Shown: one piece after another, positions 1-32,000 of the stretch
Layout: the number at the start of each line of letters is the position of its first letter
How positions within the stretch are numbered: the stretch's first letter is position 1
NCBI GenBank assembly: GCA_048939465.1
Contig: JBHLPL010000006.1
Location: forward strand, 1 to 32,000
DNA length: 32,000 nt
From: Promethearchaeota archaeon
GTDB taxonomy: Archaea; Asgardarchaeota; Odinarchaeia; Odinarchaeales; JBHLKK01
Direction: 5' to 3'
Program-made: the position numbers and the translations under genes
Notes under the pieces: model-generated
The model's database searches: none
Told to the model about the DNA's origin: nothing
Seen by the model: the letters and a program-made list of their open reading frames with translations, nothing else

Positions 1-647
1 TCGAAGAGACTGGGGGGCTTAATCCTTAGATCTTCAGAGGCTAATCCTGAATCTCTCCAAAACCGATTGGATAAACCTACCAACCGGGCAAAAGCTTTCC
101 AATATTCAACGCTATCAAATGCTCTTACCGGAATCAAAGCATCGTGAAATATCAACGGACCATCCAACATAACAAGATCAGGATTGAATTGTTTTATAGA
201 TTCGATTGCTACTCGCATCTCCCCAATATGTCTTCTAATATCTATTGTTCTCTTGGGTATTCCACCAGAAGAGAGAGCAAATACGTCTCCGTCTGCCAAG
301 ATTCTCGGATTTTTATCCTGCAGACCTTTGGCAGTTATGGCCACTGCAGCAATCACTCCCAAATACGCTCCGAAGAGCTCCTTGTCTCTGTTTGTTCCAT
401 CCACACCCGTAATGCGTAACCTTTCAAGTTCCAAACCAAAAGGCTTCTTCTTTGGCCTAACCTTTTTCAATCTGATGTCTTTCGCAATCTTGTCTCTGAT
501 CTCTTCGAGAGAGTTCATGAGCGCAGAGAAATCCTCTCTTAATCGAATGAGACTTGCAGAAAGTCTGCCGTACACCTCTGGAATGGATGCTATCGGCTTC
601 TTGAATAATCGGTAAGTCTCTCTTTCCTCGTCTCCTATACTTAACAT
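1..647 (-). CDS. nurA: NurA-family nuclease, truncated by the window start (absent from the ORF track)
   Basis: Manual translation from ATG 647 (SD-like AAGGGGGT upstream) stays open to the window edge: MLSIGDEERETYRLF...ITGVDGT...DLVMLDGPL... The VDGT and hhhDGPL motifs match the NurA acidic catalytic motifs. Confidence 0.75.
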   Translation of the reverse strand, partial: MLSIGDEERETYRLFKKPIASIPEVYGRLSASLIRLREDFSALMNSLEEIRDKIAKDIRLKKVRPKKKPFGLELERLRITGVDGTNRDKELFGAYLGVIAAVAITAKGLQDKNPRILADGDVFALSSGGIPKRTIDIRRHIGEMRVAIESIKQFNPDLVMLDGPLIFHDALIPVRAFDSVEYWKAFARLVGLSNRFWRDSGLASEDLRIKPPSLF

Positions 648-676
648 GTTCTACCCCCTTTTGCTCTATAGACTAA

Positions 677-1105
677 TTAGATATCGATTAAGAATAACTT
701 TGTTTTTTCGTCGAAGCTTCTCAAGATTTTGCTTGCTAGTTCAAAAATAAATACCTCTCCAGCTCCCGAGATGGTGCAGCCTTCAAACAGATGTCCACCG
801 AAAGACCTCATATTGCTATCTGAAACCACAATGTGTCCATGAACCAAAGGTTCACCATTCTTCAGTAGTACGTTCCCCATGCAGGAGACGATTTCCATTT
901 GTTGATCAAATTCTCTTGAAGCATATTCTCCATCCCTCCAGTGGCCCAGCTTAGCTTTTCCTACAGCGCCAATTGCGGTAAAAGCAGCGTTCGCAATGGA
1001 GCAATCTTTGGCCACCTTCTCTATGGATTTAAGCACATCATCTCCCATCTCAAGTTTAACCACAAAGGTTCTTTCGACCTTACTCTCTAAATACCTCATC
1101 ATCAA
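677..1105 (-). CDS. PPC/DUF296 domain protein
   Basis: GDDVLKSIE, AIGAV, EIVSCMGNV and HGHIVVSD...GGHL are typical of DUF296. GGGTGA SD upstream; 29 nt upstream of the NurA gene. Confidence 0.9.
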   Translation of the reverse strand: MMMRYLESKVERTFVVKLEMGDDVLKSIEKVAKDCSIANAAFTAIGAVGKAKLGHWRDGEYASREFDQQMEIVSCMGNVLLKNGEPLVHGHIVVSDSNMRSFGGHLFEGCTISGAGEVFIFELASKILRSFDEKTKLFLIDI

Positions 1106-1271
1106 TCACCCAGAGAACAGTGAGCGGATTAGTAAATAAATCTACTCAAAAGAACGGTGGTGTTTAGTTCAGAAGAGTTTTGCTAGATGAAGAGCAAGTC
1201 AATCCATATCAGACTATTTGCACCAGAAGGTTTTTGTTCTAGAAACACAGAATAGTCATGGGCGGGCAACC

Positions 1272-3926
1272 TTGTCATACACTCCAAGACTCGACCAATT
1301 CGCTGCCGATAATGAAGATTCTGACAGAACAGAGAAACGATCTTCGCCGTCTGAACCTGTCAAGACAAAGTCGGGAAGTGAAAGAACAGAACCTGATACT
1401 CAAAGAGTTACGCCAATGAATACAGATCCTTGTCTTCTTCTGAGCGTTTCTTACGACGGTAAGAAAGAGCGTGCCTTTGCACGGCTTTATGACCTTGAGA
1501 GTAGGAATCTCTACTTCTGGTACGATAATACGAACCATAAGCCTTACTGCATATCCGATTTGGGCGAAGAGGAACTTCGCAACATGCCCAAAATTGTCAA
1601 CCATAGAGGCTTCTCCGGTTTTGAGACAGTAGAGAAGTCTGATCTTCTGCATGACAGAGATATTAAGGTAACCAAAATCATCGCAAATGATCCCCTTTCT
1701 ATAGGAGGCAGTTCAGGATCAATACGAGACATACTAACAGGGGAGAAACTGAAAGTCTGGGAGGCATATATACGTTATCACCACTCCTACATTATGGATC
1801 GGGGACTCGTTCCTGGGCTTCTTTATCAGATTAGGCAAGGGAAGCTTGTCCAGTCAGACGTTAAACTCCCGGAAAATGCTCAAAAAGAGATTCTAAGCAT
1901 TTTCTCTGATGAGCAAGAAGAATTCAAGAAACTCGCGTTGGAATACTCTCCGATATTTCTCCAGCCTGCTCCAGATATTCGCCGGGTTGCTATTGATATC
2001 GAGGTTTATACGCCAGTTGCAGACAGGATCCCTAATCCTGCTGAGGCCGAATATCCTGTGCTGGCAACTTCGATAGTATCAGACGGCGGTATCAGAAAAG
2101 TACTGGTGTTGGAGTCGCAAGATATGGAAAAGGGAGATCCCCCTGAAGATCTTCCGAAAGATGTTACGGTGGAGTTTTTTGATGATGAGAGAAAACTCAT
2201 CTCAGAAGTGTTTAGAGTCTTGGGTGAATACCCGCTTGTTCTGACATTTAATGGGGACAACTTCGATTTCAATTACCTTTGGCATAGGGCACATAGGCTA
2301 GGTTTTTCTAGGGAGGATATTCCAATTATATTGGGAAGAGATTCTGCGTCATTGAGATACGGTGTTCACGTAGATCTTTATCGGTTCTTTCATAATCGGT
2401 CAATTCAGATCTACGCCTTTTCCAGAAGATATCAAGATAGTAGGCTGAACACCATAACAAGGGCTTTGTTGAATGTTGGCAAAATAGAATTGCAGAAGGA
2501 CATATCGCGATTAACTCTTTATGAATTAGCTCATTATTGCTGGAACGACGCACAAATTACTTTTGATTTGACGACATTTAGCAATAGTCTTTCGCTGAGA
2601 CTAATCTTACTACTTATGCGGATTTCACACCTGCCAATTGAGGATGTTACAAGACAAGCAGTATCGGGATGGATCAAAAACTTATTCTATTTTGAGCACA
2701 GGAAGAGGGGATATCTAATACCGCGACCTGAAGACATAATCCAGGAAAAAGGGGAGACTTCAACCAAAGCCATAATCAAAGGCAAGAAATACAAGGGAGC
2801 TGTAGTAATCCCCCCCGTCAAGGGTGTTCACTTCGAGGTTACAGTTCTGGATTTCGCCAGCTTGTACCCGAGCATAATAAAGCGATTCAACCTATCTTAT
2901 GAGACCATACGCTGCCCTCATCCGGAGGACCGAAAAAACCCAATTCCTGAAACAGATCACTGGGTCTGCACCAAGAAATTGGGTATAACGTCCCTAATAA
3001 TTGGCCTCCTGAGGGATGTGAGGATTAGCTGGCTAAAACCCAAATCAAAAGACAAATCCATATCAGAGGAAGTCAGAAACTGGTACTCTGTTGTGCAGCA
3101 AGCCTTAAAGGTATTTCTAAATGCAAGCTACGGCGTGTTTGGTGCAGAAATCTTTCCTTTGTACTGTCCGCCGGTGGCGGAAAGCACTGCCGCTATAGGT
3201 CGCTTTTCAATCATGAAGACGATTAAGGAGGCTCAAGATCTGAAGGTCCCCGTCATTTACGGCGATACCGATAGTGTATTTTTACTGAGTCCCGACAGAG
3301 AGCAAATAGCTGAGTTGACTAAGTGGAGTTCGGAAGAACTAGGTATAGAATTGGATGTAGATAAAGTATACCGATATATTGCTCTTTCCGAACGGAAGAA
3401 AAACTATCTCGGTGTTTTCGAGGATGGATCGGTAGACATAAAGGGACTTACAGGAAAGAAGAGAAATACTCCAGCCTTTCTACAGGAAGCATTCTTGGAA
3501 ATGATAGACGCCCTAAGCGAAGTGAAGTCCCCTAAGGAGTTCTCCGAAGTTCGTGAGAAAATCCACGATATTGCACGGGAGAGCTACCGTAAGCTGGAAA
3601 GTCGAGAGTACAGTTTAGAAGAGCTGGCTTTTAGAGTTCAGCTGAGCAAGTCTGTCGGAAGTTACACTAAAACCACTCCTCAGCACGTAAAGGCAGCAAA
3701 GCAGCTTGTCGAACGGAAGAAAGAGGTTAAAGCTGGGGATATAATTACTTTTGTTAAGACAAAGAAAGAACCCGGCGTTCGCCCAATTGAAATCGCGTCC
3801 CTTAAGGACGTAGATATAGAAAAATACAAGGGTTATATACGGACCACCTTTGAACAGGTTTTGGATGCCGTAGGAATTGAGTTTCAAGAAATAGTCGGGA
3901 CGAGAAAGCTCTCTGAATTCTTCTAG
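1272..3926 (+). CDS. polB1: Family B DNA polymerase, PolB1 subfamily
   Basis: Exonuclease motifs DIEV, FNGDNFD and YCWNDA; polymerase motifs DFASLYPSII, KVFLNASYG and YGDTDS; PolB1-type WYDNTNHKPY and GLTGKKRNTP; C-terminal PIP-like RKLSEFF. The ORF is open from 1218; TTG 1272 is the preferred start by inference. Confidence 0.95.
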   Translation: MSYTPRLDQFAADNEDSDRTEKRSSPSEPVKTKSGSERTEPDTQRVTPMNTDPCLLLSVSYDGKKERAFARLYDLESRNLYFWYDNTNHKPYCISDLGEEELRNMPKIVNHRGFSGFETVEKSDLLHDRDIKVTKIIANDPLSIGGSSGSIRDILTGEKLKVWEAYIRYHHSYIMDRGLVPGLLYQIRQGKLVQSDVKLPENAQKEILSIFSDEQEEFKKLALEYSPIFLQPAPDIRRVAIDIEVYTPVADRIPNPAEAEYPVLATSIVSDGGIRKVLVLESQDMEKGDPPEDLPKDVTVEFFDDERKLISEVFRVLGEYPLVLTFNGDNFDFNYLWHRAHRLGFSREDIPIILGRDSASLRYGVHVDLYRFFHNRSIQIYAFSRRYQDSRLNTITRALLNVGKIELQKDISRLTLYELAHYCWNDAQITFDLTTFSNSLSLRLILLLMRISHLPIEDVTRQAVSGWIKNLFYFEHRKRGYLIPRPEDIIQEKGETSTKAIIKGKKYKGAVVIPPVKGVHFEVTVLDFASLYPSIIKRFNLSYETIRCPHPEDRKNPIPETDHWVCTKKLGITSLIIGLLRDVRISWLKPKSKDKSISEEVRNWYSVVQQALKVFLNASYGVFGAEIFPLYCPPVAESTAAIGRFSIMKTIKEAQDLKVPVIYGDTDSVFLLSPDREQIAELTKWSSEELGIELDVDKVYRYIALSERKKNYLGVFEDGSVDIKGLTGKKRNTPAFLQEAFLEMIDALSEVKSPKEFSEVREKIHDIARESYRKLESREYSLEELAFRVQLSKSVGSYTKTTPQHVKAAKQLVERKKEVKAGDIITFVKTKKEPGVRPIEIASLKDVDIEKYKGYIRTTFEQVLDAVGIEFQEIVGTRKLSEFF

Positions 3927-4068
3927 TGTGAATGGAATGACACCACGAATAGAAAACCTGATAGAGTTTTACGCACGATGCTTGCCAATTCAGTCGTAAC
4001 GGTTCTCTCCGATAAAGTTAAAACCAAAAAGACCCAAAAGATATTCAGCAAAGAAATGGTGGGTACTT

Positions 4069-5076
4069 ATGGAAAGAAGAGAAATTCTTATGCAGGGTAT
4101 AAGATTGGTCGCAGATCCGATTTCCTTGAAGATGACTCCTTCGGCTTTTCTGGCAGATTATGGAGGTTACGCGGAAGAAGTCGCGGTTGTGGCAAAGCAT
4201 GAATCTGGTTATGCGTTTTATCCGAGTCAAGAAGTCCCAGTTCACAACCAGTTTGGCACGTTCTTCTCGAAGTTCACTGAGGTATCAGAAGACATATTAA
4301 AGGTAAATGCCGTCATTAATACATTCACAGACAGCTACATGGGGAAAGATCCGAAGTTTGCTTCTGTTAGAAGCGGAGGAACTCCAAACGAGGATTTTAT
4401 GTGCCCTACGCAAGAAAAGGGCTGGGAGTACTTAGCCGCTGCAGCAAAGGAAGTAGCAGAATACCCGATAGAGGAAATCATTTTAGTAGGAAACACCTTC
4501 GTTCAAAAGGACTTTTGTTTCTGTGAAAATTGCAAGAGCGAATTCGGGCAAATAGGAGGCATCCAAAGTGACTTCAATTATGACAGAATTTCATTGGATC
4601 CTGAAATGCTCTCGAAATGGTCAGAATGGCGCAGTGAAAAGCTCACTACTGGTTTAATCCGTATTGTGGATGCCATACATAGCGTCAAAGGTGATCTGGA
4701 TGTCTCAATAGAAGTATACCTGGATCCGGAAACCAGCTTCTCGAAAGGAACTGAGGAGACTTACGCACAGAACATTGAAGGACTGGCCAAGGAGACTAAG
4801 AATCTCACCCTTAACGTATTTCCGTGGACGCCCCTCCTTCCGACCCCTGGTTCCGAAGAGTTCCGAGCAGTAGTTCAGCGACTCGATTTCACAAAGGAGT
4901 TGGTTGGCCGGCAAGGAGTTAAACTGTCCATACTTCACTGGAGGATTGATGACGAGACTGATCTAAATAGCTTGAAATCCATGGCAAAAGAAATCAACGC
5001 CCAAAAAATACTTGCTTATGCCGATTACCCAGCCAGCTATCGCTTCTGGCGAGAGGCACACCTGGGGATAACATAG
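4069..5076 (+). CDS. Putative glycoside-hydrolase-like (GHL10/GH42-like) TIM-barrel protein
   Basis: 335 aa with alternating beta/alpha pattern, MCP, CFCENC and KWSEWRSEKLT, resembling GHL10-like families. The start may be ATG 4090. Confidence 0.5.
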   Translation: MERREILMQGIRLVADPISLKMTPSAFLADYGGYAEEVAVVAKHESGYAFYPSQEVPVHNQFGTFFSKFTEVSEDILKVNAVINTFTDSYMGKDPKFASVRSGGTPNEDFMCPTQEKGWEYLAAAAKEVAEYPIEEIILVGNTFVQKDFCFCENCKSEFGQIGGIQSDFNYDRISLDPEMLSKWSEWRSEKLTTGLIRIVDAIHSVKGDLDVSIEVYLDPETSFSKGTEETYAQNIEGLAKETKNLTLNVFPWTPLLPTPGSEEFRAVVQRLDFTKELVGRQGVKLSILHWRIDDETDLNSLKSMAKEINAQKILAYADYPASYRFWREAHLGIT

Positions 5077-5167
5077 CTTCTTTCTGTTTCTTTCAGCTTC
5101 AATTAGAATCATAGGAGACAAGTTGGCTAATTCCCGATCTGCTTGGACCAATGACAGGTGAGAGCAA

Positions 5168-6025
5168 TTGAATCTTGAGAAAGCCATTGAGAAGCTTGAG
5201 AATACCTATAGGGCTATGTTGAATGGAGATTTCACTCCTGAAGAAGAAGCCAGGGCAAGAGTTCAAATGCTGAGCTTCCTCTCAACAATTCGTGCTGCAG
5301 CTCTTGCTTCGACTGGAAGAGCAGCAGAGTCTCTTGCTGATAAAACAGAACATATCAAGAACCTGCTCATCGCCTTTGATCCTTACGGTCCTTGGTTTAG
5401 GGAAGTAAATGAGCTTGTCGATGGAATATACGATCTAATAACAACCGCAAAAACAATTAGACTTGAGGAGACGATTCAAAGACCTCCGGCAAACTTGGAT
5501 GCGAGACTCAACGAGCTTAATCAGAGTCTTGAGAAGTTATCTTCAACAGTCTCTTCTGAAGTATCAACACTCAGAAAAGAAATAGATTCATTACGTCTTC
5601 TTGTATCTCGAATTGCCGAGGCTGTTCCTCAAGTCCGACTGCCGCTTGAAGACGAATCTTTGGACCGACCTACAGAGAGCCTTCTGGTCGAGCCAGAACC
5701 AGAGTTAGTCAAGAGGTCAACGGCAGAGGAAGAGGTTTCCGAAGAAGAGTCTGATATCATCGAAGAATCACCGCTGACAGGGAAACAGCATGAAGCAGTT
5801 ACTGAAGAGAGAGACGATGAGGAAGACAACTTCCGCGAACTTATTGGACTTGAGAGAAAAAGATACTTGTTGGAGAAGAACTTGGAGAATCTGGAGGATT
5901 CAGTAAAAAAGGGTCTGATTCCTGAAGACGATCACGAGAATATCTCGGATGAACTCAAAGATCAACTGAATGATGTCCTCGAGGAGATTGAAAAGATACA
6001 GAGAAGACTGAAGAACGTCAAATAG
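5168..6025 (+). CDS. Hypothetical protein: helical N-terminus, coiled coil, acidic linker, C-terminal helical hairpin
   Basis: 285-aa ORF with heptad repeats at about aa 108-150 and 222-285 and an E/S-rich linker. Confidence 0.8.
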   Translation: MNLEKAIEKLENTYRAMLNGDFTPEEEARARVQMLSFLSTIRAAALASTGRAAESLADKTEHIKNLLIAFDPYGPWFREVNELVDGIYDLITTAKTIRLEETIQRPPANLDARLNELNQSLEKLSSTVSSEVSTLRKEIDSLRLLVSRIAEAVPQVRLPLEDESLDRPTESLLVEPEPELVKRSTAEEEVSEEESDIIEESPLTGKQHEAVTEERDDEEDNFRELIGLERKRYLLEKNLENLEDSVKKGLIPEDDHENISDELKDQLNDVLEEIEKIQRRLKNVK

Positions 6026-6079
6026 AGTTTCTTGACATACCCGGAGTCCTCGTATTCAGGAGCTAATTCTTCACTACGA

Positions 6080-6769
6080 CTAGAAAGCCTTTGTGTTCTC
6101 TATCCTAAACTCCCTCTGTTTTCCTAAACGTTCACCACACTCTGGACAGAACTGAGCTTCTTCTCCGACCTTAGCCCCGCAGATTGCGCAATAATCATCA
6201 TTTGAGCTTCTCCGATTATCAACCCTATTGGAATCGCCTTTAACACTGAGGTTCTCAAGAATTTCGAAATTGAATTCTGGCTCTTCCACATTTGATTCTG
6301 AAGGTTCTGTAAAGAGCGAGGATAAATCTACAGTCTCCTCATTTTCAGTCTCTCCTTCAACATCAATTATCTCCTCATTGTCCACCCGAACAGAGGATAT
6401 CCAGCCGAGGTCGGCCTCTTTCGAGCTCATTCTCTCCTTTGCAGCGTTTATGATACGCTTGTGAAACTCACTTTTCAGACGTTTGTAGTCTTCTTTGGTT
6501 AATCCGAGCAGCTTCAAAGCCAAATCCCGTTCAACACAAGGTTTCTCCAGACCACAACAGTAGGATAGACTACCATAGCAGGTTATTGCAGAGGCTTCAT
6601 TTTCAATGGACGTTTTTATAGGCTCTATCCTCCTGTTTCCTATGAGCAAGAATTCTCCTGACTGTTTTATGTTTAATAGGGCTTCTGCCTGAACTGCATC
6701 CAGTACATCTTCTGCCGAATAGATGTTGCCGTTAATCACAATAATACCCTTGGAATTATCGTACATCAC
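6080..6769 (-). CDS. Cys-rich protein with a methanogenesis-marker-9-like motif and a C-terminal zinc ribbon
   Basis: CYGSLSYCCGLEKPCVERDLAL motif; C-terminal CAICG...FCPECG; GGTGAGG SD before GTG. Confidence 0.7.
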   Translation of the reverse strand: MMYDNSKGIIVINGNIYSAEDVLDAVQAEALLNIKQSGEFLLIGNRRIEPIKTSIENEASAITCYGSLSYCCGLEKPCVERDLALKLLGLTKEDYKRLKSEFHKRIINAAKERMSSKEADLGWISSVRVDNEEIIDVEGETENEETVDLSSLFTEPSESNVEEPEFNFEILENLSVKGDSNRVDNRRSSNDDYCAICGAKVGEEAQFCPECGERLGKQREFRIENTKAF

Positions 6770-7036
6770 GCCTCACCAAAATCCAACATGAACAAGCAAG
6801 GTTTCTTCTCTCTGAAAAATAAATGTTGACTCGATTTAGGTAGTTCTAACGGATTAATCCTCTTCCTTCCCTGTTTTTGGCGCCCCTGACACTACGTGGA
6901 TAATACCAGAAGATACCAGTAAGAGCAAAAAGCAACAAAAGGAAATTACTTCTTGTCTTCTGACCTCTGATCGGACTCTCTTGGGAAAGCAAAGATTTAA
7001 ATATAACACCGTTATAATATCTCTCGGGAGTTGTAC

Positions 7037-8221
7037 ATGAAGAGAACGGTATATATGGACAATGAGAGATCAACTCAAGTGGCAAAAGAAGTCTTAGACT
7101 CTATGGTTCCCTACTTCACAGAGTATTATGGTCATCCGGCTTCAATTCATGGACTGGGAGAGCGAGCGCATGATGCAATTGATGAAAGTGCAGAGACAAT
7201 AGCTCGATCAATAAATGCAGGATCCAATGAGATCGTTTTTACCTCAGGAGGGACAGAGGCAAGTGATTTGGCAATAAGAGGCATCATCTACGCCAACAAA
7301 GACAAGGGTAGACACATGATTACGTCTAGAATTGAGCATCCATCAGTGATGAGAATAACAGAAGAGCTTTCAAAACAAGGGTTTGAGGTCGACTATGTCA
7401 ACGTAGATGAGAAGGGTTTCGTAGACCTAGAGGAATTGCAGCAGCTGATTAGAGATGAGACTGTTTTGGTAAGCATAGCGCATGCAAACCACGAGATTGG
7501 ATCGATTGAGCCAATAAAGGAAGTAGGAGAGATATTAAGAAACCAGAATCATAAGATATATTTTCATGTTGATGGCCAGTCATCCTATACAAGACTCCCC
7601 ATAGATGTTGCAGAATTCGATCTGGATGCATTAACGCTAAGCGCACATAAAATACATGGTCCCAAAGGTGTGGGTGCGCTCTATCTGAAAGAGAAGACAA
7701 AGATTGATCCGATACTCTTTGGATATGTCTCGCTATCAACATTAAGACCCGGAACAGAGAATGTCCCAGGAATAGTCGGCTTTGCAAAGGCTGCTGAGAT
7801 AGCTTTAAAGAATATCGATGAATATGTGGCTCATATGAGGAGTCTAAGAGATGAATTGCTTGAAAGGATCGGAGAAACTATCCCTGAGACTTTGCTTCAC
7901 GGTCCGAAAGGAGACAGGCGAAGTCCGAGCAATGTTAATTTCTCTTTTAAGTACATAGAGGGAGAATCAATAATGATGTATTTGAATATGAATGGGGTGT
8001 ATGTATCAACAGGCTCTGCTTGTGCGTCACGAAAACTGGAGCCGAGTCATGTCCTGACAGCAATAGGAGTGCCAATAGAGATTGCACATGGATCAATACT
8101 GTTTGCTCTAAGCAGGTATAACACGAAGGGTGATGTTGAATATGTACTCGAAGTTCTCCCGAAAGTTGTTGGCCATCTGAGAAGTATGAGTCCCTTATGG
8201 GACAAAAAGCACGAGAGGTAG
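7037..8221 (+). CDS. iscS: Cysteine desulfurase, group I (IscS/NifS)
   Basis: FTSGGTE, PLP-lysine motif SAHKIHGPKG, catalytic STGSACAS loop; GGGAG SD before ATG 7037. Confidence 0.95.
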   Translation: MKRTVYMDNERSTQVAKEVLDSMVPYFTEYYGHPASIHGLGERAHDAIDESAETIARSINAGSNEIVFTSGGTEASDLAIRGIIYANKDKGRHMITSRIEHPSVMRITEELSKQGFEVDYVNVDEKGFVDLEELQQLIRDETVLVSIAHANHEIGSIEPIKEVGEILRNQNHKIYFHVDGQSSYTRLPIDVAEFDLDALTLSAHKIHGPKGVGALYLKEKTKIDPILFGYVSLSTLRPGTENVPGIVGFAKAAEIALKNIDEYVAHMRSLRDELLERIGETIPETLLHGPKGDRRSPSNVNFSFKYIEGESIMMYLNMNGVYVSTGSACASRKLEPSHVLTAIGVPIEIAHGSILFALSRYNTKGDVEYVLEVLPKVVGHLRSMSPLWDKKHER

Positions 8222-8226
8222 GAAAA

Positions 8227-8622
8227 ATGGGAATTAAGTACAATAAGAAAGTGATGGAGCACTTCATGCACCCAAGGAACGTTGGAACACTCAAAGATGC
8301 AGATACCGTCATAGAAGAAGGTAATCCGGTCTGTGGCGATATGCTTAGGATGTATCTGAAGATTAAGGATGGCAAGATTGAGGACATAAAATTCCTTTCT
8401 TTTGGTTGTGCGGCGAACATTGCAACAGCATCCGTTATCACGGAACTAGCGAAAGGAAAGACTTTGGAGGAAGCGAAGAAGATAGGTATGAAAGATGTAG
8501 CAGAGAATCTTGATAATCTTCCGCGTATAAAGATGCACTGCGCAGCCCTGGCTGCCAAGGCCCTGCAAAAGGCAATAGAGGAATTCAAAGAACACGAAAA
8601 GGACAGAAAGGTCGAGGAATAG
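8227..8622 (+). CDS. iscU: Fe-S cluster scaffold IscU/NifU
   Basis: EHFMHPRNVG, NPVCGD, FGCA and LPRIKMHCA; 5 nt downstream of iscS. Confidence 0.95.
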   Translation: MGIKYNKKVMEHFMHPRNVGTLKDADTVIEEGNPVCGDMLRMYLKIKDGKIEDIKFLSFGCAANIATASVITELAKGKTLEEAKKIGMKDVAENLDNLPRIKMHCAALAAKALQKAIEEFKEHEKDRKVEE

Positions 8623-8916
8623 TCAGTCAGAACCACCATGAATAAATGGAAGAATAACAACAATATCGTTATCTGATATTTTTGTATCGAGTCCTTCCAA
8701 TGCTGAAATCTCACGGTCATTGACTAGGATCAGAAGACCACTTCTTATATGGTCTCCGTCATCAAAGAGTTCAGACCTTAATTCTTTCTTAACATTCTTT
8801 GCTAGGATTCTTAGAAAGCCTTCAAGTCGAATTTGACCTGGTACTCTGATACTTATTTCTGGCGTTTCACTCAGTCTCCTCAAGTGAGCATAGAAACGAA
8901 CCCTGACTCGTGACAA
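8623..8916 (-). CDS. MoaD/ThiS/SAMP-family ubiquitin-like protein with a GG-Ser-Asp C-terminus
   Basis: Beta-grasp pattern VRVRFYAHLRR...ILVNDREI...LDTKISDNDIVVILPFIHGG followed by SD and the stop. GAGGA SD before TTG 8916. Confidence 0.88.
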   Translation of the reverse strand: MSRVRVRFYAHLRRLSETPEISIRVPGQIRLEGFLRILAKNVKKELRSELFDDGDHIRSGLLILVNDREISALEGLDTKISDNDIVVILPFIHGGSD

Positions 8917-9005
8917 TATCCATCCTCTCAGTGTCAAAGCAGATTTAGAGAATAGATAAAGTTTTTGTGTATGCTCGTCTATAAAAAGTATTCCGAGGCT
9001 ATTCG

Positions 9006-10142
9006 GTGGACGAGATGGAAATCACTTCATTCAAGATAAGGTATCCAAAGTTGGAGGATGACTGTACTCTTGTCAAAGGTGTCGTCAGGAGTCTAGAAGA
9101 GATGAGAGAAGATGAAATAACTTTTGTCGAACCATGTGCTGCAGAGGTAGGAAGGCTCATGGCCAAAATAACCCTTTCTGATGAGAAAGCTCAGAAACAG
9201 GGACTCTTTTTCGACAAGAGTATGTTGTGCGAGCTCTTTGAAGCATTTAAGGAGAGATTCTCCGAATTTGAATGCAGTAAGCTATTAGGCATAGTCAGGA
9301 TAAAATGGAGAGGAAAGAACATATCACTCTTTGCTAGTGGCAGAATAAAAATCTCAACAGCCTTGAGTGAGGAGGACATCATGCGAATGCTTCACGATAT
9401 CACTCGCTTGTCGTGGGGGGCAATGATCTGCAGCGTTTGCGGCAGTCCGGCGATATATTGTGCTTCCGGAGCCTGCAATAAGTGTATTATTCACCAAGGA
9501 GATGAAACAAAAGAGGCCTTTGTCAGCGGCAAGCTACCAGGTCTGATTCTGACAAATGCCCTAAACCAAATGGACCAAGCTATAAAAGAGCTGGAAGTCA
9601 ATTATGAGAGACTCTTAAATAGGTTGATTAAGCAAGAGAAGAGTGACATATCACTTAGAGCTGCCTTGAAAAAGACATTGAAGACAGCCCAACTGAGCTT
9701 AGAATATATTCTTAGAGTAAGCAGCCCCGAAGATGCCCTAGCAGGATTCATGGTGTTGGGTTCTTCATGGAACCTCAGAACGGTGCTTGAAGCCGTGAAA
9801 TGTATCTATGAGGAGATGGAAGCAGTCTGTGTCTTCTTTCAGGAAGTTGATAGAACTCTTAGAGATTCTCTGTATAGTCTGTTAACGGGAGTGAATACAG
9901 TTCTTTCAATACTCTCTACCGGCTTCATGATCTTTGATAGAGAAGCCAGAGATTCTCTCGAAAGAAGAATCGGACTTCTCAAGAAAAGATTTCAAGACTT
10001 CAATAGAGGCAGTTTAGAGACACCAAAAAGACAAAAGGTTTTAGATACCTTGATCCATCTTATTGACTCGTTCTTAGCATTTGCACATCACCTATCCAAG
10101 ATTCTCGGGGTGGAGTCTTTTGACAAAGGTGGAAGAGATTAG
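9006..10142 (+). CDS. Hypothetical protein with a five-Cys cluster and a helical C-terminal half
   Basis: 378 aa; CSVCGSPAIYCASGACNKC; its 3' end overlaps the sufS start. Confidence 0.8.
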   Translation: MDEMEITSFKIRYPKLEDDCTLVKGVVRSLEEMREDEITFVEPCAAEVGRLMAKITLSDEKAQKQGLFFDKSMLCELFEAFKERFSEFECSKLLGIVRIKWRGKNISLFASGRIKISTALSEEDIMRMLHDITRLSWGAMICSVCGSPAIYCASGACNKCIIHQGDETKEAFVSGKLPGLILTNALNQMDQAIKELEVNYERLLNRLIKQEKSDISLRAALKKTLKTAQLSLEYILRVSSPEDALAGFMVLGSSWNLRTVLEAVKCIYEEMEAVCVFFQEVDRTLRDSLYSLLTGVNTVLSILSTGFMIFDREARDSLERRIGLLKKRFQDFNRGSLETPKRQKVLDTLIHLIDSFLAFAHHLSKILGVESFDKGGRD

Positions 10143-11343
10143 AGCAGACTTTCCCATTTTGAGAAAGCGAAGGAAAAGAGATGATAAACCGTGCATATAT
10201 CTTGATAATACTGCGACAAGCCTGAAGCCCAGGCAGGTGATAGAAGCAATTGTGGATTACTACGAAAATCACTGTGCGAATATCCATCGTGGGGTCTACA
10301 GACTCTCTCAAGAAGCCTCCAGACTTTACGAAGAAGCTCATGATACGGTTGCCAAATTCATAGGTGCAAGGAATAGGACTGAGATGAGTTTTGTTAAGAA
10401 TACAACAGAGGCAATAAACTACGTAGCGTATGGAATTGATTGGAAGCCTGACGACACGGTCATAGCCTCGGTCATGGAACATCACAGCAACATTGTTCCC
10501 TGGCATCTAATAAGAGAGAAATTCGGGATAAAGATAAAATACGTGCCTTTGAGAGACAACTGGTACCTTGATATTGACCAGTTGGAGGCATTAATTGATG
10601 ACAAAACCAGACTTGTCACAGTAACTCAAGTATCCAACGTCGTTGGCACCATCAATCCAATTGAAAGGATATGCAAAATTGCTCACGATCATGACGCTCT
10701 ATGTCTTATTGATGCTGCCCAAGCAGTCCCTCATATGCCGGTAGATGTCAAAAGGATCGGGTGCGATTTCTTGGCGTTCTCAGCCCATAAGATGCTTGGC
10801 CCCACCGGAATTGGGGGATTATACATTAAGGAAGGAATAGCGGAGCAGTTGTGTCCAACCTTAGGCGGAGGAGACATGATACGGAACGTCACACTGGAAA
10901 GCTGTGAATGGAACGTAATGCCTTGGAAATTCGAGGCAGGAACACCAAACATAGCAGGAGGAATTGGGCTCAAAGCTGCAGTAGATTACTTAAACAGCCT
11001 GGGTATGGAGTGGGTAAGGAATCACGAAAAGGAACTGACAGGATATATGCTGGAGCAGCTCGAAGGAATCCCGAAAGTCGAAATCTATGGGCCGCGAAAT
11101 GTAGAAGAGAGGGGGGGTGTATGTGCATTCAATGTTGAAGGGTTGGATGCTCATGATGTCGCCACTTTCTTAGATGAAATAGAGAACATAGCTGTCAGAT
11201 CAGGAGTTCATTGCGCACAACCTCTACATAATACGCTTGGCATTCCAAGAACTGTGAGAGCATCCGTATACGTATATAATACGAAAGAAGAGACCGAGAA
11301 ACTGTGCGATACCTTGAAAACAATATCTGAAGAACTAGCATAG
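10120..11343 (+). CDS. sufS: Cysteine desulfurase, group II (SufS/CsdA)
   Basis: IRADFPIL, YLDNTATS, NIHRG, SAHKMLGPTGIG, FEAGTP and RSGVHCAQP; GGGGTGGAG SD before TTG 10120. Confidence 0.95.
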   Translation: MTKVEEIRADFPILRKRRKRDDKPCIYLDNTATSLKPRQVIEAIVDYYENHCANIHRGVYRLSQEASRLYEEAHDTVAKFIGARNRTEMSFVKNTTEAINYVAYGIDWKPDDTVIASVMEHHSNIVPWHLIREKFGIKIKYVPLRDNWYLDIDQLEALIDDKTRLVTVTQVSNVVGTINPIERICKIAHDHDALCLIDAAQAVPHMPVDVKRIGCDFLAFSAHKMLGPTGIGGLYIKEGIAEQLCPTLGGGDMIRNVTLESCEWNVMPWKFEAGTPNIAGGIGLKAAVDYLNSLGMEWVRNHEKELTGYMLEQLEGIPKVEIYGPRNVEERGGVCAFNVEGLDAHDVATFLDEIENIAVRSGVHCAQPLHNTLGIPRTVRASVYVYNTKEETEKLCDTLKTISEELA

Positions 11344-11555
11344 TTTAGAGCATTGCATTTCCTTTTGAAATACTGGTTTCTAAAAAGAAGCGCTACTATG
11401 TGCCTGCGGATCCTAAATAAGCTCGAACATTCAGTTAGATAATTTTCGGGGGGCAGTTCTAGAAAAACTGAGTAATTATCAATCAGAAATGCTCCTTCTT
11501 CAGTTTTACAGACTAGCTGTGAGTTAATCTTTATAATGAATCTTGTGCTCTAGTC

Positions 11556-11579
11556 TCAGTTGAATCAGAAACCAACTGA
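11556..11579. promoter_or_regulatory. Possible operator inverted repeat downstream of the moeB TATA box
   Basis: TCAGTTG-N10-CAACTGA lies about 20 nt after CTTTATAA (11529-11536). A related AAAACTGA-N28-TCAGTTTT is at 11464-11507. Confidence 0.3.
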
Positions 11580-11596
11580 AATAAGGCCGGATCTGC

Positions 11597-12328
11597 ATGT
11601 TATCAAAGGATGAATTAGCGAGATATGATAGACAAATTAGATTGCACAAGTTTGGTGTGGAGGGACAGACGAAACTTAAGAGGACAAAGGCTTTTGTTGC
11701 CGGCATCGGCGGTCTTGGATCTCCTGTGCTGTCATACCTGACATTAGCCGGGATTGGTAGCATATACTTGGCGGATGGCGATGTCGTGGAATTGAGTAAC
11801 TTGAATAGGCAAATCCTACACTGGACAAGGGACATAGGTAATAAGAAAGCTAGGTCGGCAAGAGACAAGCTTCTAGAAATGAATCCGAATGTCGAAACTA
11901 GAAGTCTCGCAGAAGTTATAACGGAGGATAACGTATCAGCGCTGGTCGGAGACAGTGATTTGATAGTTGATTGCATGGATAATTTCGAGACGAGATATTT
12001 GCTGAATCGAGTCGCATTGGAGAGGGAAATACCTCTTTTTCATGGAGCCGTCTACGGCTTCGAGGGACAAGCTACAACAATTATTCCCGGAAAAACACCA
12101 TGCCTGAGATGTATCTTTCCTGAAGCCCCGCCTAAAGAGGTTTTTCCAGTAGTCGGGGTCACGCCTGGTGTTATCGGTTGTATCCAGGCAATGGAAACAA
12201 TAAAATATGTTGTAGGAATTGGAAACTTGATAATGAATAGGCTCTTAGTATTCGATGGAATAGATATGGAATTTATGAATATTGAGGTTAAGAGAAATCC
12301 GAATTGCTCAGAGTGCGGAGATAGATAA
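11597..12328 (+). CDS. moeB: E1-like adenylyltransferase (MoeB/ThiF/HesA family)
   Basis: RYDRQI, GIGGLG, DGDVVELSNLNRQ, DCMDNF, zinc motifs CLRC and CSEC. Confidence 0.93.
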   Translation: MLSKDELARYDRQIRLHKFGVEGQTKLKRTKAFVAGIGGLGSPVLSYLTLAGIGSIYLADGDVVELSNLNRQILHWTRDIGNKKARSARDKLLEMNPNVETRSLAEVITEDNVSALVGDSDLIVDCMDNFETRYLLNRVALEREIPLFHGAVYGFEGQATTIIPGKTPCLRCIFPEAPPKEVFPVVGVTPGVIGCIQAMETIKYVVGIGNLIMNRLLVFDGIDMEFMNIEVKRNPNCSECGDR

Positions 12329-12355
12329 TTCGTCGAGCGTCGAGATTCAGTGGAA

Positions 12356-13840
12356 TCATATTAGAACCAATGTTTTCGAGAATAACTTCTTGAGTTCAGA
12401 TGATGGTTCGCTGCTTCTTCTAAGTATATTCAGAGTGATTTTAAGAATTGCAAAGGCAGCCAAGTCCGTGATTCTGTCTCCGCTTTCCGCGGCGTCCTTG
12501 GCTGTGCTTCTTATGATTTCAAAGAACTGCGTGTTCAGATCTCTTTTCTTCTCTTCAATCTCCGTGTTGAGTGTCCCCAAAATTGCACCTATGTTCAAGC
12601 TCATTGAGTTCAGATTCTGCGGCAAATCCGTCGATACGATTTCACATCCCTCAAGACTTAGCACACGAATACCTGTTCGCCTTATTAGTATTCTTTTGAT
12701 TGAAGGGTTATCCCTGATCTTAGTCAGTGTTCTTATGAGATGTTCAATCCCCTTGACTAGCGTTTCTTGTCTTGTCTTTAAAAGATTCCTTGCAGATCTT
12801 ATGAAAGGGAGAAATATCTCTGTATGCATGTATCGCTGATTCTTCGGGTCGCCTATCCAGACTTCTTCCTCATCAATTGCATTTTTGGCAGCACTGTATG
12901 TACTGTCTTCCACATCCTGAATACCGGAGAAAATACTGCCTAACACATCCTTATAACTCTCACTCGTAAGAGTGTTTCTGAAAGCTTTGCTTCCCTCTAG
13001 TCCTCTTGCCAGAGCAGTATCGAACTCACATATTCTTTTGAGATTCTCAAATAGCTTCGCCATAGATGAGAGCCCTTCAGAGACTCCTTGTATGATGATG
13101 TTTGAAGGAAGGCGCAGCGTTGGATCTACTTCTTCTTTTCCGTATCTTAGGAAATCGTTATAAAGATGCATCACTTTCTCGTTTTCCTTTCTAGTACTTT
13201 GCATGACAGCCAGTGTCTTATCCATTTCCGCCTGTAATCCTTTTATGGCTTCCTTGTTCCTCTCAATGTTCTCCTTGAGGTCGAGTTTGTCTTGAGTCAA
13301 TATTCTGATCTTGTGATTCAGTGCGTTGATTTGATTCGTCTGATCGACTGTTTTGTATGATAACTCAGCGTTTTCTTCCTTCAGCGCTTTTGTGTCTTCT
13401 TCAAGGAGGGTAATACGATTCTGTTTCTCGCTCAACTGATTCCGCATAGCGGAAATTTCATCTTGCGTCTTGACCAGCTGAGTCACCGTTTCGTCAAGGG
13501 GGTGAAAAATCACATTAACACGATTCTTTAATTCATCGATTTTACCTTGGATCGTAACCTGTTTTTCTTGGATGCTCTCTCCTTTAATATCCTTCTCAAT
13601 AGTCCGTATTACGGAAGAGACAGTATCACCTTCTCCCTTTGGCAATTGACCGGTTAGCAAAAGCTGATTTAGCTGTCTCTTTAGCATATCAATACTATCA
13701 TTAACCTTGGCAATGCTTTCTTTTTGCCCCAGCATATCCAAATCGATTCTTTTTGTCTCTTTGACGATTTCGGATAGTTGAACAATTAGTTTCTTCAGAT
13801 TGTCGTACGCATTTCTAAGTGATTGGGGCATTTCTTGCAT
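12356..13840 (-). CDS. Uncharacterised long coiled-coil protein, third gene of the tubulin operon
   Basis: 494 aa with near-continuous heptads at about aa 115-230. GGTGA SD before ATG; begins 29 nt after the tubulin stop. Confidence 0.85.
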   Translation of the reverse strand: MQEMPQSLRNAYDNLKKLIVQLSEIVKETKRIDLDMLGQKESIAKVNDSIDMLKRQLNQLLLTGQLPKGEGDTVSSVIRTIEKDIKGESIQEKQVTIQGKIDELKNRVNVIFHPLDETVTQLVKTQDEISAMRNQLSEKQNRITLLEEDTKALKEENAELSYKTVDQTNQINALNHKIRILTQDKLDLKENIERNKEAIKGLQAEMDKTLAVMQSTRKENEKVMHLYNDFLRYGKEEVDPTLRLPSNIIIQGVSEGLSSMAKLFENLKRICEFDTALARGLEGSKAFRNTLTSESYKDVLGSIFSGIQDVEDSTYSAAKNAIDEEEVWIGDPKNQRYMHTEIFLPFIRSARNLLKTRQETLVKGIEHLIRTLTKIRDNPSIKRILIRRTGIRVLSLEGCEIVSTDLPQNLNSMSLNIGAILGTLNTEIEEKKRDLNTQFFEIIRSTAKDAAESGDRITDLAAFAILKITLNILRRSSEPSSELKKLFSKTLVLI

Positions 13841-13869
13841 GGTATCACCATCAAAGAGCGAGGCATAAC

Positions 13870-15144
13870 TTACCCACTTTTTAGATTGTCGTAGGTCTCA
13901 ATTATGTGTTGAAAAGTATCCCTTGCCTCTCTCAACTGATCTCTTGACACTCCTTCTTCCTCGTAGTGGCTTATATACCAGTTTCTCTCAAAAAGCGAAT
14001 CGAAGTTCTCCAGAACATGTTTGAATGCATCGGTTATTGCTACGTTGTTTGCAAGTAGCGTAATCTCTTTTTCGAAACCGGTGGGACTGCTCTCGCAGAT
14101 GCCATATTTTAGGCCTAAGTCTGGATGAACTCCAGGAACATAGTCCACAGTAGCTCTTATCTCATTCATAATATTGTAGATATTGTCTATTGATATTTCG
14201 CCCCGAAACATTATAACGGAAGATATTGCTGAGCCTTTATCATTACAGCTAACCATGAAATGGCTTGGGTCAAAACAACGTTCTATAAGATCTAATTCTG
14301 TAGCATCTTTCCCTTCTTCCTTGGTCAGGGGAGCCACCGCAGGAATGATGAACTTTGTCTCGGGAAGCGCAACCAAATTATGAGCCATCTCCATAAGATC
14401 CATATTCAGCTGTCCTGGGAATCTGAGAGACGCAGTTATGGATGCCATGACTCTGCCTATCAGAAAGTTAAGGTCAGAGAATTGCTTTATGAAGGGTTGA
14501 TTAAATATATCCTTCACTATTCGCATCAAAGCACTGTTATCGAACATGACGCATATGTCTGCATGTTTCATTAGATGGGTTATACTCAAAACCGTGTTGT
14601 AAGGAGCTATTGTGATGTCGTTCATACGAGCGGGCAAGACACTGAACGTCATAACACCTTTTTCCGGAAACTCCTTCTTCAGCGTTTCAGCAATTAAGGA
14701 ACCAAACCCACTTCCAGTACCTCCGCCAAGCGTATGGATTATTATAAAACCCTGTAATGTGTCTGGGACTGTGGTTTTGATTTTCTCTAGGAGGTTTGGG
14801 ATTAATCGCTTCCCAAGCTTATATCCCGTGGCCCAGACGTTATGAGCCCCCGAATAACTGAGTAACATAAGCTCTTCTGAAAAGAATTTATCAAGACCTT
14901 TTTCGCGTACCAGAAACTCAACGGCCAGTGGCTCGAGGTCAATGAACAAAGATCTTGGATGGAACCCATCCGGTGATTCGACGAGGAAGACAGATTTGTA
15001 GTCAACAATATCGGAATCCTCTTCCTTCTTCTGCAGAGTCTTCATGTCAATTCCATGTTCCGAGCATATAGTATTCCAGAAATTATAACCTATTTGATTT
15101 CCGCCCTGCCCAACATGTAGGACAAGTATCTCTCTACCAGGCAT
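13870..15144 (-). CDS. Eukaryote-type tubulin (OdinTubulin-like archaeal tubulin)
   Basis: REILVLHVGQGGNQIG..FW..I..EHGID, PRSLFIDLEP, GAHNVWATGY, LQGFIIIHTLGGGTGSG, APYNTVLS, DNSAL, LRFPGQLNMDL, and tubulin-specific C-terminal helices H11/H12. ATG 15144 is preferred over 15150 on SD spacing. Confidence 0.97.
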   Translation of the reverse strand: MPGREILVLHVGQGGNQIGYNFWNTICSEHGIDMKTLQKKEEDSDIVDYKSVFLVESPDGFHPRSLFIDLEPLAVEFLVREKGLDKFFSEELMLLSYSGAHNVWATGYKLGKRLIPNLLEKIKTTVPDTLQGFIIIHTLGGGTGSGFGSLIAETLKKEFPEKGVMTFSVLPARMNDITIAPYNTVLSITHLMKHADICVMFDNSALMRIVKDIFNQPFIKQFSDLNFLIGRVMASITASLRFPGQLNMDLMEMAHNLVALPETKFIIPAVAPLTKEEGKDATELDLIERCFDPSHFMVSCNDKGSAISSVIMFRGEISIDNIYNIMNEIRATVDYVPGVHPDLGLKYGICESSPTGFEKEITLLANNVAITDAFKHVLENFDSLFERNWYISHYEEEGVSRDQLREARDTFQHIIETYDNLKSG

Positions 15145-15161
15145 CAGCATCGCCTCTCATT

Positions 15162-16802
15162 CTATTCCAAACTAGATTTCTTTCTTGTTGAGTAAATTCT
15201 GTGTAGTTTTTTTGTAATGGTCTTACATGACGCATCATTTGATACGTATTTTGCAAAATACTCGTAAATATCATCGTAAGTGACATTGCCCATAAGCTTT
15301 TCTTTCAGCATCTCCACGCTCACAACAACGGAAAGTTCATCTGTATCAATGACGGTAACCGACGGATTGTAGGCGACGTAGATTCTCAGAACAGGATCTG
15401 AAACCGCGTTGACTTCTCCTCTTTTTATCCATCCACGCTCACCAAAACCTTTCAGCGCATTATTCACAAGGTCAATATCCTCTTCGTAAAGTGTTATTGG
15501 AAGAACGCCATGCGTTATGAAGTCCTCGCCGGTATATTTCTGTGGAATGCAGTCCACAAACATCGATATGCCTCTTATAGTTTCCTTGTTTATCCTTGAA
15601 GATCTCATTCGTATGCAGCTCTTGAGGGGTTCGTATGCCTCGATTAGGAAGCTTCCGAGCAACATGAGTTTTCGTTTAAGCTCATCCCAATCATAAGCGT
15701 TTCCATCTCCCTGAATCCATCTGTCCAGTATTATGTCAAAGTAGCTCATCAGCAATGGAGAAGGGTTCTTTAGGTTTGAGAGCAGATCTTTGATATTCTT
15801 TATGCTCGTAGAGATCGGATCTGCGATCTCTTCTAACTTCTTAGCAAAATCTTTCTCTCTTTCAGCATATTCAGAATGATCTGTCTTAAAGCTGGATATG
15901 AGCAGGTTCATTAGCTTGACTGCTCCGTCGATATCATGATTCTTAAGAATCACCCTGGGACTGATTCCTGCAGAAACGAGCATTTGCACACCTCTAACCA
16001 GTGCGATTTCTGCGTCTTTCATGTTTTCAAGGATTGGGACAGCTTTCTGCAAATACTCGTCATCAACTTCTTCCATTTGAACCTCAATCATGAACTTCTC
16101 AAGGAAGCTTTTCAGATTTCTGTTGAAGAATTTCTGCTCACTGTCAGTTATTCCTCGGACTTTCTCCGACATTTTCCTTAATTTGCTCATAACCTCAGAG
16201 CGAATCCTGATTCTTCTTTCCAAATCCCTTCTGAATTCCTTATGTTCAGAGAATTTCTTCTCAGCATTCCCTATGATTTCCAGAATCAGATCGTATTTCT
16301 CATCAACTGACTCTATGTTGCTCTTGCCTTCGGCGACCGCTGTCTTGAGCGGTCCAAGAGATGCGTTTATGCGAGATATCGCTTTTATGGCTTCGTCCAT
16401 TCCTCCCCACGATAGGTCCATGCTCTTCATCATAGCTTCCAGACTATCAAATGCGATCAAAATCTCCTCACAGCCTTTTTCCAGATCCTTCGCTCTGCTT
16501 AATACTGAATCTAGCAGCAAACCATCTCCTCGGTTTAATGTATTTTCCAGCGTTTTCAAATATGCCTCCAATTTCTTCAGCTTCTTTTTTGCGCCACCAA
16601 AAATGCCTCTTATTCCTTTCCGGACTTCTTTTACCTGCTTGGCTTCTGTTTTTAGCCCTTCTGCCCGTGACCGGAGTTCATTCAAATCTTGGGTTATTTG
16701 TCCGGGCACAAGACCTAAGGAGTCGGCCACCTTTTCCCTAAGCCATAGCCTTCGCATAAACTGGTCAATTCTTTCATTCAAAGCTTTCTGAGCTTTTTGC
16801 AA
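15162..16802 (-). CDS. Uncharacterised helical/coiled-coil protein with an alpha/beta C-terminal domain, first gene of the tubulin operon
   Basis: 546 aa, amphipathic helices over about 400 aa. GGGGT SD before TTG; its stop is 11-17 nt before the tubulin start. Confidence 0.85.
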   Translation of the reverse strand: MQKAQKALNERIDQFMRRLWLREKVADSLGLVPGQITQDLNELRSRAEGLKTEAKQVKEVRKGIRGIFGGAKKKLKKLEAYLKTLENTLNRGDGLLLDSVLSRAKDLEKGCEEILIAFDSLEAMMKSMDLSWGGMDEAIKAISRINASLGPLKTAVAEGKSNIESVDEKYDLILEIIGNAEKKFSEHKEFRRDLERRIRIRSEVMSKLRKMSEKVRGITDSEQKFFNRNLKSFLEKFMIEVQMEEVDDEYLQKAVPILENMKDAEIALVRGVQMLVSAGISPRVILKNHDIDGAVKLMNLLISSFKTDHSEYAEREKDFAKKLEEIADPISTSIKNIKDLLSNLKNPSPLLMSYFDIILDRWIQGDGNAYDWDELKRKLMLLGSFLIEAYEPLKSCIRMRSSRINKETIRGISMFVDCIPQKYTGEDFITHGVLPITLYEEDIDLVNNALKGFGERGWIKRGEVNAVSDPVLRIYVAYNPSVTVIDTDELSVVVSVEMLKEKLMGNVTYDDIYEYFAKYVSNDASCKTITKKLHRIYSTRKKSSLE

Positions 16803-16902
16803 ATGCCTTCTACCCCTTATTAAGAATGCGAGCTATCAAGCAAATCTTTGTAAGTATTAAGACAAAAACCTTTCGTAATTATTACTAACCAAAGAGTTTC
16901 CC

Positions 16903-17736
16903 TCACAAGTCAGAATTCTCGAGAAGTTTCAGACCCTTCACGTGTATTTTAATAACTGCAAAAGGAGATTTTATTGCGGATATGATATTAAATCCACAAG
17001 AGTGACTTAGCAATCTTTCTGCCGTTTTCAGTCCCTTTTTTGAGTAGGCCCTAATAATCTTCTGAAATGGAGGACTTCGTCTATTAACGTAGTAGTAGGT
17101 GTTTAGTAAGCTCCATTTGGCAGCTTCCCGTATGAATCTTCCCGCTTTTCTATCAAGGAGAAATGCCAGAAAACCGGAGAGGCTAAGAAGAACGCACATT
17201 AACAGACTTTTAAGCCACTGCTTGATATCAATATCGTGCCTTCTAATACTACTTGAAATGTCATCTCCGAATACCGTTACAACATGACTCAAAACAGAGT
17301 TAAACACCAGTTTTGACGGGGCAAGAATCTTCCCGAAAGTCCGACTTATTGAAAAAACTCTTTTGAAATCTCCTCTTAAAATGTCACCCTTTCTACAAAT
17401 AAAATGTGAGGCGAACATGCCTGTGGCTCTCTCAATAGCTCTAAACAGGCGTTCTATTCTTGTCTTTGCAGGTCTGGAGAATCCCAGAGTTGTCTCAAGA
17501 CCTTCAGCTATTCTATCAACTTTGTCAATTCTCCTCTGGCTAACAGGATCATCCAAGACTATTATCAAATCAAGGTCACTCTTTTCCGGGTCTGCGTATC
17601 CTTTCGCGTAAGACCCGAACAGCAGAATTGAGATTATTCTGTCAGCTGCTGCCTTTTTGACCATCCTGATCAGAGTATCCAAATAAGTTCTGGCCTTTTC
17701 AGGCAGTAAGATTGATCCCGGTTGTGCTTTTTTCAT
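16903..17736 (-). CDS. Pol-beta-superfamily nucleotidyltransferase with a C-terminal helical domain
   Basis: ILLFGSYAKG...SDLDLIIV (GS...DxD motif). Confidence 0.85.
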   Translation of the reverse strand: MKKAQPGSILLPEKARTYLDTLIRMVKKAAADRIISILLFGSYAKGYADPEKSDLDLIIVLDDPVSQRRIDKVDRIAEGLETTLGFSRPAKTRIERLFRAIERATGMFASHFICRKGDILRGDFKRVFSISRTFGKILAPSKLVFNSVLSHVVTVFGDDISSSIRRHDIDIKQWLKSLLMCVLLSLSGFLAFLLDRKAGRFIREAAKWSLLNTYYYVNRRSPPFQKIIRAYSKKGLKTAERLLSHSCGFNIISAIKSPFAVIKIHVKGLKLLENSDL

Positions 17737-17820
17737 CTAAATCACTTGTGATTGCTGAGAGTCTCTGGGTTGAAGGTTCAGCCAATTTTACCCCGTAGGA
17801 GGGGGTGATGCTACGCGTGT

Positions 17821-18080
17821 GAGTTACTCAAGACTCCCTAAAGAGCATCCTTCTCCCTGCTTCATGCGTTTGAGGACACTTCGGCTTCAAAGAGATGAGG
17901 TTTCTGTACTGCTAATCCAGGGCTACACAGAAGGGCAAAACTTCTGTCTGATTCTCCGTACACTGTGTATCAGGCACTTACGTAGCTCTGTCAGGGGGAA
18001 ATACCGTCAAGACCTGTGTTCTCAGATTGTGTCTTGCGCTCATGCCGCTGATCAAAGCTCCTCTTGCGAGTACCTTACCC
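17821..18080 (-). ncRNA. Candidate structured non-coding RNA (~260 nt), family unassigned
   Basis: TTTAAA box 29 nt upstream (18109-18104). Nested helices CAAGAC/GUCUUG, ACAGAAG/CUUCUGU, CUGAU/AUCAG, CAG-GCUAC/GUAGC-CUG, a long-range GGUAUUUC-CCCUG/CAGGG-GAA-AUGCU helix and 5'/3' end pairing. G-U pairs favour the minus strand; no credible ORF. Confidence 0.55.
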
Positions 18081-18208
18081 AAAACCTAATTACCGAAAAA
18101 TCATTTAAAGGTACCGCAACTCACTCTTTGCCTCTCGAGTTAAGAACGTTTGCGGAGAATGTAGTAAGGACTTCGCAATTCAGTTAGAGGATCACTGTAT
18201 GCCTTCAT

Positions 18209-18820
18209 CTACACTGTTGCTCTTCTTGCCCGAGGAATCCTTTCAAGCTTTCTCTTCAGTCTTTCGAAATTAGTCCTCAGCTTTTCCAGAAGGGCATCAG
18301 CATTATCAAACTCCTCATCTATTATTGCTCTAAGGAACTTATTGACTTCAGAATTATGCTTTCTTGAGTTATAACCAATTAATTCGAGAATAGCTTCAGT
18401 TCTATCCAGTGAGGATCTACAGCCTTCAGTCACTTTGTTAATCACTGAAAGATTCTTTTCCATTTCTGATGTAAGTTCTCTGTCTTGTTCCATAGCGCTT
18501 AGTGTGTATTCAAATCTCGGCAATACGAAGAGTCTTAATTTTGACTTCAGATCTTCCTTGCTTTCTAAGGTCTTGTATAAGACTTCCAATACTGATTTTG
18601 CATAGCAACAGACTTCTTTCCTCGCTTGTATCCACTTCTCAAGCGCTTTCAAGGCGACTAATGCTTCGGAGAAGGTTTTTATGAATTGATCAAGTCTGAT
18701 TTCCATAATCGGACTTTCCGACTTTATAGGATCGGGGAAATTCAGAAAAATAAAGGATGTGCCATCCTTGATCATTCTGCGGAATTCCGATAATCTTTCC
18801 ATGATGGACTCTTTGCTCAA
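18209..18820 (-). CDS. Hypothetical helical protein
   Basis: 203-aa ORF, amphipathic helices, GGGGGG SD-like site before TTG. Confidence 0.75.
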   Translation of the reverse strand: MSKESIMERLSEFRRMIKDGTSFIFLNFPDPIKSESPIMEIRLDQFIKTFSEALVALKALEKWIQARKEVCCYAKSVLEVLYKTLESKEDLKSKLRLFVLPRFEYTLSAMEQDRELTSEMEKNLSVINKVTEGCRSSLDRTEAILELIGYNSRKHNSEVNKFLRAIIDEEFDNADALLEKLRTNFERLKRKLERIPRARRATV

Positions 18821-19006
18821 CCTTTGTTCCCCCCAAAAAACGCTGACATTTCTTGGACTAGACCCTATTATCTTAAGCTAGACTCTAATATATTTATCGA
18901 TATTAGTGATCATCTCCTTCTTTTAGAATCATTATTTGTCAAAAGTCGATCTTTGACCAAAAACAAGGTCTCTTAAGCCAAGTCATGATTCCGGACGAGG
19001 ATCCGA

Positions 19007-20296
19007 TTACTCATCCATTAGCCTAGACCATAAAGCCACTAACTCTCTTGAGATATTCCGATGATCTTCACTGTAGATCTTAAGAGCTTCTTCACCCTTT
19101 TTGCTCAAGAGCAAAAACCTCTGATGGTTCCCGTCCCCCTCAGGATCCGTAAAGGAGATAATGTACTTCAGTCTTTCGAGTTTCTCAAGAACCTTCAAAG
19201 TCGTATTAATGTCCGTCGTGGGGGCAACACGCTCAAGAGTTGAGCCAGGATAATCAAGCAATGATTGTAGGACTTCAACAGCAAGAGGTAGTTCGTCATC
19301 TGCGAAGTCCTCATCCAGTAGGATTCTTCTTATTCGCATTGTGCTGTCCGAATATGGTTTCATGGGATCGATTCTATGGGTTGGTGCGTAATCACTAATC
19401 TCTCTTTCGGTTGTTTCCCGGAGGGCTAGGTCCGTTGAAAGATGAGAAGGGGACCGTCGCTTCTTGGAAGACACATTTGATGTTAATGATGAAGCTATCG
19501 GACCCTCTGTAATCAAATTCGCAACCTCGGATTCTCTCAGAGCGAGATCAAGACCAGTCTCAGAGTCTATTCCACCGCTCATAATTCCCGATCGCAGGAC
19601 TTTGATTAGGTTGTCTCGATCAATTCTGCGAACTTCGCACTCTGGAAATGATGTATGAATGGAAGTCTTCACTATAAACATATTTTTCCGGACTTCTTCG
19701 GCCAGTATTGCGCACTTCTCTTCGAGGTTTAAAAAGCCCTTCATATTCTTGTGGACCGCAATTAGCACCTTCACATTCCAATAATTTTCATGCAGCTTGA
19801 GATAGTTGAGTCTGTCATGGTTGACTCGATCCTCTGATGGATTTTGAACCAAGATATACGTTAGTGATATGTTCTCGTCATGAAGAGTCTTCAGAACACC
19901 ATCAAGATCTCCTCTGAAGCCCTTTGGGACCATTTTGAGAGCAAGGAATCCTAAGGCAGTTATTGTAGATTCCTTCTTTGTTATAACTACGTCATCATAG
20001 TTTCCGTAAAGATAAAACTGAATGCCTTTTAGGACATCTATTTCTTTCAGTCTACCCTGAGTTTCTCTTCTTACATTTCTAAGTCTTCCCACATCATAGA
20101 GCTTCTTCTTTGCTCCTTTGGCAAGTCTTTTGAGTTGACTGTAATTCAGCGCAACCATTGTAACTGCCATTGGTATAATGAAAAGGAATAGTGTGACAGC
20201 TGTGTTACTTGCAAGGAGTAGAATAGCGTTTAGTGCAATGAATCCAACCACCAGGAGAACGATGAATTTAATGATCCCTCCAGATAGAACCTTCAC
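19007..20296 (-). CDS. Membrane-anchored protein with a C-terminal winged-helix-like domain
   Basis: Two N-terminal hydrophobic helices; C-terminal VLEKLERLKYI...LLSKKGEEAL wHTH pattern; GTGA overlap with the upstream gene. Confidence 0.75.
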   Translation of the reverse strand: MKVLSGGIIKFIVLLVVGFIALNAILLLASNTAVTLFLFIIPMAVTMVALNYSQLKRLAKGAKKKLYDVGRLRNVRRETQGRLKEIDVLKGIQFYLYGNYDDVVITKKESTITALGFLALKMVPKGFRGDLDGVLKTLHDENISLTYILVQNPSEDRVNHDRLNYLKLHENYWNVKVLIAVHKNMKGFLNLEEKCAILAEEVRKNMFIVKTSIHTSFPECEVRRIDRDNLIKVLRSGIMSGGIDSETGLDLALRESEVANLITEGPIASSLTSNVSSKKRRSPSHLSTDLALRETTEREISDYAPTHRIDPMKPYSDSTMRIRRILLDEDFADDELPLAVEVLQSLLDYPGSTLERVAPTTDINTTLKVLEKLERLKYIISFTDPEGDGNHQRFLLLSKKGEEALKIYSEDHRNISRELVALWSRLMDE

Positions 20297-20664
20297 GATT
20301 CAAACTCTCCCAACAGCTTTGTTCCAATATAGATTGTGAACATCCCTGGGACCCCAAAGCCAATAAACCATAGCACTGTTTCAAACATGCCAGATTGAGT
20401 AAATAATCCACCAATGACTCCTGCCATGGCTACCGTGAGAAATCCCACCCCGACGGACGTGATGAGGCTCCCTACAAGCCTATGAACAGGGCTAGTACCT
20501 CGCCTCTCCTCCTTAATCCTAGCTCTTTCCAGCCTATCAAGTAAGTCCAGACAGCTAAGCTTGGAAATAGCATAATCGCTGGAAGACATCTCTCCTTCCT
20601 CATACTTCGAATCAATGAATTTCAAAAGCCTAGCTACCTCTTCTTCCATCACCGAAATCCTCAT
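20293..20664 (-). CDS. Small membrane protein (SHOCT-like N-terminus plus two TM helices)
   Basis: KYEEGEMSSSDY segment followed by two hydrophobic helices; translationally coupled to the next gene. Confidence 0.75.
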   Translation of the reverse strand: MRISVMEEEVARLLKFIDSKYEEGEMSSSDYAISKLSCLDLLDRLERARIKEERRGTSPVHRLVGSLITSVGVGFLTVAMAGVIGGLFTQSGMFETVLWFIGFGVPGMFTIYIGTKLLGEFES

Positions 20665-20906
20665 TCGTTTTAGGTCCCTCTGAGAATAGGGTTTCTTTTT
20701 AAAGCTTGCCAGAATACGTACGAAAAACTGTCAGGAATTTTCAATTCGGGAAAAACGAATCAGAATATTCCTATTTGACAAGAAAGAGACCTATTTGACC
20801 GCAAACGTTAGAATAAGCCAAGCTGGAGGAAATTCGATAAGAACGATTCTGAATCCACCTAAGAAAATTCTCATGCCGCTAAGCAAAAACGCGACAAATT
20901 GCCTAA

Positions 20907-21190
20907 TCACAAATGCCTTGATTCTTGAAAGCTACTGCCTTTGCTCCTTAGTGGGAGTTTTGCCAGCTCTTCCACCCATCAGGCTTCAAGTCCTACGCTG
21001 TTCTTCAGTTCTTTGCACGGAAAACCTTTACAAAGAGTACAGAATCGCAGATTTTTGTCCACTCTTCAACAGCTAAGTATTCTGCAGTTTAACATGTCAG
21101 CGCTACTGCATTCCCGCACCCCCAGTTCATGTAAAACCTGCGGAGGCCGCAGTAGGGCCCGTAAGGCGCTGCCATGGGATCATAACTCAA
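20907..21190 (-). pseudogene. Degraded DUF3795-family Cys-rich gene
   Basis: GGTGA SD then TTG 21190 gives SYDPMAAPYGPYCGLRRFYMNWGCG. A 1-nt frameshift near 21113 continues ECSSADMLNCRILSC*RVDKNLRFCTLCKGFPCKEL...EA*WVEELAKLP. Two in-frame TGA codons and apparent Cys-to-Tyr/Arg changes. Confidence 0.7.
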
Positions 21191-21281
21191 GGGAGTCACC
21201 AATCAATACCTTTGTAGGGGGTACAAGTAAGCTTTTTTACTATGAAAACCATGCTAACAAACTGTATTGAGGAGATTTGTG

Positions 21282-21902
21282 ATGAATTGGCTCGGCATAG
21301 ATCCAGTGGTAATGTTTGAACTGTCCTTGGTGCTTGTAGTTATGGTTAATCCCTTTAGCAAAATGCTACTTGTGAGAATGATTTCTGAAAGATCTGCAAT
21401 GTCTGATAGAGAACTGATTCTTCGCAGTAATCTCGTTGGGTTAGTTATCCTCATCATATTCTGTATTTCGGGAACAGCCTTGTTGCAGTATGTCTTTAAT
21501 ATAGGAATCGACGCGCTGAGGATCGCAGGAGGAATTGTTGTTTTTCTCATAGGTTTTGAATTCCTGTGGAAGGGGGAACTAAAATCCTTTGCAGGGGCAG
21601 AATCAACCTCCGGTTTTGAAGTAGTGCCACTAGGAACACCTCTGATCACGGGGCCATCTGTAATAACTACAACAATTGTGTCAGCAAGTCAGTACGGATA
21701 CCTAACTGTGATACTTGCTGGTATTCTAGCAATAGGCTATAATACAGGTGCAATGTTGATTGGCTCATCAATATCAAGCAGAATAAATCCAAAAATCCTA
21801 GGTGCGCTTATCAGAATCCTAGGACTGTTTACTGCGGCAATTGGTGTCCAAATGATGTTAACCGGTATCAAAAATTACATAGTGACCGAGCTGGTACCCT
21901 GA
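21282..21902 (+). CDS. marC: MarC family membrane protein
   Basis: VMVNPF, LRIAGGIV, VVPLGTPLITGP and RILGLFTAAIGVQMMLTGI; GAGGAG SD. Confidence 0.92.
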   Translation: MNWLGIDPVVMFELSLVLVVMVNPFSKMLLVRMISERSAMSDRELILRSNLVGLVILIIFCISGTALLQYVFNIGIDALRIAGGIVVFLIGFEFLWKGELKSFAGAESTSGFEVVPLGTPLITGPSVITTTIVSASQYGYLTVILAGILAIGYNTGAMLIGSSISSRINPKILGALIRILGLFTAAIGVQMMLTGIKNYIVTELVP

Positions 21903-21949
21903 CGCTCAGAAGCGAGTATATGACCCGAGTACCTCTCAATTTTTGACAA

Positions 21950-22087
21950 TTATAATAGCATAAGACCAATGATATCAAGCGCATTAAGATTCCTGCTCAG
22001 AAGCATCAAAACGAATATTACAACGAATCCCAGCGATATAACTAACCATATTATGCTATCATCAAAAAGGAAATTTGAGAACATCAT
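21950..22087 (-). CDS. Possible 45-aa membrane peptide
   Basis: MMFSNFLFDDSIIWLVISLGFVVIFVLMLLSRNLNALDIIGLMLL fills the marC-DUF167 gap, with an AT-rich box upstream. Confidence 0.4.
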   Translation of the reverse strand: MMFSNFLFDDSIIWLVISLGFVVIFVLMLLSRNLNALDIIGLMLL

Positions 22088-22145
22088 GGATTCCTATAGG
22101 GTAGTGCAAAGTATATTAATATTCAGTCTTCTAAAAGGTGATGTT

Positions 22146-22370
22146 GTGGCCAGCTTGAGGTACGTTGTTGAAGTCAGATTCCGCAGGAACTACATCAGAG
22201 TGGAGGGAAGTAGTATTTACGTCGGACTTCTGTCAAGACCTGAAAAAGGCAAGGCCAACCTGGAGTTGATCAAGAAGCTTGCCAGATACTTCAAAATACA
22301 TTCTTCTCAAATTAAGATAGTCTCTGGGCTAAAATCAAAAAGCAAGATAATAGAAATAACCGACGCATAG
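22146..22370 (+). CDS. DUF167 (YggU/UPF0235) protein
   Basis: PEKGKANLELIKKLARYF...IVSGLKSKSK; GGTGA SD before GTG 22146. Confidence 0.9.
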   Translation: MASLRYVVEVRFRRNYIRVEGSSIYVGLLSRPEKGKANLELIKKLARYFKIHSSQIKIVSGLKSKSKIIEITDA

Positions 22371-22390
22371 AAACCTTGACCAATTCGCAA

Positions 22391-22410
22391 AAGGAAAGGC
22401 TTATATATAA
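22391..22410 (+). promoter_or_regulatory. Archaeal BRE-TATA promoter
   Basis: AAGGAAAGGC-TTATATATAA, about 30 nt upstream of the SD/ATG at 22429-22442. Confidence 0.65.
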
Positions 22411-22439
22411 CGCCGTTATAGTCTTGTTGAGGTCTACGT

Positions 22440-22547
22440 ATGTGTTGTAGAGCTGCTTTGAGATATCAAAAACCTCCCAAGAATGTCGAAAAGGCCAGAT
22501 ACATGGAAGAGAGGATACCGTTCTGCTACAAAAGAAGTAAGAAGTAG
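22440..22547 (+). CDS. 35-aa basic micropeptide with N-terminal Cys-Cys
   Basis: MCCRAALRYQKPPKNVEKARYMEERIPFCYKRSKK; GAGGT SD 6 nt upstream and a TATA box at the expected distance. Confidence 0.55.
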   Translation: MCCRAALRYQKPPKNVEKARYMEERIPFCYKRSKK

Positions 22548-22607
22548 GATAGCACCAATTAGAGGTACTGAATCAGACTGTTGGAAACCTTGGAGGAGTG
22601 ATGAGCT

Positions 22608-22676
22608 ATGAGTGGTTGTTGCCAAGGTAGTAAATCAGGCAAGAAAAAGGAAGATAAGAAGGAAAAGCGGGAATAA
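22608..22676 (+). CDS. 22-aa Lys-rich micropeptide with N-terminal Gly-Cys-Cys
   Basis: MSGCCQGSKSGKKKEDKKEKRE; strong GGAGGAGTGA SD upstream. Confidence 0.55.
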   Translation: MSGCCQGSKSGKKKEDKKEKRE

Positions 22677-22696
22677 GTGGCTCGCGAAGGTAAAGG

Positions 22697-22722
22697 CCCG
22701 TTCGGGGATGTTTTTTCTTTTT
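22697..22722 (+). terminator. Short hairpin plus oligo-T terminator
   Basis: CCC-GTTC-GGG followed by TTTTTTCTTTTT. Confidence 0.55.
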
Positions 22723-22797
22723 CATTTCAAGTAACTTAGAGAACCGCTAATGGCCTCGCCAATGGCTTTAAGATCAGCCAAATAAGGAGGGAATTGC

Positions 22798-23262
22798 ATG
22801 GGTGATTTGAGTCTTGTTGGGAGATGTGGGTTGTACTGTGGTGCATGCGGAATACTCAGGGCATACAAGGACAGAGGAGAGTATCTTCAAAAGGTCGCTA
22901 AATTCCATAAACTACCACCAGAAAAAATAAGATGTGAGGGTTGCCAAGCTCTCACCGCTGACTGTTGGGGATCTAATTGTGAGATCCTCAAGTGCCTAGA
23001 TGCAAAAGGATTCGATTACTGCTATCAGTGCCCAGACTATGATTCAAGGTCATGCGAAAAGTTTGAAAAGTTCGCAGAAGCCTATCTAAAGGAAGACAAT
23101 GTAGATCTCAGAGCAAACCTTGAGAGAATAAAGGCGGGAGACTACGAGAACTGGCTTAAGGAAAGCGAAGAGAGATTCAGATGTCCTAAATGCGGAAAAC
23201 CTTTGTCAACATATAGCAGGATTACCGAGTGTTATCACTGTAATGAGAAACTGTCAGGTTAG
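22798..23262 (+). CDS. DUF3795 Cys-rich protein with a C-terminal zinc ribbon
   Basis: GRCGLYCGAC, CEGC, CEILKCLDAKGFDYCYQC and CPKCG...CYHC. Confidence 0.9.
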   Translation: MGDLSLVGRCGLYCGACGILRAYKDRGEYLQKVAKFHKLPPEKIRCEGCQALTADCWGSNCEILKCLDAKGFDYCYQCPDYDSRSCEKFEKFAEAYLKEDNVDLRANLERIKAGDYENWLKESEERFRCPKCGKPLSTYSRITECYHCNEKLSG

Positions 23263-23310
23263 CGAACCATTCAATCTACTTCTGAAGTTCCATTGTGGGG
23301 AATGACACTA

Positions 23311-24555
23311 ATGCTAAGGCTATTTAATACCCTTACACATAAGAAGGAACCCTTTATCTCGAGAGAAGGTAAGAAAGTAAAAATGTACACTTGCGGCCCT
23401 TCAGTCTATAGACGGCCCCATATTGGGAATTATCGCACTTTTCTCTATGAGGATGTTCTTCAACGATATCTGGAGTATCTCGGCTATAATGTTATCCGGC
23501 TTGTCACTTTAACAGATGTTGAAGACAAGGCAATCTACGAAGCAGAAAACAAGAAGACTGCTCTGGAGAATCTCACACAGAGAATTGCTGAGGTATTCTT
23601 CTCTGAGGAGAAGCTTCTGGGAATCAAACCTGCAGACTTCTTTCCTCGTTCTTCAACTTCGGTCGATCAAGCAGTAGAACTGATTAAGATCTTGATAGAT
23701 AAGGGATACGCCTATTGGCACAAGCATGAGAATAGACTAAATGTTTACCTAGATCCATTGAAGATCAAAGAATTTGGAAAACTGTCAAAAATAGATATGA
23801 ATAACTGGCCGAAGAGTAAACGCCGGTTCCATAAAGACAATTATCCTGGTACCCCTTGGAACAAGGGAGATTTCATACTGTGGCACGGCCATAAGAAGGC
23901 GGACAAAGTATACTGGGATACCGACATTGGTAAAGGCAGACCAGCCTGGAACGTCCAAGACGGAGCCATGGTAACCAAACATCTGGGATTCAGCGTAGAT
24001 ATTGCGTGCGGGGGAATAGATAATCTCGTGAGACATCATGACTACAATATCGCAGTAATAGAAGGAGTCTCAAACAAGGAGTTTTCGCATTACTGGCTCC
24101 ATGGTGAGCATCTGCTTGTGGATGGAAAGAAGATGTCGAAAAGCAGGGGAAATGTCTATTACCCTGGGGATCTCATACAGATGGGATATAGTGAAAAACA
24201 TATACGTTTCTTTCTCATCTACGAACACTACAGAAAGCGATTGAACTTCACAGTTAAGAAATTCAAGAGAATAAGCCAGAGACTGGACAACTTCAGAGAC
24301 ACTATCGGAGATCTGATAAGCGGAGAATCCGGTGAGTCAAGTCAGACAGCAAGAAGTCTTGTCGCCGAGATTATTACTAGTTTTGAAGAGAATATGAACA
24401 ATGACTTGAATGTGAAGAATGGCTTTGATGATCTTCAAAGGATCATCTTAGGACTCAACACATTAAGGAAGAATGGCAGACTTGCAACTGAAGACGCTGC
24501 TGCTGCCGTAGCAAGCCTGCAGAAGATTGATCAAGTTCTACGCGTAATCTTCTGA
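23311..24555 (+). CDS. Cysteinyl-tRNA synthetase-like class I ligase (divergent paralog)
   Basis: MYTCGPSVY..PHIGN, DVEDK, GDFILW and KMSKSRGN are present, but GRPGWHIEC is replaced by GRPAWNVQD and the protein ends after the helical DALR-like domain (414 aa). Confidence 0.9.
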   Translation: MLRLFNTLTHKKEPFISREGKKVKMYTCGPSVYRRPHIGNYRTFLYEDVLQRYLEYLGYNVIRLVTLTDVEDKAIYEAENKKTALENLTQRIAEVFFSEEKLLGIKPADFFPRSSTSVDQAVELIKILIDKGYAYWHKHENRLNVYLDPLKIKEFGKLSKIDMNNWPKSKRRFHKDNYPGTPWNKGDFILWHGHKKADKVYWDTDIGKGRPAWNVQDGAMVTKHLGFSVDIACGGIDNLVRHHDYNIAVIEGVSNKEFSHYWLHGEHLLVDGKKMSKSRGNVYYPGDLIQMGYSEKHIRFFLIYEHYRKRLNFTVKKFKRISQRLDNFRDTIGDLISGESGESSQTARSLVAEIITSFEENMNNDLNVKNGFDDLQRIILGLNTLRKNGRLATEDAAAAVASLQKIDQVLRVIF

Positions 24556-25025
24556 TATTTCGGGGTTAAGCAGAAATGAGAGGTGCTGTGTTTAAACTGA
24601 ATACCTTTCAGATGATTTCCCACCACTGAAATGCAAGCCTTTCGAAGCAGGAATACCCAAGCCTAATGAGAGAGGATCAAGAGTCATCACAAGTAGGACA
24701 GGAATACGAAAGCGGAGAGAAAACACCGTAGAGAAGGTCTACAGATTAGAATACCTCAAAATAAGCAAATAGATTCTTCAAAAAGGCAGCAGAGGCAGCC
24801 TAAGACGAAGAAGATCGTCAGGATTTATACATTTCATGGAATATGACAGGATTAATTCCGATTAATCACGTCTATAGGAACCTCCTGAGAATTATTTCAT
24901 TTTGGCAGGAAAAATAAACAATGTCCAAACCTAAATCTCGAAATCTTTTTAATATTATTCATTATACGAATTAAACGTCATAAAAAAAGATGAATGAGAA
25001 GTACTCAATTCGGGGGTGGAGTAAT

Positions 25026-27434
25026 ATGGTGGAAGAACTACCGGTTGAGAACCTAAGAAAAGTGTTTAGGCCCGAGGGGTTCGAGTGTGAAACTACCAAA
25101 GACCTGCCGCCTCTTGAGGGAATTGTTGGTCAAGAGAGGGCAGTGAGGGCACTGAGATTTGGGCTGGATATCAAGGAACCAGGGTTCAACGTATACATGG
25201 CAGGAGAATCAGGGACTGGCAGGATGACAGTTTTAAAGGATTTCCTGGGTGAGATAGCAAAAAAGAAGAAGATTCCAGACGACTGGTGTTACGTTAATAA
25301 CTTCAAGAGTCCCTACGAGCCAGAGGCTGTAAAACTGCCTGCGGGTAAAGGCAAGGAATTCAAGAAGGACATGGCGAACCTAATTAATGATATTAGAAGA
25401 TTGCTCCCTGAAGCCTTCAGAAGTGATGATTATACCGCGAAAAGAGAGGCAACCGTCAGAGCCATAGAGGAAGAGAGAGAGGAACTAATTACTCGGGTCA
25501 ACAAGAGAGTTCAAGAAGAGGGATTCTCCCTCAGAAGCAGCCCGATAGGTTTGGTTATGATTCCCATGGTTGAGGGGAAACCCTTGAGCGAGGAGGAGTT
25601 TGTGGCTCTAAGTCCAGAGAGAAAGGAAGAAATCGAGAAGCGAAGAACAAAACTAGATACGGAACTGAGAGTTGTCTTAAGGCAAATAAGGGATTTAGGA
25701 AAGAAGATTGGACAGGAGCTTGAAAAAGTCAATCATGAAGTGGCCCTCTTTGTAATAGGGCCATTAATAGCGGATCTAAAAGAGAAATATGAAGGGCTTT
25801 CTGGATGTTTGAATTACATAGATAATGTTAAGGATGACATCTTAGAGAATGCTCCACAGTTTATAAAGGAACGCGGGCCCAAGGCTCCCGGCATTTCTGC
25901 TCAACTTCCTTGGACCATGGAGGTTCCTTTCAGAAAATACGAAGTGAACCTAACAGTAGATAATTCAGATCTGCAAGGTGCTCCAGTGGTTTTGGAGACC
26001 AATCCAACACATCAGAATCTATTTGGAAAGATCGAGAAGGAGGCACGATTCGGGGTTTTAACAACTGATTTCACCATGATACGGCCAGGTTCGTTACACA
26101 GAGCAAATGGTGGATATCTGGTACTTCCGGTTGAAGAGCTGCTGCGAAACATTTTCACTTGGGACGGACTCAAGATGGCCATCAAGAATAAGGAGGTTTC
26201 AGTCGAAGAACTGGGAGAACGCCTAGGGTTTATCACAACGAAGAGTCTTAGGCCCGCTCCCATACCGTTAGATGCCAAGGTGATACTTGTAGGGAAGACC
26301 GAGTACTATCATATTCTGTATATTCTTGACAGAGACTTCAAAGAGTTGTTCAAGGTCAAAGCAGAGTTCGACACAACCATGGATCGGACAAAAGAAAACA
26401 TAGACAAGTTTGCATCGTTCATTTGTACCTTCTGCAGAAAGGAGAATCTGAAACATCACGAAGCAACAGCAGTGGCCAAGCTGATCGAGTACAGTTCCAG
26501 ACTAGCTGACCATCAGGAGAAGTTGTCTACCAAATTCTCGGAAATTGCAGACATCATCAGAGAAGCTAACTTCTACGCTACCCAGGAGAGCGCTGAGTAT
26601 ATCACAGGAAATCATGTCAGGAAAGCCATCGAAGAAAAAATACACAGATCAAGGCTTCTGCAAGAGAAGATACAGGAGATGATCAAGCAGGGGTTTCTGC
26701 TTATCGATATAGAAGGCGAGAAGGTGGGGCAGGTAAATGGGCTTTCTGTGATGAGTTTAGGCGATTTCTCCTTTGGGCGACCCTCACGTGTTACGTCAAG
26801 TGTTGGTATGGGGAGAGAAGGCATTATAGATATTGAGCGTGAGGCGATGCTCGGAGGAAGTATTCATACCAAAGGTGTCATGATACTTGGCGGCTACTTA
26901 ACAGAGAAATATGCCAAGGATAAACCACTCAGCTTGTCTACACGATTAGTCTTTGAACAGAGTTACAGCGGAGTAGAAGGGGATAGTGCTTCAAGTACCG
27001 AACTCTATGCAATTCTCTCAGAACTCTCAGGACTTCCTATTAAGCAATATATTGCTGTTACTGGTTCTGTGAATCAGAAGGGAGAGGTTCAGGCTATTGG
27101 CGGAGTGAATCAAAAGATCGAGGGGTTCTTTGAAGTATGTAAGATCAAAGGTCTTACAGGAAAACAAGGAGTGATGATACCTCAAAGCAACGTGCAAAAT
27201 CTGATGTTAAAAGAAGAAGTATTAGAGGCAGTCAAGGAAGGGAAATTCCACGTATACGCTGTGAGTAGTATTGATGAGGGGGTTGAGGTCTTAACAGGGG
27301 TTCGGGCGGGTAAAAGAAAACCTGATGATGAGTTTGAAGAAGGAACTGTGAATTTTGCTGTGGACAAACGTCTAAGAGAAATGGCTGAAAAGATTAAGGA
27401 ATATCCTGAATTTATCTTGAGAAAAAGAAGTTGA
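25026..27434 (+). CDS. Lon-like protease, LonC type (degenerate AAA+ module, Ser-Lys dyad)
   Basis: VGQERA, YVNNF, PGSLHRANGGYL, GQVNGL, EGDSAS and VNQKIEGF; Walker A is GESGTGRMT; GGGGTGGAG SD before ATG 25026. Confidence 0.92.
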   Translation: MVEELPVENLRKVFRPEGFECETTKDLPPLEGIVGQERAVRALRFGLDIKEPGFNVYMAGESGTGRMTVLKDFLGEIAKKKKIPDDWCYVNNFKSPYEPEAVKLPAGKGKEFKKDMANLINDIRRLLPEAFRSDDYTAKREATVRAIEEEREELITRVNKRVQEEGFSLRSSPIGLVMIPMVEGKPLSEEEFVALSPERKEEIEKRRTKLDTELRVVLRQIRDLGKKIGQELEKVNHEVALFVIGPLIADLKEKYEGLSGCLNYIDNVKDDILENAPQFIKERGPKAPGISAQLPWTMEVPFRKYEVNLTVDNSDLQGAPVVLETNPTHQNLFGKIEKEARFGVLTTDFTMIRPGSLHRANGGYLVLPVEELLRNIFTWDGLKMAIKNKEVSVEELGERLGFITTKSLRPAPIPLDAKVILVGKTEYYHILYILDRDFKELFKVKAEFDTTMDRTKENIDKFASFICTFCRKENLKHHEATAVAKLIEYSSRLADHQEKLSTKFSEIADIIREANFYATQESAEYITGNHVRKAIEEKIHRSRLLQEKIQEMIKQGFLLIDIEGEKVGQVNGLSVMSLGDFSFGRPSRVTSSVGMGREGIIDIEREAMLGGSIHTKGVMILGGYLTEKYAKDKPLSLSTRLVFEQSYSGVEGDSASSTELYAILSELSGLPIKQYIAVTGSVNQKGEVQAIGGVNQKIEGFFEVCKIKGLTGKQGVMIPQSNVQNLMLKEEVLEAVKEGKFHVYAVSSIDEGVEVLTGVRAGKRKPDDEFEEGTVNFAVDKRLREMAEKIKEYPEFILRKRS

Positions 27435-27528
27435 TGGTTTGATCAGTTCTTTTTGAAAACTCCTTATTTTTTATTGGAGAGGGGAGTAATCGACATATTG
27501 TTATGCTCAAACAGTGGGGAACTGAATC

Positions 27529-27999
27529 ATGAACGAAAAGAAATCATTATTTAAAATTCTAATCCAGAAGACAGTAGGTATCTTGAATGATGAAAGGGGC
27601 GAAAACAGAAAACTCAAGGAAATATGCAGATTGCTCAAGGATAATGTAACCTATTATGATTGGGTGGGATTCTATTCTGTTGACAGGAAAGGAGAAAAGG
27701 AGCTTGTACTTGGACCGTTTGAGGGGGAACCGACAGAACATGTAAGAATACCTTTTGGAAAGGGGATATGTGGGCAAGCTGCGGACACGGAAAAGACGTA
27801 TATCGTTCAAAATGTGAAAAAGGAATCAAACTACTTGTCCTGTAGCCCTAAAGTCAAGTCTGAGATTGTTGTCCCAATATCCAGAGGAGGAAGGGTCGTG
27901 GGTGAGATTGACGTAGATTCTCACACTCTTTCACCGTTCACAGAGGAAGATAGGGAATTCCTTGAGAAAATAAGTAGCTTGGTATCCAGTCTTCTTTAA
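27529..27999 (+). CDS. msrC: GAF-domain protein, free methionine-R-sulfoxide reductase-like
   Basis: YDWVGFY, LGPFEG, GKGICGQAA, YLSCS...SEIVVP and GEIDVDS. Confidence 0.82.
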   Translation: MNEKKSLFKILIQKTVGILNDERGENRKLKEICRLLKDNVTYYDWVGFYSVDRKGEKELVLGPFEGEPTEHVRIPFGKGICGQAADTEKTYIVQNVKKESNYLSCSPKVKSEIVVPISRGGRVVGEIDVDSHTLSPFTEEDREFLEKISSLVSSLL

Positions 28000-28250
28000 G
28001 CCAGAGTCATGACTTGAGAAGGAGAATCAGAAGTTGTTCCTTGACCCCTATCATCATATCGGGGGTGAAGAGCAAGGAAATATCAGGAATCTTATGTCGT
28101 GATTCAATGGATTAGTGTTCAAGAAATGCGCCATTGCCACATTATTTCGTCGTTTTGAAAAGGCATAAGAGAGAGGTTTCCCACAAATAGCAAGGTCGTT
28201 TGCAGTCTTGGAATATCCCTCTGAGAAGTATCCGATGCGAAAGACCTCAG

Positions 28251-28805
28251 CTAGGTCTTTCCTTTTACATATCCGTGCATTGTCACTTCAGCAAACATCT
28301 CTCTTTTTGCTTTACAAATCGGACAGAGATAAGGAGGTTCTTCTCTATAACATACATAACCGCATTGTTTACAGTACCACATTATTAGACCGATTCTGGG
28401 GGTTCTCTTAACGGTCGCTGCTCTTGTATCAGAGGATTTTTCAGGAGGGGTTTCGGCAGCCCCTGCAAAGGCTCTGGCTTCTTTGTCCGCGGGTCTCCGT
28501 TCGGGGATCTTTCTCACAGGGAGCCTGCCCTCAAACACGTCCTTGTTAACATAAAGCGAACAATAGCAGACTCCGAACTCCTCGACGTCCGGGTCCCGAT
28601 AGTCACAGGGGCAGACGATATCCCTATCAAGCTCGAAATTTCCTGACGCAAGTCTGCAGGGACAGGAAGGATAGCCGTATCGCTCTTCATTTCGGTTCAG
28701 TCCTTCAAGAAGACCTTTAAGAAAATCCGGATCAGGATTCAAATAGTAACCGCGAGTCTTTGCGTCGCTTTCTGCCCTTCGTCGAACCCTTTCCAGATTC
28801 TTCAT
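28251..28805 (-). CDS. Ferredoxin:thioredoxin reductase catalytic domain fused to a rubredoxin-like domain
   Basis: RYGYPSCPCR, CPCDY and CYCSLY motifs; C-terminal WYCKQCGY...CPICKA. Confidence 0.92.
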   Translation of the reverse strand: MKNLERVRRRAESDAKTRGYYLNPDPDFLKGLLEGLNRNEERYGYPSCPCRLASGNFELDRDIVCPCDYRDPDVEEFGVCYCSLYVNKDVFEGRLPVRKIPERRPADKEARAFAGAAETPPEKSSDTRAATVKRTPRIGLIMWYCKQCGYVCYREEPPYLCPICKAKREMFAEVTMHGYVKGKT

Positions 28806-29086
28806 TTTTCGAGTGCTCTCCTTATTCGATCTTCATCATAGCCAGTGATCAGATACTCCTCGTCAATAATAATGGCAGGAAAAGAAAAGCGGCCGCCCAG
28901 GCGATGAATTTGCTTCCTGATTTCTTCCTTATCTTCCTTGCTGTTTAAGTCTACATCTACATATTCATACTCAATACCGTTATTCTTCAAAAAGCCCTTG
29001 GTCTTCATGCACCACATGCAAGTACTCAAGGCATATAGTAAGACTTTGTGTCTTTTGTTTGGGCCTGGAACTTTTATAATCTTCAT
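28802..29086 (-). CDS. Glutaredoxin/NrdH-like protein (CMWC)
   Basis: LYALSTCMWCMKTK, YEYVDVD and FPAIII...GYD; its stop overlaps the FTR start. The longer ORF-track start runs into the tRNA. Confidence 0.92.
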   Translation of the reverse strand: MKIIKVPGPNKRHKVLLYALSTCMWCMKTKGFLKNNGIEYEYVDVDLNSKEDKEEIRKQIHRLGGRFSFPAIIIDEEYLITGYDEDRIRRALEK

Positions 29087-29154
29087 TTTTCTGTTACATC
29101 CTGGGCCGTGTAATGTACTTCTCTGGACGCGTTTCTCTCTTTGCCAATCTTGAA

Positions 29155-29269
29155 TGGTAGCCCGGGAGAGATTCGAACTCTCGTCCAGGGGTGTTTCCAA
29201 ACCTTGGTCTAACCCGGTTTTCCAGAGCCCCCGATGATTGATCTTTTTTGACCGCTACACCACCGGGCT
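29155..29269 (-). tRNA. tRNA-Gln(CUG), CCA encoded, with a 10-nt D-loop intron (21/22; 29238-29247) and a 29-nt canonical intron (37/38; 29193-29221)
   Basis: Removing both inserts gives a 76-nt cloverleaf: acceptor AGCCCGG/CCGGGCT, T arm GAGAG-TTCGAAT-CTCTC, anticodon arm GGGGG-CT-CTG-GA-CCCCT. Both inserts show BHB/BHL-like geometry. Confidence 0.93.
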
Positions 29270-29517
29270 AACTAATCGATCTTCTTCGTCGCATGAAGTA
29301 GCCTGAGCAATTATTTAGTCCGCAGATGTGACCATCAGCTCAGTAGATTGTGGACTTATCGAAAGTCTGCAAGCATTAAACAGGCTCATTTCATGTTTGC
29401 TGAAAAGTATGTAGAAAGAGAGAGCTATAAATAACCTTCGCTTTCTGTCAACTTATCCCATCACTGGTATTGTTGAACTCATAAATAGAAGGGGGTGACA
29501 CAAAGGAGGCATGGCTT

Positions 29518-29748
29518 TCAGAATGGCAGTACTATGGAACTCAGAGTTCTGACCACACCTTCGACCTTGTGAATGCGTTCCACGGTGTCCCTAACATGTT
29601 CCATATCGTCTGCAGCGACTTTTGCGATTATATCGTATGGGCCCGTTATCGCATATATTTCGTCTATACCCTCTGCGCCCTTAAGCTTCTCAAGGACTTC
29701 ATGAATCTTGCCTGTCTCAACTTCAATTAGCATAAATACTACGGTCAT
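29518..29748 (-). CDS. Stand-alone Lrp/AsnC ligand-binding domain
   Basis: 76 aa; VFMLIEVETG, ITGPYDIIAKV and VEGVVRTLSSIV; no HTH. Confidence 0.9.
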   Translation of the reverse strand: MTVVFMLIEVETGKIHEVLEKLKGAEGIDEIYAITGPYDIIAKVAADDMEHVRDTVERIHKVEGVVRTLSSIVLPF

Positions 29749-29811
29749 AACAACTCTCCCTCATTCTCATTCTTTGGGGTTTTACATATATAAATAGTTT
29801 CTACGTTTTGG

Positions 29812-31068
29812 TTATGCCTTTCTCAGGCGAGCGATTTCTCTCTTTCCAAGATCCTCTAATATTTTCAGAACACCCGACGGAGTAATCTTGAAGCCCATAC
29901 TTCTCAGTCCTTGAGTGATTTCCAGTACGCTATAACCTCGATCCATATTCTTCAGTATTACCAAGACTTTTCTGTCGTTGACTACGAGGCTTTGCATAGC
30001 CTTTTCAAAATCGAATTCAGGAGTAAATTCATAAATCTGATGATTGGCTGCGTTCTTACCCCATTCTTCTGAAATTGGCTCTGATCCCACCGATTTGACC
30101 CTGGCAACGCCCATAGTTCGATAATATTCCAAGGTTTCCAAGATCTCTTGCGGTTTCTTGTCGAAGCCCACCTTTTTGAGCCCATCGGACAATTCCAGCA
30201 CAGTATAACCATGATCGAGATTAGCCATAAGTGTGCAAGTAGCCGGACTCCTACCGGCGCAGGCGGTCTCGACAACGCTATCAGGAGTATAAGGTGATAC
30301 CAGCTCATAAACCCGCTGGTATTCGATTTCGTCTTCAAACAAATGTGAGACTAGTGTTGCTGCTCTTGCCTCAACCAGCCTGGAAATCTTGCTCGAGGCT
30401 CTTTTGAGAGGTATGCCTGCTGTCTTAGCAACTTCTCTGAGGGTTTTCTTGCCATCAATTAATCGCATTAGAGAAAGCATATCCGAATCCAGTTCAAGTT
30501 TGTTTACCGCAGGTTCAGAAACTAGCAGTATTGCATCGGGAGACACGGCCCCAGCTGATTCTCCTGTGTCAGCAGCCGGCGCCTCTTCCTTTGACGGCGG
30601 TGATATCATAGCTTCTTCTGCTTCACGTGTCGGTTCTGGGGCAGGAGCAGGAGTTACTGGGGAAGCAGAAATCGCTTCACGATGTTCAGCGGATGTAGGG
30701 GCAGGCATGGCGGCACCTGGTAATAGATCATCAATTTCTTCGAAGTCTTTCTTGAACCTTCTCAATACCGTTCCTAATGACATTATGACTAGCCCTTCTC
30801 GTTCATAAGAGTCGATAGCTAATGCAACCTTATCAGAGACCCTTGAGATCAGGAGACACCCTCTTTCGAGATGTTTCACTTGGTAATCACCGGTATCCCA
30901 AGTTGGAAAGCTCCTGGAAATAATACTCTTCGTTACGGTTTCAGCTTCTTCGCCCAAGGTTCCGTACAGACAATTCCCTTGGGCATCGAATAATCCTATT
31001 CGCACGTGAGCAAGGGTAACCAGTCCTTCTTTCATCCTTGTTATCAGATCTTCCACCTGGTCCGACAT
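29812..31068 (-). CDS. Roadblock/longin-like N-terminal domain, Pro/Ala linker and three winged-helix-like repeats
   Basis: N-terminal beta/alpha pattern IGLFDAQGNCLY...LLISRVSDKVALAI; repeats LIDGKKTLREV, LDHGYTVLEL and MDRGYSVLEI; GAGAGGA SD before ATG 31068. Confidence 0.7.
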   Translation of the reverse strand: MSDQVEDLITRMKEGLVTLAHVRIGLFDAQGNCLYGTLGEEAETVTKSIISRSFPTWDTGDYQVKHLERGCLLISRVSDKVALAIDSYEREGLVIMSLGTVLRRFKKDFEEIDDLLPGAAMPAPTSAEHREAISASPVTPAPAPEPTREAEEAMISPPSKEEAPAADTGESAGAVSPDAILLVSEPAVNKLELDSDMLSLMRLIDGKKTLREVAKTAGIPLKRASSKISRLVEARAATLVSHLFEDEIEYQRVYELVSPYTPDSVVETACAGRSPATCTLMANLDHGYTVLELSDGLKKVGFDKKPQEILETLEYYRTMGVARVKSVGSEPISEEWGKNAANHQIYEFTPEFDFEKAMQSLVVNDRKVLVILKNMDRGYSVLEITQGLRSMGFKITPSGVLKILEDLGKREIARLRKA

Positions 31069-31210
31069 TTTGGTTCCTCTCATCACACATTCTTCGGATA
31101 TATCTATTTATAAATTCGTTTTATCAGTTATAAGAGTTCTCATAATTCATTTTCTTCGAAAGAATATTAACTCATATCTAGGTAATTGTTTTAAGCATTC
31201 AAGGGAATAG

Positions 31211-31912
31211 GTGCTTGAGTGTGATAATTCGGATGTGGTACCGAATATGGAAATAATGAGGGGGTTGCATTTCGTATCCGGCGTCCTATATAATTCTAAT
31301 GTCTACGTTTTGGGAGAAGATGACTTGACTTTGATTGACTTAGGAACGGCGGCCAACTTGACCCACCTATTTGGAGCGATCAAATCATTTGGTCTTGATT
31401 CAAGAAGAATCAGACAGATAGTAGTAACGCATGCCCATATCGATCACATCGGTGGACTACCCAAAATCTCGGAATTACTAAATCCGAAGATTTGCGCACC
31501 AAAGGGAGAGGCAGACTATATTGAGAAAGCAGACGATCACATGATTCTATCATGGATGTTTGGATCCAAATTCGAACCTGTAGATGTCGATGTTAGACTT
31601 AGCTCAGGTGACATGTTGCAAGTTGATGACTTTCATTTAAGGGTCTTGCACACTCCGGGGCACACAAGGGGAAGCATATGCTTGTACGATGAGGAGAAGA
31701 AAACACTGTTATCAGGAGACACTGTTTTTAGCGGAGGAGCTTTCGGTCGAGTTGACTTACCGACGGGAAATGCTGAAGAACTCAGGAAGTCACTATTGAT
31801 GTTATCAAAGCTTGAGGTGGAATACCTTCTCCCCGGACACATGAACACAGTCACCAAAGGAGCTAATGAGGACATTAGGCAATCATATCTGAATACGAAA
31901 TTCCTTCTATAA
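31211..31912 (+). CDS. Metallo-beta-lactamase-fold hydrolase
   Basis: THAHIDHIGG, HTPGHT, SGDT and PGH. The start may be ATG 31247. Confidence 0.93.
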   Translation: MLECDNSDVVPNMEIMRGLHFVSGVLYNSNVYVLGEDDLTLIDLGTAANLTHLFGAIKSFGLDSRRIRQIVVTHAHIDHIGGLPKISELLNPKICAPKGEADYIEKADDHMILSWMFGSKFEPVDVDVRLSSGDMLQVDDFHLRVLHTPGHTRGSICLYDEEKKTLLSGDTVFSGGAFGRVDLPTGNAEELRKSLLMLSKLEVEYLLPGHMNTVTKGANEDIRQSYLNTKFLL

Positions 31913-32000
31913 TCAGCCGGATCTCTGTTGACCGAATCTGTTGTCTAAATCCTGTAGCCGACTCTGATATTTCTGCTTGAGCAATTGATAGGTTCTAGGA
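31913..32000 (-). CDS. 3' end of a gene running off the window (coiled-coil C-terminus)
   Basis: Open frame PRTYQLLKQKYQSRLQDLDNRFGQQRSG* ending at TGA 31915-31913. Confidence 0.45.
   Translation of the reverse strand, partial: PRTYQLLKQKYQSRLQDLDNRFGQQRSG

Follow-up and report, generated by a model that had tools for sequence, protein, structure and literature searches.

Two orphan proteins encoded beside an Odin-type archaeal tubulin as candidate partners in a proposed cytoskeletal module

The proteins encoded on either side of an Odin-type tubulin gene, here called partner A and partner B, belong to orphan, lineage-restricted families, and genome comparison supports the view that both are dedicated neighbours of this tubulin, adjacent to it wherever it was found and assembled. 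On balance, we consider it fairly probable that the three genes, in the order A-tubulin-B, act together as a dedicated cytoskeletal module in the lineage of Odin-type tubulins, in which A would bind the lateral face of tubulin and B would be a dimeric coiled coil. An earlier note on this DNA had described the same genes and read them as a three-component system with two coiled-coil rods flanking the tubulin. The observation itself stood, and the three-component interpretation was borne out in part, with dedicated partners and a predicted binding of A; the description of A as a rod was not, and no nucleating, cross-linking, or DNA-segregating role gained support.

The unit lies in the window, meaning the whole stretch of 32,000 nucleotides that was analysed. 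The genes and their bounds are as follows:
11597..12328, plus strand: ThiF/MoeB-family gene, convergent, bounding the unit at the 3' end (Pfam ThiF, 1.2e-75)
12356..13840, minus strand: partner B gene, 494-aa ORF
13870..15150, minus strand: OdinTubulin orthologue gene, 426 aa if read from the first ATG, with the ATG at 15144 (424 aa) as the probable start
15162..16802, minus strand: partner A gene, 546-aa ORF with a TTG start
16803..16902, minus strand: upstream intergenic region of 100 nt, the presumed promoter of the three-gene unit
16903..17736, minus strand: nucleotidyltransferase-fold gene upstream of partner A, 277 aa (Pfam NTP_transf_2)

The gap from partner A to the tubulin gene is 11 nt (17 nt if the second ATG is used), and the gap from the tubulin gene to partner B is 29 nt. 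The second ATG gives the 424-aa tubulin an MPGRE N-terminus, as in OdinTubulin and the tubulins of other genomes. Purine-rich, SD-like strings are present ahead of all three starts: AAGGGG..GAAGG for A, GAGAGG for tubulin, and GGTGAT for B. Judged from the gene spacing, partner A, tubulin, and partner B are probably made from one transcript. The earlier note had claimed three co-oriented genes of these sizes and gaps, an SD for each gene, bounds formed by a convergent moeB and a 100-nt gap above partner A, and no integrase or IS nearby. All of these points agreed with the sequence, and among the window ORFs scanned there was no Pfam match pointing to a mobile-element gene. The remaining genes of the window are housekeeping genes, including those for a family-B DNA polymerase, CysRS, a Lon-like protease, and cysteine desulfurases, and Rfam and tRNA scans of the window gave no matches.

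By its sequence, the middle gene is an orthologue of OdinTubulin (Candidatus Odinarchaeum yellowstonii LCB_4; PDB 7EVB; PMC8956254), of the Odin-type clade and the homopolymer type. Its product matches PF00091 (Tubulin) at 162.9 bits (1.4e-47; cut-off, 33) and PF03953 (Tubulin_C) at 60.2 bits (2.9e-16; cut-off, 26.6). OdinTubulin is the closest solved relative, with 704 bits to PDB 7EVB/7EVH and ~77% identity to 7EVB in the printed alignment, compared with at most 261 bits for BtubB, AtubB, and beta-tubulins; identity to the other Odin-type lineages is 69 to 75%. The protein has the GGGTGSG motif and a T7 loop, NMDLMEM, with the catalytic Glu (E254) in an invariant column, and it is without an acidic tail. 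The genome encodes this single true tubulin, plus two weak FtsZ-like matches. A-tubulin-B is likewise the arrangement in the LCB_4-type genome, whereas the window genome is from another family of the class, and its DNA turned up in metagenomes of mangrove and sediment, not of a hot spring. OdinTubulin was studied alone by Akil et al. 2022, whose text is without the terms operon, neighbo(u)r, flank, and gene cluster and states the physiological polymer and role as unknown (PMC8956254).

The AF2 model of partner A (pLDDT, 86; pTM, 0.66) is a compact stack of helical bundles with an alpha/beta C-terminal domain, the N-terminal 400 residues forming consecutive antiparallel bundles. The earlier description of two coiled-coil rods thus suits B, which has a long continuous helix at residues 68 to 236, and does not suit A, which folds into several bundles and ends in an alpha/beta domain. 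Two parts of A are used below:
15165..15620, minus strand: partner A C-terminal domain, residues 395 to 546, the predicted tubulin-binding module (complex prediction)
16563..16634, minus strand: partner A basic Gly-rich segment, residues ~57 to 80, with G63, K72, and K73 invariant in the alignment

The C-terminal domain is the most conserved domain of A, and its invariants across four lineages are G-x-R-G-W-x-K (454 to 460), E463, and K518-Y519. The basic Gly-rich segment is an interhelical stretch, and nowhere in the model is pLDDT lower (54 for the block 61 to 70); residues 51 to 100 carry a net charge of +7, and the hydrophobic moment of A peaks at residues 57 to 68. Kyte-Doolittle analysis of A showed no hydrophobic N-terminus or N-terminal transmembrane helix, the maximum 19-residue mean being 1.28 (residue 277).

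Pfam returned sub-threshold noise only for A, and no family was assigned. Fold searches with A (Foldseek PDB, VIA-wide, AFDB clusters, and Atlas shape) gave generic helical-bundle and coiled-coil rows in the noise range, and an Atlas feature search with residues 395 to 546 gave no usable match. The consecutive antiparallel bundles of A are similar to those of EzrA, a spectrin-like FtsZ regulator, for which matches were found in Pfam (14.4 bits against a cut-off of 39.6; E = 0.012; 87 residues) and by fold (VIA Z of 10.5 with an rmsd of 10.2 over 172 residues; AFDB rank 20). However, these matches either fall short of the family cut-off or do not rise out of the helical-bundle noise, EzrA has an N-terminal transmembrane anchor that A lacks, and the predicted tubulin-contacting domain of A has no EzrA counterpart. 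Paralogy of A and B was unsupported (BLASTP E = 0.25; hhalign probability of 30% over 48 columns).

Complex prediction supports direct binding of tubulin by partner A. In three runs, tubulin plus A reached ipSAE values of 0.60 to 0.62, compared with 0.00 for the best of three controls, a pass in the kind of multimer prediction that the earlier note had proposed, made here with a tubulin monomer. Contacts agreed between runs to 92% or more, and the pLDDT of the partner was 83 or higher. In calibration, 58 of 80 solved complexes and 2 of 110 mismatched pairs attained this ipSAE mark, counts that hold only roughly here because our own alignments were used. Memorisation is an unlikely source of the pass, as solved complexes include none that resembles A. 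On tubulin, the predicted footprint occupies the lateral face, where it takes in the short M-loop (its C-terminal half), helix H9, and the H6/H6-H7 loop. It covers the region of the insert at 280-282 that serves inter-protofilament contacts in microtubule tubulins and is absent from OdinTubulin (Akil et al. 2022, PMC8956254). On the partner side, the predicted interface is in the C-terminal domain and contains eight residues invariant across four lineages; this enrichment is modest (P = 0.027 within the C-terminal domain) and is not independent of the prediction, because the predictor saw the alignments. On the tubulin side, conservation of the interface was no higher than that of the rest of tubulin.

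In the proposed module, one tubulin and two accessory proteins would be inherited together. The conserved C-terminal alpha/beta domain of A would sit on the lateral face of tubulin at the elements named above, and the N-terminal bundle stack, bearing the conserved basic Gly-rich loop, would project away from it. A would then decorate protofilaments at the surface where OdinTubulin lacks the eukaryotic M-loop insert for lateral contacts, and it would thereby set protofilament packing or anchoring.

The same footprint could be that of a negative regulator or sequestering factor, with A covering the lateral face and blocking higher-order assembly in the manner of MinC, SulA, and MciZ on FtsZ or of stathmin on tubulin. 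Such a role would suit a footprint that coincides with the surface of lateral contacts in microtubules, a complex that was predicted with a tubulin monomer, and the finding that OdinTubulin by itself, as pure protein, assembles into tubules (PMC8956254). Nevertheless, we regard it as unlikely, since a protein of 62 kDa with an elaborate, conserved N-terminal bundle array exceeds what a simple cap needs, and since A is encoded upstream in the unit of the tubulin itself, with a spacing that suggests coupled expression and fits a structural partner better.

The case for a module also draws on the distribution of the genes. The synteny check around OdinTubulin-like genes that the earlier note had proposed found A and B adjacent to tubulin throughout: the order A-tubulin-B is kept in six of six tubulin-bearing species genomes of the class (six of seven species genomes; in the seventh, the contig stops just past residue 54 of partner A) and in two further, divergent metagenomic lineages. 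Across lineages, the A-tubulin gaps are 6 to 40 nt, and the tubulin-B junctions range from an overlap to 29 nt. One genome of the class encodes the PDB 7EVB tubulin sequence (954 bits over 425 aa), and therefore the own gene of the crystallised OdinTubulin adjoins A and B. The trio is contiguous while its flanks rearrange, with a KaiC-like gene inserted upstream of A in one family and different genes downstream. The KaiC-like ATPase, found in the LCB_4-type family, was rejected as a core component, there being no orthologue in the genome of the window.

In a set of 400 Asgard genomes, a single class accounted for all full-length copies of A and of B and for all Odin-type tubulins, and the absence of full-length A or B from the other ~390 genomes scanned agrees with the earlier claim of dedicated partners. 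An exhaustive HMMER search of 1.84 billion representatives with the partner A profile matched six proteins, and the two divergent matches among them that were looked up both adjoin a tubulin. In addition, word-indexed searches of 5.8 billion proteins with the partner A profiles A1 and A2 and with the C-terminal region of partner B returned just close relatives, annotated as 'hypothetical protein'. Identity between lineages is 69 to 80% for tubulin and 22 to 46% for partners A and B, and comparison of the three genes with those of a sister species gave dN/dS values of 0.04, 0.02, and 0.13 (dS saturated), which indicate purifying selection. That the partners diverge much faster than tubulin yet stay under purifying selection was counted in favour of a dedicated module.

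Other Asgard true tubulins, AtubA/AtubB(/AtubC) of Lokiarchaeia and Heimdallarchaeia, are encoded in tandem, and Odin tubulin tends to cluster with AtubC in published trees (PMC13394414, PMC13371889). No A or B homologue was found in the AtubA/AtubB(/AtubC) genomes. A search for A/B-like partners beside L. ossiferum AtubC found none, the neighbourhood consisting of archaellum genes and unrelated proteins.

Synteny alone counts for little, because the class sample is small (seven species and two metagenomic lineages, partly syntenic around the locus) and because a widespread gene, the upstream nucleotidyltransferase, is equally conserved in position. Its product matches PF01909 (NTP_transf_2) at 37.3 bits (cut-off, 21), has a Polbeta-type G-S ... 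D-x-D active-site motif with G41, S42, D54, and D56 invariant, and shares 33% identity with the LCB_4-type copy. The gene is syntenic in all lineages. The family has matches in 231 of the 400 Asgard genomes, most of them near full length with E values of 1e-35 to 1e-68; because of this wide distribution, the gene was rejected as a fourth specific component and is probably a neighbour by descent.

Inherited gene order might by the same token account for A and B, with no physical or functional link to tubulin and with the complex score as a false positive. The genomes of the class are few and related, the nucleotidyltransferase is syntenic yet broadly distributed, and some mismatched pairs also reached the ipSAE mark. 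We find this explanation quite improbable, however: the trio keeps its short gaps through flank rearrangement and across lineages whose partners are just 22 to 31% identical, none of the 400 Asgard genomes has A or B without also having the tubulin, A has only the six relatives noted above, and the complex score of 0.62 lies above the controls.

Partner B has an AF2 model (pLDDT, 73) with a long coiled-coil helix and an all-helical C-terminal domain. Two parts are of concern:
13133..13639, minus strand: partner B continuous helix, residues 68 to 236 (DSSP of the model; heptad scan)
12359..12400, minus strand: partner B C-terminal peptide, residues 481 to 494, conserved in all lineages after a variable linker

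In the heptad scan, the helix at residues 68 to 236 showed heptad periodicity above that of shuffles, and it is likely a dimeric coiled coil. The invariants of the C-terminal peptide are S481, L483, K485, L486, F487, L491, and L493, and pLDDT is below 50 at residues 479 to 494; the peptide is a candidate docking peptide or membrane-targeting helix. No Pfam family was assigned to B. Its sub-threshold Pfam matches to SMC, myosin tail, and Rad50 are confined to the coiled-coil part and are typical of coiled coils, its fold searches (AFDB clusters and Foldseek PDB) gave generic helical-bundle and coiled-coil rows in the noise range, and an Atlas feature search with residues 240 to 494 gave no usable match. 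Gamma-tubulin complex proteins, stathmin, and TOG were absent from the Pfam, Foldseek PDB, VIA-wide, AFDB-cluster, and Atlas results for A or B, although matching is difficult for helical proteins as large as these. We infer that B, most likely a dimeric coiled coil whose helical end domain and terminal peptide are both conserved, would tether the polymer decorated by A to some other structure, for which the membrane is the most plausible choice.

Among prokaryotes, a tubulin-family filament whose adaptors share its operon is known from TubZ/TubR/TubC, in which a tubulin-superfamily filament has small operon partners and, in some systems, the coiled-coil modulator TubY; TubZ is a distant superfamily member and not a true tubulin, and TubR is a small winged-helix DNA binder that requires tubC iterons. 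A system for DNA segregation like TubZRC or ParMRC, in which the C-terminal domain of A would be a winged-helix adaptor joining centromere to filament and B a TubY-like modulator, could draw on this precedent, on the helix-helix-strand layout of that domain (DSSP of the model), and on the weak SMC/Rad50-type coiled-coil matches of B, but it is very improbable, given that the domain in question is the one predicted to bind tubulin, that no HTH or winged-helix Pfam family matched A or B, that the SMC matches of B are far below the cut-off and cover the coiled coil only, and that the locus is chromosomal and housekeeping rather than plasmid- or phage-borne. Furthermore, A and B are ~500 aa and unrelated in sequence to the small TubZRC partners. 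Repeats or iterons were not found in the 100-nt upstream region, and positions 11500-18500 contained no direct-repeat arrays, merely scattered two-copy chance matches; the absence of iterons or centromere-like repeats there weakens the DNA-segregation variant that the earlier note had raised.

Read as a cytoskeletal module, the unit has a counterpart in BtubA/BtubB/BtubC of Prosthecobacter, in which a true-tubulin-like polymer is likewise accompanied by a non-tubulin accessory gene in the operon, BtubC binding and stabilising the filament (summarised in PMC9871819). BtubC, however, is a TPR ('kinesin light chain-like') protein, whereas A and B have no TPR or other Pfam match, TPR families being absent from their Pfam matches at E up to 0.1. 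The Odin-type unit also differs in having one homopolymeric tubulin and two partners.

In the literature that could be searched, no described partner of OdinTubulin-type proteins was found, consistent with the earlier note, which knew of no characterised ones. According to a 2026 review, bacteria and archaea lack canonical MAPs (PMC13406575), and a 2026 survey of Asgard tubulins reported that genomic context is not conserved between taxonomic groups (PMC13394414). Tentatively, A and B may represent the first accessory proteins to accompany a true tubulin in archaea, with A on the M-loop/H9 face supplying or controlling the lateral contacts that OdinTubulin lacks; we offer this as a possibility rather than as the expected outcome.

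OdinTubulin is a reference point for microtubule origins and has so far been studied alone. A and B provide named candidates with named residues for a tubulin that expresses, polymerises, and crystallises well. If A does bind, the tubules formed in vitro would acquire a new interpretation, and the first archaeal tubulin-binding proteins would be in hand. If the tentative reading above holds, the physiological Odin polymer would be a decorated, anchored array, unlike the ~100-nm tubules of the pure protein. Dedicated binders of the tubulin lateral face would, if the proposal is true, predate eukaryotic MAPs and MIPs and have an independent origin.

The three co-oriented, closely spaced genes that the earlier note had described (546 aa, a tubulin, and 494 aa) were all recovered as open reading frames, together with their spacers, SD-like strings, convergent neighbor, and upstream gap. 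The spacers measured 11 to 17 nt between partner A and tubulin and 29 nt between tubulin and partner B, with a purine-rich, SD-like string at each; at its 3' end, the trio faces a convergent ThiF/MoeB gene, and a 100-nt gap separates partner A from an upstream nucleotidyltransferase-fold gene.

16903-17736, minus strand: nucleotidyltransferase, 277 aa, intact minimal motif G41 S42 D54 D56
16802..15162, minus strand: partner A, ORF of 546 aa with a TTG start
15150..13870, minus strand: tubulin, ORF of 426 aa from the first ATG
13840..12356, minus strand: partner B, ORF of 494 aa

The tubulin probably starts at the second ATG, at 15144, which yields the MPGRE N terminus common to OdinTubulin and all orthologues; the product would then be 424 aa long and the spacer after partner A 17 nt. 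The remaining window content, from a MAG of 1.96 Mb (91% complete), encodes housekeeping functions (family-B DNA polymerase, CysRS, Lon-like protease, and cysteine desulfurases), and Rfam at its gathering threshold gave no match anywhere in the window. Two class-V aminotransferase (cysteine desulfurase-like) genes, at 7031-8221 and 10081-11343 on the plus strand and less than 4 kb apart, adjoin ThiF/MoeB, which suggests that a sulfur-relay or cofactor cluster borders the tubulin unit. A 122-aa ORF at 17819-18187 (plus strand) had no Pfam match.

The middle protein carries Pfam Tubulin and Tubulin_C domains, and among solved structures OdinTubulin is by a wide margin its best match (704 bits to PDB structures 7EVB/7EVH); BtubB, AtubB, and eukaryotic beta-tubulins reached at most 261 bits. 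Near-identical DNA to positions 12356-16802 was present in mangrove and sediment metagenomes from several studies (sequencing runs X1-X12), so this Odin-type tubulin lineage extends beyond hot springs. The proteins of the sister genome bear the source labels "Hodarchaeota" or "Promethearchaeota archaeon."

The GTDB class of the source genome comprises seven species genomes. Six of these contained an Odin-type tubulin, in each case with full-length copies of both partners as immediate neighbors, A on the upstream side and B on the downstream side. The remaining genome is 82% complete, and its contig stops 54 residues into partner A, just past the nucleotidyltransferase gene, indicating that the cluster was cut by the assembly. 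Among the six, a closed genome of 1.42 Mb encodes a tubulin that matched the 7EVB sequence with 954 bits over 425 residues; the gene for the crystallised OdinTubulin itself is therefore flanked by A and B. An exhaustive HMMER search of 1.84 billion representative proteins with a partner-A profile returned only six proteins, and the two divergent full-length ones among them were traced to contigs, both with the order nucleotidyltransferase-(KaiC-like)-A-tubulin-B. The synteny around OdinTubulin-like genes that the earlier note had proposed to check thus held in six species genomes and two divergent contigs. Across lineages, the A-tubulin spacer was 6 to 40 nt and the tubulin-B spacer ranged from an overlap to 29 nt, with identities of 69 to 80% for tubulin, 22 to 46% for A, and 22 to 35% for B; dN/dS values against the sister species were 0.04 for A, 0.02 for tubulin, and 0.13 for B (dS saturated).

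The flanks were variable. In the LCB_4-type family, the lineage whose genome carries the 7EVB tubulin sequence, a KaiC-like ATPase precedes A and an HMA-thioredoxin gene follows B; in the window's genome, neither gene occupies those flanks, and an orthologue of the ATPase is absent from the genome. This KaiC/RecA-like ATPase (252 to 260 aa, weak ArlH/FlaH-type matches) overlaps partner A or lies at most 22 nt upstream of it and could be an additional component of the module particular to that lineage.

KaiC/RecA-like ATPase, contigs of other genomes: L022:11963-12745; L023:6200-6958; L025:6571-7329; L026:493-1251; L059:5196-5957

Neither A nor B reached any Pfam or NCBIfam cutoff (sub-threshold coiled-coil families only), sequence comparison detected no relationship between them, and fold searches found no relative for either; matches to EzrA-like and vinculin/talin-like bundles were at noise level only. 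Of the two coiled-coil rods that the earlier note had placed beside tubulin, only B fits that description. Partner A is not a simple rod, since its confident AF2 model on the family alignment (pLDDT 86, pTM 0.66) has about 400 residues of antiparallel helical bundles and then, from about residue 400, an alpha/beta domain with strands at 458-460, 482-486, and 491-495. The C-terminal domain is its most conserved part (15% invariant columns vs 7% elsewhere, four lineages), with the motifs G454-x-R456-G457-W458-x-K460, E463, and K518-Y519. Between helices lies a conserved loop, basic and rich in glycine (G63, K72, K73), where pLDDT is at its minimum and hydrophobic moment at its maximum for the protein. 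The model of partner B was weaker (pLDDT 73) and comprised a single continuous helix at 68-236, with heptad periodicity above that of shuffles, and an all-helical C-terminal domain, contradicting a roadblock-like tail; its extreme C-terminal peptide, behind a variable linker, is kept in every lineage.

The modeling of a partner with tubulin suggested earlier was run for A and a tubulin monomer, with family alignments supplied for both proteins, and gave ipSAE complex-prediction scores of 0.60, 0.62, and 0.62 in three runs, vs 0.00 for the best of three controls. In calibration, 58 of 80 solved complexes attained the mark, as did 2 of 110 mismatched pairs; these counts are only rough here because our own alignments were supplied. 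The runs shared at least 92% of contacts, with partner pLDDT of at least 83, and recall of a known complex by the predictor is unlikely, as no solved complex resembles A. These predictions support direct binding of partner A to tubulin. The predicted A-side interface lies in the C-terminal domain only (405-416, 424, 430, 452-466, 489-490, and 518-525). Of the 27 residues involved, 8 do not vary among four lineages; this enrichment is modest (P = 0.027 within the domain, 0.0014 over the protein) and not fully independent of the prediction, as the predictor saw an alignment. Predicted tubulin contacts (209-220, 278-296, 303-305, 330, and 334), which were no more conserved than the rest of tubulin, are by position what we take to be H6 with the H6-H7 loop, the C-terminal half of the M-loop with H9, the H9-S8 loop, and H10. 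This mapping is consistent with the reported position, at 280-282, of an insert that makes inter-protofilament contacts in microtubule tubulins and that OdinTubulin lacks (Akil et al., PMC8956254).

The reading with the best support, and on balance a likely one, makes the trio a dedicated tubulin module, with A bound to the lateral face of tubulin. That A is instead a sequestering or capping inhibitor is computationally inseparable from the module, and we consider it unlikely. Still less probable is adjacency without a functional link, for which it speaks that a widespread nucleotidyltransferase is likewise syntenic. That family occurred in 231 of 400 Asgard genomes, mostly at E values of 1e-35 to 1e-68 and near full length; it was accordingly rejected as a specific component, its position being read as inherited gene order. 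Its conserved C-terminal region (K-W-S-L-L-N motif) includes a hydrophobic stretch. In the same 400 genomes, Odin-type tubulin and full-length copies of A and B were all confined to this class; other A or B matches covered coiled-coil or helical N-terminal parts only, with weak E values, and both partners were absent from the two genomes with AtubA/B-type tubulins. The neighborhood of L. ossiferum AtubC contained archaellum genes and unrelated proteins, with no A or B. At L064:4152-5980 and 6146-7555 in an L. ossiferum-type genome (G144), an AtubC-like tubulin divergently adjoins an archaellum set with two archaellins, a KaiC-like ArlH, and ArlI- and ArlJ-like genes. A TubZRC-like DNA-segregation machine is very improbable, given the absence of iterons and the chromosomal context.

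The text of the OdinTubulin structural paper (PMC8956254) contains none of the words operon, neighbo(u)r, flank, or gene cluster, and gene neighbors go unmentioned in the Odin FtsZ paper. A 2023 family survey analyzed gene contexts by Pfam (PMC9871819) and is thereby blind to orphan proteins such as A and B. A 2026 Asgard tubulin survey gives gene maps in a supplementary figure and goes no further than noting a lack of conserved context between taxonomic groups (PMC13394414), and a 2026 review describes canonical MAPs as absent in archaea (PMC13406575). Within the literature searched, A and B are undescribed, and, in line with the earlier note, no characterised partners of OdinTubulin-type proteins were found. 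Cytomotive filaments with operon-encoded accessory proteins, such as BtubC and TubR/TubY, are a known idea; here the arrangement is built from two new protein families, A and B.

In the favored module, A would decorate, organise, or anchor tubulin and B would act as a coiled-coil linker, and either the conserved terminal peptide of B or the basic loop of A may reach the membrane. Such membrane-reaching steps would fit a membrane-shaping role of Odin tubules, about which there is published speculation (PMC8956254).

Follow-up and report, generated by a model that had tools for sequence, protein, structure and literature searches.

The tubulin gene and its surroundings

The window, by which we mean the whole 32,000-nucleotide stretch of contig JBHLPL010000006.1 analyzed here, carries an Odin-type tubulin gene on its minus strand, given in the open reading frame list as 13870..15150 (426 aa). 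Translation probably begins at the second ATG (15144), which yields a protein of 424 aa beginning MPGRE (13870..15144). A GAGG motif lies 8 nt 5' of this ATG (the context reads GAGGCG ATG CTG ATG CCT) and the database record of the protein is also 424 aa long, so MPGRE was taken as the start. The coordinates in an earlier, sequence-only reading of this DNA agree with it, and the strings quoted there (MPGREILVLHVGQGGNQIGYNFW, LNMDLMEMAHNL and APLTKEEGKDAT) were all found in the window. Pfam assigned both the Tubulin domain (PF00091; 162.9 bits, E 1.4e-47) and the Tubulin_C domain (PF03953; 60.2 bits, E 2.9e-16) above cut-off. The T1 (GQGGNQIG) and T4 (GGGTGSG) signatures, seen in alignment A3, mark the product as a tubulin proper, and its T7 loop reads NMDLME, with D249 and E252.

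Two genes of the same strand enclose the tubulin gene. The upstream partner candidate (15162..16802, minus strand, 546 aa, TTG start) has its stop 17 nt before the tubulin start, and the downstream partner candidate (12356..13840, minus strand, 494 aa) starts 29 nt after the tubulin stop. A co-oriented gene for a Pol-beta-fold nucleotidyltransferase (16903..17736, minus strand, 277 aa) lies 100 nt upstream of this trio. The database record calls the upstream gene 531 aa, from an ATG at codon 16; the longer form is more likely, since the alignment with orthologues, 542-546 aa in length, begins at the TTG at 16802.

Several other features were observed in the window. Between the nucleotidyltransferase gene and a gene of 203 aa lies a dispersed repeat (17848-18128), of which at least 13 further copies, 68-82% identical, occur on other contigs of the genome, with copies in the same-genus genome G002 as well. 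The repeat had no Rfam match and folded no better than its shuffles on either strand (z 0.02 and 0.07); a 122-aa open reading frame that overlaps it had no Pfam match. A sulfur-carrier cluster (7031-12328) adjoins the tubulin operon and comprises two class-V aminotransferase/cysteine-desulfurase genes, a Urm1/ThiS-like small protein (8623-8937, minus strand) and a ThiF-type E1 (11597-12328). The family-B DNA polymerase gene (1218-3926) is continuous and encodes 902 aa, while in the genomes G003-G006 the orthologous open frames are 1274-1280 aa long and align with it in two separate blocks, as an intein-type insertion in them would give.

Sequence features relative to eukaryotic tubulins

We compared the window tubulin with two alpha, two beta and one gamma tubulin, named by the source names of their records, and with the tubulin of G003 (alignment A3). 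G003 is a closed 1.42-Mb genome, and the phmmer alignment identified its tubulin as the sequence of OdinTubulin in the PDB. The T7 loop of the window protein reads GQLNMDLMEMAHNL, in which the Glu of LNMDLMEM aligns with the catalytic alpha Glu (E254, in GALNVDLNEF) at a position where beta tubulin has Lys (GQLNADLRKL), just as the sequence-only reading had it. The M-loop, APLTKEEGKDAT, aligns as APLTKEEG---KDAT; it contains no Tyr and is 3 residues short of its counterparts in alpha, beta and gamma tubulin. YDNLKSG is the C-terminus, and no acidic E-hook follows it; loop and tail thus agree with the first description.

The same reading had called the protein alpha-like, a label that fits the T7 loop only. 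At 35-36% identity the protein is slightly nearer to beta than to alpha (32-33%) or gamma tubulin (32%), and it did not branch with alpha tubulins in the tree described below. Alignment A3 showed no alpha-specific S9-S10 insertion in the window tubulin, which has a 6-residue insertion of its own at GVHP/DLGLKYG. We rejected membership in alpha tubulin for want of this S9-S10 insertion, of an acidic tail and of a second tubulin, and because the named alpha sequence P0167 belongs to a clade that does not include the protein.

Orthology to OdinTubulin

A phmmer search against the PDB placed OdinTubulin chains at the top (7EVB, 7EVG, 7EVH and others; E ~1e-211, 704 bits), in keeping with the closeness to OdinTubulin that the sequence-only reading had claimed. 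The next matches were BtubB (2e-76), AtubB and beta tubulins (~1e-76), with the bit score falling from 704 to 261. A library clustered at 50% identity gave the same picture, with the whole Odin group reduced to one representative at 741 bits and the next single-domain protein at 266 bits. The window tubulin is 71% identical to that of G003 and 94% identical to that of a same-genus MAG, and is hence not the published Odinarchaeum gene over again.

We placed the protein in a maximum-likelihood tree of 94 rows (quick search, LG+C20; artubulins left out), in which the alpha, epsilon, gamma and beta groups were labelled by source names, BtubB by its PDB entry and the Atub sequences from their loci. 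Twelve rows, the window protein among them, formed an Odin clade with 100% SH-aLRT support and a long stem of 1.01; the alpha, beta, gamma, epsilon, Atub and BtubB groups lay outside it. Inside this clade the window protein fell with its own genus in a sub-clade of four rows (99%). Branching with CetZ or FtsZ, which would have contradicted the initial description, was not seen: the window tubulin stands apart from the genome's own FtsZ pair on a branch with 100% support. An FtsZ/CetZ identity was rejected on that separate branching, on the presence of Tubulin_C and on a TIGR ftsZ score of 28.6 bits against a cut-off of 295. It has been suggested that Odin tubulins may be orthologous to AtubC (PMC13394414). 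Our tree leaves the position of the Odin clade among the other tubulin groups unfixed and places the presumed AtubC of the genome G160 on a long branch; it neither confirms nor contradicts that suggestion.

Judged by its sequence, the window protein is an orthologue of the solved OdinTubulin and no new kind of tubulin. The short M-loop and the missing tail, pointed out in the sequence-only reading, are already family traits in the solved protein.

A single tubulin in the genome

The genome of the window spans 1.96 Mb in 152 contigs and is 91% complete. Searching it with PF00091 returned three matches, namely the window tubulin and a pair of FtsZ-like frames (406 and 391 aa). The single tubulin gene first noted in the operon is thus also the only one in this 91%-complete genome, where PF00091 revealed no heterodimer partner on any other contig. 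Among 400 Asgard genomes, strong tubulin matches were confined to six genomes of the window's order and to G160 and G078. Both of the latter carry adjacent tubulin pairs (G160, a genome of 6.0 Mb, has four copies).

Given a completeness of 91% and an assembly in 152 contigs, there is strictly still room for a partner tubulin in the unassembled part, with which the window protein would work as an alpha/beta-like pair. We regard such a pair as extremely improbable. The closed 1.4-Mb genome of the sister family gave one tubulin (with a protein query) and two FtsZ-like matches, a 2026 paper finds the Odin tubulin gene in one copy in every odinarchaeial genome known (PMC13394414), and paired Asgard tubulins are adjacent to each other, as in G160 and G078, whereas no second tubulin adjoins the gene here. 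A tubulin acting without a paralogous partner is accordingly the reading that we retain. Membership among the paired prokaryotic tubulins (BtubA/B, AtubA/B) was likewise rejected, the neighbors here being non-tubulin coiled-coil proteins.

Conserved flanking genes

We compared all open reading frames of the window by BLAST with 14-20 kb around the tubulin gene in G001 and G003-G006. The trio, there consisting of a 545-aa gene, the tubulin gene and a 490-aa gene, has the same order in all these genomes and in two further metagenomic lineages, and was kept at every Odin-tubulin locus examined. Orthologues of the nucleotidyltransferase (33% identity) stand upstream of the trio in the other family too, and a ThiF gene stands downstream in both families. 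Between the two families the tubulins are 69-72% identical, the flanking proteins 25-32% and the C-terminal domains of the latter 31-36%. In G002, a genome of the same genus, one contig starts partway through the 546-aa gene (G002:C97:5-1124), so the seeming absence of tubulin and cassette from that genome reflects an assembly break, not a loss. In LCB_4-type loci of the other family, a gene for a KaiC/RecA-like ATPase (PF06745, 252-260 aa) lies between the nucleotidyltransferase and the 545-aa gene (L053:4501-5262, L017:12463-13245 and L018:7200-7958). This ATPase is absent from the window cassette, and the rest of the genome holds only distant ATPase relatives (24-28%).

In both flanking proteins the C-terminal domain is the conserved part. 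The 546-aa protein was modelled with a pLDDT of 86.9 and a pTM of 0.68 as antiparallel helical bundles stacked one after another as far as about residue 340, followed by a mixed alpha/beta domain; the model includes a helix-strand-helix-hairpin segment at 427-495. Its N-terminal ~340 aa contain an invariant Gly/Lys patch, G-I-[RK]-G-x-[FL]-G-x-x-K-K, and its conserved C-terminal ~205 aa the motifs CIP..Y..E.FI...LP and GERGWIKR.E. We rejected a Walker-A reading of the Gly/Lys patch, the spacing of which does not fit GxxxxGK[ST]. The model of the 494-aa protein (pLDDT 69.5) shows a single long predicted helix at about 90-236, as an N-terminal coiled coil, and the conserved C-terminal ~255 aa are all-helical, with the motifs LRLPS, RY.HTE.F.P, LIRRTGIR and a terminal S-[ED]-L-x-K-L-F. 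A membrane-targeting amphipathic helix at this C-terminal tail was also considered and rejected, its hydrophobic moment (0.30-0.41) being that of the protein as a whole (mean 0.35).

A 2023 study described both neighbors for LCB_4 only and called them specific to that genome, likening the upstream one to Prc1 in its N-terminus and to Snf8 in its C-terminus and the downstream one, annotated as Smc, to ATG16 (PMC9871819). Our own sequence and profile searches of Pfam, NCBIfam and the PDB with the two C-terminal domains returned nothing, and a protein-atlas feature search with both gave no usable match. The N-terminal halves had sub-threshold coiled-coil matches only (ATG17, FPP, SMC, EzrA and SKA1), a word-based homologue search recovered only close relatives of the flanking proteins, and the two showed no homology to each other. 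PF04157 (EAP30), the family of the ESCRT-II Snf8/Vps22 winged helix, matched on other contigs of the genome and not in the 546-aa gene. An hhalign comparison of the upstream protein (alignment A4) with 10 Asgard EAP30 proteins was not significant (probability 0.9%, E 0.06, 28 columns around GERGW/kGW).

Profiles built on the two C-terminal domains matched exactly the six tubulin-bearing genomes of the order among the 400 Asgard genomes (E 1e-101 to 1e-130). No other match fell below 2e-3 in these 400 genomes, and none was obtained in the Atub-bearing G160 and G078. The earlier proposal that lateral contacts may depend on the flanking proteins is supported as far as linkage goes, in the conserved trio and in strict co-occurrence; binding itself would follow only by extension. 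A complex prediction of the tubulin with both C-terminal domains speaks neither for nor against it, as the score proved not specific when an unrelated chain was swapped in.

The flanking genes might instead be conserved neighbors with no physical or functional tie to a tubulin that acts alone, as it does in vitro. OdinTubulin does polymerize by itself in the test tube (PMC8956254). The flanking proteins, moreover, belong to no recognizable tubulin-binding family, and their sequences (25-32% identity, against 71% for the tubulin) have changed much more rapidly, as those of loosely constrained neighbors would. Yet gene order, orientation and narrow spacing persist in two families whose surrounding genes differ, and each C-terminal domain is confined to genomes that have this tubulin, 6 of the 400 Asgard genomes. 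We consider mere adjacency unlikely, though it is the most serious of the alternatives weighed here. From gene linkage, the two flanking rod proteins are probably working partners of the tubulin.

Host lineage

GTDB-based kinship places the window genome in the same order as G003-G006, in another family and another genus. The sequence-only reading had raised the possibility of a new host lineage for this clade. By this kinship, what stands of it is a separate family in the order of the genus from which the solved protein comes, and the extension is modest at most. The public names of the closest relatives (JBHLKK010000006.1 and protein P0004) conflict with this kinship and look wrong or generic.

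Those names could also be taken at face value. The NCBI titles of the 94%-identical proteins read 'Candidatus Hodarchaeota archaeon' and 'Promethearchaeota archaeon', which would suit a horizontal transfer of the cassette from Odinarchaeum-like archaea into a host of a truly different Asgard group. The family-B DNA polymerase (PolB) would suit it as well, being no closer to the Odinarchaeum genus (53% identity) than to other Asgard genomes (55-58%), a comparison that involves one gene and does not discriminate. Against such a transfer, the GTDB-based kinship puts the genome in the order of the genus with the solved protein, and the upstream nucleotidyltransferase and downstream ThiF genes are also common around the trio, as inherited synteny predicts. 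Divergence of the flanking proteins is in the range of ordinary proteins, and the cassette has no genes of mobile elements next to it. A transfer is hence very unlikely in our judgment, and we prefer an Odin-type tubulin resident in a lineage that is sister to the Odinarchaeum genus.

Proposed polymer and mechanism

The residues Asp248, Glu251 and His101 of OdinTubulin have been assigned to activation of the hydrolytic water and binding of the second cation (PMC8956254). Their counterparts D249, E252 and H101 (window numbering) are invariant in 10 Odin tubulins, as are the T1, T4 and T7 motifs (alignment A6). Members of the clade differ in the H1-S2 loop and at M-loop positions 275 and 278-281, which would suit lateral contacts of a kind other than that of microtubules. 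The solved protein polymerizes in a GTP-dependent manner, with straight protofilaments that curve after hydrolysis (PMC8956254). Alone in vitro it forms tubules of ~100 nm made of short curved protofilaments, an assembly known only for the LCB_4 protein (PMC8956254).

These features suggest how the window protein may work. GTP would be bound by the canonical T1-T6 loops, and subunits would assemble head to tail into a homopolymer. Every subunit would contribute a T7 acidic pair (D249/E252; D248/E251 in the solved protein), so that each longitudinal interface could be competent for GTP hydrolysis. In alpha/beta tubulin, only alternate longitudinal interfaces can hydrolyze GTP. Hydrolysis would then curve the protofilaments, as in the solved orthologue. 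With an M-loop 3 residues short, lacking Tyr and variable, and no acidic tail, neither a canonical microtubule lattice nor E-hook-dependent partners would be expected. The C-terminal globular domains of the two operon-encoded rod proteins may bundle, cross-link or anchor the protofilaments and so provide higher-order organization, a role suggested by gene linkage.

As each subunit has a catalytic T7 and no second tubulin was found, a homopolymer that would hydrolyze GTP at every interface is the best-supported reading, by analogy with the biochemistry of an orthologue that is 71% identical. The GTP-hydrolyzing homopolymer put forward from the sequence at the outset thus appears reasonable, the T7 acidic pair and His101 being invariant across the clade. 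Taken as a whole, the account of an OdinTubulin orthologue in a sister lineage of the Odinarchaeum genus, together with the homopolymer and partner mechanism proposed for it, seems to us very likely to be correct.

A bolder version would treat the nucleotidyltransferase, the 546-aa protein, the tubulin and the 494-aa protein as one module, a self-contained cytoskeleton restricted to the Odin order. The flanking proteins, for which no relatives were detected elsewhere, would serve as its own microtubule-associated proteins that cross-link, template or anchor protofilaments, and the 100-nm tubules would not be the cellular form. We advance this version tentatively, giving it slightly less than an even chance.

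Significance and comparison with known systems

Odin tubulin is among the few prokaryotic proteins close to eukaryotic tubulin. An orthologue diverged to 71% identity separates the constrained surfaces of the protein, its invariant nucleotide and T7 sites, from the variable M-loop and H1-S2 loop. New here is the finding that neighbors once called specific to LCB_4 accompany the tubulin throughout the order and are absent from the rest of the 400 Asgard genomes searched. This conserved module of three or four genes offers two concrete candidate partners to co-express with OdinTubulin, and these may also explain why the tubulin alone forms structures unlike microtubules.

FtsZ with its coiled-coil or spectrin-like regulators, such as EzrA, is one system that was compared. 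The flanking proteins match these regulators no better than they match designed helical bundles (Pfam EzrA, 16.3 bits against a threshold of 39.6), and the window tubulin has no FtsZ-type C-terminal peptide. AtubA/B/C of Lokiarchaeum and Heimdallarchaeia and BtubA/B with BtubC are, like the window tubulin, bona fide prokaryotic tubulins encoded in small operons; BtubC in particular sets a precedent for an operon-encoded partner that is not a tubulin. AtubAB and BtubAB are, however, adjacent paralogue pairs that form mini microtubules, whereas the window tubulin is single.

The window protein resembles eukaryotic alpha- and beta-tubulin in its domains (Tubulin and Tubulin_C), in its GTP loops and in the catalytic Glu of T7, which is of the alpha type. 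It differs in its clade, in its low identity (32-36%) and in having no heterodimer partner, and also in its shorter M-loop, its 6-residue insertion and its lack of the S9-S10 insertion and the acidic tail.

The closest likeness is to OdinTubulin itself, as encoded by G003. The window tubulin differs from it in residues of the M-loop and the H1-S2 loop, and its host is of another family with a larger genome (1.96 against 1.4 Mb). The two proteins are otherwise of almost the same length and have in common an identical stretch of 23 N-terminal residues, the T7 sequence NMDLMEMAHNL, the 3-residue M-loop deletion and the absence of an acidic tail; both are encoded by a single-copy gene that stands between the same pair of flanking genes.

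Follow-up and report, generated by a model that had tools for sequence, protein, structure and literature searches.

The open reading frame at positions 23311..24555 (plus strand, stop codon included) of the analysed DNA, a window of 32,000 nucleotides from a Promethearchaeota archaeon, encodes a 414-aa paralogue of cysteinyl-tRNA synthetase (CysRS) that is not the cell's CysRS. It belongs to a family, here called WNxQD, recognised by the signature AWNxQD plus RHHDY[NT] in a chain of about 414 aa that ends at the helical bundle, and the window protein carries all of these characters. We tentatively propose, with a confidence a little short of even, that the paralogue is an accessory CysRS-derived aminoacyl-adenylate ligase using cysteine or a close analogue, with an acceptor other than anticodon-verified tRNA-Cys. 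The only CysRS offshoots described so far are MshC and CysRS* (PMC9437257), and a full-text literature search found nothing on the WNxQD family or on its ABC-2-linked relatives.

The ATG at 23311 is the likely start of the gene because homologues begin at the same MLxxFNTLT, while a TTG at 23293, six codons 5' of it, is a possible alternative. Pfam PF01406 (tRNA-synt_1e) matched residues 19-319 with 246 bits, and the best sequence match was CysRS (E 5e-65). The cysS equivalog model TIGR00435 gave 309.2 bits, under its cut-off of 340, with model positions 1-400 of 466 covered, and the MshC model TIGR03447 gave 171.6 bits and did not reach its cut-off of 485. An AF2 model calculated with 54 homologues as input (pLDDT 94.7, pTM 0.93) had CysRS 8qhp as its best fold match (TM 0.89), followed by 1u0b (TM 0.85) in a range of 0.82-0.89 for CysRS, and matched the MshC structures 3c8z and 8hfm at TM 0.80-0.83. 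The original prediction of a CysRS paralogue is thus borne out by the Pfam match, by the fold and by the presence of a second, full-length cysS in the same genome. Paralogue and CysRS have in common the Rossmann core, CP1, the SC-fold and the helical bundle, but the paralogue differs in always being a second copy, in falling under the TIGR00435 cut-off and in its remodelled, basic CP1.

Alignment to E. coli CysRS (1li5) showed that the paralogue has lost nothing of the class-I adenylation machinery and retains the residues by which the amino-acid backbone is held. The HIGN signature (residues 37-40, 23419..23430, plus strand) has the form usual in 102 canonical CysRS, with N40 conserved in both sets and H37, G39 and N40 invariant in the family, and the KMSKS loop (residues 274-278, 24130..24144, plus strand) is intact, as had been claimed together with the 414-aa chain. 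Residues kept in both the paralogue family and canonical CysRS are C28, G29, P30, H37, G39, N40, T68, D69, D72 and K73, and further along the chain W213, H242, H243, K274, M275, K277 and S278. It is conceivable that the protein is a pseudo-enzyme, with a binding or regulatory function and no ligation catalysis, and the gene does stand alone, lacking pathway partners; nevertheless all 54 homologues, which come from two domains, have HIGN, KMSKS and the backbone-binding residues unchanged, and as such invariance would not be expected without catalysis, we consider this very unlikely.

The genome of the paralogue (1.96 Mb in 152 contigs, 91% complete) encodes on another contig a canonical cysS of 477 aa and 506 bits with the motifs GNVRPGWHIEC, HTGG and PHHENE, and in addition SepRS (509 bits) and SepCysS (395 bits). 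It had been pointed out that a canonical cysS or SepRS/SepCysS should be sought elsewhere in the genome, and since all three were found, two complete Cys-tRNA routes exist besides the paralogue, and the possibility that it is the only CysRS route in the genome fails. A canonical cysS above cut-off was also present in all 23 other carrier genomes examined, and the job of the paralogue is almost certainly other than ordinary protein synthesis. Aragorn recovered only 7-15 tRNAs from this genome, too incomplete a set for a census of unusual tRNAs. A redundant or stress-resistant back-up enzyme that charges ordinary tRNA-Cys with cysteine would be in line with the overall closeness to CysRS, with the loss of one oxidisable thiolate ligand and with the redox genes found among the neighbours in a raw listing. 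Such a back-up is nonetheless highly improbable, given the score of 309 bits against the 340 cysS cut-off, the missing GCA-reading domain, the alteration of residues on which 98-100% of canonical CysRS agree and the two complete routes already at hand.

In textbooks CysRS stands for enzymes that select their amino acid through a metal centre and do no editing, and it is this very centre that has been rewritten in the paralogue. In the residue-by-residue alignment with 1li5, C28 (C28), W205 (W213) and H234 (H242) are unchanged, the paralogue numbering being given in brackets, whereas H206 is replaced by N214, E208 by Q216, C209 by D217, H224 by A232 and E238 by N246, with P233R, E236D and N237Y as further changes. 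The first metal ligand, Cys28 in TCGPS (23392..23394, plus strand), is equivalent to E. coli C28, and neither the family nor canonical CysRS varies at this position. WNVQD (residues 213-217, 23947..23961, plus strand) stands for WHxEC and places Asp217 at the Zn ligand C209, IACGG (residues 231-235, 24001..24015, plus strand) places Ala232 at the canonical His224, where MshC has Gln, and RHHDYN (residues 241-246, 24031..24048, plus strand) stands for PHHENE, keeping His242 and placing Asn246 at the Zn ligand E238. Two of the four Zn ligands (C28, C209, H234 and E238) are therefore replaced, in agreement with the claim that the equivalents of C209 and E238 are Asp and Asn, and the altered motifs GRPAWNVQD, IACGG and RHHDYN are all present as originally quoted. 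Among the 102 canonical CysRS, C209 is 98% and His224 100% conserved, and Glu occupies the E238 position in 117 of 122 full-length CysRS rows outside the family; a Cys within the motif equivalent to IACGG is common in canonical CysRS also.

These changes are shared by many homologues. A word-indexed protein search returned hundreds of matches of about 410-420 aa with 58-86% identity, those with names being called 'class I tRNA ligase family protein' and coming from Hodarchaeota, Lokiarchaeia and Bathyarchaeia MAGs, and contigs of carrier genomes added Deltaproteobacteria, Syntrophobacteraceae and Spirochaetales. When 54 members with 43-86% identity to the window protein were aligned, N214, Q216, D217, R241, H242, H243, D244 and Y245 proved invariant, and so did C28, G29, P30, H37, G39, N40, T68, D69, K73, W213, K274, M275, S276 and K277; the invariance of the changed residues argues for a selected family and not for decay. 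N214, Q216 and D217 in particular occur in 100% of the family as against H, E and C at 98-100% in canonical CysRS. Compared with the 102 full-length canonical CysRS in the numbering of the window protein, 14 positions are fixed in both sets yet different between them, namely T31S, V64L, T115S, Y155F, K192H, G212A, H214N, E216Q, C217D, H232A, P241R, E244D and N245Y (canonical to family) and a two-residue Pro-Gly insertion at 179-180, and nine of these differences lie in the two segments from which the metal and side-chain pocket is built. The change of E246 to N or T falls outside this count, and the only canonically conserved positions that are relaxed in the family are V32 and P112.

The sequences nearest to the WNxQD family are other tail-less paralogues of about 400-415 aa in which, unlike in the family, Cys209 and the E-N of HHENE are retained. 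Their pockets can be arranged in a series, from GWHxEC with HHENE (types P0129 and P0148) through GWSxEC (type P0132) to AWNxQC with NHHENT and loss of His224 (about 60 clusters, Micrarchaeota where named), and finally to AWNxQD with RHHDY[NT], the WNxQD family itself. The Micrarchaeota type already has A212, N214, Q216, the loss of H224 and Thr at position 246, which leaves the three-ligand set Cys, Cys and His without Glu, the same as in MshC; ligands change one at a time along the series and Cys209 is kept until the last step. The sister relationship of the last two types was recovered by FastTree, and is absent from the best IQ-TREE tree but not rejected (p-AU 0.37). In a tree with the added relatives, 29 tail-less rows split from 30 canonical rows (SH-aLRT 84), which is suggestive of the tail-less paralogues being one group against canonical CysRS.

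The pocket invites two readings. Asp is a competent Zn ligand, and thiolates are bound by Cys/Asp/His zinc sites in other enzymes, for instance protein farnesyltransferase; as relatives moreover change their ligands singly, a metal may have been retained, and a Cys/Asp/His triad would point to cysteine or a close analogue with altered selectivity. On the other hand, the exchange of a thiolate for a carboxylate together with two neutralised acids could equally mean a different amino acid, either Ser or Thr, for which the metal site would be a harder one, or an amino acid with an anionic side chain, for example aspartate, phosphoserine or cysteine sulfinate. Such a switch would account for the carboxylate in place of C209, for the neutralisation of the two acids near the metal (E208Q and E238N/T) and for the addition of the invariant Arg241 and Tyr245, and the full-length CysRS that have Asp at 209 (P0165 and P0244, with WHED and PHHECE) compensate with a Cys at position 237, where the WNxQD family has Tyr. 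While these points make a switched pocket possible, we would incline against it on the grounds that Cys/Asp/His sites do bind thiolates elsewhere, that Cys209 persists in the relatives up to the last step and that Trp213, whose E. coli equivalent W205 packs on the cysteine substrate, is invariant, and there is no link with SepRS either. SepRS/SepCysS was considered as a family-wide partner and rejected, as SepRS is encoded by only 2 of the 23 carriers. A switched amino acid would overlap with a non-tRNA acceptor and with action on RNA rather than exclude them. The original interpretation is supported in part: paralogy and separateness from the cell's CysRS hold, and tRNA independence, editing and a different amino acid stand as conjecture.

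The claim that the anticodon-binding domain is missing was right in one part only. The chain stops where canonical CysRS enters its alpha/beta anticodon domain, which is missing, and 137 residues follow KMSKS as against about 200 in full-length CysRS. Nevertheless the C-terminal helical bundle (residues 315-414, 24253..24552, plus strand) is retained, as judged from the AF2 model, from a weak, sub-threshold DALR_2 match at residues 358-410 and from alignment to E. coli up to residue 390, and its helices (315-337, 345-363, 368-387 and 393-410) are confidently folded in the model. This bundle is classed by AARS Online as the class-Ia anticodon-binding helix bundle (PMC11580382), so that 'no anticodon-binding domain' should read 'no CysRS-specific anticodon-reading tail'. 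Also remodelled is the CP1 loop WPKSKRRFHKDNYPGTPWNKG (residues 166-186, 23806..23868, plus strand), which in the alignment with 8qhp takes the place of the canonical GARV hairpin; it is richer in Lys and Arg than its canonical counterpart, contains the Pro-Gly insertion, has K170, R171, K175, P179, G180, W183, N184 and G186 conserved in the family only and shows the lowest pLDDT of the AF2 model (75-88). The CP1 loop of CysRS reads the first acceptor base pair (PMC5389517). Further Lys and Arg conserved specifically in the family, besides those at CP1 positions 170, 171 and 175, are K273 and R279 beside KMSKS and residues 317, 324, 329, 369 and 405 in the bundle. The median net charge is +13.5 in the family and -7 in canonical CysRS when counted over its first 400 residues. 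Where both enzymes of one genome were compared, the paralogue was the more basic in 9 of 11 pairs; the genome studied here is an exception, with +12 for the paralogue versus +19 for canonical CysRS. The basicity of the family favours an anionic partner, which might be RNA, a small molecule carrying phosphate or the surface of a membrane.

It is necessary to consider that the paralogue still acts on RNA, aminoacylating or modifying tRNA-Cys or another tRNA through the acceptor end with the anticodon unread. Modification of tRNA by a synthetase relative is known from GluQRS, which acts on the anticodon loop of tRNA-Asp. A tRNA or other polyanionic acceptor may be used, given that the bundle and nearly all canonical residues outside the pocket are kept and the family is basic; the retained bundle, the Lys/Arg-rich CP1 and the net charge fit RNA binding equally well. 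The SC-fold is kept along with the bundle, R299 and R308 are conserved, extra basic residues of the family lie in CP1, around KMSKS and in the bundle, and most genome pairs show the charge shift described above. There is also a published precedent for a working CysRS without an anticodon domain (PMC5389517). In the opposite direction, the paralogue, like MshC, no longer has the His224 that all 102 tRNA-charging CysRS possess, no tRNA gene occurs in any of the 23 WNxQD loci or in the 32,000-nt window, and the paralogue of this genome is not the more basic of its pair. On this balance we regard action on RNA as a serious rival, though the less likely one.

The precedent deserves closer comparison. 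CysRS* of Desulfobacterales (Mukai et al. 2016; PMC5389517) is likewise a second CysRS copy; it has no anticodon-binding domain, its CP1 motif is altered from MSGA to PTVS, it is encoded beside selB* and the tRNA-Cys(UCA) gene selC*, and it is presumed to use cysteine. The corresponding stretch of the window protein is KSKR, with the family consensus KKKR, and not PTVS, and the metal site of the paralogue is changed, a difference from CysRS*. Identity with CysRS* was rejected on account of this other CP1 motif, the lack of selB*/selC* linkage and the lack of a tRNA gene in the 23 loci. A link to selenocysteine was rejected likewise: selD is under cut-off in the genome studied here and is present in 5 of the 23 carriers, all of them Deltaproteobacteria, being absent from all archaeal and spirochaete carriers among them. 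A match of 50 bits to the tRNA-Sec model at G000 C43:4-89 and an intron-containing 'tRNA-SeC' reported by Aragorn at C68 were not trusted without selD. As to moonlighting as a persulfide synthase, a KIIK motif has been described for E. coli CARS (PMC12926118), and its equivalent in the paralogue is KAIY, in which the second Lys is absent.

MshC offers a parallel in architecture. It is the cysteine:GlcN-Ins ligase of mycothiol synthesis, works independently of tRNA and, like the paralogue, is a chain of about 410 aa that lacks the anticodon domain and otherwise has the same domains. Its motifs are GRPGWHVEC, DIQGGG and PHHEYS, and the departures from CysRS that it has in common with the WNxQD family are the loss of H224, a Tyr at position 237 and a small polar residue for Glu238, MshC being a cysteine-using enzyme that likewise lacks the E238 ligand. 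However, MshC keeps WHVEC including the second Zn cysteine, whereas the paralogue has WNVQD instead, and every segment of the WNxQD family is nearer to CysRS than to MshC, with 102 versus 32 bits in the N-terminal part. The carriers are anaerobic archaea, Deltaproteobacteria and Spirochaetes, and not Actinobacteria as for MshC. Neighbours of the MshA, MshB or MshD type were found in none of 24 loci, with a GNAT two genes away in one locus only, and no conserved glycosyltransferase, deacetylase or acetyltransferase accompanies the WNxQD gene as a partner enzyme in the examined loci.

The tail-less relatives provide a genomic context of their own. Four of six representatives (P0129, P0132, P0164 and P0195) adjoin a DrrA-like ABC ATPase and an ABC-2 permease, and in all 11 loci of the Micrarchaeota type, found in 301 genomes of the phylum, the ABC pair lies immediately upstream on the same strand. 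The genomes of this type have only 1.0-1.2 Mb, keep a full cysS, as checked in 3 genomes of the tail-less relatives, and lack SepRS. ABC-2 neighbours together with a full cysS in the genomes of the relatives point to a non-translational role for the wider clade. The relatives are strongly basic, with net charges of +26 to +43 in five of the six representatives (P0195 has +1) and a median of +28 in the Micrarchaeota type. Thioredoxin or glutaredoxin genes lie near the relatives in three lineages. Unlike in these relatives, the ABC ATPase and ABC-2 pair stands beside the WNxQD gene in only 1 of 23 loci, and an ABC-2 permease like those of the sister lineages was not found in the genome of the window by tblastn. 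A further proposal, that the ligase has a Cys/Asp/His metal centre selecting a non-standard or modified amino acid for an anionic non-tRNA acceptor and descends from the tail-less clade coupled to ABC-2 exporters, is in our estimate rather doubtful.

All-against-all clustering of ORFs from 24 loci gave no operon conserved across clades, neighbours being specific to single clades only. According to names assigned by Pfam, two Hodarchaeota genomes have a Cys-rich DUF3795 protein about 50 nt upstream and a LonC-like protease downstream, Bathyarchaeum has Mtd upstream and a Y-family polymerase downstream, and Syntrophobacteraceae have an OsmC-hydrolase fusion and a CNNM/CorC protein upstream. Among individual loci, a peroxiredoxin lies directly upstream in L009, a thioredoxin downstream in L010, a rubrerythrin with an ABC ATPase and an ABC-2 permease in L023, and a class-II aldolase downstream in L008 and L025. 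Redox-stress genes recur among the WNxQD neighbours in this raw listing of loci, to which no background rate is attached.

The distribution of the family is patchy. Clustering at 50% left only about six signature-bearing representatives among 1.8 billion, which describes a compact family, and of 301 genomes sampled from the phylum of the window (Asgard) 4 had the gene, namely the 3 of 3 of the window's genus and one other. It was also present in 16 of 301 genomes of Bathyarchaeia, the class of a Bathyarchaeum carrier. Phylogenetic trees unite the WNxQD family in a single clade with support of 99-100, borne on a long stem that measures about 0.5 substitutions per site, and bacterial and archaeal members are interleaved within this clade. 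FastTree placed the archaeal members in one group (support 95), IQ-TREE left them unresolved, and the Hodarchaeota sequences are nested among those of Bathyarchaeia and Lokiarchaeia. The patchy occurrence and the clade shared by bacteria and archaea argue for horizontal transfer of a dispensable gene.

Returning to the accessory ligase that we prefer, the following course may be suggested. The paralogue would work beside, and not instead of, the normal Cys-tRNA routes, and would still make an aminoacyl-adenylate. The metal would be held by the triad of Cys28, Asp217 and His242, a ligand set known from thiol-activating zinc enzymes, and the remodelled pocket, which is conserved, consists of these three residues together with Asn214, Gln216, Arg241 and Tyr245. 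The activated residue would then be handed, following the logic of MshC, to an acceptor that is most likely not a tRNA and probably anionic. The role would be dispensable and possibly tied to redox stress.

If the further proposal, of a ligase descended from the clade coupled to ABC-2 exporters, is true, the family would be a new kind of aaRS-derived ligase, and its anionic acceptor could be a lipid head group, a polymer or the precursor of a small thiol. A pathway so far undescribed would then come to light in anaerobic archaea and bacteria, leading perhaps to a low-molecular-weight thiol or to an aminoacylated component of the envelope. The WNxQD family is a third, well-conserved CysRS offshoot, in which the metal centre has been rewritten and the adenylation chemistry kept, and its gene appears to have moved between archaea and bacteria that live in anoxic sediments. 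Concrete experimental handles are offered by the graded series of relatives and by the coupling of these relatives to ABC-2 transporters. Identifying the substrate would show how the zinc-thiolate selectivity filter can be retuned, and the product could be an unknown metabolite, such as the missing small thiol of anaerobes, or could reveal a new tRNA-related reaction.

The genome to which the window belongs encodes a canonical CysRS (contig C84, 7039-8439), a SepRS (C116, 26611-28149) and a SepCysS (C33, 17220-18386) in addition to the paralogue, and therefore has the direct route to Cys-tRNA as well as the indirect one, with the paralogue standing beside them. Additional CysRS-like genes were also found among the deltaproteobacterial carriers of the paralogue, five of which (G009, G010, G021, G022 and G023) contain a third such gene, lying in open frames of 770-848 aa and scoring 250-418 bits against cysS, which is probably a cysteine-synthase/CysRS fusion. 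In two full-length CysRS representatives, P0165 and P0244, WHED occurs together with PHHECE, and judging from these motifs the second zinc cysteine appears to have shifted from position 209 to position 237 (E. coli numbering), an apparent ligand swap inside canonical enzymes.

In the window, the gene upstream of the paralogue (22798-23262) encodes a 154-aa, Cys-rich DUF3795 protein; both genes are on the + strand with 48 nt between them, and they are neighbours in the other Hodarchaeota genome as well (locus L007). Downstream of the paralogue lies a gene for a LonC/LonB-like AAA+ protease of 814 aa (24990-27434, + strand; AAA_32, LonB_AAA-LID, LonC_helical and Lon_C domains), followed by one for a GAF-domain protein (27529-27999). 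A further thiol-redox gene, encoding a ferredoxin-thioredoxin reductase catalytic chain fused to a rubredoxin-like domain, was noted on the minus strand at 28251-28805, about 3.7 kb from the paralogue.

The genes for the tail-less relatives that keep Cys209 are grouped with those for a DrrA-like ABC ATPase and an ABC-2 permease, in a three-gene layout that is strictly conserved. It was identified at all 11 Micrarchaeota-type loci (L050-L060; 11 genomes, the phylum of G621), which are recognized by AWNxQC and NHHENT, and in three more lineages (further loci L040, L042, L044 and L047-L049). The genomes carrying it are 1.0-1.2 Mb in size and also possess a full cysS, as checked in three genomes of tail-less relatives; the operon itself is unstudied.

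Among Deltaproteobacteria/Syntrophobacteraceae MAGs, the family gene is apparently distributed over three separate ORFs at L028 and cut to residues 1-190 at L032, and these split and shortened copies could reflect decay or assembly error. A class-II fructose-bisphosphate aldolase gene is located directly 3' of the paralogue in one Bathyarchaeon (L008, 5507-6424) and one Spirochaete (L025, 11338-12306); the paralogue and the aldolase may constitute a two-gene cassette that was transferred between domains.
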